From assembly GCA_963740355.1 (NCBI GenBank), contig CAVUDW010000002.1:1920001-1984000 (forward strand): 64,000 nucleotides of DNA, read 5' to 3'. A model generated the notes under the pieces. That model did no database searches. It saw only the letters and a list, made by a program, of their open reading frames with translations, and was not told the DNA's origin. Positions 1 to 64,000 of this stretch are shown here, in pieces. The position numbers and the translations under genes were made by a program. The DNA comes from an uncultured Gemmatimonadaceae bacterium. GTDB taxonomy: Bacteria; Gemmatimonadota; Gemmatimonadetes; Gemmatimonadales; Gemmatimonadaceae. Positions within the stretch are counted from its first letter, which is position 1. The number at the start of each line of letters is the position of its first letter.

Positions 1-944
1 AGGTGAAGGGATCGCGCCTGCCCGATGAACGGTTCGTGTTCTCAGCGCATGTGCAGGAACCGGGTGCGAATGACAATGCGTCCGGTGTTGGTGCGCAGGT
101 CGAGATGGCGCGCGTGGCAGCCAGCCTGTTCAAGGCCGGTACGATCAATCCAGCGCGGACGATCACGATGTTGTGGGGCCTCGAGATCCGGAGCACCGAT
201 CGGTACATCACGCAGGATTCCGTGCGTGCGCGCGGTATCCGCTGGGGATTGTCGCTGGACATGGTGGGCGAGGATACCCGCAAGACCGGCGGCACATTCC
301 TCATCGAGAAGATGCCTGATCCTTCCGCAATCTGGACCCGCGGCGATGAGAAGCACACCGAATGGGGCGGCTCGCCGATCACCAAGGCACAGCTCACACC
401 GCACTACTTCAACGACTTCGTGCTTGCGCGCTGCCTCGAGCAGGCGGCCACGAATGGGTGGACGGTGAAGACCAATCCCTTCGAGGGCGGGAGTGATCAC
501 ACGCCGTTCCTCAAGGCAAAGAAGCCAGGGCTGTTGTTCTGGCACTTCACCGATCAGTTCTATCACACCGATGGTGATCGCATCGACATGGTGTCGGCTG
601 ATGAGCTGCGCAACGTCGGCATGTCGGCGCTGGTCAGTGCGCTGGTCCTGACGAGTGCCGACGGTGCGAGCACGCGCGCGATCGTGGCGCAGTTGCAGGC
701 GGCGGCGCTGGCGCGACTGCAGGTGGAGGCGGCGCTCAGTCGCACTGCCATCGCCGGCGGCGCAACCGTGGCGCAGGAACAGGACATCCTCGAGACCTGG
801 GCCAGCTGGTACGTCGACGCCATCGGAACGGCGGCCGATATCGAGGTCGGGGGCAGCTCGGCGGAGACGACGGCCGCCATCGTCGACGCAAAGCGCCGCG
901 TGACAGAGGCGCGGGAGCTGGCTGTCCGGACCCTGCAACGCTGA
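1..944 (+). CDS. M28-family (aminopeptidase-like) metallopeptidase, 5' end probably outside the window
   Basis: Motifs SAH..GANDNASG, WGLEI, SLDMVG, GSDHTPF and YHTDGD are typical of M28 peptidases; the frame is open from the window edge. Confidence 0.85.
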   Translation, partial: VKGSRLPDERFVFSAHVQEPGANDNASGVGAQVEMARVAASLFKAGTINPARTITMLWGLEIRSTDRYITQDSVRARGIRWGLSLDMVGEDTRKTGGTFLIEKMPDPSAIWTRGDEKHTEWGGSPITKAQLTPHYFNDFVLARCLEQAATNGWTVKTNPFEGGSDHTPFLKAKKPGLLFWHFTDQFYHTDGDRIDMVSADELRNVGMSALVSALVLTSADGASTRAIVAQLQAAALARLQVEAALSRTAIAGGATVAQEQDILETWASWYVDAIGTAADIEVGGSSAETTAAIVDAKRRVTEARELAVRTLQR

Positions 945-1216
945 TATCCGAGGCCCGGAGTGACTGATTCTCCCTCTGGCGAGGGGCCCTGGACGGGCCG
1001 CCGGCCGGGGCCTGCGGGGGAGGGGCGGTCAGAGAAAAACGAATTTTCCGGAAATGCCCACTTGCGCGCGCAAACGGTTATATTCTGTTCACGCCGCAGA
1101 TATGCGGCTCCCTTCGTGAGGGTCGTCACGCAGTTCACTGTGGTGAGTATCTGTCGGGAACAGGCGCAAAACGCATGCTCCGGGTTGAAAGCCGCACAAT
1201 TACCAGGAGTATCGCA

Positions 1217-1429
1217 ATGCGTATGTCAGGCACCGTCAAGTGGTTCAACGACGCCAAGGGTTTTGGTTTCATCACGCCGGCTGATGGCCAGAAGGATTGC
1301 TTCGTGCATCATTCTGCCATTCAGGGCAATGGCTTCAAGACGCTTGCCGAAGGCGAAGCCGTCGAGTTCGACATGGTGCAGGGCCAGAAGGGTCCGGCCG
1401 CCGAGAACGTGACGCGCTCAGGCCACTAA
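1217..1429 (+). CDS. cspA: Cold-shock protein (CspA family)
   Basis: [17 protein letters not shown] (RNP1) and CFVHHSAI (RNP2); AGGAG RBS at 1205-1209 before ATG 1217. The exact csp paralog name is uncertain. Confidence 0.95.
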
Positions 1430-1447
1430 GCTTCACCGCTGTGAACG

Positions 1448-1479
1448 AGGGCCGCTACCGAAAGGTGGCGGTCCTTTTT
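1448..1479 (+). terminator. Intrinsic terminator of the cold-shock gene
   Basis: Stem AGGGCCGCTACC-GAAA-GGTGGCGGTCCT followed by a T run. Confidence 0.85.
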
Positions 1480-1501
1480 CATATCCGCTCGCGTGCAGAA
1501 T

Positions 1502-1537
1502 GGCGCCCCACCGGATCGAGTCGGTGGGGCGCCTTTC
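1502..1537. terminator. Second GC-rich hairpin between convergent genes
   Basis: GGCGCCCCACCG..CGGTGGGGCGCC followed by TTTCT. Confidence 0.55.
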
Positions 1538-1614
1538 TGCGTTCTCTTCGGAGTTCGCTTCGGAATTCAGCGCACAGTGAAGGGCAGCGTTCCGTTCAGA
1601 AGACTCGCGCGCGG

Positions 1615-4410
1615 CTACTGCTGCCGTGGTGCCATCGGCTCTTCGTCGAGCGCCTGACGCAACGTGGTGAGGAGCGAGCTGGCCGTGTAGGGTTTGGGCA
1701 GGAAGTGTCGAACGCCTGCCTCCGCCGCCTTCGCCACCGAGCCGTTGGCGGCCAGCCCGCTGGCGGCGATGATGCGCAGCTGCGGGTTCATCTTCCGCAA
1801 CACCCGAATGGTGGTCACGCCATCCATCACGGGCATCATCATGTCGGTCAGCACACAGGCGACGTCCAGCGTGCGGACGGCATACTGCGCGATCGCGTCG
1901 GCCCCATCGGTGGCCAGCATCACCCGGTAGCCGAAGGCTTCGAGCGTCTGGCGCGTGATCTGTCGCACTGACGTTTCGTCATCGATCACGAGGATCAATT
2001 CGTCCTTGCCCCGTGGCAGTGGTGCCGCGGCTTCGGCGTCGGGCTCATGCTCGGCGACGTTCGCGGCGGGCAGGAAGACGCGAAACGTGGTGCCGTTTCC
2101 AGGCTCACTGTAGACGCGAATGAACCCGCCGTGGCTGCGGATGATCGCCAGCGACGTCGAGAGACCGAGCCCGGTGCCCTGGCCCGGCTCCTTGGTGGTG
2201 AAGAACGGGTCGAAGATGCGATCCATCTGGTCGCGCGGGATGCCGGTGCCGGAGTCCTCGACGGCGATCACGACGTACGTGCCGGGGCGTGTCTCGTCGT
2301 TCACGTGTGCCGACCTCGCCTCGATCACGGTCGACTCGCAGGTGATCGTCAGCCGCCCACCTGTCGGCATGGCGTCGCGCGAATTGACGGCGAGGTTGAG
2401 GAGTACCTGGTGCAGCTGCGTCGGATCACCGAGCAGCGCTGGCAACCGCGCCGGGACACGGGTCGACAGCACGATGCCCCGGGGAAAGGTGTCACCGATC
2501 ATGCGTGAGATGTCCGACACCAGCTGCGAGGGATCGACGCGTGCGCGGCGCCCCTCGACGCCGCGCGCGAATGTCAGCACCTGACGCACCATGTCGGCGC
2601 CGCGCTTGGCGCTCGATTCGATCGCGTCCAGTGCCTCGTTCTTCTCATCCTCGGTCATCGGCATCCGCAGCAGGTCGATGCTGAGGAGGATCGGTGCCAG
2701 CACGTTGTTCAGGTCGTGCGCAATACCGCCCGCAAGGGTGCCGATGCTCTCCATGCGTTGCGAACGCAGGAACTGCTGCTCGAGTCGTCGACGCTCTGTC
2801 ACGTCCTGGAAGGCGCCGCGCAGTCGCAGGATCCGGCCGTCGGCATCACGTTCTGCCTCACCGATGGTGCGGCCCCAGAAGCTGCGCCCACTGGCGGCAC
2901 GGAACGCGAGCTCGATGTCGAACGGTGTGCCATCCTGTTCGCAGCGCTCGAGCAAGTCGGCCACCGCCACACGCCAGGAATCCCGGTGCATGGCGAGCGC
3001 CTCCGGTGTGGCGTGCTCGCTCTCTGCCTGCAGGTCGAACAGTTCGAGAATCTCGTTGCTCCAGACCACGCGTCGTTCGGGCAATTCCAGCACCCAGCCG
3101 CCAAGGCGCGCACTGACCGACGCGATGCGCCGCAGCGCCTCGGTCATGCGCAACGCGCGCTCCGCTTCGCGGCGCACGGTGACGTCACGCGCCACGACGA
3201 GGCGGGCATTCCGTCCGTTGAACGCAATCGGCGTCGACGCGATCTCGACGTCGATCAGCGTGCCGTCACGCAGCAGGTGGCGCCAGTCATTCGTCTCCGT
3301 GTAGGCGTGTGGCGAACGGTGCACGGAATCCAGCACGGCCTGTCGATCAGAACTCGGTCGGATGTCGAGAATCGTCAGCGCCGCAAACTCCTCGCGCGAC
3401 CAACCGTACTTGATCGTCGTCACGTCGTTGACGGCGAGGAAGCGAAGCGTCTCGACGTCGTACACCCAGACGGGCTCCGGATGTGCGTCGAAGAGCAGGC
3501 GATACTCTTCCTCGCGCCGTCGCAGCGCGAGCTCCATCTGGCGACGTTCCGACACGTCCTGTGCCGTGCCGCACACCAGCAGTCCGCGATGTGGCCGGCT
3601 GCTGTCCAAGTGGCCGTGTGCCCGCACATGATGCGTTGTCCCATCAGTCGCCACGATGCGGCATTCGATGTCCAGTGGCGCGAGTCCCGCGACGGCGTCT
3701 TCGAGGCCACGTTGGACGATGGGCCGGTCATCGTCGTGCATGGCCGCGAGGCAATCGACCAGCCTGAGTGGCGCGTCGGTCGGCTCGAAGCCGAACATCC
3801 GATACACCTCGGGTGACGCCACGAGCTCGCCGGTCGACATCGACAACTCGAAGCGTCCGAGTCGCGCGACATGCTGTGCTTCGCCGAGATGCGCGCGCAT
3901 CTTCTCGTACAGCAGGCGCTGTTCACGTGCATCGAGCAGTGCCGCCACGTGTCGCGCCAGCTGCGCGAGTGTCGCGACCTGCTCATCGGCGAGCGCGCGT
4001 GGGCGATGATCCATCACGGCCAGCGTGCCGACGGTGTGCCCGGAGCGCGACCGAATCGGGATACCAGCGTAAGAGCGAATGAACGGCTCTCCGGTCACCG
4101 TCGGATTGCGTTCGAAACGTTCGTCGTCGTGCGTGTCCGGCACCAGCAACGGCTGATCGCCTGTGATGGTGTACGCGCAGATGGAGATCCGCCGGTCAGT
4201 CTCGCGAAACTGCATGCCGACGCTGGCCTTGAACCACTGCCGATTTTCGTCCACGAACGTGACGACGGCCATCGGCGTGTCGCAGAGGCGTGCTGCAAAG
4301 GCCACGATGTCGTCGAACTCGGTTTCCGGCGCCGTGTCGAGAATGTGCAACGCGCGAAGTGCGCGGAGCCTCCCTGCTTCGTCAGGCGAATATTTCTCAG
4401 TCGGAAGCAT
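1615..4410 (-). CDS. Hybrid sensor histidine kinase (GAF-PAS x3-HisKA-HATPase-REC)
   Basis: N-terminal GAF (RLRALRALHILDT), PAS/PAC repeats, H-box GGIAHDLNN, DPFFTTK..GTGLGL, receiver with DD/TDMMMP/KP. Start placed at ATG 4410. Confidence 0.92.
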   Translation of the reverse strand: MLPTEKYSPDEAGRLRALRALHILDTAPETEFDDIVAFAARLCDTPMAVVTFVDENRQWFKASVGMQFRETDRRISICAYTITGDQPLLVPDTHDDERFERNPTVTGEPFIRSYAGIPIRSRSGHTVGTLAVMDHRPRALADEQVATLAQLARHVAALLDAREQRLLYEKMRAHLGEAQHVARLGRFELSMSTGELVASPEVYRMFGFEPTDAPLRLVDCLAAMHDDDRPIVQRGLEDAVAGLAPLDIECRIVATDGTTHHVRAHGHLDSSRPHRGLLVCGTAQDVSERRQMELALRRREEEYRLLFDAHPEPVWVYDVETLRFLAVNDVTTIKYGWSREEFAALTILDIRPSSDRQAVLDSVHRSPHAYTETNDWRHLLRDGTLIDVEIASTPIAFNGRNARLVVARDVTVRREAERALRMTEALRRIASVSARLGGWVLELPERRVVWSNEILELFDLQAESEHATPEALAMHRDSWRVAVADLLERCEQDGTPFDIELAFRAASGRSFWGRTIGEAERDADGRILRLRGAFQDVTERRRLEQQFLRSQRMESIGTLAGGIAHDLNNVLAPILLSIDLLRMPMTEDEKNEALDAIESSAKRGADMVRQVLTFARGVEGRRARVDPSQLVSDISRMIGDTFPRGIVLSTRVPARLPALLGDPTQLHQVLLNLAVNSRDAMPTGGRLTITCESTVIEARSAHVNDETRPGTYVVIAVEDSGTGIPRDQMDRIFDPFFTTKEPGQGTGLGLSTSLAIIRSHGGFIRVYSEPGNGTTFRVFLPAANVAEHEPDAEAAAPLPRGKDELILVIDDETSVRQITRQTLEAFGYRVMLATDGADAIAQYAVRTLDVACVLTDMMMPVMDGVTTIRVLRKMNPQLRIIAASGLAANGSVAKAAEAGVRHFLPKPYTASSLLTTLRQALDEEPMAPRQQ

Positions 4411-4963
4411 CAGTGGGACGCGAGACGAGACAGACCGCAGGGGAGACAGCGTGTGTTTCGATCGAGTGCCGAACAGACGGCTGCGCACCGTGACATTCGG
4501 GGCGGCGCACCGGAATAGAGTATCGACATGCACGCCGACATGCGTTGCTCGTGTCGCGCCGACATCGCGCGGCCAATAAACGCGTCCTAATGCAGCTGAT
4601 ATTTCACGACTGTACAACTGATCGATCACGTGAGAACGGTGCCGGGACCGCACCACGTCGCCGACGAAGAACTGTGAAACAACCGACGTGTGAATGCGAC
4701 GTGTGACTCGGCGGTTTCAGTCATCGGACACTGGGCGTGCCGCAAACATCCGATGCCGCCGACCTGTGGTGCGTCCGCGGGAGTCCACTGCGAGTGCCGT
4801 GGGCGGTCCACTCGGACGCCTCTGGGAGTCCGCTAGAGTCCCGGCAGTCAACTGGGCCGCAGCCCGCAGGCGGTCCGCTCGGCGTCCGGTGTGCCGCTTC
4901 CGGCGCGTGGATATCTTGCGTTTGTCCCGTCACACGCCGGCACCACCGTCTCTCACCCGAGTT

Positions 4964-5653
4964 ATGACCTCTCCCCGTCGCGACTTCCTTGGCTGGTTCG
5001 GTAGTGCCTCCCTGCTCGGCCTGGCTGGCGCGCCGTCGCTGTTGCGTGCCCAGGGGCGACCCACGGAACGCGAGATCGAGGACCATGCGTTGCCGGTGGC
5101 CGACACCTGGGACATGAGCTGGACCAACCGCGTGACCGGGAAGTACAAGGCCGTCTTCGACTCGCCCGAGGCGTCTGGTGGTGCGGCGATATACCGTGCG
5201 GTGTCGTGGTGCGACCACTACAAGGAGGTGTACGGCGCGGCGCGGACCGAGATGTCGCCGATCGTCGTGCTGCGGCATAAGGGGTTCTATCTCGCCATGA
5301 ACGACGAGTTCTGGTCCCGCTACGAGACCGGCAAGCGTCTCGAAGAGCGCGACGAGAACGGGAAGAAGTGGGCCAAGGCCAACCCCGTCGGTGCGGCGGC
5401 CGCTGCGGCGCATCCGGAGCAGGCGCGCTTTGCACTGCAGGGATTCATCGCCGACGGTGGGATCGCGCTGGTCTGCGGCTGGTCCTTCGGCGGCGCCGCG
5501 TCGCAGATCGCGAAGGCAGAGAAGCTCGAGAAGGACGCCGCCAGGGCACGCGCCAAGGAGATGATGATTCCCGGTTGCATCCTGCAGCCGAATGGCATCT
5601 TTGCGGCGCTTCGTGCGCAAGAAGCCGGCTGCGGCTACATCGACGCCAGCTGA
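4964..5653 (+). CDS. Tat-exported protein, possibly DsrE-like fold
   Basis: Twin-arginine signal SPRRDFLG; C-terminal LVC...GIFAALRAQEAGCGYI pattern is reminiscent of DsrE/F proteins (fold is an inference). Confidence 0.7.
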   Translation: MTSPRRDFLGWFGSASLLGLAGAPSLLRAQGRPTEREIEDHALPVADTWDMSWTNRVTGKYKAVFDSPEASGGAAIYRAVSWCDHYKEVYGAARTEMSPIVVLRHKGFYLAMNDEFWSRYETGKRLEERDENGKKWAKANPVGAAAAAAHPEQARFALQGFIADGGIALVCGWSFGGAASQIAKAEKLEKDAARARAKEMMIPGCILQPNGIFAALRAQEAGCGYIDAS

Positions 5654-5677
5654 GTTGGCAGCGTCGTCGTCGGGTCG

Positions 5678-6548
5678 CTAATTCGCGGCCCGACGTTCGA
5701 GCAGGAGAATGCCGCTGAAGTACTTCCGTGCGTCGCGCACCTTCTGTGGCGCGAGACGGCCAAGCCAACGAAAGAATTTCGCGTACCGAAAGGCGCGATT
5801 GAGCCGCAGCGCTTCGTCGAGGAAGGGGCGGTATTCCTGCTCCTTCCAACCGAACGGCAGGAACCAGGCAGGTCCCTCCGCTGGACCAAAAAGAAATGGC
5901 GCGTTGCTCGCCAGCTCACTCTTGCCCCAGCTGCGCTCCATCATCTTGATCAACCCGGGACTGGCAAGATCGGTGAGCCAATTGGTTGCCGTTCGCATAG
6001 CATGCGACATCGACTGCGAACGCGCGCACTGCGGCCTCCGGCAGGTACAGCAACAACCCTTCGGTGATCACCAGTGTCCGCGTCGCACCGGCATCGACAC
6101 TCTCGAACAGCGCCTTGCGCGCACTGGCGTCGGCGAGGTCGACCACGCGCGATTCGTAACGACAGACCGGTGTCTCGCCGGCCATCGCATTTGCCTTGTA
6201 GTTGACCATGACCTCCTGGTCGACATCGATCCAGTGCAGGGAGGGAGGCAGGGTCATCCGCCACGCACGGGTATCCAGTCCTGCGGCGAGGTTCAGCACC
6301 GTGTCGACACCGTTGCTCACCAGTCGTGTGATGATCTCGTCCATCACGACGGTGCGAACGATGATCGCCCAGGCCGTCTGCCTGCCCTGCGGCAGCGCTT
6401 CGACGATCGCCTCGCCATGTGCGCCGGCGAGACGTCGCGCGAAGGGATCATGAAACAGCGCATCCGGACGTTCGCTCTCCATCGCGCGGTATACCGCGAC
6501 CCAGCGCGCCGTGTCGGCGACGCCAGCGATCAGCGAGGGCGCAGGCAC
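5678..6548 (-). pseudogene. SAM-dependent methyltransferase (LCM/YktD-like), split by a frameshift near 6000
   Basis: ORF 5916-6548 has LNLAAGLDTR and ITEGLLLYL; the expected C-terminus WLTDLASPGLIKMM continues in ORF 5678-6010. Could be a sequencing indel. Confidence 0.75.
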
Positions 6549-6562
6549 GGAGCCTCGGGCCG

Positions 6563-7153
6563 TCAGCGGCGTCCGCTGCGCGGACGCTCCGGGACGGCCT
6601 TCTTCAGGTCATTCGTCTGGTCTTCGAGCAGCTTCGTCGCGCGTTCCTTCTGCGTGTCATCCACGAGCGCGAGACAGGCGGCGACATTCGCGGGACGACG
6701 CGTCAGCAGCTCCTCGTGCACGGTCACCATCGCCAGCATCTGCTCGCGCAGGCGTGACATCTCTTCCGGGCTCGGTGGCTCACCGCCACCACCTTGTCCG
6801 GCCTGCTCGAGCGACTTCGGGATCTTGAAGTCACGACGGACGGCGTCATACCGCACGAGCAGGTCGGCGTTCTGCTCGAACAGTGTCGCGCGGAGCGCCG
6901 TGAGCTGCGTCACCTGATCCTCGGTGAGCTTCAGCTTGCGCGATTCCTTGAGCAGGGCGTCGGCGGCGTTGAATGTTTCCAGTTCCTTCGCCGTCGCGAA
7001 CTTCGGCATCTGGTTGCGCGGGCCAGGGGGCCCGCCGCCCATGCCACCGCCTCGCCTGCCGCCACCCATGCCGCCCATCCCACCCATGCCTTGGGCGAGG
7101 AGCGCAGAAGGCAGCACGGCGAGCAGCACGAGAGTGGAGAAAAACCGTTTCAT
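6563..7153 (-). CDS. Secreted helical protein, Spy/CpxP-like (LTxxQ)
   Basis: Signal peptide ending LLAQ, Gly/Met-rich linker, LKLTEDQVTQL motif. Confidence 0.65.
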   Translation of the reverse strand: MKRFFSTLVLLAVLPSALLAQGMGGMGGMGGGRRGGGMGGGPPGPRNQMPKFATAKELETFNAADALLKESRKLKLTEDQVTQLTALRATLFEQNADLLVRYDAVRRDFKIPKSLEQAGQGGGGEPPSPEEMSRLREQMLAMVTVHEELLTRRPANVAACLALVDDTQKERATKLLEDQTNDLKKAVPERPRSGRR

Positions 7154-7247
7154 GGGATCACACCCGGCTCGGGAAGATTGACGCGTAACCGGTATACTTC
7201 AGATCGTCGGCCACGTTCCTGAAAGTTATCACGTCCTCCCGCCTCAC

Positions 7248-8498
7248 ATGCGAGTCTTGCTGCGCCTGATCGCCGTGACGATTCTCCTCGCCATCGTCGG
7301 CATCGTTGCGCTCCCGTTTCTCGCACTGGAGGACACGGCGCTAGTGGCGGACGATGCGGGAACCTCGGTCACTGATATCCGTCGTGCTCGCTCCCTGGTG
7401 GCGGCAAACGATCCCCGGAAGGGTGGGGCAGGCAAGGAGCGGGTGGCAACACTCTCCGGTGAGGACGCCAACCTGCTGCTGAAGCTGGGGGCGACCAAGG
7501 TTCGCTCGGGCGCTGGCCGCGTCCAGCTTGGCGCAGGCACGGCCGATCTCGAATTCACGGTCGAGGCGCCGGCCAATCCGATCGGTCGCTGGATCAACCT
7601 GCGCGCCACCATGCACGATGCGCCCGGTCTGCCAGCGCTCGAGAAGGTACGCGTGGGCGCAGTACCGGTGCCGTCGTTCCTCGTCGGTGCACTTCTCACT
7701 CGACTCGGCGATCGCGGCGTCGTCGGCGACGGCCTGGCACTGGCCCGCAACTCGGTGCGCGGCGTTGTCTTCACGCCATCACAGGCGACTGTCCGATACG
7801 CGTGGTCCGCCGAGACGGCGAGACAGATCCGTGCGACCGTGGCGCCAGGCAGCAACACGGAGAGCCTGCGCGCCTACTCCGCACTGCTAGCCACGACCAT
7901 CGCGTCAGATCGGAGTGGAAAAGCGATCCCGTTGGTTCGGTTGCTGCCGCCGCTCTTCGCCCTCGCCGCAGAGCGAGCCGCCGCCGGCGATCCCGCAGCA
8001 GAAAACAGCGCCGTGCTGCTCACGCTGACAGCGTACGTGACGCGCCATCGCCTGCAGGCCATCGTTGGTAATCAGCCGGATTGGCCGACGCCAGCGCGCC
8101 GCACGGTGACACTCGCCGACCGCGACGACTATCCGAAGCACTTCCTGCTGTCGGCCCTGATCGCCGCCGAGGGAAACGCCGGCCTGTCCGACATTGCCGG
8201 CGTGACGAAGGAACTCGACGATGCGCGCGGTGGCAGCGGCTTCAGCTTCACTGACATTGCGGCTGATCGCGCAGGGACCCGATTCGGGCGGCTTGCGGTG
8301 GATGACCCTCAGGCGCTGCAGGCGCGAGTGACGGCGACGCTGCAGGAGCGGGACTTCATGCCAGCGGTGGCTGACTTGCCGGAGTTCATGGCGGATGCGG
8401 TGTTCCGTGAACGTTTCGGCGGCGTTGGTGAGCCGAAGTACGTTGCCATGATGGAGAAGATCGAGTCGCGGATCGCGGCACTTCCGATGTACCGCTGA
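7248..8498 (+). CDS. Hypothetical membrane-anchored protein
   Basis: 416-aa ORF with an N-terminal TM helix and a conserved-looking C-terminal DYPKHFLLSA..KELDDARGGSGFSFTDIAADRAG block. Confidence 0.75.
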   Translation: MRVLLRLIAVTILLAIVGIVALPFLALEDTALVADDAGTSVTDIRRARSLVAANDPRKGGAGKERVATLSGEDANLLLKLGATKVRSGAGRVQLGAGTADLEFTVEAPANPIGRWINLRATMHDAPGLPALEKVRVGAVPVPSFLVGALLTRLGDRGVVGDGLALARNSVRGVVFTPSQATVRYAWSAETARQIRATVAPGSNTESLRAYSALLATTIASDRSGKAIPLVRLLPPLFALAAERAAAGDPAAENSAVLLTLTAYVTRHRLQAIVGNQPDWPTPARRTVTLADRDDYPKHFLLSALIAAEGNAGLSDIAGVTKELDDARGGSGFSFTDIAADRAGTRFGRLAVDDPQALQARVTATLQERDFMPAVADLPEFMADAVFRERFGGVGEPKYVAMMEKIESRIAALPMYR

Positions 8499-8509
8499 TC
8501 CGCAGCCGA

Positions 8510-8872
8510 TCAGGACACGGCGATGCGTGCGTAGGGAATGATGTCGAGCCGTTCGAACGGAATCGGCTTGCCGGTCTGCTCGTCGAGACCGAAGGTCTCC
8601 GGCGACGTCACCATTCGATCGAGCGCAGCATCGATCTCGACCAGCTCGGCTGAGACGCGCGTGCTGATGGATGCCTCGACCTCTTCCTCGTTGACGTCGG
8701 TCCCGAGGTCGGCCGAGTGTGTCGGAAACTTCGAGATGTCGCCGGCGAGCGTCTCGCTGTCTTCCGAGGACTCAGTCGCCGCGAAATCGTTGAGCTGTGC
8801 AAGAAGGCGCTCGCGCTCTTCGTGCAGGCGCTTCTCCAGATGCTTGAGCTGGGTAGGTGTCAGGGTCATCAT
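8510..8872 (-). CDS. DksA/TraR-family transcription factor lacking zinc-finger cysteines
   Basis: Coiled coil with THSADLGTD tip and EIDAALDRM...FGLDEQTGKPIPFERLDIIPYA; GGAG RBS before ATG 8872. Confidence 0.85.
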   Translation of the reverse strand: MMTLTPTQLKHLEKRLHEERERLLAQLNDFAATESSEDSETLAGDISKFPTHSADLGTDVNEEEVEASISTRVSAELVEIDAALDRMVTSPETFGLDEQTGKPIPFERLDIIPYARIAVS

Positions 8873-9066
8873 CGCTCCGTGTCGGTATTTCAGCTGCGCC
8901 GCACTCGTTCGACGTGATGCCGACGGCGCGCGCACGTCCACGGTACCCTGAGGTACGGGGGAGTTCCGTAAGGGATTCGGGAAGCTCGCGCTCGTCATGC
9001 ACCAGGCCGCCACGGCAAGCCCCTTGATCAGCTTGGTACGCGAGCCGTGATCCGACGCGGCCTGCG

Positions 9067-10539
9067 CTAGCGCCGGTACGGGTAGCCGCCGGCCAGTTGC
9101 GCGGCCAACTCGGCATCGAGCCCGTAGATGTCGTCGTAGAAGAGCGTCTGGCCGCTCTCCTTGGTGACGGCGGTGGCATAGACGATGTGTACGGGGATCG
9201 GCGTCGGCAGGTCGACGCGTTGCGCATCGCGCGCATTCATCGCCCGTTCGATCGCGGCGGCGTCCCAGTCACTCGATCCTCGCAGCAGCAGGCGAGCGAG
9301 GGCTGCTGGATCGGCGATGCGGATGCACCCATGACTGATGTCCCGCCGCTCCCGCTCGAACGCAGCGTGCACCGGCGTGTCGTGCAGGTAGACGTCGAAT
9401 TCATTCGGGAACATGAACTTGACGCGGCCCAACGCATTGGTGCCGCCGGGCAGCTGGCGAATTCGTGCGCTGCCCGCGATGACGCGGCGCACGGATGCCG
9501 CGTTGGCCTTCAGCGGCTTGTCGCGTGCATCGACGATTTCGTAGTTGTTGACCTCGAGCAGGTGCGGATCGTTCACCGCCAGCGGCACCAGTTCTGCCAT
9601 CGCAATGCTGCGCGGGACATCCCAGTACGGCGCGAACACGATGTACTGCAAGGCTCCGCTGAATACAGGCGTGCGGTGGCCGAACGCATCACCGACCACC
9701 ACATCCATCGTCACCATCTCCGACTCGCGATCCCGTTCTGATGCCAGGGCATACAGGCGGAATGCCGGGATGTTGACGATCACCGGTGGCGTCGTGAAGC
9801 GGTGCGGCAGCCAGCGCCACCGTTCCAGTGTCAGCCCAATCTGCTTCACACGCAATCGCGCCAGGCTATCGCTCGGCGCCTGCCGCAAGTAGACGGCCAA
9901 TGCACCTTTCAGCAGCTGATAGTGCAGGTAAGGCGGCTCCTGCTCGTCCAGCACCAATGACGGCGACGGTGAGAGCGCGAGCGAGCGCAGCTCCTCGGCG
10001 AAATCCACGGTGTCCTGCGGGAACTGCAGCCTGGCGTGTGCCTCGCCAGCGGAGATGCGCCCACTGCGCAACGATCGAATGGCGCGCAGGCCAGCAATGC
10101 TCATGGTGAGATCGAACGCGGCCTGCGCTGCCGGTGTCGCGAACGTCGGCACCAGCATCGCATTCAGGCGCGCGACATCGAAGTCGTCGGGATCGAGGCC
10201 ACGCGCTGCGATCGAGTCGAGCGCCATGATCAGTGCCGCTGCGGTGCGTGTGGGAACTCCGCCGCGTGACCAGAGGGGCGTGAATTCCCGCGCGGCATAC
10301 ACTCGCTGCAGTTCGTCGGCGACGTCGGTCACGCGCGGCCAGCGAATCCCGGCATATTCGTCGCCGCCGGCGAATGCCGTCACGGCGCTGGCAAGGAGCG
10401 AGTCGACCGCTGCCACCGGTCCCTGTGCGCGCGTGACGCGCGCGAGCCCTGCGCCGAACAGCAGCAGCAACGCTGTTCGGCGCAGGGCGGCGCCGCAGGA
10501 GCGGGCCGTCATCGATCGACGCGCTCCATGCAATGTCAC
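9067..10539 (-). CDS. L,D-transpeptidase (YcbB/LdtD-like)
   Basis: VNIPAFRL, PYWDVP, NALGRVKFMFPN, YLHDTP and SHGCIR motifs. GTG start overlaps the upstream stop; alternative ATG at 10512. Confidence 0.9.
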   Translation of the reverse strand: MTLHGARRSMTARSCGAALRRTALLLLFGAGLARVTRAQGPVAAVDSLLASAVTAFAGGDEYAGIRWPRVTDVADELQRVYAAREFTPLWSRGGVPTRTAAALIMALDSIAARGLDPDDFDVARLNAMLVPTFATPAAQAAFDLTMSIAGLRAIRSLRSGRISAGEAHARLQFPQDTVDFAEELRSLALSPSPSLVLDEQEPPYLHYQLLKGALAVYLRQAPSDSLARLRVKQIGLTLERWRWLPHRFTTPPVIVNIPAFRLYALASERDRESEMVTMDVVVGDAFGHRTPVFSGALQYIVFAPYWDVPRSIAMAELVPLAVNDPHLLEVNNYEIVDARDKPLKANAASVRRVIAGSARIRQLPGGTNALGRVKFMFPNEFDVYLHDTPVHAAFERERRDISHGCIRIADPAALARLLLRGSSDWDAAAIERAMNARDAQRVDLPTPIPVHIVYATAVTKESGQTLFYDDIYGLDAELAAQLAGGYPYRR

Positions 10540-13499
10540 ATCGCGACCTTTTTCACCTCGGTCTTCGCCTTCGGATCGAGCAACGGCTTGCGTGAGCGGA
10601 GATGTTCCTCCATCCGCAACCGTGGCACGCCCTCCTGCATCCACTCCGGCGCCGGCTTGCCCTGCAGGAAGTGATCGAACCACTCCTGCATGCGGACAGC
10701 GTAGTCCTTCTGGTTGATCGGACGGGCCAGGCCGTGGTTCTCGCCGACGTACTCGAGCAACACCACATCCTTGCCCAGTTCGCGCAGGGTGTTGAAGTAC
10801 GTGATGCCCTGGTTGAAGTCGACGGCACCGTCGCGATCGTTGTGCAGGATCATGAACGGGATGTGCAGGCTATCGGCAAACCGGTTCGGTGAGTTGCGCA
10901 GGTAGGCATCGGGATTGCGCGCGTAGCTGGAGCGGAAGCGCCCCTGGCTCGAGATGAAGATGCCCTGGTTGGTGCTGCCCGAGTTCCAGTAGACGGAGCT
11001 GAACATCGAGACCATGTCGGTGAGCGGTGCACCGGCGATGGCGGTCTTGAAGATGTTGGTCTGCGTGGTGACGAAGCTCGTCTGGTATCCACCCCAGCTG
11101 TGGCCCTGCAGCGCCACGTTGGCCGAATCGACGATACCGCTCGCGATGGCAGCCTTCACGGCCGGCACGACGCACCACACGGCCGAGCGGCCCGGATCGT
11201 CCAGCTTGTAGCTGATGTCCGGCATGAAGTACGCATAGCCACGCGATGTGTAGACACTGGGATTGGCGTACCGCGTGGCGTTCGGCTGCGCATAGGCGTG
11301 GAAGCCCTGCGACAACTTTTCGTAGATGTACGTCAGCGTCGGGTATTTCTTGCCTTCCTCGTATCCGGCCGGCAGGAAGAGCGCGCCCTGCAGTTCGTCG
11401 CCGTTGTTATCGCACTTGTAGTTGATGAGACGGGCGCCTGCGCTCCAGGCGACTTCGCTCTGCTGCGGGTTGGCATCGGTCAGGCGACGCTCGTTCGCAA
11501 GCCCGCCATCCGCAGCGTAGAAGTCGGGAAAGCGAACGAAGGTCTGCCGTGTGTACACCCACACATCGGCATCACGTGCGCGTCGGTAGTCGACCTTGTC
11601 GTCTTCCCACGACATCACACGCACGCCACCCTTCACGGCGTCCACCGCCACCAGTCCTTCCTTCTTGGTGCGCTCGCCGTACGTCTCGAGGAAGAGCGGG
11701 ACGCCGAGGTCGATGCCGCGCTCACGCTGCGGAATGGCAACGCGCGTCTGGTAGTGTGTGCCAGTCGACTTGCCGTTGCCGGTGATGTTGATCGCCGTGC
11801 CGCCATTCACCGGCACGCGCCACACATCCCAGTTGTCGCGCAGGAACACGGACCGCGAGTCACGCGACCAGCCGAGCGGCGCGGCGGCCGGCGGCTTCAC
11901 GACGTTGTGATCGTCCTCATCGTCCCAGAAGTTGGTGGCGATGGCCGCGGTCAGCTTGCGCGATGCCTTGGTGGTGAAGTCGTACACGCTCCACACGCCA
12001 TCGTCGTACCATGCGGCACGCAGCCCGTCAGGCGCCAGCAGCGTCGGCAGCGGGCCGCCCGGATTCTGGATGCCCTTGGCGATCAGTGCCCGCGCGCCAG
12101 TCGTGACGTCGATCGCATACAGGTCGCGCAGCTGGCGACCGTCGATGCCGGCCTGTCGCTCGTAGGGGGCCACGTCGGCGCCCAGCGCCCAGCGATCGCC
12201 ATAGCCGATGGCGACGGTGCGGATGTTGTCGTCGCTCAGCTGCACCACCTTCGGCGACGCGAGATGCCACGCGGCGACGTAGCTGAAGCTCTTGTCGGCG
12301 TTCTCCTGTACCTGCTGCTGGCTCTGCAGGCGCGGGTCCTTCCAGTGCCAGAGAATCAAAGACGGTGTTTCGTCATCCTGCCGTGCTGGGGCCACCTGTC
12401 CGCCCGCGCCAGCACCCGGCGCCGGTGCATTGGCGCCACCCGTGAGCGGGGCGCCGGTGGATGCCGGCGGTGCCGGACGCGGTTCACGCAGCCCGAAGTA
12501 GAGCACCGTCTGTGCGTCGTTCCACTTCGGTGCGCGGTCGGCGCTGACCACGGCGTTGTTGGTGACACCGGCGCTCTTCTCGTTGATCGTCACCGCCACC
12601 GGTGTGCGGGTGGCGAGGTGCGTCCAGCCAAGGATGGTGCTCAGTGTGTCTTTCGTCGCGCTGTCGGCCACCGAGCGAACGACGGCCAGTGCATCGCCGC
12701 TGTCGGCCCAGGTCAGGCGGCGGTAGAGCGCCTTTTCGCCGTCAAGCGCGCGCACCACACCGCTCGACATGTCACGCAACTGCACGCCGTTGCCAAGCTG
12801 ATCGCGCTGCTCGGTGGTGTAGGCGAGAAACTGCCCCGCCTCATCGAATGCATACTCGCCGACTGCCGCCAGCGTGATCGGTGCACCACCAGCCAGATCG
12901 ACCAGCATGACGACAGACCCGTTTACTGGCGCGGCAGGCGCTGCTGCTGCGGCGCCCGCGCCCGCCGGCGCATCGGGTGGCATCAACTGCAATGCGATCA
13001 CGTTCGAGCGATCGCCGGCGAAACGGAAGCTGCGGACCCGCTCGAACTCGCGCTTCGCTCCGGTCGCGAGCTCGATCACGCCCACCCTCGTCGGCAATGT
13101 GCGGCGATCCTTCCGCGCCTTCTTCGCTTCTTCGGCCTTCGGATAGACGGTGTAGGCGACCCAGCGATTGTTGCCCGACACGGCGACCGGCGTGCCAGCT
13201 GCCGGTCCACCTGCGGGCGGTTCACCGACGGCCACTCGCGTCTCCTTGCCCGTCGCCGACGTACCGCGAACGACGAACTCCGCATCCCCCTCGTTCGGGG
13301 CGAGGACGTACGCCATCCAGCGCCCGTCGTTCGACAGCGTGGGGAAGCGGATGCCCTTCCACGACAGCAGATCTTCCATTGTCAGTGGCCGCTTGCCTGA
13401 CGCGACCGGCGCCTGTGCCGACCCGGTGGCAGAGCAGAAGACGAGGGCCACCAGCAGGGCAGCGGCCCTGACGAAGGGGCGCGGGAGACGACCGGGCAT
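10536..13499 (-). CDS. S9 prolyl oligopeptidase-family serine peptidase
   Basis: Signal peptide, beta-propeller region, GHSWGG nucleophile, DGAV Asp and ENHG His. Confidence 0.92.
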   Translation of the reverse strand: MPGRLPRPFVRAAALLVALVFCSATGSAQAPVASGKRPLTMEDLLSWKGIRFPTLSNDGRWMAYVLAPNEGDAEFVVRGTSATGKETRVAVGEPPAGGPAAGTPVAVSGNNRWVAYTVYPKAEEAKKARKDRRTLPTRVGVIELATGAKREFERVRSFRFAGDRSNVIALQLMPPDAPAGAGAAAAAPAAPVNGSVVMLVDLAGGAPITLAAVGEYAFDEAGQFLAYTTEQRDQLGNGVQLRDMSSGVVRALDGEKALYRRLTWADSGDALAVVRSVADSATKDTLSTILGWTHLATRTPVAVTINEKSAGVTNNAVVSADRAPKWNDAQTVLYFGLREPRPAPPASTGAPLTGGANAPAPGAGAGGQVAPARQDDETPSLILWHWKDPRLQSQQQVQENADKSFSYVAAWHLASPKVVQLSDDNIRTVAIGYGDRWALGADVAPYERQAGIDGRQLRDLYAIDVTTGARALIAKGIQNPGGPLPTLLAPDGLRAAWYDDGVWSVYDFTTKASRKLTAAIATNFWDDEDDHNVVKPPAAAPLGWSRDSRSVFLRDNWDVWRVPVNGGTAINITGNGKSTGTHYQTRVAIPQRERGIDLGVPLFLETYGERTKKEGLVAVDAVKGGVRVMSWEDDKVDYRRARDADVWVYTRQTFVRFPDFYAADGGLANERRLTDANPQQSEVAWSAGARLINYKCDNNGDELQGALFLPAGYEEGKKYPTLTYIYEKLSQGFHAYAQPNATRYANPSVYTSRGYAYFMPDISYKLDDPGRSAVWCVVPAVKAAIASGIVDSANVALQGHSWGGYQTSFVTTQTNIFKTAIAGAPLTDMVSMFSSVYWNSGSTNQGIFISSQGRFRSSYARNPDAYLRNSPNRFADSLHIPFMILHNDRDGAVDFNQGITYFNTLRELGKDVVLLEYVGENHGLARPINQKDYAVRMQEWFDHFLQGKPAPEWMQEGVPRLRMEEHLRSRKPLLDPKAKTEVKKVAM

Positions 13500-13633
13500 G
13501 CAGGACTCCGGGAACGGTGTAGACGGCGAAACTCACCTGCCGCGGAGTCGACGTCAAATCAACTCGCGGGATATCCTCAGCTATCGCGGGATATCATGGC
13601 CACCGCCCGGATACGTCTCGAATCGCGATTCCG

Positions 13634-16600
13634 TTATCGGGACCGGCGCGGCTGGATGGCAGCGAGTGCATCCCGAAAGGCCTGCAGGAGCACCGCGTAC
13701 GCGGGTCGCTCCGGATCGAGCATCGTGAAGTGATTCGTCGAATCACTCATCACCACCCAGGTGCTGTCGCCCGCTGCACGCGCGCGGGTCGCGTACACCG
13801 GCATCGAGCCGGCCTCCGAGCCCAGCGTCGGCAGGCGCCAGTCGAGGCCTCCACGCACCATCGCCTGCGGAACACCAAGGGGCAGGAACTCCGACGGCGA
13901 GGCGAGCCGCCAGCGTTCGGGTTCCGCCGCGGGTGTACTCGCCAGCAGCTGTTCCAGCACGTTGCCGCCACAGATGGTGCTGATGCCGGTGTTGGCCATC
14001 GCCAGGTCACCCGGCCCGTCGATCGCGACGACCGCATCGATGCGCAGGGCGTCCTTCTTCGCGCGAACGCCGCTCGAGCGTGGCAGCTTGGGCTGCGCTG
14101 CCAGCCACAACGCGAGGTGCGCCCCCGCCGAGTGGCCGCTGGCGATGACCCTCGTCAGGTCGAGATGAAAGCGCGGCGCGAGCCGTTTCACCAGCGCCGC
14201 CTCCGCCGCCACATCCTCGAAGGTGCCGGGCCAGCCACCCCCCGGCTCATCGGCACGCCGATACGAGATCGTCCAGGTCGCAAAGCCAGCCTGTCGCAGC
14301 GCCTCCGACATCGGACGCATGTAGCGCGAATCGGCGAACTTGGTGACCCAGCATCCGCCGTGAATCACGATCGCGAGCGGATGCGGACCAGCACCGGTCG
14401 GCACCCGCAATTCAGCCACCAGGTCCTTTTCGCCAGAGCGCAGGATGACCGTGGTGTCCGGCGCAGGGACAGCGCGCTCCTGCAGCATTCCGGCGTTCAG
14501 CCGCTGGGCCAGAAGGGGAGGGCCGAAAAGGGCCGCCGACAGCATGACCGTGGCGAGGACGCCGAGTGCGCGCTTGGCAGGGTTGGGTGTGAGGAGGGCA
14601 CGCGCCCTCGCCACCAGGTCTGCGCCGTGGAATGGCTTCGGGATCACGTCATCCGGTCGGTCGGCGTCGCCCAATCCGTGCAGGATGTCATCCGCATACC
14701 CAGTCATGAGAAGTACTCGCAACCCGGGCACAATATCTCTCGCCGCGCGCGACAACTCCACGCCGCTCATCCCAGGCATCACGACATCGGAGACCAGCAG
14801 TTGTGTGTCGCGCCCATCGCTGGCCAGCCATTCCAGCGCTGACGCTGGTGTGGGCGCCGAGTGCACCTGTAGGCCAGCGCCTGACAACAGGCGCACCACG
14901 ATGCGTCGAATGGCGTCGTTGTCCTCGCACACCACGACACGCGCTTGCACGCTGACAACAGGTGCCTCGATCGCGGCTGGCTCGACGATGTCGAGCGCTT
15001 CCAGCGACCGCGGGATCCAGAGCGAAAATGCGCTGCCTTCACCGATGGTACTGGTTGCGCGGACAGTGCCACCAAGTTTGCGCACGACTGCCTGCACCGT
15101 GGCCAACCCGAGGCCGGTGCCCTGTTCACCCTTGGTCGTGAAGAACGGCTCGAAGATGTCGCGGAGCACATCGGGTGCAATGCCGACGCCGGTATCGCGG
15201 ACGGCGAGCGTCGCGTAGTCGCCAGGCGCGAGGCCGAGGCGAGCGGCCTCGTCGCCGGTCAGCGTTGCGCTTCCGGTGGTGATGCTGACCTTCCCACCCT
15301 GTGGCATGGCGTCGCGGGCATTGGCGGCAAGGTTGAGCATGATCTGCTCGAACTGCCCCACATCCAGCGCCACATTCCAGCTCTCGCCGAGATGCTGCAC
15401 CTCGATCTCGGTGTGTTCCTCCAGCACGCGCTGCAGCAGCGACGTCACGGCGTCGACCTGCGCCGCCAGCGACACCACCCGCGGCGCGACGACCTGTGCG
15501 CGCGAGAACGCGAGCAACTGCGTAGTGAGCCGCTGCGTCCGCTCGACCGTCTCCTCGATCTCGTCGAGCGCACCTGCTGCTTCCGGCGCGCCCGCGATAT
15601 GGGGGCGAAGTACATACGCCTGCCCGAGCACGATCGTCATCAGGTTGTTCACATCGTGCGCCACACCACCTGCCAGCCGGCCGATGGCTTCGAGACGCTC
15701 GGCGCGTACTCGGGCCTGCGCTTCCTGTTCCAATTGCAGCAGGTCGGTGGCCGTGGCGACGGCGCCGACCACTTCACCATTCGCGCCGCGCATCGGTTCG
15801 TAGCGCATCTCCATGCGGGTGTCTGGATCCGGTGTCAGCACGGCCACGTCCGAATGGCCGCTCAGCGCACGCTTCCAGCCTTCCGTTCGGCGCGCCATGA
15901 CCTCGGGCGTTCCTTGCGTCGGCGCCATCGGGTCGCCGCCGATGGTCAGGTGTTGCTTGGCCGACTTGACGAAGATCGCATCGGCCGCAGCGCTGAACCC
16001 GACGATGCGCCGATCGAGGTCCACGGCGAGGATGGCCTCTGGTGCCGTATCGAGGAATGACTGGAACCGGTCCGACGAACGCCGCAGGTCACTCAGCACG
16101 GCGGCCAGCAACACCGTGGAGGCGCCGATCGCACCAACATAGAGCTCAACTGCTACGAATCGTTCGAAGCCGGGAGCGCCACTCTCCGCGAAGCTGCCGA
16201 CGCCCGATGCCGTGATGGCGAGGATCGTCGCGAAGGTGATCACGGATGCCCAGGCCGTCATCCCCACGCCATAGCGATACGCGATCAGGATCAGGAACGG
16301 GACGGCGACGAGGCCGATCGGCAGGGTGATGCGCGCGACGTGTGGATGGGTCGTCACCGCGGCAATCGCACCAGCCACCGCCACGAGGGCGACCAATCGT
16401 TCGAGGAATGCCGCCCCCGTCATGCGCCGTTCGTGATGAAACCATTCGAGCGAGACCCAGAGCGCCGGCGCCAGCAGGAGGGTCATCACCAACTCGGTGA
16501 AGTACCACTGCGGTACGGCGGACGTCGCCGGCGGGCCCCCGGTGGCTGCGATCAACCATCCGCCGGCGATGGCACCCAGTGGCACGATCACGAACGTGAT

Positions 16601-16981
16601 CAACGCGGCGAACCGAAGCAGCGGACCAGTGCGGTCGAGGTGCGGGCGTGGCCCAAGCAGCGCGATCACGGCCTCGGCGCCAGCCCAGTCGATGAGCAGT
16701 CGGACGCACATGCCCAGCACCACTCCGGGACCCGACAGGCCGCTCACGAGCGCATGGGCGGCGACGTTTGCGAGCAGCGTGGTCAACGCGATCCGCCAGC
16801 GGCGTCCATCCGGCGTGCCAAGAATCGCCACCAGCCCAACGGCACCCGCGGGCCACAAGCCGGGATTGTCGTGCAGCGCCTTGCTCCATGCGAGCGAGCC
16901 AGCCTGCGCGACGAAATAGAGCACGAACGACGCGACGAAATACCATGCCTGCGTCGTGGATCGTGTCGTTTGCTTAGACAG
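13634..16981 (-). CDS. MASE1-PAS hybrid histidine kinase-receiver fused to a C-terminal alpha/beta hydrolase
   Basis: Multi-TM N-terminus, GGVAHDVNN, EPFFTTK..GTGLGL, receiver domain, then a hydrophobic segment and HGGCW/GHSAG/NHF hydrolase motifs in one frame. Start is CTG 16981 (after AGGAG) or GTG 16924. Confidence 0.85.
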   Translation of the reverse strand: MSKQTTRSTTQAWYFVASFVLYFVAQAGSLAWSKALHDNPGLWPAGAVGLVAILGTPDGRRWRIALTTLLANVAAHALVSGLSGPGVVLGMCVRLLIDWAGAEAVIALLGPRPHLDRTGPLLRFAALITFVIVPLGAIAGGWLIAATGGPPATSAVPQWYFTELVMTLLLAPALWVSLEWFHHERRMTGAAFLERLVALVAVAGAIAAVTTHPHVARITLPIGLVAVPFLILIAYRYGVGMTAWASVITFATILAITASGVGSFAESGAPGFERFVAVELYVGAIGASTVLLAAVLSDLRRSSDRFQSFLDTAPEAILAVDLDRRIVGFSAAADAIFVKSAKQHLTIGGDPMAPTQGTPEVMARRTEGWKRALSGHSDVAVLTPDPDTRMEMRYEPMRGANGEVVGAVATATDLLQLEQEAQARVRAERLEAIGRLAGGVAHDVNNLMTIVLGQAYVLRPHIAGAPEAAGALDEIEETVERTQRLTTQLLAFSRAQVVAPRVVSLAAQVDAVTSLLQRVLEEHTEIEVQHLGESWNVALDVGQFEQIMLNLAANARDAMPQGGKVSITTGSATLTGDEAARLGLAPGDYATLAVRDTGVGIAPDVLRDIFEPFFTTKGEQGTGLGLATVQAVVRKLGGTVRATSTIGEGSAFSLWIPRSLEALDIVEPAAIEAPVVSVQARVVVCEDNDAIRRIVVRLLSGAGLQVHSAPTPASALEWLASDGRDTQLLVSDVVMPGMSGVELSRAARDIVPGLRVLLMTGYADDILHGLGDADRPDDVIPKPFHGADLVARARALLTPNPAKRALGVLATVMLSAALFGPPLLAQRLNAGMLQERAVPAPDTTVILRSGEKDLVAELRVPTGAGPHPLAIVIHGGCWVTKFADSRYMRPMSEALRQAGFATWTISYRRADEPGGGWPGTFEDVAAEAALVKRLAPRFHLDLTRVIASGHSAGAHLALWLAAQPKLPRSSGVRAKKDALRIDAVVAIDGPGDLAMANTGISTICGGNVLEQLLASTPAAEPERWRLASPSEFLPLGVPQAMVRGGLDWRLPTLGSEAGSMPVYATRARAAGDSTWVVMSDSTNHFTMLDPERPAYAVLLQAFRDALAAIQPRRSR

Positions 16982-17063
16982 GGTAGCTCCTATGCTTCAC
17001 CGCAGCGGCAGCCGGCGCGTCCGGACCGTCATGTTACAAGGTGCAGACGGATTGGACAGTGCG

Positions 17064-18608
17064 CTATGCGGCGGCGGCCGCGGCGGACGCCTGACGATGT
17101 CGGGAGAATGCGGCCACCAGGTGATCACGCATGGCGCGCAGCAGCTCCTTGATCGTGTCCGAACACTCGACGGGATCCGGCCCGTTATCGAAGTACAGGC
17201 ACCCGATCAACTTGTCTTCCAGGACCAGCGGCAGCAACGCGACACAGCGCGGGCGCAGCTCGCGAAGCATGCGATCGCGGCGAAAGCTCTTGCCATCGCC
17301 GACCTCGGTGTCGATGAACACATCCTCACGAAGTTGCAGCGCCTCGCCGAGCGGGCCGAATGCCCGTTGAGGGCGAACCGCGAATGTCCGCAGCAGTTCC
17401 TCGTGGCCGACGCCCGCGCCCATGCGTCCCTTCACGACACTGAAGTCCTCCGTGCTCAGCGCCAGCAAGGAGCGACGAAAGCCAGCGCCACGCGCGGCAT
17501 CGAGCGTCGCCGCTGTCGCCGCACCGACCGTGAAGCGGTCGCCCTGCTGCCGCTGCTCGCTGAGCGAGCGGACGACCCCGCGCACCTCGGCCTCGCTGGC
17601 GCTGTCCGACTCGTTCGGCTGTGTGAGGTTGGAGACGGCGGATTCCCCCGACGTGGCCAATTCCAGCTCCAGCCGCTTCGAGGCATACCGCTCTTCCCGT
17701 GCGGCCAGCCAGCCGTCCACCGAGACGTGCATCGTGTCCAGCGTCGGCGTCGCTTCCATTCGGGCGGTCGCGACGGACTCGTGAATCACCTTCGCTTCCA
17801 CACCGAGCGCCTTGGTGTATGACTCGATCAATGGCGCGCTGTCGGGAAGCGCTCCGTCGGATTGAAGGGCACCGTACGTCAGGCGCGTGAGGTCGGCGCT
17901 GCACTGGGTGATGTGGTGCAGGCGATCGCGGGCTGTATCATCACTCGGGTCGATGCGCCGCAGCGTCTGCACCAGGTCCGCGGGCATGCCCCAGCGTTGC
18001 GCCAGCACGAGCCCGACCTGATCGAAGGTGAAGCCAAAGTGCTTCTCCTCGCTGCCGACGCCCTGCGCCCCGCCGGTGACCACGATATCGGTCCACTCTC
18101 GGTACTGTGTCGCCCGATAGCAGGCGACCAGCACCTCGCCGAGGTTGCGAAAGAGGCCGCAGAGATACGCCATCTCGGGGCGCCCGTAGCCCGCACCGAT
18201 GGCCAGTGAAAGGCTCTGGTTGGCCGTGAGCACGGAGAGCACCAGCAGGTCCTGCACGGCGGGAGCGTTCTTCTCGATCTGTTCGAACATGCTGGCAGAC
18301 GCCGAGAGGTGCTGCACTCGATCGTAGCCAAGCAACATGATCGCCTGCTTGACGCTCGTGATCGGCGTTCCGCCACCGTTGAGCGCCGAACTGGCGATGC
18401 GCAGCACCTTGGTCGTGAGGGCGACATCCCTCACGATGGCCTGCTCGAGCAGCGCGACTCGCGCTTCGAGGTCGGACGCGACCGTGGCGATGGCGCGCAC
18501 GTTTTGCACGAACGCGGGGAGATCGGTGGCTGCGCCGACGGACTGGACGAAGGCCAACGCCTCGCGCGACAGTGTGCCCTCGGCCGGCGACGATACGCCC
18601 GTGCTCAT
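17064..18608 (-). CDS. HDOD domain protein with C-terminal GAF-like domain
   Basis: DLP...DVALTTKVLRIASSA, AIMLLG, AYLCGLFRNLG, LAQRWGMP; C-terminal LLPLVLEDKLIGCLYFD. Confidence 0.85.
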   Translation of the reverse strand: MSTGVSSPAEGTLSREALAFVQSVGAATDLPAFVQNVRAIATVASDLEARVALLEQAIVRDVALTTKVLRIASSALNGGGTPITSVKQAIMLLGYDRVQHLSASASMFEQIEKNAPAVQDLLVLSVLTANQSLSLAIGAGYGRPEMAYLCGLFRNLGEVLVACYRATQYREWTDIVVTGGAQGVGSEEKHFGFTFDQVGLVLAQRWGMPADLVQTLRRIDPSDDTARDRLHHITQCSADLTRLTYGALQSDGALPDSAPLIESYTKALGVEAKVIHESVATARMEATPTLDTMHVSVDGWLAAREERYASKRLELELATSGESAVSNLTQPNESDSASEAEVRGVVRSLSEQRQQGDRFTVGAATAATLDAARGAGFRRSLLALSTEDFSVVKGRMGAGVGHEELLRTFAVRPQRAFGPLGEALQLREDVFIDTEVGDGKSFRRDRMLRELRPRCVALLPLVLEDKLIGCLYFDNGPDPVECSDTIKELLRAMRDHLVAAFSRHRQASAAAAAA

Positions 18609-18916
18609 GCGGTGGGCGCCGATGTGCCGTCGTTCGGCGTGGCGACCTCGGTCAGCAGTTGGCGGAGCGGGTTCACCCCTTGCTGGCGCAGGAATGCTGC
18701 GGCCGGTGACTCCGCAACGAACAAGGCAAAGACCGATGCCTGCGAGGCGTCATGCCACTGTTCGCCGCCACCTCGCCCCGGAAAGCGGACGAAGGTGATT
18801 CCGTCGTCCACGCGCAGCTCTGAGACGAGGCCCGAGGCGCGATCCGTGATCCGAAGCACCTTGTCGCGCGGTTCGTAGGTCGAGGTCAGCGCAAAGGTCG
18901 GAATATCGGCAGGCAT
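18605..18916 (-). CDS. Hypothetical protein
   Basis: 103-aa ORF whose stop overlaps the HDOD gene start (ATGA coupling). Confidence 0.7.
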   Translation of the reverse strand: MPADIPTFALTSTYEPRDKVLRITDRASGLVSELRVDDGITFVRFPGRGGGEQWHDASQASVFALFVAESPAAAFLRQQGVNPLRQLLTEVATPNDGTSAPTA

Positions 18917-19214
18917 GGTGCGGCGTGCGGCTGGCGAAACGGATGAATCGTGACTGGTGCCTCATGAGCTTCGGCACATGATCGCCCAGACTTCATCGAA
19001 CCCCGACAATTGCGGTGGCCAGTCGGCGTGACTGACGCGTCGGACCCGGTGCTCGCGGTCGGTAGCATGAGCTTGCTGGCAAGGTTCAGTTCGCCGTCAC
19101 CGTTGGCGGCGCCGTGATGTGTCGCGCTGTTTGTGTACGTATGTAAAGATTGTCGAGTCTCGGCTCTCCGGTCGTTCTGCCAGCCGTTCTCCCCGCCGCC
19201 TGGGCCTGGAACGC

Positions 19215-21749
19215 ATGCGCTACCACGACTTCGATCTGTCCATTGCGCTCGCGGCCGACGGTTCGGTGGCGCTGCGATCATGGTGCGACGCACATGGTGA
19301 GTACAAGGATGTCGCCGTCCTCGACCGCGGCACACTCGAAAGCGACTCGAAGGTTCTGTCGGCGGATGGCGTCGCGCGCGATACCCTGCGACAGATCGGT
19401 GGTCGGCTCTACGCGTACACGTTTGCGTCCACCGGCCGCAATATCGAGTGGCACTTCGGCCAGTGTTGGGGTGCGGCGCGAAGCACCAGTGATGGTGTAC
19501 GGCTCCGGCTGCGTGTGGAAGAACCGACGCTGGCCGTGATTCCGTGGGAGTACCTCTACTCGGAGCGCCTTCACTCCTTCCTCGGCGTCTCCGAACGCAC
19601 GCCGATCGTGCGATACCTCGAACTGCCGCAAGCAATTCCGACGCTCGAGGCGACGCTGCCCGTTCGAGTGTTGTTGGTGATGCCCGATGAACCAGAGCTG
19701 GATACGGCAAAGGAAAAGGCGGCGATCCTCGCTGCCGTCGCGCCGTTGAAGGAGTCGGTGCAAGTCACGCTCCTGGAAGGGAAGGTGACACGGCGGCAGA
19801 TCGCAGACACGCTCGCGATGGCCGAATACCATGTGATGCACTTCATCGGGCACGGCGACTTCGCCAGTGATCGTGCCGTGCTGCTGATGTACGCCGATGA
19901 CGGGAGCGAGGCGGAGGTCGACGATGAGCGCGTGGCTGGACTGTTCCGAAATCATCCGTCGATGAAGCTGGTGATCCTCAACTCCTGCCGTGGCGGTGAG
20001 TTGTCGGCATCGAAGCCGTTCGTTGGCATGGCCGCGGCGCTGGTTCGTGCCGGTATCCCAGCGGTGATCGCGATGCAGTACGAGATCGCGGATGACGAAG
20101 CAGTCCTGTTCGCGAGCACGCTCTTCCGCCATCTCTTCCTTGGTCGAGACAAGGGCCGCATCGAGATCGCGGTCTCAAATGCGCGCAACGCGCTGGCCGA
20201 GGAGTTTCCCGATACTCGTGCGGTTGGATTGCCGGTGCTGTTCACGCATGCTCGCGAAGGCGTGCTGTTCAATCTCGAGAGCGGCAGTCCATTGCTCGAC
20301 CTGTCGGCGCAGTCGGCGGATCGCATGAAGGCCGTGATCCGCGCGCACGAACAGAACCTCGACGCGATCCGGAAGGCAGCGCCGGATGATGAGGATGCAG
20401 GCACGCCGGCGCCGGCAGGTGCTTCGCGCCCAGAGCTGTCGAGTGATCCGAACAGCCCCACGCGTTCCGCTCGCACGATGCGTTCGCGACGAGGCGGGCC
20501 TCGGTCGGAGGTCGAACGTCTCGAGATTCTCGCGCTGCAGCGTGCGCGGCAGCGACTGCGGTTCCGCAACTGGACGATCGTGATCGCGGTGGCCATCGCA
20601 CTGGTCGTCGGCCTCGCGGGCGCGTATGCCGGCGTTCAACAGCGATTCCCGTACGTGCGGGCGGAGAGCTATGTGATCGCATGGAGTGACCTCTTCCATC
20701 ATCACGATGCCGAAGCGGGGGTCGTGCTGGTCGCGATCGACAGTGCGACAGTGGCTGCGATTGGCAGCGTGCCCGATGCCTCGTGGCGCGGACATCATGC
20801 CCGAGTGCTGCAGCGGATCCTCGACGCGGGCGCGCCGGTGGTCGCATTCAACCTTGGGTTCGACAGCGTACCGGCCACGCTGCGCGATGTCACGGATTCG
20901 TTGGCGAGGCAATTCGCACGCGCCAAGGCCATGGGGCGTGCGGTGTTGGCGGCCCCGCGATCGTTCCGCGATGGCGCGCCGATGGCGGAACCGGCACTGC
21001 TCCCGGTCGCTCAGTTCGGCACGAATTGCGTCGCGCTGGCGTCGGGAACGGCGCCGGTGATGACGCTGGCGGCTGGTGGAAAGAACGGCCGCGTGCTGTC
21101 GTTGCCACTCTCAGCCGTGAGCGTCTTCCGCGCGGTGGAACGCGTGAAGGGCGGGGGCGATCTGCAGCGCTTGCTGACGGCGGTAACGATGGAGACGCAG
21201 TATGCTGGCAGCGTGGACGACGAGTGCGGTTTTGCCCCGGGCGATACCCTGTGGCGCATGGCGATCGATTATGCCCCGCAACATGAACTGGCCGACTCTC
21301 TCCATCGGCTGTCGTACCTCCGCGTGCTGCGCGACTCTGCACTCCCTGACCTTAGCCATGCACTGGTCCTGATCGGCTACGAGAATCCGGAGCGCACCTT
21401 CCATGTCTTGCGCGGATGGTCGCGCGAGCAGCGCTTCGGTGTGCAGGTCGAGGTCGATGCGATGAACACCGTACTGCGTGAAGTGCGGATCGCACCGCTG
21501 CGAAAGCGGTTTCAGCTGATCGTGATCCTGTTGATGGCCGCGCTGGGCGCATTTTCGGCATGGCTGGTGGTCCCTGCGGGTGAGCGCGTCTCGGCTGCGG
21601 CGGTGGTGGGCAGTGTGGTGCTGTACTTCGTGGCTGGCGCGGTGCTCTACGCTCGGAGCCACTGGTTGTTGAACACCGTTTTCGATCTCTCGGCTTTGAT
21701 CATCTCCTTCATCGCGGTGCGGTACACCCGCAGGACATGGTTCCCATGA
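19215..21749 (+). CDS. CHAT (caspase-like) protease - TM - CHASE2 sensor - 3 TM protein
   Basis: LAVIPWEYL, HFIGHG and ILNSC catalytic motifs, GIPAVIAMQYEI; CHASE2-like VVLVAIDSAT..W.R..HARVLQRI..VVAFN and LVLIG..FGVQV; three C-terminal TM helices. Confidence 0.85.
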   Translation: MRYHDFDLSIALAADGSVALRSWCDAHGEYKDVAVLDRGTLESDSKVLSADGVARDTLRQIGGRLYAYTFASTGRNIEWHFGQCWGAARSTSDGVRLRLRVEEPTLAVIPWEYLYSERLHSFLGVSERTPIVRYLELPQAIPTLEATLPVRVLLVMPDEPELDTAKEKAAILAAVAPLKESVQVTLLEGKVTRRQIADTLAMAEYHVMHFIGHGDFASDRAVLLMYADDGSEAEVDDERVAGLFRNHPSMKLVILNSCRGGELSASKPFVGMAAALVRAGIPAVIAMQYEIADDEAVLFASTLFRHLFLGRDKGRIEIAVSNARNALAEEFPDTRAVGLPVLFTHAREGVLFNLESGSPLLDLSAQSADRMKAVIRAHEQNLDAIRKAAPDDEDAGTPAPAGASRPELSSDPNSPTRSARTMRSRRGGPRSEVERLEILALQRARQRLRFRNWTIVIAVAIALVVGLAGAYAGVQQRFPYVRAESYVIAWSDLFHHHDAEAGVVLVAIDSATVAAIGSVPDASWRGHHARVLQRILDAGAPVVAFNLGFDSVPATLRDVTDSLARQFARAKAMGRAVLAAPRSFRDGAPMAEPALLPVAQFGTNCVALASGTAPVMTLAAGGKNGRVLSLPLSAVSVFRAVERVKGGGDLQRLLTAVTMETQYAGSVDDECGFAPGDTLWRMAIDYAPQHELADSLHRLSYLRVLRDSALPDLSHALVLIGYENPERTFHVLRGWSREQRFGVQVEVDAMNTVLREVRIAPLRKRFQLIVILLMAALGAFSAWLVVPAGERVSAAAVVGSVVLYFVAGAVLYARSHWLLNTVFDLSALIISFIAVRYTRRTWFP

Positions 21750-22813
21750 ATGGTCGCGAAGGTACGACGGCTCTCGGTCGGCGGCTGGTGCTGCTGGTGC
21801 TGTTCGTCGGCGCGGTGGTGGCCGGTTGTACACCGGTGCCGTCGGCGTTCGCGCGGCTCGACAGCGCCGTGACTCGGGACAAGTTCACCAACAACCCGTC
21901 GAAGTCGGATGTGCGCGTGGTGCGCGACGATGTGGTGTTGTCGCCGACTGTGGCGATGGCGCTGAAGAAGGGTGATTCGATCAGTACCTCATCGTCGGCG
22001 CAGATCGTGATGACCTTCGCCGCCGGCTACGAGGTCACGCTCGATACCGGCACTGCCATCTACATCGAGAATCCCTCGATCTTCCTCAAGTGGGGCAGGG
22101 CCTTCATCCGCCGACTCACAGGTACGCCGGATACCCTCGACACCCATACGCGGCACGCGACGCTGCACGATGTCGGCACATCGTACGTCGTCTCGGTGAC
22201 CCCGGAGGTGACGACCGTACGCGTCGAGACGGGTGTCGTGGCGGCGCGAATGCGCGGCGATTCGAGTCAGTGGACCAGGTATGGTGCGCTGGAAGGTGGC
22301 CAGATCACCATTGGACAACGACCGACGCGGACGACCCGGATTTCTGCCGATCAGATGGAGCAGGAACTCCGCTGGGTCCGCCGGATCGACCAGATCTCGA
22401 ATATCGTGGTCCCGCAGCTGGATTCGATGACCGAACGTGACGCGCGCAGCGCGCTCGATCGGGTTGGGCTGCGCGTGCTCTTCGTCACGCATCGATCCAC
22501 GGGACGGTACGCCCCCGGTCGTGTCATCGAGACCACGCCTGGCGCAGGGCAGAAGACGAAGCCTGGTACCTACGTGAATCTGGTGCTCGAGAAAGAGGCC
22601 GCGCGCGACACACCGGCGCGGCAGTGCAGGGTGCCGACGATCACCGACATGCCGGAGAAGACCGCTCTCGCGCTTCTGGCGCGCGCGAACCTGCGAGGCG
22701 AAGCGATCAGTCGCGTGGGTGAGCGCGACATCGTTACCACGCAGCAGGAGAAGTCGGGGACGATGATCGCGTGCGGATCAGTCGTTCACTACACTTGGGG
22801 GCAGTTGCGCTAG
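21746..22813 (+). CDS. Lipoprotein with a FecR-like domain and two PASTA domains
   Basis: Lipobox VAGC; FecR-like LKKGDSIST..DVGTSYVV..VRVETGVV; PASTA-like VVPQLDSMTERDARSALDRVGL and VPTITDMPEKTALALL. ATGA overlap with the upstream gene. Confidence 0.8.
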   Translation: MNGREGTTALGRRLVLLVLFVGAVVAGCTPVPSAFARLDSAVTRDKFTNNPSKSDVRVVRDDVVLSPTVAMALKKGDSISTSSSAQIVMTFAAGYEVTLDTGTAIYIENPSIFLKWGRAFIRRLTGTPDTLDTHTRHATLHDVGTSYVVSVTPEVTTVRVETGVVAARMRGDSSQWTRYGALEGGQITIGQRPTRTTRISADQMEQELRWVRRIDQISNIVVPQLDSMTERDARSALDRVGLRVLFVTHRSTGRYAPGRVIETTPGAGQKTKPGTYVNLVLEKEAARDTPARQCRVPTITDMPEKTALALLARANLRGEAISRVGERDIVTTQQEKSGTMIACGSVVHYTWGQLR

Positions 22814-22883
22814 ACGCGAGCGCACACAACCGCCAAGAGCGACGGCTCAGGTGCGCCGGAGCGCGACCGCAAGGTTGGTCGCG

Positions 22884-23318
22884 CTACGGGAAGACGAAGT
22901 CGACGCGAACGCTGTCGCGCAGTTCGTTCGGCTTGATGGCGACCGTCGTGGATGGCGCCACGATGCTGTCGGCGTTCGACGACGCGGACTTTCGCGCCAC
23001 CAGGCGCAGGCAGACAGTGTCGATCACCGTGGCATCGACGCTGAGGCGGTAGAAGCCGTTGGTATCGACCGTTCCGGAGCGGGCGGCGATGGCAGCAGGT
23101 CCGCGGTTCGTGCCACAGCGTCCAATGGTGCCGGTGGCCGAGAATGTGGCGGTGGTGACTGCACCACCCGTCGATGTCCGGACGTTGCCGTAGAGCGAAA
23201 AACCTGGCGGCGGCACGGGGATGTTGCCGCCAGTGCCGGTTGGCGACGAACAGGCGGCCAGGGCAGCGGCACTCAGTGCAAGGCCAGCCACTGCGGCGAG
23301 TCGGAACGTAAGGGTCAT
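22884..23318 (-). CDS. Hypothetical lipoprotein
   Basis: Signal peptide with lipobox LAAC followed by a beta-rich domain. Confidence 0.7.
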   Translation of the reverse strand: MTLTFRLAAVAGLALSAAALAACSSPTGTGGNIPVPPPGFSLYGNVRTSTGGAVTTATFSATGTIGRCGTNRGPAAIAARSGTVDTNGFYRLSVDATVIDTVCLRLVARKSASSNADSIVAPSTTVAIKPNELRDSVRVDFVFP

Positions 23319-23432
23319 GCAGCGAAAGTTGAGGCGGGTGTCGGCGTTGCCGAATGCAGTACTCACGGCGCTCGAAAAAGGTCACCCAGCGGCAGCAGTG
23401 ACTCGCAGTTCACCGTGCGAATGGGAATGCTG

Positions 23433-23690
23433 TCACGGCTGCTTTGGCGGAACCTGATTCAGGAGTGCCTCGAGCTGGCCGGACGCGATCGATGCCACCC
23501 GCGCCGCTGGGATGCCGCGCTCGACGAGGTTGCGCAGGACTTCGGCCAGGCAGAGCAGGCTTGCGCCAAGGGCTGCGCTGAACTGTTCCTCCTGCTTCAA
23601 CTCCAGCAATTCCTCGCGGGCGCGGGTGACGAGAAGGTTTGAGAGCTCGGTACCGACGCGGTCGGCAAAATCCATCGGGTCAGTCGGCAT
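23433..23690 (-). CDS. Small hypothetical helical protein
   Basis: 85-aa ORF with protein-like composition filling the intergenic gap. Confidence 0.6.
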   Translation of the reverse strand: MPTDPMDFADRVGTELSNLLVTRAREELLELKQEEQFSAALGASLLCLAEVLRNLVERGIPAARVASIASGQLEALLNQVPPKQP

Positions 23691-23871
23691 CGGTGGCAGT
23701 GTGAGGAATGGCTTAAGTGAGCTATTGGCCAGTAGCGGAGGCGAAATTTTGGCAGGAAGTTACTGGGATGTCCACACTGCACCACCGCGCGCGTGCGCGA
23801 CTACCCTGCATCGAACTCCGCGGCGCGCTGGCAGGCGCCGTGATGCGCTGCCCCGAGGGACGCGCCGATAC

Positions 23872-24822
23872 ATGACGTCGCGCCGCCGGAAAATCCTGAT
23901 CGGTGTGCCAGTGGTCCTCGTTGCGGCGGCGTTCGCGCTCTGGACGCCTGATGCCGAACGTGAAGTGCTCGAGGCGAAATATCTCGCACATCGCGAAGAC
24001 CTTCGGTCGATCGCGGGTACCACCCTGCACGTGCGGGATACGGGCCCACGCAACGCGCCGGCGCTGATCTTCCTGCACGGCTTCGGTGCAAGCCTGCACA
24101 CGTGGGAACCGTGGGCACGCGCCCTCGACAGCACGTATCGCGTCATTCGGTTCGACTTGCCCGGTAGTGGCCTCAGCGCCCCGGATGCGACCAACGACTA
24201 CACCGACACACGCAGCATGCAGCTCCTGCTGGCGTTGATGGACTCGCTGCATGTGTCGCGCGCGTCGCTGATCGGGAACTCGATGGGCGGACGCATCGCA
24301 TGGCGCTTTGCTGCGGCGCATCCCGAGCGTGTCGAGCGGTTGGTGCTTTCGGCTCCCGACGGCTTTGCGAGCCCGGGATTCGAGTACGGCAAGCCGGCGG
24401 AAATCCCGGCCACGCTGCCGCTGATGCGATTCGTGCTTCCCAAGTCGTTGTTGCGGCTCAGCCTCGAACCTGCATATGCCGATTCGCGCTCGATGACCGA
24501 TAGCCTCGCAACGCGATACTACGACTTGATGCTCGCCCCCGGAGCGCGGTCCGCGATGCTTGCGCGCATGGAGCAGACCGTCCTCACCGATCCTGTGCCG
24601 GTCTTGCGCCGGATCCTTGCCCCGACGCTGCTGCTCTGGGGCGAGAAGGATGCGATGATCCCGGTCGCGAATGCACAGGATTACCTGAAGGCCATACCGA
24701 ACGTGCGCCTCGTGACCCTGCCAAACGCCGGACACCTTCCATTCGAGGAAATCCCGGCGGCAGCGCTGAAGCCGGTGCGCGCATTTCTTGAGCCTACTTG
24801 CCGTCCATCTTCCAGAACGTGA
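23872..24822 (+). CDS. Alpha/beta fold hydrolase
   Basis: FLHGFG, DLPGSG, GNSMGG nucleophile elbow, WGEKD, GHLP. Confidence 0.9.
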   Translation: MTSRRRKILIGVPVVLVAAAFALWTPDAEREVLEAKYLAHREDLRSIAGTTLHVRDTGPRNAPALIFLHGFGASLHTWEPWARALDSTYRVIRFDLPGSGLSAPDATNDYTDTRSMQLLLALMDSLHVSRASLIGNSMGGRIAWRFAAAHPERVERLVLSAPDGFASPGFEYGKPAEIPATLPLMRFVLPKSLLRLSLEPAYADSRSMTDSLATRYYDLMLAPGARSAMLARMEQTVLTDPVPVLRRILAPTLLLWGEKDAMIPVANAQDYLKAIPNVRLVTLPNAGHLPFEEIPAAALKPVRAFLEPTCRPSSRT

Positions 24823-26089
24823 TACCACTGGCCTGCTGCGAGACATCGACCGTCGCGACCCGGGTCTTCGAGCGCAGGTCGTAGATGTCGACCTTGCCCG
24901 GCTGCGCACCCACACCTTCGCTGCTCACGAAGGCGTAGCGCGAGTCGGGGCTGACCGCGACACCATGCGCAACCGTCGTCGACGTCTTCAGCTGTGCGAT
25001 GCTCAATCCGGTCGAGAGGTCGAAGATTTCGACGCCGGCGCTCTGCTTCAGTGTCGCGACCAGATAGTGCCCATCGGCCGTCACGGCGAGGTTGTATGGC
25101 CCGCGGCCTGTCTTCAATCGACGCGTGATGCTCCATGCGTCGCGATCGACCTCGAGGATTTCATCGGCCTTGTTGCAGGCCACGTACACCTTCTTGCCGT
25201 CGGCTGACGGCTGCGCCCAGGTCGGCGAGCAGGTCGAACTCATCGACATCCCGTGGCCCTGCGTCATGTCCATCTGCTGTACAGGCGCGCCCGCTGCCGG
25301 TGCAGGCGTGGATCCCATCGCAGCCATGTTGTGGCCTTCGTGGCCCGCCATCGCCGTCGTCGTGCTGATCGGCCCTTCCTTGCCTTTCGCCAGCGAGAAG
25401 CGCCGGGCGACCGCGAAGCTGCGGGTGTCGATCTCGACCAACTGATCATCCATCATGCAGCCTGAGTATTGCATCGCACCACTTGGTTCGATGCGGCTGC
25501 CATGCGGCATGGTGCAGGTGGTTATCTGCGCCACCTCGGTCATCGTCGGCGTGTACACGACGCTGATGCTGCTCGGCACCATCTCGCCGTGCAGGTTGAA
25601 GTTGGCCGAGAAGGTGTAGAGACCGTCGGGCGTGATATCGAGCGACGCCGGGAACTTGCCGAGCGATATACCAGGGCCGACGAGCGTGTCGGGGCCGAGA
25701 TCGTACTTCCACAACTTGCCGTCCGGCGTGCCGTGCCCGGTGGTCATGAAGAGGTACTTGCCGTCGGGCGAGATCTGGAGGCCATGTGGCCCCTCCATCT
25801 CGGCGGCCATTTCACCGATCAGCGTCGTCTTCTCGATCAACGCACCAGCGGGCCCGAACCGTACCCGGTGGATACGATCAGCCGATTCCGCGCCAACGTA
25901 GACCCAGTAGGTGGCCGTAGGAGCAGTGGTCGATGGCGCTGGGGTCGGCGCCGCTGGTGTCGCTGGGCGGCGCGCGGTACGCTGGGCGCCGGACGGGTTG
26001 GCACAGGCGGCCAGCAGCGCGGCGCCAAGTAGAAGTTGCACGCCGGACCGGTTCGTCTTGCGGGCAGGATGGACGTGGGCCATGATCAT
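24794..26089 (-). CDS. YncE/YVTN-type beta-propeller lipoprotein with a His/Met-rich insert
   Basis: Lipobox LAAC; repeated PHGLQISPDG / PYNLAVTADG / AHGVAVSPDS blades. Start is 26089 or 26083. Confidence 0.8.
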   Translation of the reverse strand: MIMAHVHPARKTNRSGVQLLLGAALLAACANPSGAQRTARRPATPAAPTPAPSTTAPTATYWVYVGAESADRIHRVRFGPAGALIEKTTLIGEMAAEMEGPHGLQISPDGKYLFMTTGHGTPDGKLWKYDLGPDTLVGPGISLGKFPASLDITPDGLYTFSANFNLHGEMVPSSISVVYTPTMTEVAQITTCTMPHGSRIEPSGAMQYSGCMMDDQLVEIDTRSFAVARRFSLAKGKEGPISTTTAMAGHEGHNMAAMGSTPAPAAGAPVQQMDMTQGHGMSMSSTCSPTWAQPSADGKKVYVACNKADEILEVDRDAWSITRRLKTGRGPYNLAVTADGHYLVATLKQSAGVEIFDLSTGLSIAQLKTSTTVAHGVAVSPDSRYAFVSSEGVGAQPGKVDIYDLRSKTRVATVDVSQQASGITFWKMDGK

Positions 26090-26180
26090 CGCTCGATGCG
26101 CCGTCGGTTCCGGCGCCCTGTAGGTCTGCTGTTGCACACGCGATTTCCGCAGTGCTCCACCCGTTCCGGGAGTTTGCATC

Positions 26181-28229
26181 ATGAACGTAGTGCGCTGCAT
26201 CCGCCGCGTCACCGCAGGCGGCGCCGCAGTTCTCACCGCGACGCTCGCGGTGTCGTCCAGTCTTTACGCACAATACACCGCTGGCGTGGTACGGCTCACC
26301 GCCGAGCCCGCGCGGGTCACCATGAAGGCCGGCGAAAGCGTCGCCCTCAAGCTCACCGCCTACGACTCGGCCGGGAAAGTGGTCGCGGACGCGCCGATGC
26401 GTGTCGGCGGCCCTGTCGGCGCCGTGCGGTATGCCGATGGTCGCCTGACCGCCCTCAAGGCCGGCTCGTTCAACGTCGTCGCCACCTCGTTCAGCGGGCG
26501 TGGCATTGCCGCAGTCTCGCTCGAGATTCCGGTGACGGTGTCCTGGCCGACGTTGACGAAACTCGACGTCGTGGCTGAGGCGCGCCGGCTCTACGTCGGT
26601 ACCATGCTCGCGCACAGTGTGAAGGGCACACACGCCGATGGCTCCCCGCGCCCGGGACTGGTCGCGACCTGGCGCAGCTCGGACGCGACGGTCGCGACAG
26701 TCGATCGTTTCGGCAACGTGACGGCGCTGAAGGCCGGTCCGGTCACGATCTCGGCCGAGTCGGAAGGGGTGTCGTCGCAGGTGCGCTATACCGTGGCGGC
26801 GAGCCCGGTGGCACGCATCGAAGCCACGATCAAGGAAACGTCAGTCAACACCGGCGACGTGGTGCACCTGATGGCGGTTGCGAAGCGCGCCAACGGTGAC
26901 GTGGTGCCGGATGCCAAGATCGAGTGGAGCTACATCTACACCCCGGATGATTCGATCGCGGCCCCGGGTGGCCCTGGCATCATCGATCGGGCACCGGACG
27001 GCACGCCGCTGTTCGCGGCCAATGCGCCGGGTCGCTTCACGCTGGTGGCGCAGTCGGGCACCGCGGTGTCGCGGACGGTCCTGGATGTGAAGCCGCGCGA
27101 TGTGCATCGCCGCATCACGATCACGGGCCGTGGCATCGTGAATACCACCGCCACGTCGGATCTCTGGCCGTGGACGGGCAAGGATGGCCGCGACTACTGC
27201 CTCGTCGGCACGTGGGGTGGCGATGGGTATGCGCTGGTGTTCGACATCACCGACATGAACAACATCGTGCGCACCGACAGCATCAAGGTCGACGCCCGCA
27301 CGATCAACGACGTGACCGTCTCCCCTGACGGGCGGTACGGTGTGATCACGCGTGAAGGAGCATCGAATCGCGTCAACGGTGTGGTGATCCTCGACCTCGC
27401 CAACCCGGCGCACCCGAAGATCGCCTCGGTGTTCAACGAGCAGTTGACCGGTGGTGTGCACAATGCGTTTGCCACCAACGACTACCTGTTCGCGATTTCC
27501 GGCGGCGAGAAGTACGTCATCATCGACGTGAAGGACATCACCAAGCCGCGCTACGTGAGCGAGTACAAGCACCCGGGCGCACGGATCCACGATCTCTGGG
27601 TTCGCGACGGTATCGCGTATTCGGCGCAGGGTGGCGCGGGGACCGTGCTGGTGGACGTGGGCAATGGCAAGTACGGTGGGTCGATCGAACATCCGAAGCT
27701 GATCAGCGTCTTCCCGATCAACTCCGGCCACGAGATCTATCCGTACGTGCAGGCGAGCACCGGCAAGACCTATCTCTTCATCGGTGACGAAGAGATGAAC
27801 CGCGCCGGCCGCACCTGGGAGGGCACGAACTACGGCCCGACGCTTGGCCAGGCAGGTGGTGTGGCACAGACGTCGGGTGGCTACGTCCACATCGTCGACG
27901 CGACCGACCCGATGAACATGAAGAAGGTCGGTCGGTACCACCTCGAGGACTACGGTTCGCACGACATCATCGTCGAGAACGACGTGCTGTACCAGGCGTA
28001 CTACGACGGCGGTGTGCGGGTGGTGGACGTCTCCGGCGAATTGCTGGGCAACCTCGCCGAGCAGCATCGTGAGATCGCGGTGTTCAAGCCGTACGATCCG
28101 AAGGCACTGACGGCCAACGCACCGTTCGTGATGAACGCGATGCCGTGGAAGGGCAGGGTGTTGTTCACCGACTTCAACTCCGGCCTCTGGGCCGCGAAGC
28201 TGGAGCCACGCCCGCCCGTCGTGCCGTGA
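26181..28229 (+). CDS. Secreted Ig-like (Big_2) plus LVIVD-repeat protein
   Basis: TWRSSDATVATVD..G.VTALKAG Ig-like repeat; LVFDI, VVILDL, VIIDV and VRVVDV repeats. Confidence 0.8.
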   Translation: MNVVRCIRRVTAGGAAVLTATLAVSSSLYAQYTAGVVRLTAEPARVTMKAGESVALKLTAYDSAGKVVADAPMRVGGPVGAVRYADGRLTALKAGSFNVVATSFSGRGIAAVSLEIPVTVSWPTLTKLDVVAEARRLYVGTMLAHSVKGTHADGSPRPGLVATWRSSDATVATVDRFGNVTALKAGPVTISAESEGVSSQVRYTVAASPVARIEATIKETSVNTGDVVHLMAVAKRANGDVVPDAKIEWSYIYTPDDSIAAPGGPGIIDRAPDGTPLFAANAPGRFTLVAQSGTAVSRTVLDVKPRDVHRRITITGRGIVNTTATSDLWPWTGKDGRDYCLVGTWGGDGYALVFDITDMNNIVRTDSIKVDARTINDVTVSPDGRYGVITREGASNRVNGVVILDLANPAHPKIASVFNEQLTGGVHNAFATNDYLFAISGGEKYVIIDVKDITKPRYVSEYKHPGARIHDLWVRDGIAYSAQGGAGTVLVDVGNGKYGGSIEHPKLISVFPINSGHEIYPYVQASTGKTYLFIGDEEMNRAGRTWEGTNYGPTLGQAGGVAQTSGGYVHIVDATDPMNMKKVGRYHLEDYGSHDIIVENDVLYQAYYDGGVRVVDVSGELLGNLAEQHREIAVFKPYDPKALTANAPFVMNAMPWKGRVLFTDFNSGLWAAKLEPRPPVVP

Positions 28230-28253
28230 TGGCGCTGTAGGCGTGGGTTGAAG

Positions 28254-28303
28254 ACGAGGAAGGCCGCGTTGCAGAGACACTTCTGCGACGCGGCCTTCCT
28301 CGT
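28254..28303. terminator. Long inverted repeat between convergent genes (probable bidirectional terminator)
   Basis: ACGAGGAAGGCCGCGTTGCAGA / TCTGCGACGCGGCCTTCCTCGT, a stem of about 22 bp. Confidence 0.7.
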
Positions 28304-28348
28304 TCGTGCATTGGCGGGGGCGATCGTGCGTCCACCCGCCATCCGGCC

Positions 28349-28957
28349 CTAGAACACGACGCTCAACCCGCCTGTCTGTTCGATACCGACCGCCTCACCA
28401 CCGGCCCGGCGCTGATCGAAGCGGAAGCGGGCTTCGGCGCGCAGCGAGACACGATCGGAGAGGATGAAGCGCACACCAGCCGGGAAGGCCATCATGGTGC
28501 GCACATAGGACGGGCCATCCTCTTCATCGCGCATCGCCAGCCCGACTGCGGCACCGACGTAGGGACGAATCACGCTCGACGGCAGTTCGGCGCGGATGCC
28601 GATGGTGGCCGATCCGAGCTGCAGGCTGCGCGAGCTGGCCGGCGTGATGCCGCCCGCAGGGACGTCGATCGAACCGATGGCGTACGAGACCCCGACTTCC
28701 GAACGCAGCCAGCGGCGCACACGCCAGTCGGTGCGCAACGCTGCCATCGGCAGGCTCTTGTCATCGTCCTGGCTGCGCAGGGCGCCGACGGACATGGTGA
28801 TTTCGCGATCGGGGGTGCGTTCGCGGCGATCGAAGCTGATGCGCATGGTGCCGACGCGCCGGTCATCGCGTCGTCGGTCCTGCGCGTGGGCAGCGGTCGG
28901 GAGGGCGGCCAGCGCAGCGAGCGCGAGCAGGCAAAGGTTTTGACGTGGCAGAAACAT
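28349..28957 (-). CDS. Outer-membrane beta-barrel protein (OmpW/OmpA-barrel-like)
   Basis: Signal ending AHAQ, amphipathic strands, RPYVGAAVG, C-terminal Phe. Confidence 0.75.
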   Translation of the reverse strand: MFLPRQNLCLLALAALAALPTAAHAQDRRRDDRRVGTMRISFDRRERTPDREITMSVGALRSQDDDKSLPMAALRTDWRVRRWLRSEVGVSYAIGSIDVPAGGITPASSRSLQLGSATIGIRAELPSSVIRPYVGAAVGLAMRDEEDGPSYVRTMMAFPAGVRFILSDRVSLRAEARFRFDQRRAGGEAVGIEQTGGLSVVF

Positions 28958-29056
28958 CAGAGCTCCGGAGCAGTGTGAAGTCGTGCGACCGAGGGTTGGA
29001 CAGTGCCGCGGCCGAAGGGGTTTACCGGGTCCGCGAGGTATTTCTTCCCCGGCTCG

Positions 29057-29511
29057 GCGCGATATTGTTCCGCCTGCGCTGAAACCACACCAAGGGGTCA
29101 GAGATCTTGATCCGCGCGATATTGCTCCGTCGGCGCTGGAAAGACATCAAGGGGTCGGAGATCTTGATCCGGAGATCTTGACCCGCGCGGTATTGCTCCG
29201 CCGGCGCTGGAAAGACATCAAGGGGTCAGAGATCTTGATCCGGAGATCTTGACCCGCGCGATATTGCTCCGCCGGCGCTGGAACGACATCAAGGGGTCAG
29301 AGATCTTGATCCGCGCGAAATTGCTCCGCCGGCGCTGGAACGACATCAAGGGGTCAGAGATCTTGATCCGGAGATCTTGACCCGCGCGGTATTGCTCCGC
29401 CGGCGCTGGAACGACATCAAGGGGTCAGAGATCTTGATCCGGAGATCTTGACCCGCGCGATATTGCTCCGCCGGCGCTGGAAAGACATCAAGGGGTCAGA
29501 GATCTTGATCC
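29057..29511. repeat. Intergenic tandem repeat of seven 57/71-bp units
   Basis: Unit GCGCGATATTGCTCCGCCGGCGCTGGAAAGACATCAAGGGGTCAGAGATCTTGATCC(+GGAGATCTTGACCC) starts at 29057, 29114, 29185, 29256, 29313, 29384 and 29455. Confidence 0.97.
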
Positions 29512-29557
29512 GCGCGCGCGTTCGCTCCGCTACGGACTTCCTCCTCCCCGCACCTCA

Positions 29558-30796
29558 ATGCTCCGAAGCCAGTCGCTGCGCGTCCTCGTCGCACTCGTCG
29601 TTGGACTCGCACTGGGGATGAGCCTGGCCGCGGGGAGTGCGACATCATCGCAGCTGGTCGCGGTCGCCGACGTGATCGGGACACTGTGGACGAACGCCAT
29701 TCGCATGACCGTCATCCCGCTGGTGGCGGCGCTGACGATTGCATCGGTGGCGGAGACGGGAGCGAGTGCCGATCTGCGGCGGGCGATGACACGCGCCGTC
29801 ATCGTGTTCGTGCTGCTGCTTCTGGCTGGCGGGGCACTGGCACTGGTCATCGGTGAACTCGCATTCGCCGGCTTCGAATTGCCAGCCGACGTGGCCGCCC
29901 GGATCCGACAGACCGCCGCGCCTGCCGGCAGCACACCCGCACTGCCGTCACTCGGCCAACGACTGATCGAGATCGTCCCGGTGAACCCGATCAAGGCGGC
30001 CGCCGATGGTGCGCTGTTGCCGCTGGTGGTGTTCTCGCTGGCGCTCGGATTCGCGCTCAAGCGGGTGGCGACGGAGCGGCGCGATGCCGTGATCAGCCTC
30101 TGTCGCGGCCTCTCGGACGCACTGCTGGTGGTGGTCGGCTGGGTCGTGGCGATCGCGCCGATTGGCGTGCTCGCCCTTGCCTTCGCGCTCGGCGCACGAC
30201 TTGGCCTTTCGAGCGTCGGTGCACTCGCGCGCTACATCGTCACGCTGTCGGTGGTGTTGATCCTCTTCACCGTACTGCTGTATCCAGTCGTCGTGCTGAT
30301 CGGCCGCATGCCGTTCCGCCGCTTCCTCGCTGGCGCCGCGCCCGCACAAGCATTGGCCGCGGGGTCGCGATCGTCGCTCAGCGCGCTACCGCTGATGATC
30401 AGTGCCGCGCGCGAGAAACTCGGGCTCGATGCCGCCGCCAGTGGATTCGTGCTACCACTCGCGGTGTCGATCTTTCGCGTCAACGTGCCGATGGCATGGG
30501 TCGTCGGCGTGATCTTCCTCGGAAAGTTGTACGGCGTGGAAGTCAGTGCGGTGACACTCGTCACCGTGATCCTGACGTCCACACTGCTCAGCTTCAGCGT
30601 GCCAGGCATCCCATCCGGCAGCCTGTTCATCCTCGCGCCGCTACTCGTGAACCTTGGGATTCCGGCCGAGGCGGTTGGGATCCTGATCGCGGTGGATGTC
30701 ATTCCCGACATCTTCAAGACGACGGCCAACGTGACCGCACACCTGACGTCGGCGGTGCTGGCGGGTGGCGAGGCGGAGTCGCACACGGGCACCTAG
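29558..30796 (+). CDS. Dicarboxylate/amino acid:cation symporter (DAACS/SDF family)
   Basis: Multi-TM protein; IVPVNP, GSRSSLSALP, FVLPL, VPGIPSGS, DVIPDIFKTTANVT. Confidence 0.9.
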   Translation: MLRSQSLRVLVALVVGLALGMSLAAGSATSSQLVAVADVIGTLWTNAIRMTVIPLVAALTIASVAETGASADLRRAMTRAVIVFVLLLLAGGALALVIGELAFAGFELPADVAARIRQTAAPAGSTPALPSLGQRLIEIVPVNPIKAAADGALLPLVVFSLALGFALKRVATERRDAVISLCRGLSDALLVVVGWVVAIAPIGVLALAFALGARLGLSSVGALARYIVTLSVVLILFTVLLYPVVVLIGRMPFRRFLAGAAPAQALAAGSRSSLSALPLMISAAREKLGLDAAASGFVLPLAVSIFRVNVPMAWVVGVIFLGKLYGVEVSAVTLVTVILTSTLLSFSVPGIPSGSLFILAPLLVNLGIPAEAVGILIAVDVIPDIFKTTANVTAHLTSAVLAGGEAESHTGT

Positions 30797-30825
30797 CGCC
30801 GCCAGCCACACCGCCGCCTCAACAC

Positions 30826-31596
30826 CTATGGTTTCGCCAGCACTTCCTCGAAATACGAGATCGCACGCGGATCACCACTCTGCCCGAGCCAGAAAATCGC
30901 CTGGCGCCTGACACGCGGATCGAGCTTTCCCTTCGCGATCGTCAACAGCGCCGGTACTCCCTCGCCATTCGGACGTTGCGAGAGGGCGAACACCGCCGAC
31001 TTCCGCACCTCGACGTCTCCGCTCTCGTCGTCGACCAACCCATTCAGTGCGGCGGTCGCGTCGCTGGCCGCCTGACCGAGCCAGAACACCGCGCTCTTTC
31101 GCAATTCCCGCTCGCGATTGGCGTCCTTCGCAATTCGCAGCAGCGTCGGCCAGACGGTGGACGAGTCGGCCAGCGTCGACACCGTGATCGCTTCCTTCGC
31201 CGCGCGCCCCGTGCCCGTTTCGGCCTGGCGGATGAACCAGGCGCCGGCATCGGAGGCCGCGACCACGCCGATGTCGGTCGCCGTGCCGGGTGTCCCCCAC
31301 TTGCCACCGACGTAGAACCGAATCGCGGTCGGTGTTCCCGCCGTGAGGTCCATCGCCACGCGTACCGGCCCTGGCTCACATTCCGAAGACCATTCACCGT
31401 TGTGGCGTGAGCGCTCGCTCGAGCTGAAGCTCATCGACTGGCCGCTGCCACACACGCCCGGCCGCGCCTTGAATTGCATGCGAATCGTTCCCGTGCCCAC
31501 GCGGCGAACGGCCTGCGTGATCGATTCCTGCGCCCGCAGGGGCGTGCCAACCAACACACCCGCGGCGAGGATGAGGCCCATGGTGCGTGTCCTCAC
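30826..31596 (-). CDS. Secreted HEAT-repeat protein
   Basis: Signal ending LRAQ; repeats LRKSAVFWLGQ, VRKSAVFALSQ, VRRQAIFWLGQ. Confidence 0.85.
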   Translation of the reverse strand: MRTRTMGLILAAGVLVGTPLRAQESITQAVRRVGTGTIRMQFKARPGVCGSGQSMSFSSSERSRHNGEWSSECEPGPVRVAMDLTAGTPTAIRFYVGGKWGTPGTATDIGVVAASDAGAWFIRQAETGTGRAAKEAITVSTLADSSTVWPTLLRIAKDANRERELRKSAVFWLGQAASDATAALNGLVDDESGDVEVRKSAVFALSQRPNGEGVPALLTIAKGKLDPRVRRQAIFWLGQSGDPRAISYFEEVLAKP

Positions 31597-33140
31597 TTGT
31601 TGATCAACTCCGTCAGGAACGCCGTCACGCGAGGGTCACGTGACTGTCCCAACCAGAAGATGGCCTTCTTCCGCAACTCGCGATCTGGATCCGACTTCGC
31701 GATGTCCATGAGCTTGTCGAGTGCCACCGCATCGCGCTTCTGCGAGAGGGCGAAGATCACCTGCTCACGCAGTTCGCGCTCGTCGAGGGAGCTGTAGAGC
31801 GAAGCCAGCTGCGAAATCTCGATGCCCATCTGGCTGGCGTTGAAGATCGCCTTCTTCCGCACGTCGAGGCTTTCCTTCGAGTCGTTGATGATGCCGAGCA
31901 GGAAGGCCTCGTTTCCCTGGCCCCGACGCTGGGTGAGTGCGAAGAGAACCTTCTCGCGCAGCTGCGGATCACCGACCTTGCGATAGAGGCTGCGCAAGTA
32001 TTCCGACTGGTCACTGCCGCGACGCTGGCCGAGCGCGAAGATGGCGCGTTCGCGGAGGCTGGCGGGCTGCCGTTCGTTCTCGGCGAAGGCGCGCAAGGCA
32101 GCACCCGCGGCAGGGCTCTGGTGCTGCGAGAGCGCAAACAGTGCCTTCTCGCGCAGTGCACTTTCGCCATCACTGTTCACGATGTCGACCAGCATGTCGA
32201 CGGCACGCGGGTCCTTCACCTGCGAGAGCCAGAACACCGCCTGCTCACGCACTTCCGCATCCGGGTCATTCTTCGACGCCGCGAGCAGAATGTTGGCCGA
32301 TTCGGTGGACTGCTTCTGCGCCACCAGGAAGACCGCCTTCCGACGGAGGCGTTCCGAACACTTGTCACGCCGCGCCAGCACGGAGGTCAGGATCGGCATG
32401 GCGCGATCCGAATCCATCTGCAGCAGGGCATTCAGTGCGGCGATGCGCGTGTCGTCTTCGTCGTCGGCATCCGGGCAGTCGCTGCTGCTTCCTCGGCCAG
32501 TCGAGCGTCCGCTGCCGGAGCGTGCGGTGGCGCTGGCTGAAACGCGCGTCACCTCTTCCGCGCACTCGCTGTCGCCCTGGCGCGCCAACTCACCGCAAAT
32601 GCGAGCGCGCAGTGCATTGGCATCGCCGCGGGCGGAGGCCTGCGGATACCGCTCGCGCAGCGTGTCCAGTGCGCCACGTGCCTTCGACAAGTCACCCGCA
32701 CGATAGAGCGCGAACGCCTCGTAGTACATTGCCTCGCTGAGCCGCATCGAGGTCGGGAAGCGACGCACCGCCGAGCGATAGAGTTCCGCCGCACCACGAT
32801 AGTCGCCGCGAGACATCCGATCGCTGGCCGCCCGCAGGACCGAGTCGGCCGGATCGGCATCCTGCAGATTGAACAGGTAGCTCGGCGTCGGCAGTACATC
32901 GATGAAGGCCGCGTCGAACAGTGCGGCATCCATCGCCGCGAATGGTGTCAGCGGCGGGAATGGTGTCAGCGGTGTCATCGGCGTCATCGATGCCAGTGAT
33001 GTCATCGAAGTCATCGAGGTCATCGGTGTCATCGGTGTCATCGGTGTCATCGGTGACAGTGGCGCGACAGGCGTCAGTGGCACCACAGGCTGCGACACCA
33101 ACACCTGCGTCGCCATGACCAATGGAAGGATCCAGCTCAT
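31593..33140 (-). CDS. Secreted TPR plus HEAT-repeat protein with a Pro-Met-Thr low-complexity N-terminus
   Basis: TPR-like EAMYYEAFALYR..ERYP segment and about eight R..A.F.L.Q HEAT repeats. Confidence 0.85.
   Translation of the reverse strand: MSWILPLVMATQVLVSQPVVPLTPVAPLSPMTPMTPMTPMTSMTSMTSLASMTPMTPLTPFPPLTPFAAMDAALFDAAFIDVLPTPSYLFNLQDADPADSVLRAASDRMSRGDYRGAAELYRSAVRRFPTSMRLSEAMYYEAFALYRAGDLSKARGALDTLRERYPQASARGDANALRARICGELARQGDSECAEEVTRVSASATARSGSGRSTGRGSSSDCPDADDEDDTRIAALNALLQMDSDRAMPILTSVLARRDKCSERLRRKAVFLVAQKQSTESANILLAASKNDPDAEVREQAVFWLSQVKDPRAVDMLVDIVNSDGESALREKALFALSQHQSPAAGAALRAFAENERQPASLRERAIFALGQRRGSDQSEYLRSLYRKVGDPQLREKVLFALTQRRGQGNEAFLLGIINDSKESLDVRKKAIFNASQMGIEISQLASLYSSLDERELREQVIFALSQKRDAVALDKLMDIAKSDPDRELRKKAIFWLGQSRDPRVTAFLTELINK
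32941..33056. repeat. 9-bp coding microsatellite (GGTGTCATC)n encoding (P/S-M-T)n
   Basis: Direct reading of gtcatcgaag tcatcgaggt catcggtgtc atcggtgtca tcggtgtcat cggtg. Confidence 0.85.
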
Positions 33141-33193
33141 CGTGTCTCTCCTCGAGTGTCGTAGTCGTCTCGGTACCGGAGTCGGTACCGATC

Positions 33194-33961
33194 TCAGTTG
33201 TGCGACGCCGGGATGCCGGCGGGGACGGTGGTGCGGATGCGTGTCAGGAGCAGGGATGATTTCGTCAGCAGCTCGTCCATCACGCTTCGATCTTCGGTGC
33301 GAAGGGCAGGGCCTGACTCGACCAGCTGCACCAGTACCAGCTCTAGTTCCTGCAGCAGGGCGCGTCGCCGTGGATCGCGCCCAGCGGGTGAGTCCATCAA
33401 CAGGCGTGTGCTTTCCAGCAGGTCGCGTGACCAGGCCGTCAGTTCGCGATCGCCAGATGTCTCCGGAGACTCGGCGAGCGTCGTCAGCATCGTCTCAGCG
33501 CGGCCGAAGTGTTCGGTGCTGGCCACCTGCCACACATTCGAGGCAGGAGTCGCGGCCGAATCCACGACAGCTGACGTGACAGCCACCGTGCCGCTCGATT
33601 CCACCGAGTTGCCACGCGCGAGGTTGATCCCGAATACCACCACCGCTGCCGCGGCCGCGGCAGCAATCCAGCGTGGCAGCTGCGGATACCGTGACAGCGC
33701 GCTCCGCCTGGTGTGCAGCACCACCACGTCGCTGTCCGGCGACGCTCCTGCCGATGGAGCGACAGGCGCGATCGTAGCAGGTGGAGCGTCGGTGCCACTG
33801 CTGCCGTCGCGACCCCGTCGTGCCTGGATCGCCGACCACATTGCATCGCGCGGGATGATGTCCGGCGGCACGTGATACCCTGCGGCAGCCGCTGCCTGCG
33901 CCATCGGCAGTGGCGACTCTTCGTCCGGCGTCAGTTCGTCTGGATACAGCTCGTCAGTCAT
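33194..33961 (-). CDS. Probable single-TM anti-sigma factor
   Basis: Coupled to the ECF sigma stop (ATGA); PRDAMWSAIQAR and W.AAAAAA TM pattern. Confidence 0.7.
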   Translation of the reverse strand: MTDELYPDELTPDEESPLPMAQAAAAAGYHVPPDIIPRDAMWSAIQARRGRDGSSGTDAPPATIAPVAPSAGASPDSDVVVLHTRRSALSRYPQLPRWIAAAAAAAVVVFGINLARGNSVESSGTVAVTSAVVDSAATPASNVWQVASTEHFGRAETMLTTLAESPETSGDRELTAWSRDLLESTRLLMDSPAGRDPRRRALLQELELVLVQLVESGPALRTEDRSVMDELLTKSSLLLTRIRTTVPAGIPASHN

Positions 33962-34497
33962 GCCCATTCTCCTTCGAATTCAGCCAGCGCGACGCGCAAC
34001 TTCCGCCGCGCGTGAAACAGCCGTGCCTTGCTCGTGCCGGGTTGGATCTCGAGCGTCCGGCCGATCTCTTCGTGTGTGTAGCCTTCCAGGTCGTGCATCA
34101 GGAAGACCGTCCGGTAACCGTCAGCCAGCGCATCGATCGCGAGTCGCATGCGCTCCTTCAGGTCGGGTTCCGACTCCCGCGTCGTGACCGCGAACGAGAG
34201 TGCTTCCTCGTAGCCTGTCTCGCGCTTCTGTCGGGTGGATCGCGATCGCATCCCGTTCATCGACACCGTCACGCAGATCGCACAGATCCACGTCGACAGC
34301 GCCGCCTCGCCGCGAAACTGCGCCAGTCGATCAAAGGCGCGAACGAACGTTTCCTGTGTGAACTCGGCCGCCATCGACGCGTCCCCCGCCAGTCGGTGGG
34401 CCAGGCGATACACCTTGTCCACGTGCCGGTCGTAGAACGTCCGTTCCGCCTTGGGGTCGGCGGCCAGCACCAGCGCGATCAGCTGTTGGTCGTCCAC
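33958..34497 (-). CDS. ECF RNA polymerase sigma factor
   Basis: Region 2 AAEFTQETFVRAF..FRGEAALSTW; region 4 YRTVFLMHDLEGYTHEEIG..GTSKARLFHAR. Confidence 0.95.
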   Translation of the reverse strand: MDDQQLIALVLAADPKAERTFYDRHVDKVYRLAHRLAGDASMAAEFTQETFVRAFDRLAQFRGEAALSTWICAICVTVSMNGMRSRSTRQKRETGYEEALSFAVTTRESEPDLKERMRLAIDALADGYRTVFLMHDLEGYTHEEIGRTLEIQPGTSKARLFHARRKLRVALAEFEGEWA

Positions 34498-34629
34498 GGG
34501 GGGCGGGTGGATGGTGATTGGGCGAAGCAGCCTGTTGCGCCCCTCGGACAGAGGCAGTGGCGAAAGGGTTGCGTCGGCCGGTCCAGCCGCCGGCCTGCCC
34601 TCGAATCTCCCCGCGTCCGGCTGCCCGGC

Positions 34630-35442
34630 TCAGGGCGTCGAGGTGCCGGTGCCGTAGGGGAAATCGGCGTCGACGCGACTGTCCGAGAGTTCGACCAGAA
34701 AGCCCGAGAGCCGCTCCACCAGGAGTTCCATGCAGCGTCGCCCCTTGTCGGCTGTGGCGGCGTGGGGATACCCGGAGCCGGTGTTGGTGGTGAGCAGGTG
34801 CCAGGGGCGCGCGATCGAGACCCAGCCGCGATTCACGGCCTCGAATTCAGTCTGCCGCGTTGCGCCGTCGTCCGCCGCCAGTGAGCCGTCGGCGTCGTGG
34901 CGCACCAGGTGCGGGAAATAGGCTAGTGCGAAGGACGTCTCCATCTCGCCCGCATGATCCTCGCGATGTTCGAAGATCGTGGAATAGATGTCGTTCAGCA
35001 CGCGGAACCAGTCGATCAGGAAAACCGTGATGCCTTCGCCAGCAAGCTCGCGCAGCAGGGGCTTGAATTCGTTGCCACCATGGCTGTTGAGCAGTACGAT
35101 CTTGTCGATGCCTGAGTTGCGCAGCGACATCACGACGTCGCGCACGAAATGATTCAGCGTCTCAGGGTTGACGTTGATCGCCAGCGGGAATTTCCGCATG
35201 TTGGTCTCGACACCGAACGGGATGGTCGGCAGCAGCACGACCTTCGCTCCTCGCTCATGCGCCGCCTGGCAGAGATGTTCGCCGACGATCGTCGCCTCGA
35301 ACACATCGGTCGCGTATGGCAGGTGCAGGTTGTGTGGCTCCGTCGCGCCGAGCGGCAGCACCGCGACCTGAATGTTGCTGTGCTTGACGCTGCCGTAGTT
35401 CAATTCGGCAAGGATCCAGGGGCGTGGCGACTGGTCGGGCAT
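34630..35442 (-). CDS. Creatininase-family amidohydrolase
   Basis: LPLGATEPHNLHLP..D, NSHGGN, DHAGEMETS. Confidence 0.92.
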   Translation of the reverse strand: MPDQSPRPWILAELNYGSVKHSNIQVAVLPLGATEPHNLHLPYATDVFEATIVGEHLCQAAHERGAKVVLLPTIPFGVETNMRKFPLAINVNPETLNHFVRDVVMSLRNSGIDKIVLLNSHGGNEFKPLLRELAGEGITVFLIDWFRVLNDIYSTIFEHREDHAGEMETSFALAYFPHLVRHDADGSLAADDGATRQTEFEAVNRGWVSIARPWHLLTTNTGSGYPHAATADKGRRCMELLVERLSGFLVELSDSRVDADFPYGTGTSTP

Positions 35443-35601
35443 GTGAACTCAGGTGCGCGAGAGCGTGACGGCGTGAGCCTGTGGAGGCGATCCTGTGAAG
35501 GCGAACCCTCGCCCACGCCAAATATCACGCACTGCGTGACGGGTGTGCGCAGCCCCCCGGCACGCACACCCGCCACACTGCCGGGCCAGTTCAGCTCCCG
35601 G

Positions 35602-36888
35602 CTACCTTCGCGCCTTCGACGCCTTGGTGGGAGTCGTGGGCGCCGGCGCCTCCGGCGCGTCCACCAGCACCATCGCCTGCTTCACCCAGATCTGCTTCAC
35701 GTGCGCCGCCTGCTCGAGCGCCTTGATCGCACTGTCGGTCGAATCGAGCGGGACGGTCATCGATACCCGCCGGTCGAGCAGCTTCACTTCCGGCCGCAGG
35801 TCCATCCGGTACCAGCGCCGGAACATCGGCAGCGTGGACCGCAGTTCGCGATCGGCGATCACGAACGTGCCATCGACCCAGGCCGACGATTCCTGCATTT
35901 GTGCCGCGGTCGGCACCGAGAGCGTGCTGTCGCCGGTCAGCATCAACCCCGCACCCTTGGTGACCTCGCGTACCTCCTTCCCGAGCGTCACTTGTACCGA
36001 GCCTTCCTGTACTGTCACCACCACCGGGTCATTCGCATACGCGCTGATCGTGAAGGTCGTGCCGGTGGCTATGACCTGCAGCTTGCCTGCCCGCACCTCG
36101 AAGGGGAGCTTCGGATTGCTGGCCACATCGAAGCGTGCTGCGCCGAGCAACTTCAGCGCCCGGAAATCCTGATTGAACGCCTTCGGAACGATCACGCTGT
36201 CGTCCGCACCCATCGTCACCTGTGTGCCGTCCTCGAGCTTGACGCGAGCCCGCTCCCCGACCGTAGTCGTGATGGCGTGTGCCTCCTTGTCGGCAAGGGC
36301 GCGCGTCACCTTGAAACCGGCTCCTGCGCGTTCCATGCCCCAGTAGAGAATCGACGCGACCGCCAGCAGGAGCACGACACCACCGACGATCACCTTTTGC
36401 GAAATGCCTTCGCCGACATGTGCGATGTGTTCAGCCGCCTCGTGGCGCGTGACCTCGAATCGTTGCGCCGCCGCCTCGGTCGGGTCGACGTCCAGTTGCT
36501 CGATCCGATGCAACAATCGTGACCAGCCGGCGCCCAGATCGTAGCTCACGAGCGGTGTCGCCGTCGATGCGTGTTGTACTTGTTCTCGGGCGTCAAACCG
36601 ACGCAGGCTCGCGCGACGCACCTGCTCGCGGACGGAGAGGGCGTGCGTCTCGCTCACCAACCAGTCGTGCAGCGCCTCGGGTGATGTGAAGTCGCGGCGC
36701 TCCTGCCAGGCGCGTTCAAAGAGGTGCTCGACGATGTGCGCTGCGGCCACATCGATGTGCACTTCACTGTCAGCAGACTCAGCGAGCGACGGAGCGTACT
36801 CCTCGAACAGCTGACGCAGGGCGTCCCTGTCACCGCGTGTGAACCCGTCGAACACCTCGGGTGCGATGGTGGAGGGAATGGTGCGCAT
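35602..36888 (-). CDS. FecR-domain protein with an N-terminal degenerate ECF sigma region-2-like domain
   Basis: C-terminal FecR GERARVKLEDGTQVTM..GAARFDV..PFEV..GTTF after a TM helix; N-terminal GDRDALRQLFEEY..IVEHLFERAW..F.SPEALHDWL. Confidence 0.8.
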   Translation of the reverse strand: MRTIPSTIAPEVFDGFTRGDRDALRQLFEEYAPSLAESADSEVHIDVAAAHIVEHLFERAWQERRDFTSPEALHDWLVSETHALSVREQVRRASLRRFDAREQVQHASTATPLVSYDLGAGWSRLLHRIEQLDVDPTEAAAQRFEVTRHEAAEHIAHVGEGISQKVIVGGVVLLLAVASILYWGMERAGAGFKVTRALADKEAHAITTTVGERARVKLEDGTQVTMGADDSVIVPKAFNQDFRALKLLGAARFDVASNPKLPFEVRAGKLQVIATGTTFTISAYANDPVVVTVQEGSVQVTLGKEVREVTKGAGLMLTGDSTLSVPTAAQMQESSAWVDGTFVIADRELRSTLPMFRRWYRMDLRPEVKLLDRRVSMTVPLDSTDSAIKALEQAAHVKQIWVKQAMVLVDAPEAPAPTTPTKASKARR

Positions 36889-37117
36889 GCCAGCCTCCTG
36901 TGCGGATGTGATTGTCCACTCAACTCTGCTGGTGGGACAGCGGTGGCGCCGTCAGCAGAATCCCTACAGGCAAATCCTGACACGCGCCCGACCGCCCACG
37001 CGCGCTCCGCTCCGCGAACGCACGAGGCCCCGCCCATCGCAATCGATGAACGAGGCCTCAAGCTTCTTGCGTGCGGCAATCCGATAATCCGACCGCGATA
37101 TCGCCTGAGAGTAACCC

Positions 37118-39898
37118 TTACGATCCCGACGTGAAGGCGTACCTGCCGGAGCCGATCTCGACGATGAGATCACTGCCGTGCGCTGTGACGCTGCGCACAC
37201 CGACGCTCCTGGTGAGAAGCGCACCACTCTCGCGCGCCGTGTCCGCCGTGCTGTTCCGCAGCGTCACACTGGCAGTGGTGTTCGCCGGCACCACCACGGT
37301 CAGTTCTCGACGGCCGTTGATGGTGCGCCACTCCGTGCTCAGCGTGCCATAGGACGTCATCAGCTCGGTCCTCGCGCTGGTCAGTCCTGCGCCCTCGACC
37401 GGCGCAATGATCGCGTGCTTGTATCCCGGTGCCGCATCATCGACGTTGATGCCGCCGATCGTGCGATACATCCAGTCGCCGATCGCCCCGAACGCGTAGT
37501 GATTGAAGGAGTTCATGCTCTTCTCCTCGAATGACCCATCAGGTCGGATGCCGTCCCAGCGTTCCCACATGGTGGTTGCGCCGCGCGAGATGGGATAGAG
37601 CCACCCGGGATAGGTTTTCTGCGTCAGCAACGCGAACGCCACGTCGGTGCGCCCGTTCTGCGACAACGCGTGCGTCAGTTCCGGTGTGCCGAGGAAACCA
37701 GTGGAGAGGTGCCCGTCGTGCCGATTGATGTCGTCGACCAGGCGCTGCACGGCACGCGGCATCTCGCTGGCGTCGAGCAGGCCGAAGTTGAGCGCCAGCG
37801 CATACGCGGTTTGTGTGTTCTCTGCCACCCGTCCATTCGCGGACACGAATTCGCGTCGGAACGCCTCACGGACCTTGGTGAAGAGCGTGTGATACCGCGC
37901 TGCATCCTCCGGTTTGCCCAGCACTGCGGCGGCACGCGAGACGATGTCTGCCGAGTGCGCGAGATAGGCGGTCGCAATGAAGTCCTTGCCGGTGGTCGCG
38001 CCGGGGTAGCCCGCATCATCACTGTGCCACGCCAGCCAGTCGCCGAAATGATCGTCCTTGCTCCAAATCAGGGCTGGGCCTGCGCGGCCCTTCACGTAGT
38101 CGACCCAGCTCGTCATGCTCGCATACTGGCGTTCCAGCACGCCGCGATCGCCATACATCTGGTACATCGTCCACGGCACCACCGTTGCAGCATCGCCCCA
38201 TCCTGCGGCCGCCGAGAAGTGCGTGCTGTCACCACCCAGCGGGTTCGGGATCACCCACGGCACGCTGCCACCGGGATGTTGATCGGCTGCAAGGTCGGCC
38301 AGCCACTTCGCGAAGAAGCCGCCGACATTCATGTTGAAGCTGGCGGTGCGTGCAAACACCTGAGCGTCGCCGGTCCAACCGAGGCGTTCGTCGCGCTGTG
38401 GGCAGTCGGTCGGCACATCGAGAAAGTTGCCGCGCTGCCCCCAGAGGATGTTGCGCTGCAGCTTGTTCAGCAGCGAGTCGGAGGTGACGAATGTCCCTGT
38501 CTCGGTGAGGTTGCTGCGCACCACGATACCGGTGATGTTGGCCAGCGTTGGCGTTTCCGTCAGTCCATCGACCTGGACGTAGCGGAATCCGTGATAGGTG
38601 AAGTGCGGCTCCCACGTTTCGACGCCGCTCCCCGTGAAGGAGACGCGATCTGTCTGGTACGCGTCGCGCAGGTTGTCGGTGTAGAGATTGCCGGCGGCAT
38701 CGAGCACTTCTGCGTGTCGCAGGGTGATCGTCTTGCCGGCGGGCGAGGTGACCTTGAGCCGCACCCAGCCAGTGATGTTCTGGCCCAGGTCGTAGATCAG
38801 CTGGCCCGACGGTGACTTGATGATCGCGATGGGTTTCACCTCCATCGTGCGTCGCACCGGCTCACTCATCGGGGCGACCAGCGCCGCCGGTGTCGACTCG
38901 GCCTGCTCGACGGGGAGCCAGTTGCGATCGTCGTATCCGGCGCGATCCCAGCCCGCTTTCTCGAGTCGCGCGTCGTAGTTCTCGCCGCGATAGATGTCGG
39001 CATACGTCACGGCGCCCGTCGACATCTTCCAGCTCTCATCGGTGTTGACGCGCTGCGTTCGCCCGTCGGCGTAACGAATCTCGAGCTGTGCCAGGAGTGC
39101 CACCTTGGTCCCGTAGTCGTGATTACGACCATTGAAGCCGAGGTAGCCGCGATACCACCCGTCGCCCAGCATAGCGCCGATGGCGTTGTCGCCTTGCTTG
39201 AGCGCCGCCGTCACGTCGTAGGTCTGGTACTGGAGCCGCGTGTTGTAGGCCGTCCATCCGGGCGTGAAGAAGTCGTCGCCGACGCGTTGGCCGTTCAGGT
39301 GTAATTCGTACAACCCACGAGCGGTGATGTAGACGCGCGCGGACTTGACCACGCCCTTCACGCTGAACGTGTCGCGGAGCATCGGTGACGGTGCCCCACC
39401 CGAGTCGTGCGCGGCAGCCGGTGGTCCGATCCACTTCGCGGTCCAGTCGCCGCGGTCGAGCAGCCCCGTCTCCCAGAACGCCGGTGTGCTCCACGCCGAG
39501 GTGTTGCCAGCGGCGTCCCAGACTCGCACGCGCCAGAAGTACCGAGTGGAGGACTTGAGTGCAGGTCCGGCGTAGGGTTGGAAGAGCGATGCGTCGGTCG
39601 CGACCTTGCCGGATGCCCAGAGCAGTGATCGTCCGGCAGCGAGTGCCTCACTCGTCGCGGCTACCTGAATTTCATATGCCGACTGCATCGTGCCGCGGGC
39701 GCTGCTTTCGATGCGCCAGCTGAGGCGCGGCACCAGCGCGTCCATGCCGAGCGGGTTGGCGCGGTATTCGGTCAGCAGTCCGGTGACGCTGAGGCGAGAC
39801 TGCGCTGCCAACGGAAACGCGAGGGACATTGCGGCGACGAACGCACCGAACGGGACGAATAGTGCGGCGAGGTTCCGCGCGGCATGGCGTGGGAACAA
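37118..39898 (-). CDS. Alpha-L-rhamnosidase (GH78)
   Basis: PRLSW, YDLGQN, FTYHGFRY, PTDCPQRDERLGWTGDA, GATTMWERW, SFNHY. Start is uncertain (TTG 39898 or ATG 39829). Confidence 0.93.
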   Translation of the reverse strand: MFPRHAARNLAALFVPFGAFVAAMSLAFPLAAQSRLSVTGLLTEYRANPLGMDALVPRLSWRIESSARGTMQSAYEIQVAATSEALAAGRSLLWASGKVATDASLFQPYAGPALKSSTRYFWRVRVWDAAGNTSAWSTPAFWETGLLDRGDWTAKWIGPPAAAHDSGGAPSPMLRDTFSVKGVVKSARVYITARGLYELHLNGQRVGDDFFTPGWTAYNTRLQYQTYDVTAALKQGDNAIGAMLGDGWYRGYLGFNGRNHDYGTKVALLAQLEIRYADGRTQRVNTDESWKMSTGAVTYADIYRGENYDARLEKAGWDRAGYDDRNWLPVEQAESTPAALVAPMSEPVRRTMEVKPIAIIKSPSGQLIYDLGQNITGWVRLKVTSPAGKTITLRHAEVLDAAGNLYTDNLRDAYQTDRVSFTGSGVETWEPHFTYHGFRYVQVDGLTETPTLANITGIVVRSNLTETGTFVTSDSLLNKLQRNILWGQRGNFLDVPTDCPQRDERLGWTGDAQVFARTASFNMNVGGFFAKWLADLAADQHPGGSVPWVIPNPLGGDSTHFSAAAGWGDAATVVPWTMYQMYGDRGVLERQYASMTSWVDYVKGRAGPALIWSKDDHFGDWLAWHSDDAGYPGATTGKDFIATAYLAHSADIVSRAAAVLGKPEDAARYHTLFTKVREAFRREFVSANGRVAENTQTAYALALNFGLLDASEMPRAVQRLVDDINRHDGHLSTGFLGTPELTHALSQNGRTDVAFALLTQKTYPGWLYPISRGATTMWERWDGIRPDGSFEEKSMNSFNHYAFGAIGDWMYRTIGGINVDDAAPGYKHAIIAPVEGAGLTSARTELMTSYGTLSTEWRTINGRRELTVVVPANTTASVTLRNSTADTARESGALLTRSVGVRSVTAHGSDLIVEIGSGRYAFTSGS

Positions 39899-40032
39899 GA
39901 GGCTGGCCCGGGGAGGGGGAGCGGGGCGACCGGCAACCGAACCCGCAGTTTGCCGCAGCGCGCAGGGATAGTCCAGTTCGTTGCCCGCGCGTGGCGCCCA
40001 GCGACCAGTCCTCGGCCGGAGGCCCCGCACGT

Positions 40033-40353
40033 TCAATAGACGACCCCGAAGAGTTCCGAACCGCACTGCTGACAACAGGTTGCGTCCAACATCCAGCCGA
40101 GCGGGTTGCGTTCTTCGCAGTGATCGCACACCCGGAAGAATCGGCGCAGCGAGAGCAGTCGACGACGGCGCTCCTTGACCCGCGCTGACGGCGTATCGCT
40201 CGGAAGTCGTTCGACCTCGTGCCAGCGACTGCTCGGAGTGTGCGGGCCGAGGTGCCAGGAGATGCAGGCGACTTCAAGCACGAGTTCATCGCCGTCTGGG
40301 CGGACGCGGGTGAAGTCGGTGAGGAGGCGGAGGATGTCCTGGGGAAGTGGCAC
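40033..40353 (-). CDS. Small hypothetical protein with a C-terminal zinc ribbon
   Basis: CDHC...CCQQC pair. Confidence 0.65.
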   Translation of the reverse strand: MPLPQDILRLLTDFTRVRPDGDELVLEVACISWHLGPHTPSSRWHEVERLPSDTPSARVKERRRRLLSLRRFFRVCDHCEERNPLGWMLDATCCQQCGSELFGVVY

Positions 40354-40540
40354 GGCGCATGATTCGGTTGGTCGGTAGACGTACGATCGCGCACGGGTCT
40401 GACAGCGGAGCGGCCGAGTTGATCAGTCGAATTGCGCTTGAACGATGACGCTCGCAGCAAGTCGCCTCACTATCGTAGATGGGTCGTGCGCACTGTGGGC
40501 GCATGTCGATCTCGCCTCAGCTCCCACGCGGACCTATCCT

Positions 40541-41101
40541 ATGGGCATGTCGCAGCCAAAGCGGACGTACACCACGGACGACCTCGACGGGTTTCCAGAC
40601 GACGGCAACCGCTACGAGATCATCGACGGCGAGCTCTTCGTGACGCCCTCGCCACGGCTCTGGCACCAGGCAGCGGTACTCGAACTGGTCGAGAGGATTC
40701 GCCCTTACGCCAAGGCGCTCGGATTGCGGACGTTCGCGGCTCCGACCGATGTCCGCGTGTCCCAGTTCACTCAGGTGGAGCCTGACCTTTTCGTCTATCC
40801 GCGCGTGGACGACGTGGACGCCACGACGCGGTGGGTCACGATGAACCGGCTACTGTTGGCCGTCGAGGTACTGTCTCGATCGACGGCCCGCGTTGATCGT
40901 GGTCGGAAACGCGAGCTGTACCTCGAACAAGGGGTCGAGGAGTACTGGATCGTCGACGTTGATTCCGGCACGGTTGAAGTCTGGTCGCGACACAACGCGG
41001 AAGCACGCATCGAGTCCGAGCGATTGCACTGGCAGCCCATCCCTGAACGCGACGCATTGGTGCTGGATCTGATCGAGTACTTTCGAGACGTGCGCTCGTA
41101 A
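40541..41101 (+). CDS. Uma2-family (PD-(D/E)xK) endonuclease
   Basis: RYEIIDGEL..PSP..H, VEPDL, LAVEVLS.ST..DR..K..Y..GVEEYWIVD. Confidence 0.92.
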   Translation: MGMSQPKRTYTTDDLDGFPDDGNRYEIIDGELFVTPSPRLWHQAAVLELVERIRPYAKALGLRTFAAPTDVRVSQFTQVEPDLFVYPRVDDVDATTRWVTMNRLLLAVEVLSRSTARVDRGRKRELYLEQGVEEYWIVDVDSGTVEVWSRHNAEARIESERLHWQPIPERDALVLDLIEYFRDVRS

Positions 41102-41163
41102 CTACGTCGCAAGCGCGCGACCGGAGACTAGGTCCCCAGCCGCGCGCCAGCCCATCCGACGAG

Positions 41164-42390
41164 TCAATCCTTGTACGGGTCGAACTCGTTGTCACCCGCC
41201 ATCACGACGATCAGCGGGCGCAGCACGTGCAACACCTCCACCGTCCCCCGCTGCGCGGCCAGGACCTCGGGCAGGCGACGGTACACATGCGGGCTCTCGT
41301 CCACACCGCCACCGCGAAGGATCACACCCTTCTCCCGCACCCAGTCGCGCATCATGTTCGGCGACACCGCGCCTCGGCTCAACTGGCGGCCGGAGCGGAA
41401 GTGACGCTTTCCTGCCGCCGCCGTGCGTGACATCACACGACCGGCGCCATGCACGGTGGAATAGAGCGCCGATTCCTGCAGCGTGACCAACTCGGCTGAC
41501 GCATGATCCGCCGCCAGCCCCTGCACGATGACCGCATCGTCACCCATCGACCCACCAACGAAACCCTTCTGCCCGGGGAAGGCGGGTGTCGCACCCTTCC
41601 GGATGACGACGACCTCCTCGCCGAAGTGCGCTTCCTTCCAGGCGAAGTTGTGGTGGTTGTGGACCAGTTCCAGCTCATCACCACCAAGCAGCGCGACCAC
41701 CTTCCGCGCCACCCACTCGCGGCCGGCATAGGCGTAGGCGCCCGCAAGGTTCATCAGGTGCCAGTAGTCGTGACCGATCGGATCATCGAGGTCGAGCAAC
41801 ACCTCCGTCTCCGGCACCCGCTCACCCCATGCCTTGCCCTGGCCGAGCGCGAGGAAGTTGGAGGCAACCGTATGGCCGAACCCGCGTGATCCGAAGTGCA
41901 CGCCAACCCAGATCGCACCCCGTTCATCCACGAACACGTCCACATAGTGGTTCCCGCTTCCGACCGTCCCGAGTTGCGCCCGCGCCTTGTCGCGCAACGC
42001 CGCCCGGTGCGCGGCCGGCACTGCGTCCCAGGTCGGGTCGTCGAACAGCGCGTGGTCGATTGGTGCGTCATCCGCACGATTCTTCCGACCCATGCCGAAG
42101 CTCACCGTGGCAGAGATTTCATCGGCGAATGTAGTGAGCGCCGAGTGGATCGCTTCGGAATCGCTTCCGAATGAGGCCAGCGTGAGGTTGGTGCGGATCG
42201 CGGCGTTACCGCACGCGATGTCGAAGCCGACGCCCACAACTGAGATCCGATTGTCGTACGCCGCCACACCACCGATCGGCATCACGTAGCCCATGTGACC
42301 GTCGGCCATCAGGGCAGCGTGCTTCGCCTGCGCGCGGATGTGTTCGAACTGAATGAGGGTCTTCTCCTCATGATTTCCAAAGATCGTCAT
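41164..42390 (-). CDS. rtcB: RtcB RNA 3'-phosphate/5'-OH ligase
   Basis: ADGHMGY..PIGG, GFDIACG, QLGTVGSGNHY, HFGSRG, HNHHN, RKGAT, GSMG, HGAGR, DESP..Y. Confidence 0.95.
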   Translation of the reverse strand: MTIFGNHEEKTLIQFEHIRAQAKHAALMADGHMGYVMPIGGVAAYDNRISVVGVGFDIACGNAAIRTNLTLASFGSDSEAIHSALTTFADEISATVSFGMGRKNRADDAPIDHALFDDPTWDAVPAAHRAALRDKARAQLGTVGSGNHYVDVFVDERGAIWVGVHFGSRGFGHTVASNFLALGQGKAWGERVPETEVLLDLDDPIGHDYWHLMNLAGAYAYAGREWVARKVVALLGGDELELVHNHHNFAWKEAHFGEEVVVIRKGATPAFPGQKGFVGGSMGDDAVIVQGLAADHASAELVTLQESALYSTVHGAGRVMSRTAAAGKRHFRSGRQLSRGAVSPNMMRDWVREKGVILRGGGVDESPHVYRRLPEVLAAQRGTVEVLHVLRPLIVVMAGDNEFDPYKD

Positions 42391-42552
42391 CGTACACCTG
42401 CCATCCCTGTGGTAGTGCGCAGCGCTGTCGAGTTGTCGTGATGCGCAATGAAACTGCATGGTGAATCCCGCCGCGCGCCGTGAACCGCGCGCGACGGGTG
42501 CAAGGCACCACTGCCGATTCGTATGGGACCGAATGCGGCAGGACACCATTGC

Positions 42553-42870
42553 TCAATCAGGCTCCCAGGGGCGCTGATTGGCGTTGTCTTCGTCGCGACG
42601 GGCCTTCGCGAATTCGCGGTCGGCAGCGCGTGTTGCAGCCGTCGACTCCACGATCACGTTGACCAATCGGGCTCGCACCCTGATGAGCGAGCCGGTACAG
42701 TCCCGGAACTCGAGCCATTTCGGCTCGACCAGGCGGTTGAAGGTCTTCCGGAGGCAACAAGCGACCTCGCGGGTGACGAACACTCGTCCGAACTCTCCGG
42801 AGACGACGAAGAACTCGTCGTACGGCGGGAATTCGGCGCGCTCGTTCAGCAACTGCAGAATTCTGTTCAT
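42553..42870 (-). CDS. Small hypothetical protein (105 aa) co-oriented upstream of rtcB
   Basis: MNRILQLLNERAEFPPYDEFFVV... has globular-protein composition; the longer 308-aa ORF call runs through structured RNA. Confidence 0.7.
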   Translation of the reverse strand: MNRILQLLNERAEFPPYDEFFVVSGEFGRVFVTREVACCLRKTFNRLVEPKWLEFRDCTGSLIRVRARLVNVIVESTAATRAADREFAKARRDEDNANQRPWEPD

Positions 42871-42983
42871 GATCGGAGTGTCAGCCAGGCGCTGGCCGCC
42901 GAGGTGGCGAGCAGCTAGCGGCTGTGGAAGTGAATGTTCAAGCCCGCACGTCAAGCGACGTGCGAAATGGAAAGACGAACAAG

Positions 42984-43109
42984 ACGGGCTGGCGGGATTT
43001 GCACCCGCATCTTCGGCATCGTGCTCCGCCGGCTCCTGCCTTCTGCAGGCACTGGGAATTCCGGCGGCGATATCGCGCTCTGAGACTGCCATTGAGCTAC
43101 ACATCCCGT
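42984..43109 (-). ncRNA. tRNA-like RNA with an extended hairpin in place of the anticodon arm
   Basis: Minus strand: ACGGGATG / CAGCCCGT acceptor-like stem; TAGCTCAATGG..AGAGC D arm; GCGGG-TGCAAAT-CCCGC T arm; no encoded CCA. Confidence 0.7.
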
Positions 43110-43463
43110 TGGCGCGCGGCCAAAACCCATACGCGCCGAAAGTGGTGATCGACAATGCCTGCAACGTGCCGGCAGCGGCGAGTATCGAACATGAGGTGAA
43201 TCCGCCCCCGGAGCGGGGTGGAGGGACACCGCGGGCGCTCCGAGGGTGAAGCGACGTGACAGATGCACAGCGGCGGCGACGTGTTGTCGAGTCGAGTCCG
43301 TGTCGGAGCACGTACGACAGAGGAAAAACACCGGCAGGGGAGTCGCGTGTCTCTCTGCGCGGGATTTCATGTCGTACGCGTCCGTCGAGGATCGCGACAG
43401 CGCGTTCATCCAACCGGATATCCCCGAGACATGAAGGGCCTGATCCGCGGACCTCTCGCGCAG

Positions 43464-43504
43464 ATACAAAACGCCCCACCTGGCACTCGGCGCAGGCGGG
43501 GCGT
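43464..43504 (-). terminator. Intrinsic terminator (attenuator) between the uORF and the tRNA-like/rtcB region
   Basis: ACGCCCCGCCTG-loop-CAGGTGGGGCGT followed by TTTGTAT. Confidence 0.8.
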
Positions 43505-43535
43505 AGAACGCTCCTTCTTCAGTGCAGAGGGCACA

Positions 43536-43724
43536 CTACGACGTGTGCACCTCGTCCCTGAAGCCTGCGTGGATCCAACCGTTGAGCGCATTCGCGCCCG
43601 AGACGATTAGCTGGTACAACTGCGGTCGGAATTCGCGCTTGCTCATGCACGAATCCAGCACCAGCGCGCGCTGGCAGCTGCCGACGCGCGGGTCCCTCGG
43701 ATTGCGATCAATGAGTGAAGTCAT
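43536..43724 (-). CDS. Putative leader peptide/uORF (62 aa)
   Basis: AGGAG RBS 5 nt before ATG 43724; the stop lies about 30 nt before the terminator. Confidence 0.6.
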   Translation of the reverse strand: MTSLIDRNPRDPRVGSCQRALVLDSCMSKREFRPQLYQLIVSGANALNGWIHAGFRDEVHTS

Positions 43725-43902
43725 GCGAACTCCTGTGAACCGGTGAATCGATGGTGTGGTAAATCGCGTGCGGAAACGCAAAATCGCGCCACCGACGTTC
43801 ACGCAACGAAAAGACTCCGTTGGGTTTGAGTTGGCATTGCGATGCGACGGCACCGGCAAGGATCAACTCGTGAACATCGGGACGCGACTCCCAGAGAGAG
43901 CG

Positions 43903-43931
43903 ATCGTAAGCGGGCCAGGATTCGATGTCAA
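43903..43931 (-). promoter_or_regulatory. Sigma70-type promoter
   Basis: TTGACA (43931-43926), 17-nt spacer, TACGAT (43908-43903). Confidence 0.75.
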
Positions 43932-43968
43932 GGGGTGCGTCAAACACCGACGAACCACACCGCGTGGC

Positions 43969-45507
43969 TCAGCGTGTATCGCGCGCCGTGAATGGCTGCT
44001 TCCGGCTCCCAAGCCGATCGTACACACGTCGCGCCGCGGCGACGGTGCCCGGTGCACGTCGCACGGCCCAGATCCGATCCCGTGCGGCGCGCATCGCCTG
44101 CACGTTGTCCACGATCGGCAGTGGATACGTGACGCCGATCTGCACGCCATACATCTGCTGCAGCATCGGCGGCATGCTGTGCGGCTCGGCGAGGGCAGCG
44201 CGCGGAACCGCGGCCAACTCGGGCACCCACTCGCGGATGAACGTGCCATCGGGATCGTGATCGAGTGACTGCTTCACCGGATTGTAGATGCGGATCGCAT
44301 TGATGCCGGTGACGCCCGACTGCATCTGGCACTGGCTGTAGTGAATGCCCGGCTCGAAGTCGAGGAACTCTCTCGCCAGCAGCACACCGGTGAATCGCCA
44401 GTGCAACCACAGGTGGTAACTCGCGAACGACATCACCATCGCACGCATGCGGAACGGCAGCCATCCCGTGGCGCGCACGGAACGCATGCAGGCATCGATC
44501 AACGGATACCCGGTATGACCTTCGTACCAGACTGACAGTCGTTCCGCGTCTGCCGTCTGTTCATCGCGCAGGCCGACGTACGCATCACACATCGTCCTGA
44601 ACTCGAGCGGGGGCTGATCCTCGAGCTTCTGCATGAAGTGGCAATGCCAGCGCAGACGGGAGCGGAAGCTCGAAATGCTCGCGCGCCATCGCGCATCGAC
44701 GTCGTCACCCGAGGCAGGACCATTGGCGAGCTGCTGCAGTCTCGCGCGCGAAGCATGTTCGCAGGTGCGGATGCTGATCGCACCGGTGCTCAGCCAGGCG
44801 CTGAGGCGGCTGCACGCGTCGGGCGCTGTGACGGGGCTCGACATCTCCCGGCGATAATCGACACCACGTTCACGAAGGAAGCTGCGTAGTGTCTCTCTTG
44901 CCACCTGTTCACCACCGTGCTGGAGGCGAGGGCGCGAATGGCGGTGCGTCGCCGACAGCGCGAGTGATGCCGCGTCGTCGCGTTCGGCCAGCGCAACGCT
45001 CGAGAGTCGCCGAGGTGCTGGCAGCGGCGCCGCTGCCATGCGGGCTTCCCAGGCGGTGGCCCATCCGTCACGCGACGGGAGGCGCCTCACCACACCGGTC
45101 TGCGGCAATTCGAGCAACTCGTGGCCATGTGCGCGGCACCATTGGCGGACGGTGCGGTCACGCTGGTAGGCGAGCCATCCCGTCGTCTCCTCGTGCGCCC
45201 AGATCGAGGTGATGCGCGACGGCTCTGCAGACTGCGCGAGCTCGCCCTGGATCGCTGCCAACACCGACGTCACCTCGCCTGTTCGCCGGTGCAACACGAC
45301 ACCACGCTCGGCGAGCGACTCGGTTAGGTCGTCGAGGCATTCGAGCACCAGACCCAGATGCCTCGGATCGTGGTCTGGGGCCTCCATCAGCGACGGCTCG
45401 TGGATGTAGAGGCACAGCACGGGCCCGCGCGCGGCCGCCGCCGTCAGTGCAGCATGGTCGCGGATTCGGAGGTCGCGCTTGAACCAGACGAGATGGATGT
45501 CACGCAT
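43969..45507 (-). CDS. Cryptochrome/photolyase-family FAD-binding protein
   Basis: VWFKRDLRIRDH, SRLSAWL..G, TGYPLIDACMR, GWLPFRMR, DFEPGIH, IYNPVKQ..DHDPDG. Confidence 0.92.
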   Translation of the reverse strand: MRDIHLVWFKRDLRIRDHAALTAAAARGPVLCLYIHEPSLMEAPDHDPRHLGLVLECLDDLTESLAERGVVLHRRTGEVTSVLAAIQGELAQSAEPSRITSIWAHEETTGWLAYQRDRTVRQWCRAHGHELLELPQTGVVRRLPSRDGWATAWEARMAAAPLPAPRRLSSVALAERDDAASLALSATHRHSRPRLQHGGEQVARETLRSFLRERGVDYRREMSSPVTAPDACSRLSAWLSTGAISIRTCEHASRARLQQLANGPASGDDVDARWRASISSFRSRLRWHCHFMQKLEDQPPLEFRTMCDAYVGLRDEQTADAERLSVWYEGHTGYPLIDACMRSVRATGWLPFRMRAMVMSFASYHLWLHWRFTGVLLAREFLDFEPGIHYSQCQMQSGVTGINAIRIYNPVKQSLDHDPDGTFIREWVPELAAVPRAALAEPHSMPPMLQQMYGVQIGVTYPLPIVDNVQAMRAARDRIWAVRRAPGTVAAARRVYDRLGSRKQPFTARDTR

Positions 45508-45737
45508 TCGGAAGCGAACGTTCCAGGCGGGCAGAATGATCCGTCGCACGTCGGGATTCCATGGCGGGAGGGCACCGCTGCGTCAGCAGCATCATGGACG
45601 CGCGTGACTGCTCACCCATTCGGGTGACGCGGGAGCGTCAGTGTGAGGCTACACTCCGACCAGACTGATGCGCGCCCAGCGATGCGCACGGACAACCCTG
45701 GCGCAGCAGGGGGTTCGTCGTATGGTGCGAGTGCTGT

Positions 45738-46613
45738 ATGTCGCGCCGCTCATCCCCCACTTCGCCGAGCCTCGTTGTGCGTGAACTCCGAACTGTCGTT
45801 TCCCGGGTCGTCGCGGTCTGTCTCGCAGGGGCGGTCACCGTGCTTCCGCTGCGGGCGCAGAAGCCATCCGCCGATCCGTTCGGCCTCACGGCGCTGAACG
45901 CTGCCTATCGTCTCAAGCTCGGCGAGTTGTCGCTGGACCTGCAGCAAGGCGGGATGTCGCATTTCGAGCCGTACATCTATCCGCTCATGTCGGCGAACGG
46001 TGTCGAGCTGTGGGGCAAGGATGCCTCGCGTCGCGCGGATCATCTCGAGTTCAACATCCGGTACGGCATCTTCGACTCCGGTCCGGCACCAGTGCGGATT
46101 CGCGACACGGATGTACCGAACCTGATCCGCGTCGAGCATACCTCCACGAACCTCGAGGAGCATCTCGGGCATGAGGCGAAGCTGCGATTGGTGCGTGAGA
46201 GTCTTGGCGCTCCCGACGCCTGCGCGCGTGACTCTGTGGTCACGGAGATGGGGTACGCGATCGCGATCTCGTCGACGACGCTCTGGCGTCGCAGTGGGGG
46301 GATGGTCCTGTTCGTCACGCAGGTGAAGGTGCGGAAGCCTGACCCGCCGAAGCCGACGCGCGCGCCTGATCTGACCGCTGTGTATGAAGTCGTGCGATCT
46401 GGATCGCGGCCGACACCTGCCGTGCGACGGGTCCCGACAGAAATCGACGCCGGGTGCAGCATCGAACGCGACGAACTGCTCCGCCTCGCCGTGCCGCTGG
46501 ATTCTGCGGCATTCACTGCGCTGCGGCGGAGTCTGGGGCGTCGGTTGAAGTATGGGGCGGCGCTGACTCCCACGGACCTCGTTGCGGCTCGGCCAGCAAT
46601 CGGGTCGCGCTGA
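45738..46613 (+). CDS. Hypothetical secreted protein
   Basis: 291-aa ORF with a signal-like segment ending LRAQ. Confidence 0.65.
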   Translation: MSRRSSPTSPSLVVRELRTVVSRVVAVCLAGAVTVLPLRAQKPSADPFGLTALNAAYRLKLGELSLDLQQGGMSHFEPYIYPLMSANGVELWGKDASRRADHLEFNIRYGIFDSGPAPVRIRDTDVPNLIRVEHTSTNLEEHLGHEAKLRLVRESLGAPDACARDSVVTEMGYAIAISSTTLWRRSGGMVLFVTQVKVRKPDPPKPTRAPDLTAVYEVVRSGSRPTPAVRRVPTEIDAGCSIERDELLRLAVPLDSAAFTALRRSLGRRLKYGAALTPTDLVAARPAIGSR

Positions 46614-46636
46614 GCCGGCGCCACATGTGCGCCGGC

Positions 46637-46687
46637 AATCCGGTGACAGTGCACTCAATAAGGGATTCAATGCACTGTCACCGGATT
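46637..46687. repeat. REP-like palindrome AATCCGGTGACAGTGCA..TGCACTGTCACCGGATT
   Basis: Inverted pair read directly. Confidence 0.9.
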
Positions 46688-46868
46688 TCCTTTGGACTCG
46701 GCGGCATTCACCACGGTGCGGTGGAGCCTGGGACGTCGGTTGAATATTGGCGCCACTCCGTCCGCCAGCCGTGGTTTCGCGCCATTTGCCACCCCTGCGC
46801 CGCGAATATAGGTTCAACGAGACGTCTATTCCCGACGGGCGAGACTGGCGGCGGCAACGGGGGCACAG

Positions 46869-48407
46869 ATGGCGTACCGCGGAGTGGGGCTGTTCGGGAT
46901 CGGGGTCGTGCTTCTGACCGAGCTCTTGGGGACTGCCGTCGGTGCGCAGCGGCCGGTGAGAAACACCTCCTGCCTGACCGTGGTTGACGCCAGCGGGCGT
47001 TATGCGATCGCCGGGGCTCGCCTTTCCCTCGCCGACCCGAGAGTCAGTTCGGGCGCCGTGGCGATCACCGATTCGTCCGGCCGTGGCTGCCTTGCCGGAC
47101 GGGACAGCGCTGAGTTGCGGGTGGATGCGGTGGGATTCGTTCCCGTGAATCTCGTACTCGGTACCGTGGCGGCGCCGCAGGTGAGAATTCAGCCGCTTCC
47201 TGAAGGCATGATGGACGCCGAGTGGGGTGGTGCGCAGGTCGTCACCGCGTTGGCTCAGGCGCTGCGTCGTCCCGAGATCGCGCGCGACTCCGCGGCGACG
47301 GCGGTCCTCGGCGCGGTGTTGCATCGCGCCGATTCCGTTCCACTTCAGGTCACGGTGACACGTGACTCGATAGGAGTGCTGGTGTTCGGGTATGTCGATC
47401 TCACGCCGGATGGGTCACGCACCGGCGAGGTCCGCATGCGATTCAACGCGCGTCAGTCGATCGTGCTTGGTGTGACGACGACGCGGTGCGGCGAGGCGTG
47501 CAGTCGCGAGTGTGATGTCGCGGTGTCGTGGGCTCCGCGGGAAGGTGCGGGGTGGGCGATGGATGTGCTGGCGCGGAAGGATGCGTTGGGGGAGGTGACG
47601 CGGGTGGCGTTGGATCCTGGTTTGAGCGATCTGCCATCAGGCGTCGCCGCAGTCGAGGCCGTGGGACGCGCTCGCGGCGCCACTCTCGCCGTTCATGGTG
47701 TCGTGCGGAGTGAAAAGGGTCTGCCGCTTGCAGGGATTGAAGTGTACAGCGCCGATGGATCGGTTTCGACGTTGACCAATGACAGGGGTGAGTACCGATT
47801 CACAGTGCCGATGCCCCCTGGTGGTGCACTGATCACGACTCGACGTCTCGGTTGGTCTCCAGTGTTCCGAAAGGTGACTGACGCGGATGGCAGTACCATT
47901 GAATGGAATCCACAGCTCAAGTCCACCACCGTCCTTGCAACGGAACTCGTTCGCGCGACTGCCGTACACGAAGCGCTTCGCTCGTGGCGTTATAACGATT
48001 TCAACGAAAGGCGCGTGAAGGGCCTTGGCCAGTATTACACGCCGGAGGACATCTGGTCGGCGATCTCACTGGGTGACCTGCTCAATCGTGGTCATGGCAT
48101 TCGCGCGATCTTTATGTACGGCAACCGGTTGCGCAAACTCGAGGTGCCAAGTTGCCTCGCGTTTGATCAAACCGTTGGTGTGTACGTTGACGGTGTCGAG
48201 CAGACTGGCGGCATCGAACTGGTGTCTGCGGACCCCGAGATGCGTGCGAAGATGGCCGGCATGAACAGCGACAAGGCCGTCGATGTTCTGATGCGTTATG
48301 TCAATTCTGCCGTCGTTGGCATGGAGGTCTACGTGGGCCGATCTCGCATGCCCGCCGAGTATGCGAACCCGAGATACTGTGCGGTGATCGGGTTGTGGCT
48401 TCGGTAG
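46869..48407 (+). CDS. Secreted protein with carboxypeptidase-regulatory-like domains and a plug-like C-terminus
   Basis: V.D.SG..IAGA.. and GVVRSEKGLPLAGIEV..TNDRGEYRF repeats; C-terminal VYVDGV..GMEVY...PAEY..CAVI.LW. Confidence 0.7.
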   Translation: MAYRGVGLFGIGVVLLTELLGTAVGAQRPVRNTSCLTVVDASGRYAIAGARLSLADPRVSSGAVAITDSSGRGCLAGRDSAELRVDAVGFVPVNLVLGTVAAPQVRIQPLPEGMMDAEWGGAQVVTALAQALRRPEIARDSAATAVLGAVLHRADSVPLQVTVTRDSIGVLVFGYVDLTPDGSRTGEVRMRFNARQSIVLGVTTTRCGEACSRECDVAVSWAPREGAGWAMDVLARKDALGEVTRVALDPGLSDLPSGVAAVEAVGRARGATLAVHGVVRSEKGLPLAGIEVYSADGSVSTLTNDRGEYRFTVPMPPGGALITTRRLGWSPVFRKVTDADGSTIEWNPQLKSTTVLATELVRATAVHEALRSWRYNDFNERRVKGLGQYYTPEDIWSAISLGDLLNRGHGIRAIFMYGNRLRKLEVPSCLAFDQTVGVYVDGVEQTGGIELVSADPEMRAKMAGMNSDKAVDVLMRYVNSAVVGMEVYVGRSRMPAEYANPRYCAVIGLWLR

Positions 48408-48430
48408 CACCTGTCACGCGTGGCGATCCG

Positions 48431-48556
48431 AAATCCGGTGACAGTGCGCTCATTGGAGAATCCGGTGACAGTGCACTCATTCCCTGAATGAGTGCACTGT
48501 CACCGGATTTCCCTGTCACCGGATTTCGTGTGCAGCGGATTTCCCGTCACCGGATT
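48431..48556. repeat. Cluster of about five REP-like copies (two forward, three reverse or partial)
   Basis: AAATCCGGTGACAGTGCRCTCATT twice, then TGAGTGCACTGTCACCGGATTT and truncated (T)GTCACCGGATT copies. Confidence 0.9.
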
Positions 48557-48568
48557 CTCTCGGCCGGA

Positions 48569-50155
48569 CTACCGGCAGGCGTACGACGCTGCATCCTCCG
48601 GCTTCCCCGTGCCGTCGTACCGCGCGAGCCTCGGGTACGCGCACAGAGGATGGGTGCGCAGGACCTTGCCGCCGCTCTCCTTGCGGGCGACGATCCGGGA
48701 CGGCGCCTCGCCCTGCTCGACCCAGCGGCTGATCGTCGTTGCCCAATCCACTTCATCGCAGCCGCTACCGCCGGCGCAGTGCAGCACGCCGGGCATCATG
48801 AAGAGGCGCGTGAACGATGCGGCCTGCGGCGTGCGCGCCTGGACGGCCTTGAAGTACTGGATCGTCGATCGGGCGTTGAGGGCCGGGTCCGACCAGCCAT
48901 GCGCCAGCAGCAGCTTGCCACCACGTGCACGGAATGCCGACAGGTCGGGGTTGGTGGCAGAGACGAGGGCGTTGACCTTGGCGCCGTCACGTGCGGCGCG
49001 CGAGAGGTCGTAGCCGACGTAGCGCCAGGCGGAATCGCCGTAGATGAAATACTTGAAGAACTCGGTGCCGAAGGCGCCCTGCACCGTGGCAGCGGTCTGA
49101 CCTGTCACCGCTGCGATGTCCTGCAACGGACCAGTCAGCCATGCACCCCAACTATCGTCGAAATCCTCGTCGCCGAAGGGTTGCCCCGGATACCGAAGCG
49201 ACCCAGCGACAAGCGGTGATGTGAATGTCGTCAGGGCCGCGCGCTGCGAACGCGTCACGCACCCATCGGCCGCGGTGTCGGCCGGGCAGGCCGGGAGGGA
49301 TGCGAGTCGGAACGTGCACGCCTCCGGATTTTCGATGGTGCTGTCGCGCACACCGTCGGTTGCATCACAGGCGTCGGTGACCTTGGCAGCCAGCAGCTTC
49401 AGCACCGCGGGAGTGACGACTGGTGCCGTGATATCGCCGGTCGGGTACTGCGCCTGCAGGTTGCGAACGAAGGTGGTGGTGATGTGGAGGAAGTTGTACG
49501 CCGGTGCAAGCGCGACGATGCCGTCGAAATCGGCGGGATACCGCTGGGCCTCCATCAAGGCCTCGCGTCCACCGTTCGAGCAGCCGATGAAGTAGGAGTG
49601 CTCCGCCTCGCGACCGTAGTAGGCCTTGATCAGCAGCTTCGTCACCTCCGCGGTGCGATGCACAGCACGATGTGCGAAGTCCACCACACGTCGCTCATTG
49701 TTCAGTGCCCAGCCTGCGTTGAGGCTGTTGGCCGTGTGACCTGCGTCCGTCCCGACCGTCGCGTAGCCTTGGTGCACCGTGGACGAGAATTGGTTGTCCA
49801 CCGCGCCGACGAATCCGCCGCCGCCACCCATCAGAAAGCGCCCATTCCAATCGTTGGGGAGCATCGCGACGATGTGAGTCTCCTCGTCGACGGTGGCCTC
49901 CACTCGGCAGTACGGCTTGCGCCCCAGTGCACGCAGCGAGTCGTTCGGGGAGGCTGCGCGCACGGCAGTGACGCGTGCGTCGGGCAGCGTGATCTGCATC
50001 GCTGCGGCGCAGTCGATCACCGTGCGACTGAGCTCGGCGCGGCCGTGCCCGATCCGCGCTGCCACAGCTGTCCGGGGCAGCACGAACGAGGCCAGCGAGA
50101 GTAGCGCCGATGCCAGGTGACGACGTGACAGCAGGTGGAACGCAGTGACGCGCAT
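48569..50155 (-). CDS. Tannase/feruloyl esterase-family hydrolase
   Basis: WNGRF..GGGG, GCSNGGR, AQRYPADFDG, HGWSD, PGVLHC, PLCAYP. Confidence 0.93.
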   Translation of the reverse strand: MRVTAFHLLSRRHLASALLSLASFVLPRTAVAARIGHGRAELSRTVIDCAAAMQITLPDARVTAVRAASPNDSLRALGRKPYCRVEATVDEETHIVAMLPNDWNGRFLMGGGGGFVGAVDNQFSSTVHQGYATVGTDAGHTANSLNAGWALNNERRVVDFAHRAVHRTAEVTKLLIKAYYGREAEHSYFIGCSNGGREALMEAQRYPADFDGIVALAPAYNFLHITTTFVRNLQAQYPTGDITAPVVTPAVLKLLAAKVTDACDATDGVRDSTIENPEACTFRLASLPACPADTAADGCVTRSQRAALTTFTSPLVAGSLRYPGQPFGDEDFDDSWGAWLTGPLQDIAAVTGQTAATVQGAFGTEFFKYFIYGDSAWRYVGYDLSRAARDGAKVNALVSATNPDLSAFRARGGKLLLAHGWSDPALNARSTIQYFKAVQARTPQAASFTRLFMMPGVLHCAGGSGCDEVDWATTISRWVEQGEAPSRIVARKESGGKVLRTHPLCAYPRLARYDGTGKPEDAASYACR

Positions 50156-50209
50156 GCGGGACTCCGTGGTAAGTGGGCGAAGGCACTGCGCGGCCGTAAG
50201 ACGCGACCC

Positions 50210-50353
50210 AAATCCGGTGACAGTGCACTCAATCCCGCTGCCAACGAACTCGACGAGCGGCAAGCTAACGGAGGCGCACTGGCGGTAGCGCGGGAACGGG
50301 AATAGGTGCACTGTCACCGGATTCGGCGGAAATGAGTGCACTGTCACCGGATT
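50210..50353. repeat. REP-like copies: one forward and two reverse flanking a ~70-bp spacer (REPIN-like)
   Basis: AAATCCGGTGACAGTGCACTCA at 50210; GTGCACTGTCACCGGATT at 50306 and 50336. Confidence 0.9.
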
Positions 50354-50389
50354 GCGGGCGCCATGCAGCCCGGCTTGCTTCGGGAATTC

Positions 50390-50419
50390 TTGACACTTCG
50401 CCACCCCGGCGACGATAGT
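50390..50419 (+). promoter_or_regulatory. Possible sigma70 promoter of the kinase gene
   Basis: TTGACA, 18-nt spacer, GATAGT; AGGAG RBS precedes the start. Confidence 0.4.
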
Positions 50420-50448
50420 GTCGAGATCGATCTCGCCCAGGAGATGCC

Positions 50449-53040
50449 GTGATGTCGGACTCCGAATCACCGCCGCCGTCTGCCGACAGTATCTCCTTCG
50501 CTGCCGGGAGTGTGGTCGGGGCGTTTACGCTGCTCCAGCCGCTGGGTGAGGGCGGCATGGGCGAGGTCTGGGAGGCCGAGCAGCGGCAGCCGATCCGCCG
50601 GCACGTCGCGGTCAAGTTTCTCAAGCTCGGGCTCGACACCAAGGCGTTCCTCGCCCGATTCGAGATCGAGCGACAGGCGCTGGCTGTCATGGACCACCCC
50701 GGTATCGCGCGTGTGCTCGACGCCGGCGCAACTGCGAGCGGCCGTCCGTACTACGTGATGGAGATCGTCCGCGGCATGCCGCTGACGGAGTTCTGCGACA
50801 CCTATCGCCTCACCACCGAACGGCGCCTCGAACTCTTCGCCGACGTCTGTCTTGCCGTGCAGCACGCGCACCAGAAGGGCGTGATCCATCGCGACCTCAA
50901 GCCGTCCAACATTCTCGTGACGATGGTGGACGATCACCCGGTGCCGAAGGTGATCGACTTCGGCATCGCGAAGGCCGTCGGCGGACGGATGACCGACATC
51001 ACCTTCTTCACCGAGATCGGCCACCCCGTTGGCACGCCGGCGTACATGAGTCCGGAGCAGTGGGAACAGGGCCAGTTCGACATCGACACGCGCAGCGATG
51101 TCTACAGCCTTGGCGTGATCCTCTATGAGTTGCTTGCCGGTCGAGTGCCGAACGACACGGCGCGCCTGCTGATGGTGGGCGGCGCCGCAGTTGCCCAGCT
51201 GATGCGTGAGATGACACCGCCGGCGCCGAGCACGCGAGTCAAGAGTCTTGGTAACGAAACGAATGCGGTGGCGCGTGCACACGGCACCGATCCTCGCGGC
51301 CTGTCGCGCGAATTGCGGGGTGACCTCGATTGGATCACGCTCAAGGCGATGGATCCCGATCGGAGCCGGCGCTACGACACGGCACACGCCATCGCGCAGG
51401 ACATCATGCGCCATATGCACGCCGAGCCTGTCAGCGCGCGGCCGCCGAGTCTTTCGTATCGGGCAGGGCGCTTCGTGCGACGCAATCGGACGGGCGTCGC
51501 CTTGGCGTCAATCGTGCTGTTGGCCGGCGTTGGTTTCACTGGTCAGACAGTAGCGCAAGCTCGGCGGCTGAAGGTGGAACGCGATCGCGCCGAGTTGGCG
51601 GCACGCATTGCAATCGCGAATGGCGAGATGCAGAAGGCGTTGCTCACGCTGGTGGAATCCGACTCGGGGAGCATGACCGCCGACCAGCGTCTGGAGAAGG
51701 TGCAGGGGATGATGGAGAAGCAATTCGCGGGCGATCCGATCGTGCAGTCGTCGCTGTTCATGACGCTTGCTGACCGCTACGGTGAACTGAACCAGTTGGG
51801 GAAGCAGGTCACGCTGACGCAGCTCGCTGCCGCGCGGGCGCACGACGCGGGCGAGGCGATGGTCGAAGCGCGGACCCGCTGCCTCGCTGCCTGGATCCAC
51901 TTCCGGCTCGAGCAGCCGGATTCTGGAAGCGCGCAACTCGCTACCGGTCTGGCGCTGCTGAAATCACCCGGCGAGGACGAGCGAGTGCAGGCCCAGGTCG
52001 CGTGCAATAGTGCGCAGTCCACGCAATTCGCGATGCGACAGCAGTTCGACTCGGCGACGGCGCGGACGCGGGCTTCTGTGCAACTACTCGAGTCGATCGG
52101 CGACACGCTCACGAGCGACTACGACGTGACGCTCAACAACTATGCGCAGTCGCTCAACCAGGCCGGTCGTCCTCGCGAGGCGAGCGACGTTCTGGGTCGC
52201 TTGATTACGATACTGGCGCGTAGGGGAGGGCAAAACCTCACCGGCTACCTCGTAATCGTCTCCAATCGTGCGAGCGTCGCGCTGCAGCTCGGCGAATTTG
52301 CGACGGCGCGCGAACAGCTCGAGAAGGAAGCGGCGCGCCTGCGCACGCCTGGCTCTACCGCGCCACTGCCACCGATGATCGCGTATCGACTGATCATGAC
52401 GTATCACATGCTGGGCGCCGCCGACAGCGTCAAGCCCCTCGCCAGCGCCTTGCTTGGCGACGCCACACTTGGTTTGCCGCCGCCGATATTGCTCGACGCG
52501 CGTATCGCGCTGGCTGACGCTGAGCTTCGCACCGGCAATCTTGCTGCGGCGCGACGCGAGGCTGCACTGGTAGCGCAAGGCGCATCACAAATGGCCGCCG
52601 CGCCACCGCGCGCGAGGGCGAGAGCAGCGCTGCTCGGCGCCGCGATGCTGCACGCCGAGGGGCAGAACGCGCAGGCGCTCGACTCATTGCAGCGGTTTCT
52701 GAGCGCGGCTGGGTACAAGCCTGGCGTGCGAGGGGAGGGGCTGACGCCGATGCTCATTCGCGCCAGCGCGTATGCGTTGGCAGCGGGTGACAACGCGCGC
52801 GCCGCAGTGTTCGCGCGCGACGCGAAGGTCGCGGCGAGTGTCGATACGCTGGCCGTGTCACGCAGTGCGTTCGTGGGTGAGGCACTCGCGGCAGAGGCGC
52901 GCGCGATGCAGGCGCAGGGCAACACAAGCGGGGCACGCGACCTGGGCACAAAGGCGCTGGTGCCTCTTCGGTACGGCTATGGCGACGGACATCCGGTTGT
53001 GGCTGCAGCGCAGCGTTGGCTGGCGGAGCTGAAACCGTAG
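50449..53040 (+). CDS. Hanks-type Ser/Thr protein kinase with a TM helix and TPR-like C-terminus
   Basis: LGEGGMGEV, VAVK, HRDLKPSN, DFG, GTPAYMSPEQ, DVYSLG. Confidence 0.95.
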   Translation: MMSDSESPPPSADSISFAAGSVVGAFTLLQPLGEGGMGEVWEAEQRQPIRRHVAVKFLKLGLDTKAFLARFEIERQALAVMDHPGIARVLDAGATASGRPYYVMEIVRGMPLTEFCDTYRLTTERRLELFADVCLAVQHAHQKGVIHRDLKPSNILVTMVDDHPVPKVIDFGIAKAVGGRMTDITFFTEIGHPVGTPAYMSPEQWEQGQFDIDTRSDVYSLGVILYELLAGRVPNDTARLLMVGGAAVAQLMREMTPPAPSTRVKSLGNETNAVARAHGTDPRGLSRELRGDLDWITLKAMDPDRSRRYDTAHAIAQDIMRHMHAEPVSARPPSLSYRAGRFVRRNRTGVALASIVLLAGVGFTGQTVAQARRLKVERDRAELAARIAIANGEMQKALLTLVESDSGSMTADQRLEKVQGMMEKQFAGDPIVQSSLFMTLADRYGELNQLGKQVTLTQLAAARAHDAGEAMVEARTRCLAAWIHFRLEQPDSGSAQLATGLALLKSPGEDERVQAQVACNSAQSTQFAMRQQFDSATARTRASVQLLESIGDTLTSDYDVTLNNYAQSLNQAGRPREASDVLGRLITILARRGGQNLTGYLVIVSNRASVALQLGEFATAREQLEKEAARLRTPGSTAPLPPMIAYRLIMTYHMLGAADSVKPLASALLGDATLGLPPPILLDARIALADAELRTGNLAAARREAALVAQGASQMAAAPPRARARAALLGAAMLHAEGQNAQALDSLQRFLSAAGYKPGVRGEGLTPMLIRASAYALAAGDNARAAVFARDAKVAASVDTLAVSRSAFVGEALAAEARAMQAQGNTSGARDLGTKALVPLRYGYGDGHPVVAAAQRWLAELKP

Positions 53041-53208
53041 AAAATCGGTGACAGTGCACTCATTTCCCGAATTGAGTGCACTGTCACCGATTTTCGCGCG
53101 GAAGGTAGAACGGTCGCTACGGCGTGACGGTCACCGGCACCGAGACCGACAGGAAATCCGGTGACAGTGCACTCATTCTTTGAATTGAGTGCACTGTCAC
53201 CGGTTTTC
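53041..53208. repeat. Two REP-like palindromes (53041-53094 and 53153-53208)
   Basis: CGGTGACAGTGCACTCA-loop-TGAGTGCACTGTCACCG twice. Confidence 0.92.
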
Positions 53209-53301
53209 CCCACTCTCGATCGCTTGGCGCGCGGGCGTTCTACCACGCCAGACATACGAATGGGTGCCAAAGCGCAGGCGCTCAGGAGCGACTGCGCTGC
53301 G

Positions 53302-54318
53302 CTACCACCCAGCCCCATACCCACTGGCTGCCAGAATCGCAGCCGGATCGCGCATGGTGATCAACTCTTCCAGCGCGGCCACTTTGTCTGGCGCACGCTT
53401 CACGTACGCGCGCGCGATCTGCATGCCCACCCAGTACCCCAGCTCATCCGGCCAACCAGTGGGGGCCGAGCGGTAGTTGCCGAACCAGCGCTTCATCGCG
53501 GTCTGGCCGTCGGCGTCGAGGTTCCACTCGCCGACTCGACCGGCGATCGCACGCTTGCGATCGGTATTGAACTCGCGCCAAAGCTCGCGCTCACGCGGCC
53601 GCGCCCATGCGTCGCGCTCCGCACCGGGCTGGGCGCCGGTAGCGAGCATCGAGATATACTCCGGCGTGCCTTCCATCAGCGCCATGAACAGGATCGGGTC
53701 CGCGCCGTAGGTCGCCGACGAGGGCGACGGGTTCTGGAAGCTGTGCACCGTTTCGTGTGCGAAGATGCGTCGCATCGCCTCACGGAATTGCACCACCGTC
53801 GTCCCCGGCCCGCACATGACTTCGAGGCCGAGTGCCTGCACGTCGGGGAGGGCCATGCCGCCGGAGTTGCCGGCGCCGAAGACGACGTGGACTTCGGGCA
53901 CTCGGCGGCCAGGCAACATGCCGGCGTAGGCCAGGTAAACCGCACGCATCTCGTCGCGCAGGCCGCTGACCGCAGGCAGGCAGGTCTCGATGGCGTACTT
54001 GTATCGCGCCGGTTCCCGCGCCACCGCAGCGGCAAGATTCGTCGCATTCTGAATCCTGTCTGGCGTGAACGCGACGACTCCGCGCCCTGCGCCGTCGAGG
54101 TAGCCGGCCTGCAGCTGCGCGGCAGATGGGGCGCCGCCCGCCGCGCGGAAGACAGTCGCGAAGTGGTCGGCGTCGGTCGCGTTCACTTCCATCGTCAGGA
54201 CGCGATTGATCGCCTGACTTGGTGAGCCTGACGGTGGGGCGGCGTCAGGCTTTTGTGTCGATGCAGTCGCGCATCCGGTCAGCAAGAGCAGGGCAGAGAG
54301 GAGGCGAGACGCGGGCAT
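53302..54318 (-). CDS. Lipoprotein, putative Zn-dependent protease (DUF2268-like)
   Basis: Lipobox LTGC, AHETVH (HExxH), EG, LGYWVG.QI. Confidence 0.8.
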   Translation of the reverse strand: MPASRLLSALLLLTGCATASTQKPDAAPPSGSPSQAINRVLTMEVNATDADHFATVFRAAGGAPSAAQLQAGYLDGAGRGVVAFTPDRIQNATNLAAAVAREPARYKYAIETCLPAVSGLRDEMRAVYLAYAGMLPGRRVPEVHVVFGAGNSGGMALPDVQALGLEVMCGPGTTVVQFREAMRRIFAHETVHSFQNPSPSSATYGADPILFMALMEGTPEYISMLATGAQPGAERDAWARPRERELWREFNTDRKRAIAGRVGEWNLDADGQTAMKRWFGNYRSAPTGWPDELGYWVGMQIARAYVKRAPDKVAALEELITMRDPAAILAASGYGAGW

Positions 54319-54524
54319 GGCTTCCGTGGAGCGTGGGTGGCAGTGATGCTTCAGTCCTCGACATGCAGTCGGCGTGGCGAACGCAAAACTACCTACCGCG
54401 CGATCACGCTCGCAGGTCTCGCGACCAGATACATCTTCTCCGTGAGTTCGGTCTGGTCGCACGGCGGGGCCGAAGTGTTGCGCGGCCTCGAAACTGGACA
54501 CTTTGGTGCCAGCTATTCTGGCTA

Positions 54525-54538
54525 TTCCGGTGACAGTG
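54525..54538 (+). repeat. Degenerate single REP-like copy
   Basis: TTCCGGTGACAGTG. Confidence 0.5.
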
Positions 54539-54592
54539 AGCGCTAGCCCAGATTGCGGGGGAAGCAAGCCGACACCTCGATCCACCCCTCCG

Positions 54593-56230
54593 ATGCCGAT
54601 CACTCGCGTGTGCCCACGACGAATCACCACCGTCATCCGCTGTGTCGCACTCTTGTCTCTCGTCGCCTGCCGCCAGGGCGACTCCAGCAAGCGCGCCCCC
54701 GACTCGACGGGTGCCAACACGATCGTGACCACTCCGACGGGTCGGTTCCGCCCTGATCAGCCGAAGGAGGGCGTCCTTGCCTACCTCGGCATCCCATACG
54801 CGCAGCCGCCTGTCGGACCTTTGCGCTGGCGCGAAGCCGTCGCGCTCCAGCCGTCGACCATCGAGCAGAGCGCGACGACCTTCGGCCACACCTGCCGCCA
54901 GCGGATGGACAAGAACGAGGCGGCGTCCTCGACTCCGCAGGGTGAGGATTGTCTGTCGCTGAATGTCTGGACCCGCGGCCCGTCCGCGAAGCGTGCGCCG
55001 GTGATGCTCTGGATTCACGGCGGTGCTAACGTGAGCGGTGGGACTGCTGACCCGTTCTACGACGGGCACAACTTCGTCCGCGACAATGACGTGGTGCTGG
55101 TGTCGATCAACTATCGACTCGGCCCTTTCGGCTTTCTCGACCTGTCGGGGATCGGCGACACCACGTTCGCGCGGAGCCGGAACCTCGGCCTGCTCGACCA
55201 ACTCGCCGCCCTGCGCTGGGTTCGCAGCAACATCGCTGCATTCGGCGGTGACTCGGCCAACATCACGGTGTTTGGCGAGTCTGCCGGTGGATCCGCAGTT
55301 ATGCGCCTGATGGCGATGCCGCTGGCGAAGGGACTGTTCGACAAGGCGATCATCGAAAGCGGCGGTCCGGCCAACATCCGCGTGCGTGGCACGACGCCCA
55401 AATCGGGCGTCGAGTCAGGGCTCGCGCTCACCCGTGAGTTCATGCAAGCCGCGCACGCCGGCGATGTCGCGGCCCTGCAGGCGCTCGATCCCGACACGGT
55501 GCTCGCCGTTGCAGAACGCGTTGCCAAGGCACGCGGTGACGCGCTCGGAGTCTCGACCTGGGGCGCACGCGCAGACGGCGTGGTGTTGCCCGAAGATGTG
55601 TTCGGCGACATCCGTCGTGGCGCAGGGAAGGGTATCAAGGTGTTGATCGGCACCAACGAAGACGAGATGCTGTACTTCCGGCTCTACGACCCACAGTTCG
55701 AGCAGACCTTGATGCGCGAGTATCACGCATCGTCGACGGCGATGGGTCGGAGCTTCGCGACCGTCAAGGACATCGCGGATTCCTATGTCGCGAACAGCAC
55801 GGATCCCAAGCGCTACATCGACTTCGCGGGTGAGTTCTGGCTGCGCCAGCCGTCGATCTTGTTTGCCGAGGGTGCGTCACGGTACGCGGATACGTACATG
55901 TATCTGTGGGCGTGGGACTCTGGTGTTCCCGGCCTGGGGGCGAGTCACGCGATCGAGTTGCCGTTTGTGTTCGGGCACCTCACCGGGCCGAGTGTAGAGA
56001 AGTTCACCGGGGCCAATCCGCCGGCGGCGCTCTCGCGAAGAATTCAGGCAGCGTGGACGGCGTTTGCTACAAAGGGGAATCCCACGGTGGCCGGTAACGG
56101 CGAGTGGCCGAAGTACACGGAGTCGGATCGGGCGACGCGGATACTGAGGGACGGACCGTGGAGCGTAGTCGTCGACCCGAGGAAGGACGCGCGGGTGATG
56201 CTCCGAGGGATGTACGACGTCGCGCGGTGA
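54593..56230 (+). CDS. Type-B carboxylesterase lipoprotein
   Basis: GIPYAQPPVG.LRW, EDCL.LNVW, WIHGG, GESAG, GASHAIE; lipobox LVAC. Confidence 0.94.
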   Translation: MPITRVCPRRITTVIRCVALLSLVACRQGDSSKRAPDSTGANTIVTTPTGRFRPDQPKEGVLAYLGIPYAQPPVGPLRWREAVALQPSTIEQSATTFGHTCRQRMDKNEAASSTPQGEDCLSLNVWTRGPSAKRAPVMLWIHGGANVSGGTADPFYDGHNFVRDNDVVLVSINYRLGPFGFLDLSGIGDTTFARSRNLGLLDQLAALRWVRSNIAAFGGDSANITVFGESAGGSAVMRLMAMPLAKGLFDKAIIESGGPANIRVRGTTPKSGVESGLALTREFMQAAHAGDVAALQALDPDTVLAVAERVAKARGDALGVSTWGARADGVVLPEDVFGDIRRGAGKGIKVLIGTNEDEMLYFRLYDPQFEQTLMREYHASSTAMGRSFATVKDIADSYVANSTDPKRYIDFAGEFWLRQPSILFAEGASRYADTYMYLWAWDSGVPGLGASHAIELPFVFGHLTGPSVEKFTGANPPAALSRRIQAAWTAFATKGNPTVAGNGEWPKYTESDRATRILRDGPWSVVVDPRKDARVMLRGMYDVAR

Positions 56231-56326
56231 GCGGTCAGCGCAGGCCGGTCAGGAAGTACGAGTTGATCATTCACGGAGTACGTCGCGCGGAGCGGCGGCA
56301 TCGAGCGCTCTTGTGACCGAACTCCG

Positions 56327-56890
56327 CTAGAAGCGCACCGAGAGTGCGCTCAGATTGCCGCCCGGCATCGGGCGGAAGTCGACCGCGATCCGCTGCGGCG
56401 TACTCCACTGTTCGGTACCGCTGACGGCGCCGATCCACGCACCGATGCCGGTGAGGACGAGCGCGACCGGGACTGCCAAGGCGGTCGTCGGGATCGACGC
56501 AGCGCCGCCCTGCCGTTCGTAGGCGCGGTCGCTGGCCCAGGCGACACCGACAACCACCGCGCCAAGTCCCGCGCCTATGAGAGCACCGCGTCCGGCGCTG
56601 CTGGCGTAGCGCTCGAACACCGAGTAGCTCCGAACGCAGTCGGTTCCGATCGTACGGGCGATGGTGATCCTGTCCGGCGGGAACGTGACGGTCGAGGTCA
56701 CGACGCTGTCTATGGCAACGTCAACGCTGTCGCCGCGTAGCCCGCCAAACTTTCCGGTGAGTGTCTTGCCGGTGCATGTCTCGAGCCGGATTGGCTTGCC
56801 GATGGGCAGGTCCTGCAGGCGCTGCGCGGCAAGGTGAGTCGCACAGGTCATTGCCAGTAGGACGAGCAGGCATCGACTGCGGCAGGGCAT
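56327..56890 (-). CDS. Hypothetical secreted/membrane protein with a glycine zipper
   Basis: Signal ending LAAQ; GALIGAGLG and GIGAWIG segments. Confidence 0.7.
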   Translation of the reverse strand: MPCRSRCLLVLLAMTCATHLAAQRLQDLPIGKPIRLETCTGKTLTGKFGGLRGDSVDVAIDSVVTSTVTFPPDRITIARTIGTDCVRSYSVFERYASSAGRGALIGAGLGAVVVGVAWASDRAYERQGGAASIPTTALAVPVALVLTGIGAWIGAVSGTEQWSTPQRIAVDFRPMPGGNLSALSVRF

Positions 56891-57080
56891 GGCGGCACCA
56901 GAGAGCGGGTGATCGCAGACAGACGGAAAGTGCAGGGCGTGAACGCGGCCGCGCCGAGTGCTCGGGCGCCCTGTGGCAATTATTCGCGTCTAGTGAAGAA
57001 TAGCCCCCGCGTGCAGCTTGGCAAGCCGAGCCAGGTGCCACGTGACGACGCGGGCAACCCTTTGCGCCAGGAGCAAAGCG

Positions 57081-57863
57081 TTAGTGGTGCGACCGTTCCG
57101 CTGTGCCGTGCCTCCGGGCGAGGCTTTGCACGTGCTCGACATCCGTCTGACCGGTGATGGCGAGCCGCGCCGTCTCGAGTCGGCCAACGCAGAACTGCAA
57201 CTCTCTGAGCGACATCACTTCCGTCGACTGGTGGTGCAGGTACTCGCCAAGTTGATCGACCTGAATGACTCCATCCGGCATCGCTGTCTTGAATTCACCG
57301 TCACCGGTGAATACGACGACCGATTTGACTGCCTCTGGCGGCAGGAAGTCGAGAAGGTCCTGAACGGCGCGTACGTGACGGTAGTTCTGCAGCAGCGGGT
57401 TCTGGAACTTGTACTTCTTCTGGTAGAATACATGCGTCCACGTCGGTGACGATGCGTTTGCGAAGATCCAGCCGCCGTAGTCTTTCGTCTCGATCACGAA
57501 GACGCCGAACCGCGACACCAGGATGTGGTCAACTTGTGTGGTGCCGTCGTCCATCCGCAGGGTGACGTGATTCAGCAGGTGGTAGTGCGGGGGATGGCAG
57601 TGCGTCATCAGAAGACGCGTTACCAATGACTCGCCATCATTCTGGAATTGCGGTGAGGTCCACGACCGGAAGGGCCTGCCGTTTCTGTTGTGCGATCCTC
57701 GGCGCCGGCCGAGCATAAATCCCACTGTGACAGCGATCGCGAGGAGAACGTAGAGAACAGTTGTGTTCTGATCGTTCAGGGCGGCGAAGAATTGCTTCAA
57801 TGGAGCGATCGCCAGATCGTTGACTTGTCCCGAGAGCTGATGGGGGATGTCGGTGATGAGCAT
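57081..57863 (-). CDS. NERD (nuclease-related domain) protein
   Basis: GE..V, TTQVDHILVSRFGVFVIETKDY.G, FQNPLLQN..H. Confidence 0.9.
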   Translation of the reverse strand: MLITDIPHQLSGQVNDLAIAPLKQFFAALNDQNTTVLYVLLAIAVTVGFMLGRRRGSHNRNGRPFRSWTSPQFQNDGESLVTRLLMTHCHPPHYHLLNHVTLRMDDGTTQVDHILVSRFGVFVIETKDYGGWIFANASSPTWTHVFYQKKYKFQNPLLQNYRHVRAVQDLLDFLPPEAVKSVVVFTGDGEFKTAMPDGVIQVDQLGEYLHHQSTEVMSLRELQFCVGRLETARLAITGQTDVEHVQSLARRHGTAERSHH

Positions 57864-57989
57864 GGCGACGGCGCCCGTGGTGGGAGATTCGCGGTGCGGG
57901 TTCGACTGTTATGACGATCGGAGCAGGTGCGCCGTTTCGGCCCCGCCGACTCGGGAGCTTGCAAAATGAACGGCGAGATTCCGTCTCAA

Positions 57990-58250
57990 TCAGCGGTTCG
58001 GTGGTGCGGACGTGCCTGGCCTCGCTGAAACAAGCCAAATACACCAGGCATCCGACCGGAGCGTCGTCTTCCTAAACTTGCCGGCGGTCGTCGTGCAGCG
58101 CGTGCCGTCTGACGCGACCAGGGTGTCGGGCAGAAGCTTCTGCGTGACCACCTTCCGCGCGAGAGTCGGTGCGTTGTCGCCGTTCCGAAGCGGAATGGCA
58201 CACCCCGCGAGCACTACGGCCGCGAGTGATGCGAGCCTGCGGACTGACAT
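57990..58250 (-). CDS. Small hypothetical lipoprotein
   Basis: Lipobox LAGC; KVVTQK..DTLVASDGTRC. Confidence 0.65.
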   Translation of the reverse strand: MSVRRLASLAAVVLAGCAIPLRNGDNAPTLARKVVTQKLLPDTLVASDGTRCTTTAGKFRKTTLRSDAWCIWLVSARPGTSAPPNR

Positions 58251-58349
58251 TCGTACGCTCCGGACGTACGTGGTGCACGTGCTTCGGTGTTGCCAAAGAA
58301 AATGGTTCTGTTGCCAAGCGTCCCTACGCCTCGCCTGATGAATAACGGC

Positions 58350-58382
58350 CGGCCGCATTGTCTGCGGTAACCGGCGTTACGC
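58350..58382 (-). mobile_element. Truncated integron attC (R''/L'' half only)
   Basis: GCGTAAC-GCCG-GTTACCGCAGACAATGCGGCCG closely resembles the left arm of the attC at 58823-58918; the right arm is missing. Confidence 0.6.
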
Positions 58383-58808
58383 CGCTGTGGAAGCATCCGG
58401 TGGGCGCTTCAACCTCACCAGTCGCCACAGCATCCACGCCGTCAGTGCGAGTGGGAATGCAACAAACGGAAGCCGCGAAGCAACGATGACTGCATCGAAA
58501 GTCTCATGCCTGATCATCTGGTGAAGCTCGAGCCTCCCGGCAATCTCGAGGCCTACGAAGCCGCCAACCAGCACGAGCCACCCGATGCCGAATCTCGTGA
58601 CCGTCCGCCGCGGAAGCGGCGCACCGCTGCTGGCAAACCACCACATCGTGATCCCGGCGAGGGGAAGCGCAATGCACGACCAGCCAGCGACGGCGAACTG
58701 CACGCCGCCCCAAGAAATCTCGTACAGCACATCGAGGAGCACGAGCGCAGTGAGCCACGCGACGCCTGCGAGCGCACGGCACAAAGTGTGGGGAGATGGG
58801 TTTCGCAT
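58377..58808 (-). CDS. Cassette-like hypothetical 4-TM membrane protein
   Basis: ATG lies 15 nt after the attC R' site; the TAA stop is inside the next R''. Confidence 0.7.
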   Translation of the reverse strand: MRNPSPHTLCRALAGVAWLTALVLLDVLYEISWGGVQFAVAGWSCIALPLAGITMWWFASSGAPLPRRTVTRFGIGWLVLVGGFVGLEIAGRLELHQMIRHETFDAVIVASRLPFVAFPLALTAWMLWRLVRLKRPPDASTAA

Positions 58809-58822
58809 AGTCGACCGCGTCG

Positions 58823-58918
58823 GCCTACCGAGACAAGTTCTGCTGCAAAGCGACCGCACCAATCCCACTAGTTTGCACTACACGCCGGTCGCTTTGTCTG
58901 CAGCAACTGGCGTTAGAG
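58823..58918 (-). mobile_element. Integron attC site
   Basis: CTCTAAC-GCCA-GTTGCTGCAGACAAAGCGACCG...CGGTCGCTTTGCAGCAGAAC-TTGTCTC-GGTAGGC: an imperfect palindrome with R''/L''/L'/R' boxes and unpaired bases. Confidence 0.75.
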
Positions 58919-59573
58919 GGCGCGCGCCGACGGTGGCTGCCGCGACGCTCAGATCACAGACGATCAAGTCGTCCCAGTAGTGGCTGCTCGGATCTTCATG
59001 TAAGTGGAGACCTGCCGACACTTGCATGATCTCAATGTCGAGCGGCAGAAAGAACTCTACTGAGTAGCGCTCCAACTCGTTGGGCTCAAGGATTAGATGT
59101 TTGTTTTTAAGAGCGATCGTGCAGGAATTGGTCGACGGCCATCGCGTGAGCAATACTTCTGAGCCAGGTTCTTCTACGCTTTGCGCCGTGGCGTCGATGA
59201 TTCTTTCTCCAAACTTCTTGATCGTTGAGATGTCTACCTCTATTCTATGTGGACACAGCTCAATTTGGCCGATTTTTTTAACGTCAACCAAGACGCGAAG
59301 CAGGCGAACGTCTGAATCGCTAGCGACCACCCGAGCCGCCAGTGAAACGTCCGCTCTGAACTGATCTGCACGCTGCCGGATAAATACGACATATGTCCAG
59401 AGCCCGCCGATGCAGATGGCGATCATTTGGACGATACTCGCGAGCGCGGCGATTGTCGCAGTCCAGTCGACGGCTATTGAATGCTGTCGTAGCCAGTGAA
59501 GGCGGACAAGAGCGGCCATCGCGACATACAACATTGCTATGGCAAGCCGAACTTGCAGCCGAGTACTCAGCAT
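58878..59573 (-). CDS. Cassette-like hypothetical membrane-anchored protein, lower GC
   Basis: Visibly AT-richer than its flanks; begins just after GTTAGCG and ends inside the attC. Confidence 0.7.
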   Translation of the reverse strand: MLSTRLQVRLAIAMLYVAMAALVRLHWLRQHSIAVDWTATIAALASIVQMIAICIGGLWTYVVFIRQRADQFRADVSLAARVVASDSDVRLLRVLVDVKKIGQIELCPHRIEVDISTIKKFGERIIDATAQSVEEPGSEVLLTRWPSTNSCTIALKNKHLILEPNELERYSVEFFLPLDIEIMQVSAGLHLHEDPSSHYWDDLIVCDLSVAAATVGARPLTPVAADKATGV

Positions 59574-59598
59574 GCTGCCGCCATGATCGTAGTGGTCC

Positions 59599-59725
59599 CG
59601 CTAACGAGTATTAGGCCGCGAAGAAGTCTATATCCCGATGCTACGTCGCGTTTGTCTGCTACGCCAGCCCCAGCCTGTAGCAGCCAATCGCACCGCAGAA
59701 TGCGACTTCGCCCGCCGTATGCTTG
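59599..59725 (-). mobile_element. Degenerate attC-like site (R' GTTAGCG intact, R'' not recognisable)
   Basis: Minus strand ends GACTTCTTCGCGGCCTAATACTCGTTAGCGG, with an internal imperfect hairpin. Confidence 0.45.
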
Positions 59726-59782
59726 CTTCTCCGGCCGCCACTCACCCTTCCGTGGGGGAAGACTGTTGCCTCTATGAGCCCG

Positions 59783-59822
59783 AAAAAAACCGCCCGCCGA
59801 CATCCATCTGTCAGCGGGCGGC
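59783..59822 (-). terminator. Intrinsic terminator of the DUF2723-like gene
   Basis: CCGCCCGCTGACA-loop-TGTCGGCGGGCGG followed by T7. Confidence 0.88.
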
Positions 59823-59847
59823 CTCCCTGATATTTCAGTCCGATCTG

Positions 59848-62256
59848 CTACTTCTTCGTCCCTGGCTTCGCCGCAGGTGCAGGAGCCGCCTCCGGCGCCC
59901 CCAAAGGCAACGCCGTCGGCCCCGTGTCCAGAAGAGCAGGCAACCCCGCCCCCGGCGTCGGCTGCCCCAGAATCCCCGCCTCCCCCCCAAACCAATTCAA
60001 CGTCCGCGAAGCCGCCGCAATGTCCTTCGCAGTAGTAATCACTTTCTGCGCCTCCGCATTCTTCCCCGTCGCCCGCAGCGCATCCGACAACACGATGCCC
60101 GCCGAGACATACAGCGCAGGAATACCGGCCGAAGGCTTATCCACCCAGTCCCCGCGCGAAATAATGCTCTTCTGCCCCACAAAGACCGTATTCCACAAAG
60201 CCAGCGAACGATTCACGTCCACAAACCCTTCACCCTGAATCGCGATCGTATCCGCACTCACCCCAGGCGGCACCGGCAACAGCTTCCGCGCCAACCCCTG
60301 CGTGATCAGATACTGGCCGAGCCCAAGCGAGACGCCGTAGTTCCCAGAGGTACGCGAGAAGTAAATCGGCCGCCCGCCCCAGTTATCGCGGATCATGTAT
60401 AACGTCAGGATGTCAGCCCGCTCGAGCACACCCTGGCTCAGGTTCTTCGGATCGATGACGGCCTGAATGGTCCCCTGCGTGAACACCATCGACGCTGTCG
60501 ATCTGCACATACAGCGGCACACTGTCCGCCTGCGCCAACGTCAGGTTCAACGGCTTGGTCGTCGGCTTCTTCCACGTCCCGCTGCGATAGATCGCAGGCC
60601 CCGCCGCCGCGTCGTAGTCGTAGATCGGACGACGGATCATCTGACGCGTGTACCAGTCGGTGTTCATCAAGCTGGTGTTCGCGATCAGCACATCCTTGCG
60701 GATGCCTTCGACTTCCTGGGCGTACCAGAGCGGGAAGGTGTCGTTGTCGCCGACCGTGATCAGGATGCCGTACGGCTCGACACTGTTCAGCAAATCGTGC
60801 GCGAAGTCGCGTCGTGTCACGCTGCCCGGCGCGGCTGGCCTGCGTCCAGTTGCCGATCATCGGGATCAGCGCCAGACCCGAGCACCGGCGCGCTCATGCG
60901 CCAGGCGCGCTGGTTCGGTGACGAGAAGCGGTTCTTGCCGATCTCGATGGTCTCCGTGCCGAGGAAGCCAGCAACGGTCTCCCACAGATAGATCAACCCA
61001 AGCCCGGCCCACACGCTCCAGGCGCTGAAGCTCCAGAGATAGAAATAGTCTCGATCTCTGACCTCTCGATTGACGCTGTCCCCGAGTTCAGGGTCCTGCG
61101 AATAGCCGTATTTGAAGTTGAGGTAGATGATCAGTCCTATCGTCAGCGTGCCGATCAGCGGACCGAAGAAGAGGAAACTTCGTTGGTCCCGTTTGTAGTG
61201 TACCCATCCGCCTATCAGGCCAAGGCCGAGGAAGACGACGGCGAGGGCGTTCTGCAGGCCGGGGCGCTCGTTGTGCGCGTCGCGCAGCCACTGCCAGCGG
61301 AAGTACAGCCACCACATGCCAACCTGCGCGGTGATCGGCGCCTGACGCTCGGTGAGCGCCGGCTTGCCGTACTGACCGCGATCGAAGTTGTACTTGAAGC
61401 GGGTCCAGGTGGTGCTGCTGAAGGTGCAACCGACGGCGATCTCGTTCACGCAGCCAGTCGGTTCACCTTCATTGATGGCAGGGAAGTGCGCGGCGCGAAT
61501 GGGCTGCGTCGCAAACGGCGAGATGCCGAGGATCACGGCACCGACGCAGGCCAGAATCAGCTTCCACTTGAAGAGCGTCTTCGGAGCGCGGAAGAGGATC
61601 GCCAAACCGACCGCCGGCCCAGGCAACATGCCGGCCGGGTGGTTCGCGTAACCAAGGCCGAGCAGGAAGGCGATCAGGATCAGCAGTCGGTCGCCACGTC
61701 GTCCTTCGGGTTCGTCGCACCAGGTCACGGTCAGCCAGGCGACGATCGCGAAGATGGCCAGCGACACGGTGTACACCTTCTCGTTCACCACGCTCTGGTT
61801 CCACACCGTGAACGCGGTCGCACCGATCAACGTCGCGACACTCGCACCGAGGATGCGCATCCAGCGCTGCGGCAGCCAGCTCACGAGCACGCGCTCGGTG
61901 ATCAGGAACCACGATCCGGCGGCGACGGCGCTCGACAGGGCGGCCAGCATGTTCAGCTTCACCGCCACCGACATCCCGGGGATGGGCAGGTGTGCGAACA
62001 CGTTGCCGATCAGGATGAAGAACGGGTTGCCGGGCGGATGCGGCAGGCCAAGCACGTAGGCGGCCGCGATGTACTCGCTCGCGTCCCACATGGCCGTCGA
62101 CGGCGCCAGCGTGATCATGTACAACACGAACACCGCCAACGTGGCGATGCCGGCCGCCAGATACGATGGCCTGTAGTCGAGGTCGGTATGGATCACGGAC
62201 TGCGCGCCGGTCGTGGTTGACCGTGCGGCCGGAATCGGAGCTGCAGAGGAGGCCAT
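59848..62256 (-). pseudogene. DUF2723/TMEM260-like membrane glycosyltransferase with about three frameshifts (~60878, ~60812, ~60488)
   Basis: TLAPS..WDASEY..LG.PHPPG.P, NEKVY, REVRDRDYF and [18 protein letters not shown] are spread over successive frames. Confidence 0.8.
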
Positions 62257-62357
62257 CAGCTGCTGGAAGAGGACGGTGGTACGAATCAGAACCCTAGAAA
62301 ATCGCCTTACCCCCCTCACTGGGGCTAGTGCCTCAGCTTGGGTTCGTTTGACAGCAA

Positions 62358-62542
62358 AACGCAGAGACGCAGAGACGCAGAGACGCAGAGGGCACTACCG
62401 CATGGCGAACTGACTCTCTGATCGCATGCCATCGCCTTGGGAACTGCCATCCCACGCCGGGCGAAACGACGCCGATATCGCGATCGAACCCCTCCAAAAA
62501 GCAGTTCCTCTGCGTCCCTCTGCGCCTCTGAGTCTCTGCGTT
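62358..62542. repeat. Inverted pair of (CGCAGAGA)n octamer arrays
   Basis: AACGCAGAGACGCAGAGACGCAGAGACGCAGAG at 62358-62390 and CTCTGCGTCCCTCTGCGCCTCTGAGTCTCTGCGTT at 62508-62542. Confidence 0.8.
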
Positions 62543-62563
62543 AAGCAGTTGAACTGCAACGAC

Positions 62564-64000
62564 TTAGTGCCGAAAGAGCCGCGCCGAAGTGAACACCATC
62601 GCAATCCCGTGCTCGTCCGCCGCCGCGATGACCTCGGCATCCCGCACCGACCCGCCGGGTTGGACAATCGCGGTCACCCCGGCGGTTGCCGCGTGGTCGA
62701 CGCCGTCGCGGAAGGGGAAGAAGGCGTCGGAGGCGAGGGCGGAGCCGGTGGTGTCGTGGCCGGCCTGCTTCGCCTTGTGCCCGGCGAGGTAGCTGGCGTC
62801 GACCCGACTCATCTGGCCGGCGCCGATGCCGATGGTGGCGCCGTTGCGGGTGAGGACGATGGCGTTCGACTTCACCGCAGCCGACGCGCGCCACGCGAAC
62901 GCCAGATCGACCAGCTCGGCCTCCGTCGGGGCGCGCTTGGTCACGACCTTCCAGGGGATGTCGCCCGTCGGCACCTGCATCCGGTCCTGCAGCAACACAC
63001 CGCCGCGGACACGCTTGATGTCCATGCCGCCGGCATCGGCTGCGGGCAGGGTCCCGATCAGGACCCGCAGGTTCTTCTTCTTGCCCAGCAGATCGGCCGC
63101 GCTGTCGGAGATACCGGGAGCGACGATGCACTCGAGGAAGAGCGTCGACATCGCTTCCGCCGTCGCATCATCGATCGGCACGCTGAACGCGACCACACCG
63201 CCGAACGCCGACGTCGGGTCGCAGGCGAGCGCCTTCTGGTAGGCCTCGAGCGGCGTGGCGCCGATGGCCAGGCCGCAGGGTGTGGTGTGCTTGATGATGG
63301 CGCAGGCGACCTGCTTCGCGAACGGCTCGATGGCCATCAGCGCGCCGTCGACGTCGAGCAGGTTGTTGAAGCTCAACTCCTTGCCGCCGAGCTGCTTCAG
63401 CGATGCGAGACCGGCCCCGGCGCGTTCCACGTAGAAGGCCGCGCGCTGCTGCGGGTTCTCGCCGTAGCGCAGCCCCTGCGCCATCTCGAACGCCAGCGGC
63501 AGCGTGGCCGGGAACGGATCATCCGGCGCGACCTGATGCTGCAACCAGCCGGCGATGGCACTGTCGTAGGCAGCGGTGTGCGCAAAGACCTTCGCGGCCA
63601 GGTCGCGACGAAGGATCAGCGCCACCTTCCTCGTCCTTCGAATCCAGCTCGGCGATCACTCGCGGGTAGTCGGCGGGATCACACACGACCGTGACGGCGC
63701 TGAAGTTCTTCGCAGCCGAGCGTAGCATGGAGGGGCCGCCGATATCGATCTGTTCGATGACATCGTGTGGCAAGACACCCGCACGCGCGGCGGTCTGACG
63801 GAAGGGATAGAGGTTCACCACGACGAGGTCGATCGCCTTGATGTTATGCGCCTCGACCGCGGCCACATGCTCCGGCAGGTCGCGACGATACAGCAACCCG
63901 CCATGCACGACCGGGTGCAGCGTCTTCACGCGCCCGTCGAGCATCTCCGGGAAGCCCGTCACCTCGCTGATGTCCTTCACCGCCAACCCCGCATCCCGCA
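62564..64000 (-). CDS. purH: Bifunctional AICAR formyltransferase/IMP cyclohydrolase, 5' end outside the window, frameshift near 63630
   Basis: [59 protein letters not shown]. Confidence 0.96.

Follow-up and report, generated by a model that had tools for sequence, protein, structure and literature searches.

A conserved control cassette made of a promoter, a folded leader RNA, a small reading frame and a terminator lies upstream of the RNA ligase gene rtcB in the genome of an uncultured Gemmatimonadaceae soil bacterium, and the same cassette is also found 5' of other RNA-repair genes in relatives, which points to an undescribed RNA-repair switch. The best reading of the window, by which we mean the whole 64,000-nucleotide stretch of DNA analysed here, is that of one member of a family of RNA-repair and translation-stress operons in Gemmatimonadota with a common 5' control cassette. 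Judging from the sequence comparisons, we lean towards this cassette being a shared cis-acting transcription attenuator that would serve an RNA-damage or translation-stress regulon. Full-text literature searches found no paper on the cassette, and no Rfam family exists for it, as the leader gave no match at gathering score or at E<=10.

The cassette is syntenic from promoter to rtcB

All of the elements listed in the original prediction are present on the minus strand of the window, and the synteny comparison that it had called for showed that their order is kept in relatives (Gemmatimonadaceae). Synteny from promoter to rtcB extends over 7 loci of different species, 3 further genomes of the genus (G004, G019 and G011) and G005 (locus L168). 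Covariation supported the leader, the terminator and the tRNA-like RNA alike. The cassette begins with a sigma70-type promoter, TTGACA-N17-TACGAT (43903-43931, minus strand; 10/12 matches), which is the sole sigma70-like site in 41000-44200, where 0.6 are expected by chance, so that it is weak taken alone. All 7 syntenic loci have an unchanged -35 and, at equal distance, a -10 of the form TAnnnT, and the same promoter was recognised by eye among the rows listed of a 107-row alignment. A proximal promoter of rtcB's own, which would have spoken against the original prediction, was not seen, no promoter-like site standing between 43900 and rtcB, and none of the computable observations that could have contradicted the prediction was made.

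The rtcB gene itself (41164-42390, minus strand) encodes an RNA 3'-phosphate/2',3'-cyclic-phosphate ligase and is the sole RtcB gene of the genome. Its product matches PF01139 over profile positions 7-424 of 426 (E 5.6e-62; 210.8 bits against a cut-off of 27), and its translation most likely begins at the ATG at 42390, for a product of 408 aa, so that the 461-aa frame from 42549 was set aside. Alignment to Pyrococcus horikoshii RtcB (1uc2, E 4.5e-27) placed the His/Cys motifs in register, namely DGH.GY, GFDI.CG, GSGNH, H.GSRG.GH and HGAGR, which we take to hold the metal-binding and guanylylation residues.

We also looked for the known regulators. No rtcR or TROVE gene had been seen in the window, and this holds genome-wide: in the genome, which is 94.5% complete, no TROVE (Ro60/Rsr) domain was found and PF06956 (RtcR, CARF) gave 0 matches with a positive E. 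coli control. As neither RtcR nor Rsr was found, the known regulators are lacking in this genome, and no sigma54-type control was evident. TROVE was likewise not found in 5/5 cassette carriers of the same genus. The locus had been proposed as an undescribed RNA-repair system, and it does stand without Rsr in this genome, but it is not isolated from Ro60 and Y-RNA biology, the same cassette preceding Rsr in relatives. Within this broader cassette family, which in relatives would drive Rsr, Rsr together with RtcB, Hen1-Pnkp and tRNA genes, the window represents a derivative lacking Rsr.

The leader RNA forms a three-way junction

The leader had been predicted as a stem-closed RNA of ~110 nt; our analysis confirmed it and sharpened it to a three-way-junction RNA of ~125 nt at 43900-43749 (minus strand; match to covariance model R1 of 91.8 bits). 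Its closing helix, P1, has 14 bp with a small bulge or internal loop between them and joins the 5' strand (within 43892-43875) to a 3' strand ending at ~43783. P2 and P3 are inner hairpins, and a U-rich tail follows P1 at ~43782-43771. When given plain MAFFT alignments, RNAalifold saw no more of the leader than P1 and no more of the 3' module than the terminator. The inner helices come from per-sequence folds and a covariance-model alignment; in this alignment, which is fitted to the structure and leans towards it, 95 sequences were 86.9% paired compared to 33-42% in slid controls, 0/500 shuffles scored as high, and double-change cells numbered 315 against 49-81 in slid controls. P1 was 99.4% paired, with pairing kept at every one-sided change, and P2 and P3 together showed compensatory changes at 19/19 pairs. 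Folding each sequence separately resolved the interior into exactly two hairpins in 99/106 cases, and 66/72 distinct leader tails carried at least 6 U within 12 nt after P1. The junction nucleotides are invariant while the stems vary and covary. This leader RNA, and not the uORF, is the most conserved and most widespread part of the cassette.

A small reading frame ends at a fixed distance from a predicted terminator

Behind the leader lies a small ORF of 62 codons (43536-43724, minus strand, from the ORF list), with AGGAG 7 nt before its ATG. The predicted uORF with an AGGAG ribosome-binding site is therefore present in the window, but most loci have no Shine-Dalgarno motif: one like it stands before the ATG in 17/70 loci, and control positions have one in 16%. 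Of 75 loci, 68 keep the frame open; the two remaining forward frames are open in 11 and 28, and the three antisense frames in 44, 23 and 11. At the stop position, 73 loci carry TAG (58), TGA (8) or TAA (7) and never a sense codon, and one of these stops is present in 52/52 aligned sequences. In 67/76 loci scanned, the stop lies 28-43 nt before the terminator stem. It sits in most loci in a hairpin loop ahead of the sequence-conserved terminator, and in the window the TAG (43538-43536) is at the loop/stem edge of hairpin 43550-43531. The last sense codon is Pro in 47/73.

The frame varies in length from 34 to 187 codons across loci. In 13 pairs, differences by codon position were 128/108/136, showing no coding-type substitution pattern, and 68 synonymous codons stood against 214 non-synonymous ones; the putative uORF peptide evolves almost neutrally while its frame stays open. 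The idea that small frames are enriched in codons of the operon tRNAs does not hold for Asp and His (4.7% and 2.1% compared to 6.9% and 4.1% in RtcB), and the enrichment of Arg, expected for GC-rich sequence, is uninformative on it. Rare Arg codons made up 289/719 in small frames and 30/508 in RtcB, and no run of regulatory codons was found in small frames.

The terminator is an intrinsic-terminator-like hairpin (ACGCCCCGCC...GGUGGGGCGU) with a U-tract at 43458-43504 (minus strand; fold -35.2 kcal/mol, z -2.39), preceded at ~43518-43510 by the Shine-Dalgarno-like motif GAAGGAGCG. A simple terminator scan missed it (43504-43464) because its loop exceeds the limit of the scan. The 11-bp stem, with compensatory changes at 4 pairs, and the U-tract are present in 52/52 aligned sequences, and a conserved GC-rich hairpin directly followed by a U-tract is what is expected of a predicted intrinsic terminator. 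No conserved antiterminator helix could be defined, a weak GGAGCGU/ACGCCCC alternative being seen by eye. A conserved, translatable frame ending just 5' of a terminator would place the cassette with the leader-peptide attenuators. Attenuation involving the small frame, as originally proposed, is the best reading considering the open frame and the fixed distance of its stop, but the greatest conservation belongs to the leader and not to the uORF.

Further hairpins follow. Within the ~350 nt past the terminator, a mid block of conserved hairpins (43200-43385, minus strand) contains blocks invariant in 7 loci, and its BLAST matches were metagenome loci of the window's own type and G004, G019 and G011. 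Its ACGCGACUCCC (43348-43338), as read from sequence, is complementary to GGGAGUCGCGU at the 5' side of the leader. Between p105 and rtcB, a GC-rich hairpin without U-tract was read from the sequence (42467-42497, minus strand), with a comparable GC hairpin at this gap in G001, G012, G016 and G017.

The cassette precedes variable RNA-repair cargo

The exact 22-mer of the leader was found in at least 120 soil metagenome contigs, and real leader copies occur in 19/401 Gemmatimonadota genomes, with a reversed-pattern control matching once. Within the genus, the leader model found 1-2 copies in 9/20 genomes. Five matches to the pattern GGGAC(G/C)CGCG... in other genomes lay inside a protein-coding frame without promoter and were set aside as false positives. 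The cargo behind the terminator is variable and includes tRNA genes, tRNA-derived RNAs, p105, Rsr and RtcB. Of 43 metagenome loci reaching 1.2 kb or more downstream, 6 had RtcB, 12 had TROVE/Ro60 and 1 had Hen1 with a Pnkp kinase; of 20 genome loci, 7 had RtcB, 5 had Ro60, 1 had an S30AE hibernation factor and 1 had DksA-zf with baeRF10 and ferritin. Elements, order and RNA structures are conserved over a distribution that is regulon-like. At the Hen1-Pnkp locus (L047), the gene starts ~120 nt past the leader motif; a small frame would not fit in between, and the terminator was not matched. Two divergent genome loci (L160 and L171) gave only weak matches to the terminator motif. As these three loci indicate, the leader can do without both the small frame and the second terminator.

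A tRNA-derived RNA and a conserved small protein accompany RtcB

A conserved and covarying element at 42978-43137 (minus strand) consists of a 10-bp hairpin (43137-43110) and a tRNA-derived RNA (43109-42984) with, in this order, an acceptor 5' strand, D-arm, long arm, T-arm and acceptor 3' strand. It has an acceptor-like stem, and the long arm, of ~55 nt, replaces the anticodon loop; in the copies of relatives, ~50-64 nt are inserted in the anticodon arm. The proposed tRNA-like RNA is real, as conservation and covariation show, but programs do not call it a tRNA: ARAGORN found 0 tRNA genes in the window and Rfam gave 0 matches to the window copy, both at gathering score and at E<=10. Folded alone, the window copy is unremarkable (z -0.22). 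BLAST gave 28 matches to the element, most spanning it entirely, and 22 sequences were 91.7% paired compared to 37-47% in slid controls, with 0/500 shuffles as high and 73 compensatory cells against 7-26. Copies at locus L048 match the Rfam tRNA model RF00005 at 38.8 and 47.2 bits (cut-off 29), unlike the window copy; miRNA-model matches at the same locus reflect a long perfect palindrome and were discarded. The YrlA model RF02553 reached 27.6 and 37.6 bits in relatives against a cut-off of 69, the match at L172 overlapping the 3' end of a tRNA-His gene. This is the type of false positive, caused by tandem tRNA arms, that the YrlA authors describe (PMC4201824).

In sister operons, Rsr and RtcB come with tRNA and Y-RNA-like modules, and the tRNA-derived RNA is most likely a relic of these or related to them. 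It could act as a scaffold or decoy. Real tRNA genes (Arg, His, Asp, Pro) are also part of the post-terminator cargo, the named species being Arg-ACG, His-GTG and Asp-GTC. In E. coli, these three species are targets of colicin-type tRNases. The presence of operon-encoded tRNA-Arg, -His and -Asp genes suggests that tRNA replacement is coupled to tRNA repair.

The unknown 105-aa ORF of the original prediction, p105 (42553-42870, minus strand), proved to be a real conserved gene and a recurrent partner of RtcB and Rsr. Homologs at 25-64% identity were found in 21 other loci, and a profile search gave 350 representatives at E<=1e-3, by which the 6 clusters from a word-based protein search are an underestimate; a peptide-pattern scan of metagenomes found none. 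It has no Pfam or NCBIfam family. An AlphaFold2 model (pLDDT 77.7) shows a small beta-barrel with a long C-terminal helix, Foldseek matched no PDB entry at E<=1e-3, and a VIA-align wide search reached a best Z of 4.9, small barrels of the Hfq/LSm/SH3 type recurring at Z 2.4-3.3; values this weak do not allow a fold family to be assigned. Both the tRNA-like RNA and p105 are conserved, but each is optional among relatives, the former missing in G016, L010 and L011 and the latter in G005, G004, G019 and G011.

Proposed mechanism and alternative explanations

In the mechanism that we propose, RNA polymerase would stop in the resting state at the leader U-tract or at the second terminator. Upon disturbance of translation or RNA integrity, ribosomes would change position on the small frame, or the leader RNA would change its fold or its occupancy, or both; the terminator would fail and polymerase would enter the cargo, here the tRNA-derived structured RNA, p105 and the RtcB ligase. 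Co-transcription, the attenuation logic and the nature of the inducing signal are predicted from the arrangement of the sequence elements.

The leader U-tract could also mark the 3' end of a free-standing small RNA acting in trans, Y-RNA-like or protein-binding, in which case the small frame and terminator would be a separate small gene and the cargo transcript would start in the mid block. P1 and its U-rich tract indeed resemble a terminator or an sRNA 3' end, and 12 metagenome loci and 5 genome loci have the leader 5' of a co-oriented rsr gene. Its size and shape fit the Y RNAs as outlined in the accessible text of PMC4201824 (80-130 nt, a long stem formed by the ends, an internal loop with stem-loops), and GUCCCGAUG in its 5' strand resembles, with no exact match, the Ro motif GGUCCGA / GNCGAAN0-1G given there. 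Yet neither the Y_RNA nor the YrlA model of Rfam matches it (E<=10, 42300-44000), it is equally conserved where TROVE was not found (its own genome and 5 relatives, 88-100% complete), the mid block offers no promoter-like site, and the fixed spacing of leader, frame and terminator across cargo types argues for one unit. We consider such a free RNA unlikely. The invariance of the 5' strand exceeds what pairing needs and would also fit a protein-binding site or a DNA operator, and the sequence past the -10 might mainly be an operator for the repressor of a translational-stress regulon, by analogy with Anabaena, where the tRNA array, rtcB and dpsA have 9-nt repeats that cover the -10 and the start site (PMC8421152); the RNA fold would then be secondary. 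The 22-mer extends over the expected transcription start, shows no change in 7 loci found via protein and not via the pattern, and is spread over unrelated cargo. A DNA site, however, explains neither the complementary 3' strand ~100 nt away, with which pairing is always kept, nor the covarying P2 and P3 and the U-tract. In G344 and G347, A-to-C in the 5' strand is, by eye, matched by U-to-G in the 3' strand, and no candidate repressor gene is consistently linked. This makes a primary role as operator quite improbable.

A further explanation sees in the three-way junction a riboswitch-like sensor of a small molecule or of a damage-derived RNA fragment, for example tRNA halves or 2',3'-cyclic-phosphate species; the small frame would then take no part in sensing. 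The invariant junction between covarying stems is aptamer-like, P1 abuts the U-tract so that ligand-dependent stability of P1 could decide termination, and at L047 the leader acts without a small frame. An RNA sensor would be the RtcR-free equivalent of Salmonella RtcR, proposed in the consulted parts of PMC7790460 and PMC10159003 to sense tRNA halves with cyclic phosphate. Moreover, as read from sequence, GGGAGUCGC in the leader is the complement of GCGACUCCC, the 3' half of the T-arm in several tRNA-like RNAs of these operons. Against this, no riboswitch class known to Rfam matches, and the conserved open frame, fixed stop and second terminator of most loci are left unexplained, so that a purely riboswitch-like leader is doubtful.

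The shared attenuator thus accounts best for the whole cassette in our judgement. A bolder reading, which we put forward tentatively, is that the leader junction itself senses RNA damage or failing translation, directly at the RNA level, and would unify an RNA-repair regulon in an RtcR-free phylum, its operons delivering replacement tRNAs and anticodon-less tRNA decoys. If true, the sensor could bind damaged-tRNA fragments or read ribosome progress, one leader would join RtcB, Ro60, Hen1-Pnkp, a hibernation factor and baeRF, and the operons would supply replacement tRNAs (Arg-ACG, His-GTG, Asp-GTC) and the decoys beside the ligase.

RNA-damage sensing and the induction of RtcB, Ro60, Pnkp and Hen1 are understood mainly for the RtcR/sigma54 circuit of enterobacteria. 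Here, in a different phylum, one transcribed cassette stands before all three repair systems and before ribosome-related stress genes, and the inducing signal is directly testable with the ~125-nt RNA and the small frame. The family also provides three further objects of study: a class of tRNA-derived RNAs with an extended anticodon arm, an uncharacterised protein family of 350 representatives beside RtcB and Ro60, and operon-encoded tRNA-Arg, tRNA-His and tRNA-Asp genes.

Comparison with known systems

In the translational-stress regulon of Anabaena PCC 7120, a tRNA array is induced together with rtcB and dpsA, and hen1-pnkP follows late (PMC8421152). The regulon resembles the present family in placing tRNA genes, rtcB and a ferritin-like protein under one upstream signal. 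In Anabaena, this signal consists of two direct 9-nt DNA repeats that cover the -10 and the start site, whereas here it is a transcribed three-way-junction RNA, mostly joined by a small frame and terminator.

With the rsr-yrlBA-rtcBA operons of Salmonella and Mycobacterium, sister loci share Rsr (TROVE and Ro60 vWA), tRNA-shaped RNAs and RtcB on one strand, and in both systems D- and T-arms are found in a non-coding RNA. YrlA has a permuted order of T, acceptor-loop and D (PMC4201824), in contrast to the normal tRNA order, with open acceptor ends, kept by the RNA described here. The genome of the window also differs in having neither RtcR, Rsr nor evident sigma54-type control, and the family adds a new 5' cassette, real tRNA genes and p105.

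Leader-peptide attenuators are of the trp/his type or, like tnaC, stall at the stop codon, and a terminal Pro is a feature of slowly released peptides. As in these systems, the small frame ends near a putative intrinsic terminator, here at a fixed distance and often with Pro as last codon, but it is long, nearly neutral and preceded by a large structured RNA. Riboswitches and T-box leaders likewise have a conserved multi-stem leader adjoining a terminator-like element before functionally related genes; the leader described here differs from them in having no Rfam match and in carrying its U-tract on the closing helix itself.

Organization of the rtcB operon

The original prediction had described a candidate RNA-repair system composed of a promoter, a structured leader, a uORF attenuator, a tRNA mimic, a small protein and rtcB, and scans, folds, Pfam and the sequence itself located each of these elements on the minus strand of the window in the order claimed. 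The promoter (TTGACA-N17-TACGAT, 43931-43903) is the sole sigma70-like site within 41000-44200. It is followed by the leader, a structured RNA at 43900-43749, by a small frame of 62 codons (43724-43536) with AGGAG 7 nt 5' of its ATG, and by a second terminator consisting of a strong hairpin and a U-tract (43504-43458; -35.2 kcal/mol, z -2.39). Further downstream lie a conserved mid block rich in hairpins (43385-43200), a hairpin together with a tRNA-shaped RNA (43137-42978), the 105-codon gene of the protein that we call p105 (42870-42553), a GC hairpin and finally rtcB (42390-41164, start ATG at 42390; PF01139, E 5.6e-62), whose product aligns with P. horikoshii RtcB at E 4.5e-27. A DNA photolyase gene detected by Pfam (43969-45549, minus strand) is located directly upstream of the operon on the same strand, and a Uma2-family putative endonuclease gene (40445-41101, plus strand), convergent with rtcB, also flanks the operon. 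ARAGORN found no tRNA gene over the window. No rtcR or TROVE gene had been recognised in the window, and neither the RtcR nor the TROVE/Ro60 domain was found in the whole genome, which measures 5.4 Mb, is 94.5% complete and encodes a single RtcB.

A constant 5' cassette with optional downstream parts

We aligned the promoter-to-rtcB stretch in 5 loci and then in 7, and the whole element order was kept across the 7 loci. Invariant blocks in these alignments were the -35 hexamer, about 30 nt directly 3' of the -10, the leader's 3' strand, the last part of the small frame, the second terminator and a further block containing CACGCGACUCCCC. Within the genus, 9 of 20 genomes carried 1-2 copies each of the leader model. 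The tRNA-like RNA was present in 4 of the 7 aligned loci, being missing from G016, L010 and L011. Of 19 other genomes in the genus, 4 encode a p105 homolog (49-58% identity), and the search of 21 more from the family and order gave none. Three genomes (G004, G019, G011) possess the leader, small frame, terminator, mid block, tRNA-like RNA and RtcB and have no p105, which is absent from G005 as well. Either the tRNA-like RNA or p105 can therefore be missing, and what stays constant in the subgroup of the window is the 5' cassette together with RtcB.

Homologs of p105 also occur in 21 other loci at 25-64% identity, some of them between Rsr and RtcB, and its profile retrieved 350 representatives at E<=1e-3 (236 at E<=1e-10) among 1.84 billion, with no family in Pfam or NCBIfam. 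In the AlphaFold2 model (pLDDT 77.7) a small barrel of five strands carries a long helix at the C-terminus and an acidic tail, and fold searches matched it only weakly, to small barrels of the Hfq/LSm/SH3 kind (Z<=4.9). That p105 might bind RNA is at most a reasonable guess.

The leader is a conserved three-way-junction RNA

RNAalifold applied to 107 distinct aligned leader sequences gave a closing helix, P1, of 14 bp. The 5' strand of P1 was held constant by the search pattern, and the changes in its 3' strand all preserve pairing: GU became GC in 14 and in 32 sequences, and UG became UA in 25. When the leader interior was folded alone, exactly two hairpins, P2 and P3, formed in 99 of 106 sequences. 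A covariance model recovered one leader copy per locus at 37-131 bits, with reverse-strand echoes of at most 33 bits. Its alignment of 95 sequences was paired in 86.9% of cells, versus 33-42% for slid controls; as this alignment is fitted to the model it favours the structure, and the per-sequence interior folds do not rely on it. In the same alignment, 315 cells were changed on both sides versus 49-81 when slid, the covariation score was 0.285 versus 0.044-0.059, and none of 500 shuffles reached the leader values. Compensatory changes were found at all 19 pairs of P2 and P3. By eye, the divergent leaders of G344 and G347 show a 5'-strand A to C change matched by U to G in the 3' strand, and those of G300 and G136 have a near-perfect P1 of 18-19 bp followed by seven U. 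Among 72 distinct tails, 66 had at least 6 U in the 12 nt after P1.

The leader precedes genes of RNA repair and stress response

A pattern scan detected the invariant leader 22-mer in at least 120 metagenome contigs. We looked by Pfam at the genes downstream in 43 metagenome loci with at least 1.2 kb of 3' sequence, and RtcB followed in 6 and TROVE/Ro60 in 12. In one of these contigs (L047, 907-3136) the leader is followed by Hen1 (Hen1_L and methyltransferase) and then by a Pnkp-type kinase domain, the start lying about 120 nt after the leader motif. The remaining metagenome loci had no gene recognisable by Pfam within the <=2.2 kb examined.

With up to 2 mismatches, the 22-mer was found in 24 of 401 sampled Gemmatimonadota genomes, the reversed control giving 1 match. 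Five of the 27 match places (L134, L136, L140, L142 and L145) were dropped because they lie inside a conserved coding frame (...KDGTRVPMFI...) and have no promoter; they read GGGAC(G/C)CGCGTCCCGATGTTCA, and such near-matches are chance look-alikes that should be excluded from any pattern census. This exclusion retained 22 places in 19 genomes. RtcB lies downstream in 7 of 20 genome loci, and one of these seven proteins, located 3' of Rsr in G300 (L175, 3-1238, minus strand), carries an intein-splicing domain. Ro60 was found in 5 of the 20, with RtcB next in 3 of them. Two more loci bear divergent leader copies, one (L160, G345:C179) 5' of an S30AE hibernation factor and a CBS protein and the other (L171, G299:C246) 5' of a DksA-type zinc finger, a baeRF family 10 protein and a ferritin/rubrerythrin protein; nothing recognisable was found downstream in the rest of the 20. 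A leader placed before RtcB, Ro60, Hen1-Pnkp, hibernation and stress genes has the distribution of a regulon signal and not that of a gene-specific leader.

The small frame and the second terminator

The small frame runs uninterrupted from the leader to a stop 28-43 nt 5' of the terminator in 67 of 76 loci. Measuring openness from 60 nt past the leader to the small-frame stop (median 219 nt), we found this frame open in 68 of 75 loci, versus 11 and 28 for the other forward frames and 44, 23 and 11 for the antisense ones. The stop was always TAG, TAA or TGA in 52 of 52 aligned sequences (TAG 58, TAA 7 and TGA 8 in 73 distinct frames, with Pro as last sense codon in 47), and its position is the loop or the stem edge of a small, sequence-variable hairpin. 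The terminator stem, 11 bp long (CGCCCCRCCUG.../...CAGGYGGGGCG), has 4 pairs with compensatory changes, and the sequence after it is U-rich.

In 13 independent pairs, differences were about equally spread over the codon positions (128/108/136), with 68 synonymous versus 214 non-synonymous codons. The composition reflected a GC-rich sequence (R 13.3%, G 13.2%), rare Arg codons were common, and an SD-like motif preceded only 17 of 70 starts versus 16% at control positions. The codon-position, composition and SD counts argue against a conventional coding gene. Our reading is that the frame would be kept open and its stop kept in place, the peptide itself being largely free; an open frame with a stop held in place is what a regulatory frame needs. 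We consider it rather probable that the small frame is translated.

A tRNA-like RNA class and tRNA genes within the operons

BLAST with the tRNA-like element of the window gave 28 matches in RtcB- and Rsr-type loci, most of them covering the full element. In 22 sequences the structure comprised a hairpin of 10 bp on the upstream side, an acceptor-like stem (75.8% paired), a T-arm, a D-arm (GCUC/GAGC) with CG to UA and UA to GC exchanges, and a 5-bp stem at the anticodon-stem position, where a three-segment arm of about 13 bp replaces the anticodon loop. It was paired in 91.7% of cells versus 37-47% when slid, with 73 compensatory cells versus 7-26, a value reached by none of 500 shuffles. The T-loop is canonical in some copies. 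For the two copies in locus L048 the Rfam tRNA model reached 38.8 and 47.2 bits, above its cut-off of 29, and placed an insertion of about 50-64 nt in the anticodon arm; it left undetected the window's copy, which is more degenerate. Between the two L048 copies (3088-3178) a hairpin of about 85 nt forms a near-perfect palindrome; its miRNA model scores, obtained on both strands, were spurious.

Unlike the elements of YrlA, permuted relative to tRNA as described in PMC4201824, those of the tRNA-like RNA run in tRNA order. The YrlA model gave sub-threshold matches on these loci and nothing stronger, and its match in L172 overlaps the 3' end of a tRNA gene, as in the tandem-tRNA-arm false positives against which the text of the YrlA authors cautions. 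The tRNA order of the arms and the sub-threshold scores thus place this RNA in a tRNA-derived class outside the curated YrlA family. The class is associated with Rsr and RtcB and is related in idea to YrlA and Yrn1; scaffold, decoy and substrate are candidate roles.

The mid block contains an 11-mer, ACGCGACUCCC (43348-43338), that is the exact complement of the leader 5' end GGGAGUCGCGU (43892-43882), and the block around it is unchanged across the 7 loci arranged as in the window. The same string, GCGACUCCC...GCCGG, recurs in several tRNA-like copies, where it corresponds to the T-loop/T-stem 3' half and acceptor strand. The mid block may thus be what is left of a tRNA-like RNA, and the 5' end of the leader might pair with the 3' halves of T-arms.

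ARAGORN run on oriented loci found tRNA genes on the operon strand, 3' of the terminator, in 28 loci: Arg(ACG) 18, His(GTG) 16, Asp(GTC) 10, Pro(CGG) 4 and Arg(TCG) 1. Examples between the terminator and Rsr or RtcB are L172 5415-5730 (minus strand), L022 1095-1250 (minus strand) and L048 3401-3476. In E. coli, the tRNAs cleaved by colicins E5 and D are those for His and Asp, together with Tyr and Asn, and for Arg. Genuine tRNA genes inside sister operons point to a coupling between RNA repair and the replacement of tRNAs.

A proposed attenuator cassette and its alternatives

The alignments and downstream-gene counts establish which parts are conserved, how they are structured and ordered, and which genes they precede, and the best-supported reading is a cis-acting attenuator cassette common to an RNA-damage and translation-stress regulon. 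One transcript would run from 43900 to rtcB, the U-tract after P1 and the second terminator would stop most transcripts, and termination would be relieved by where ribosomes stand on the small frame, by the leader's own state, or by both.

As L047 has no terminator match and no room for the small frame, and terminator matches are weak in L160 and L171, the leader alone must suffice in some operons. A leader working alone would also fit three other readings: a riboswitch-like or protein-binding role, a free-standing small RNA, and a DNA operator of the Anabaena kind.

Comparison with known systems

Novelty was checked against Rfam as well as the literature. Rfam gave no match in the window at gathering score and none at E<=10 across 42300-44000. 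Full-text literature searches gave nothing that ties an upstream RNA motif to Gemmatimonadota, RtcB, Rsr or Hen1; the supplementary YrlA species tables of PMC4201824 could bear on earlier cataloguing of a Gemmatimonadota RNA. Operons of Ro60, Y RNA and RtcB are of a known kind, and so is attenuation by leader peptides. Several features appear undescribed: the leader with its three-way junction; the way this leader is coupled to a neutral open frame whose stop is fixed and to a terminator conserved in sequence; its place before RtcB, Ro60, Hen1-Pnkp and ribosome-stress genes; p105; and a tRNA-like RNA with an extended anticodon arm.
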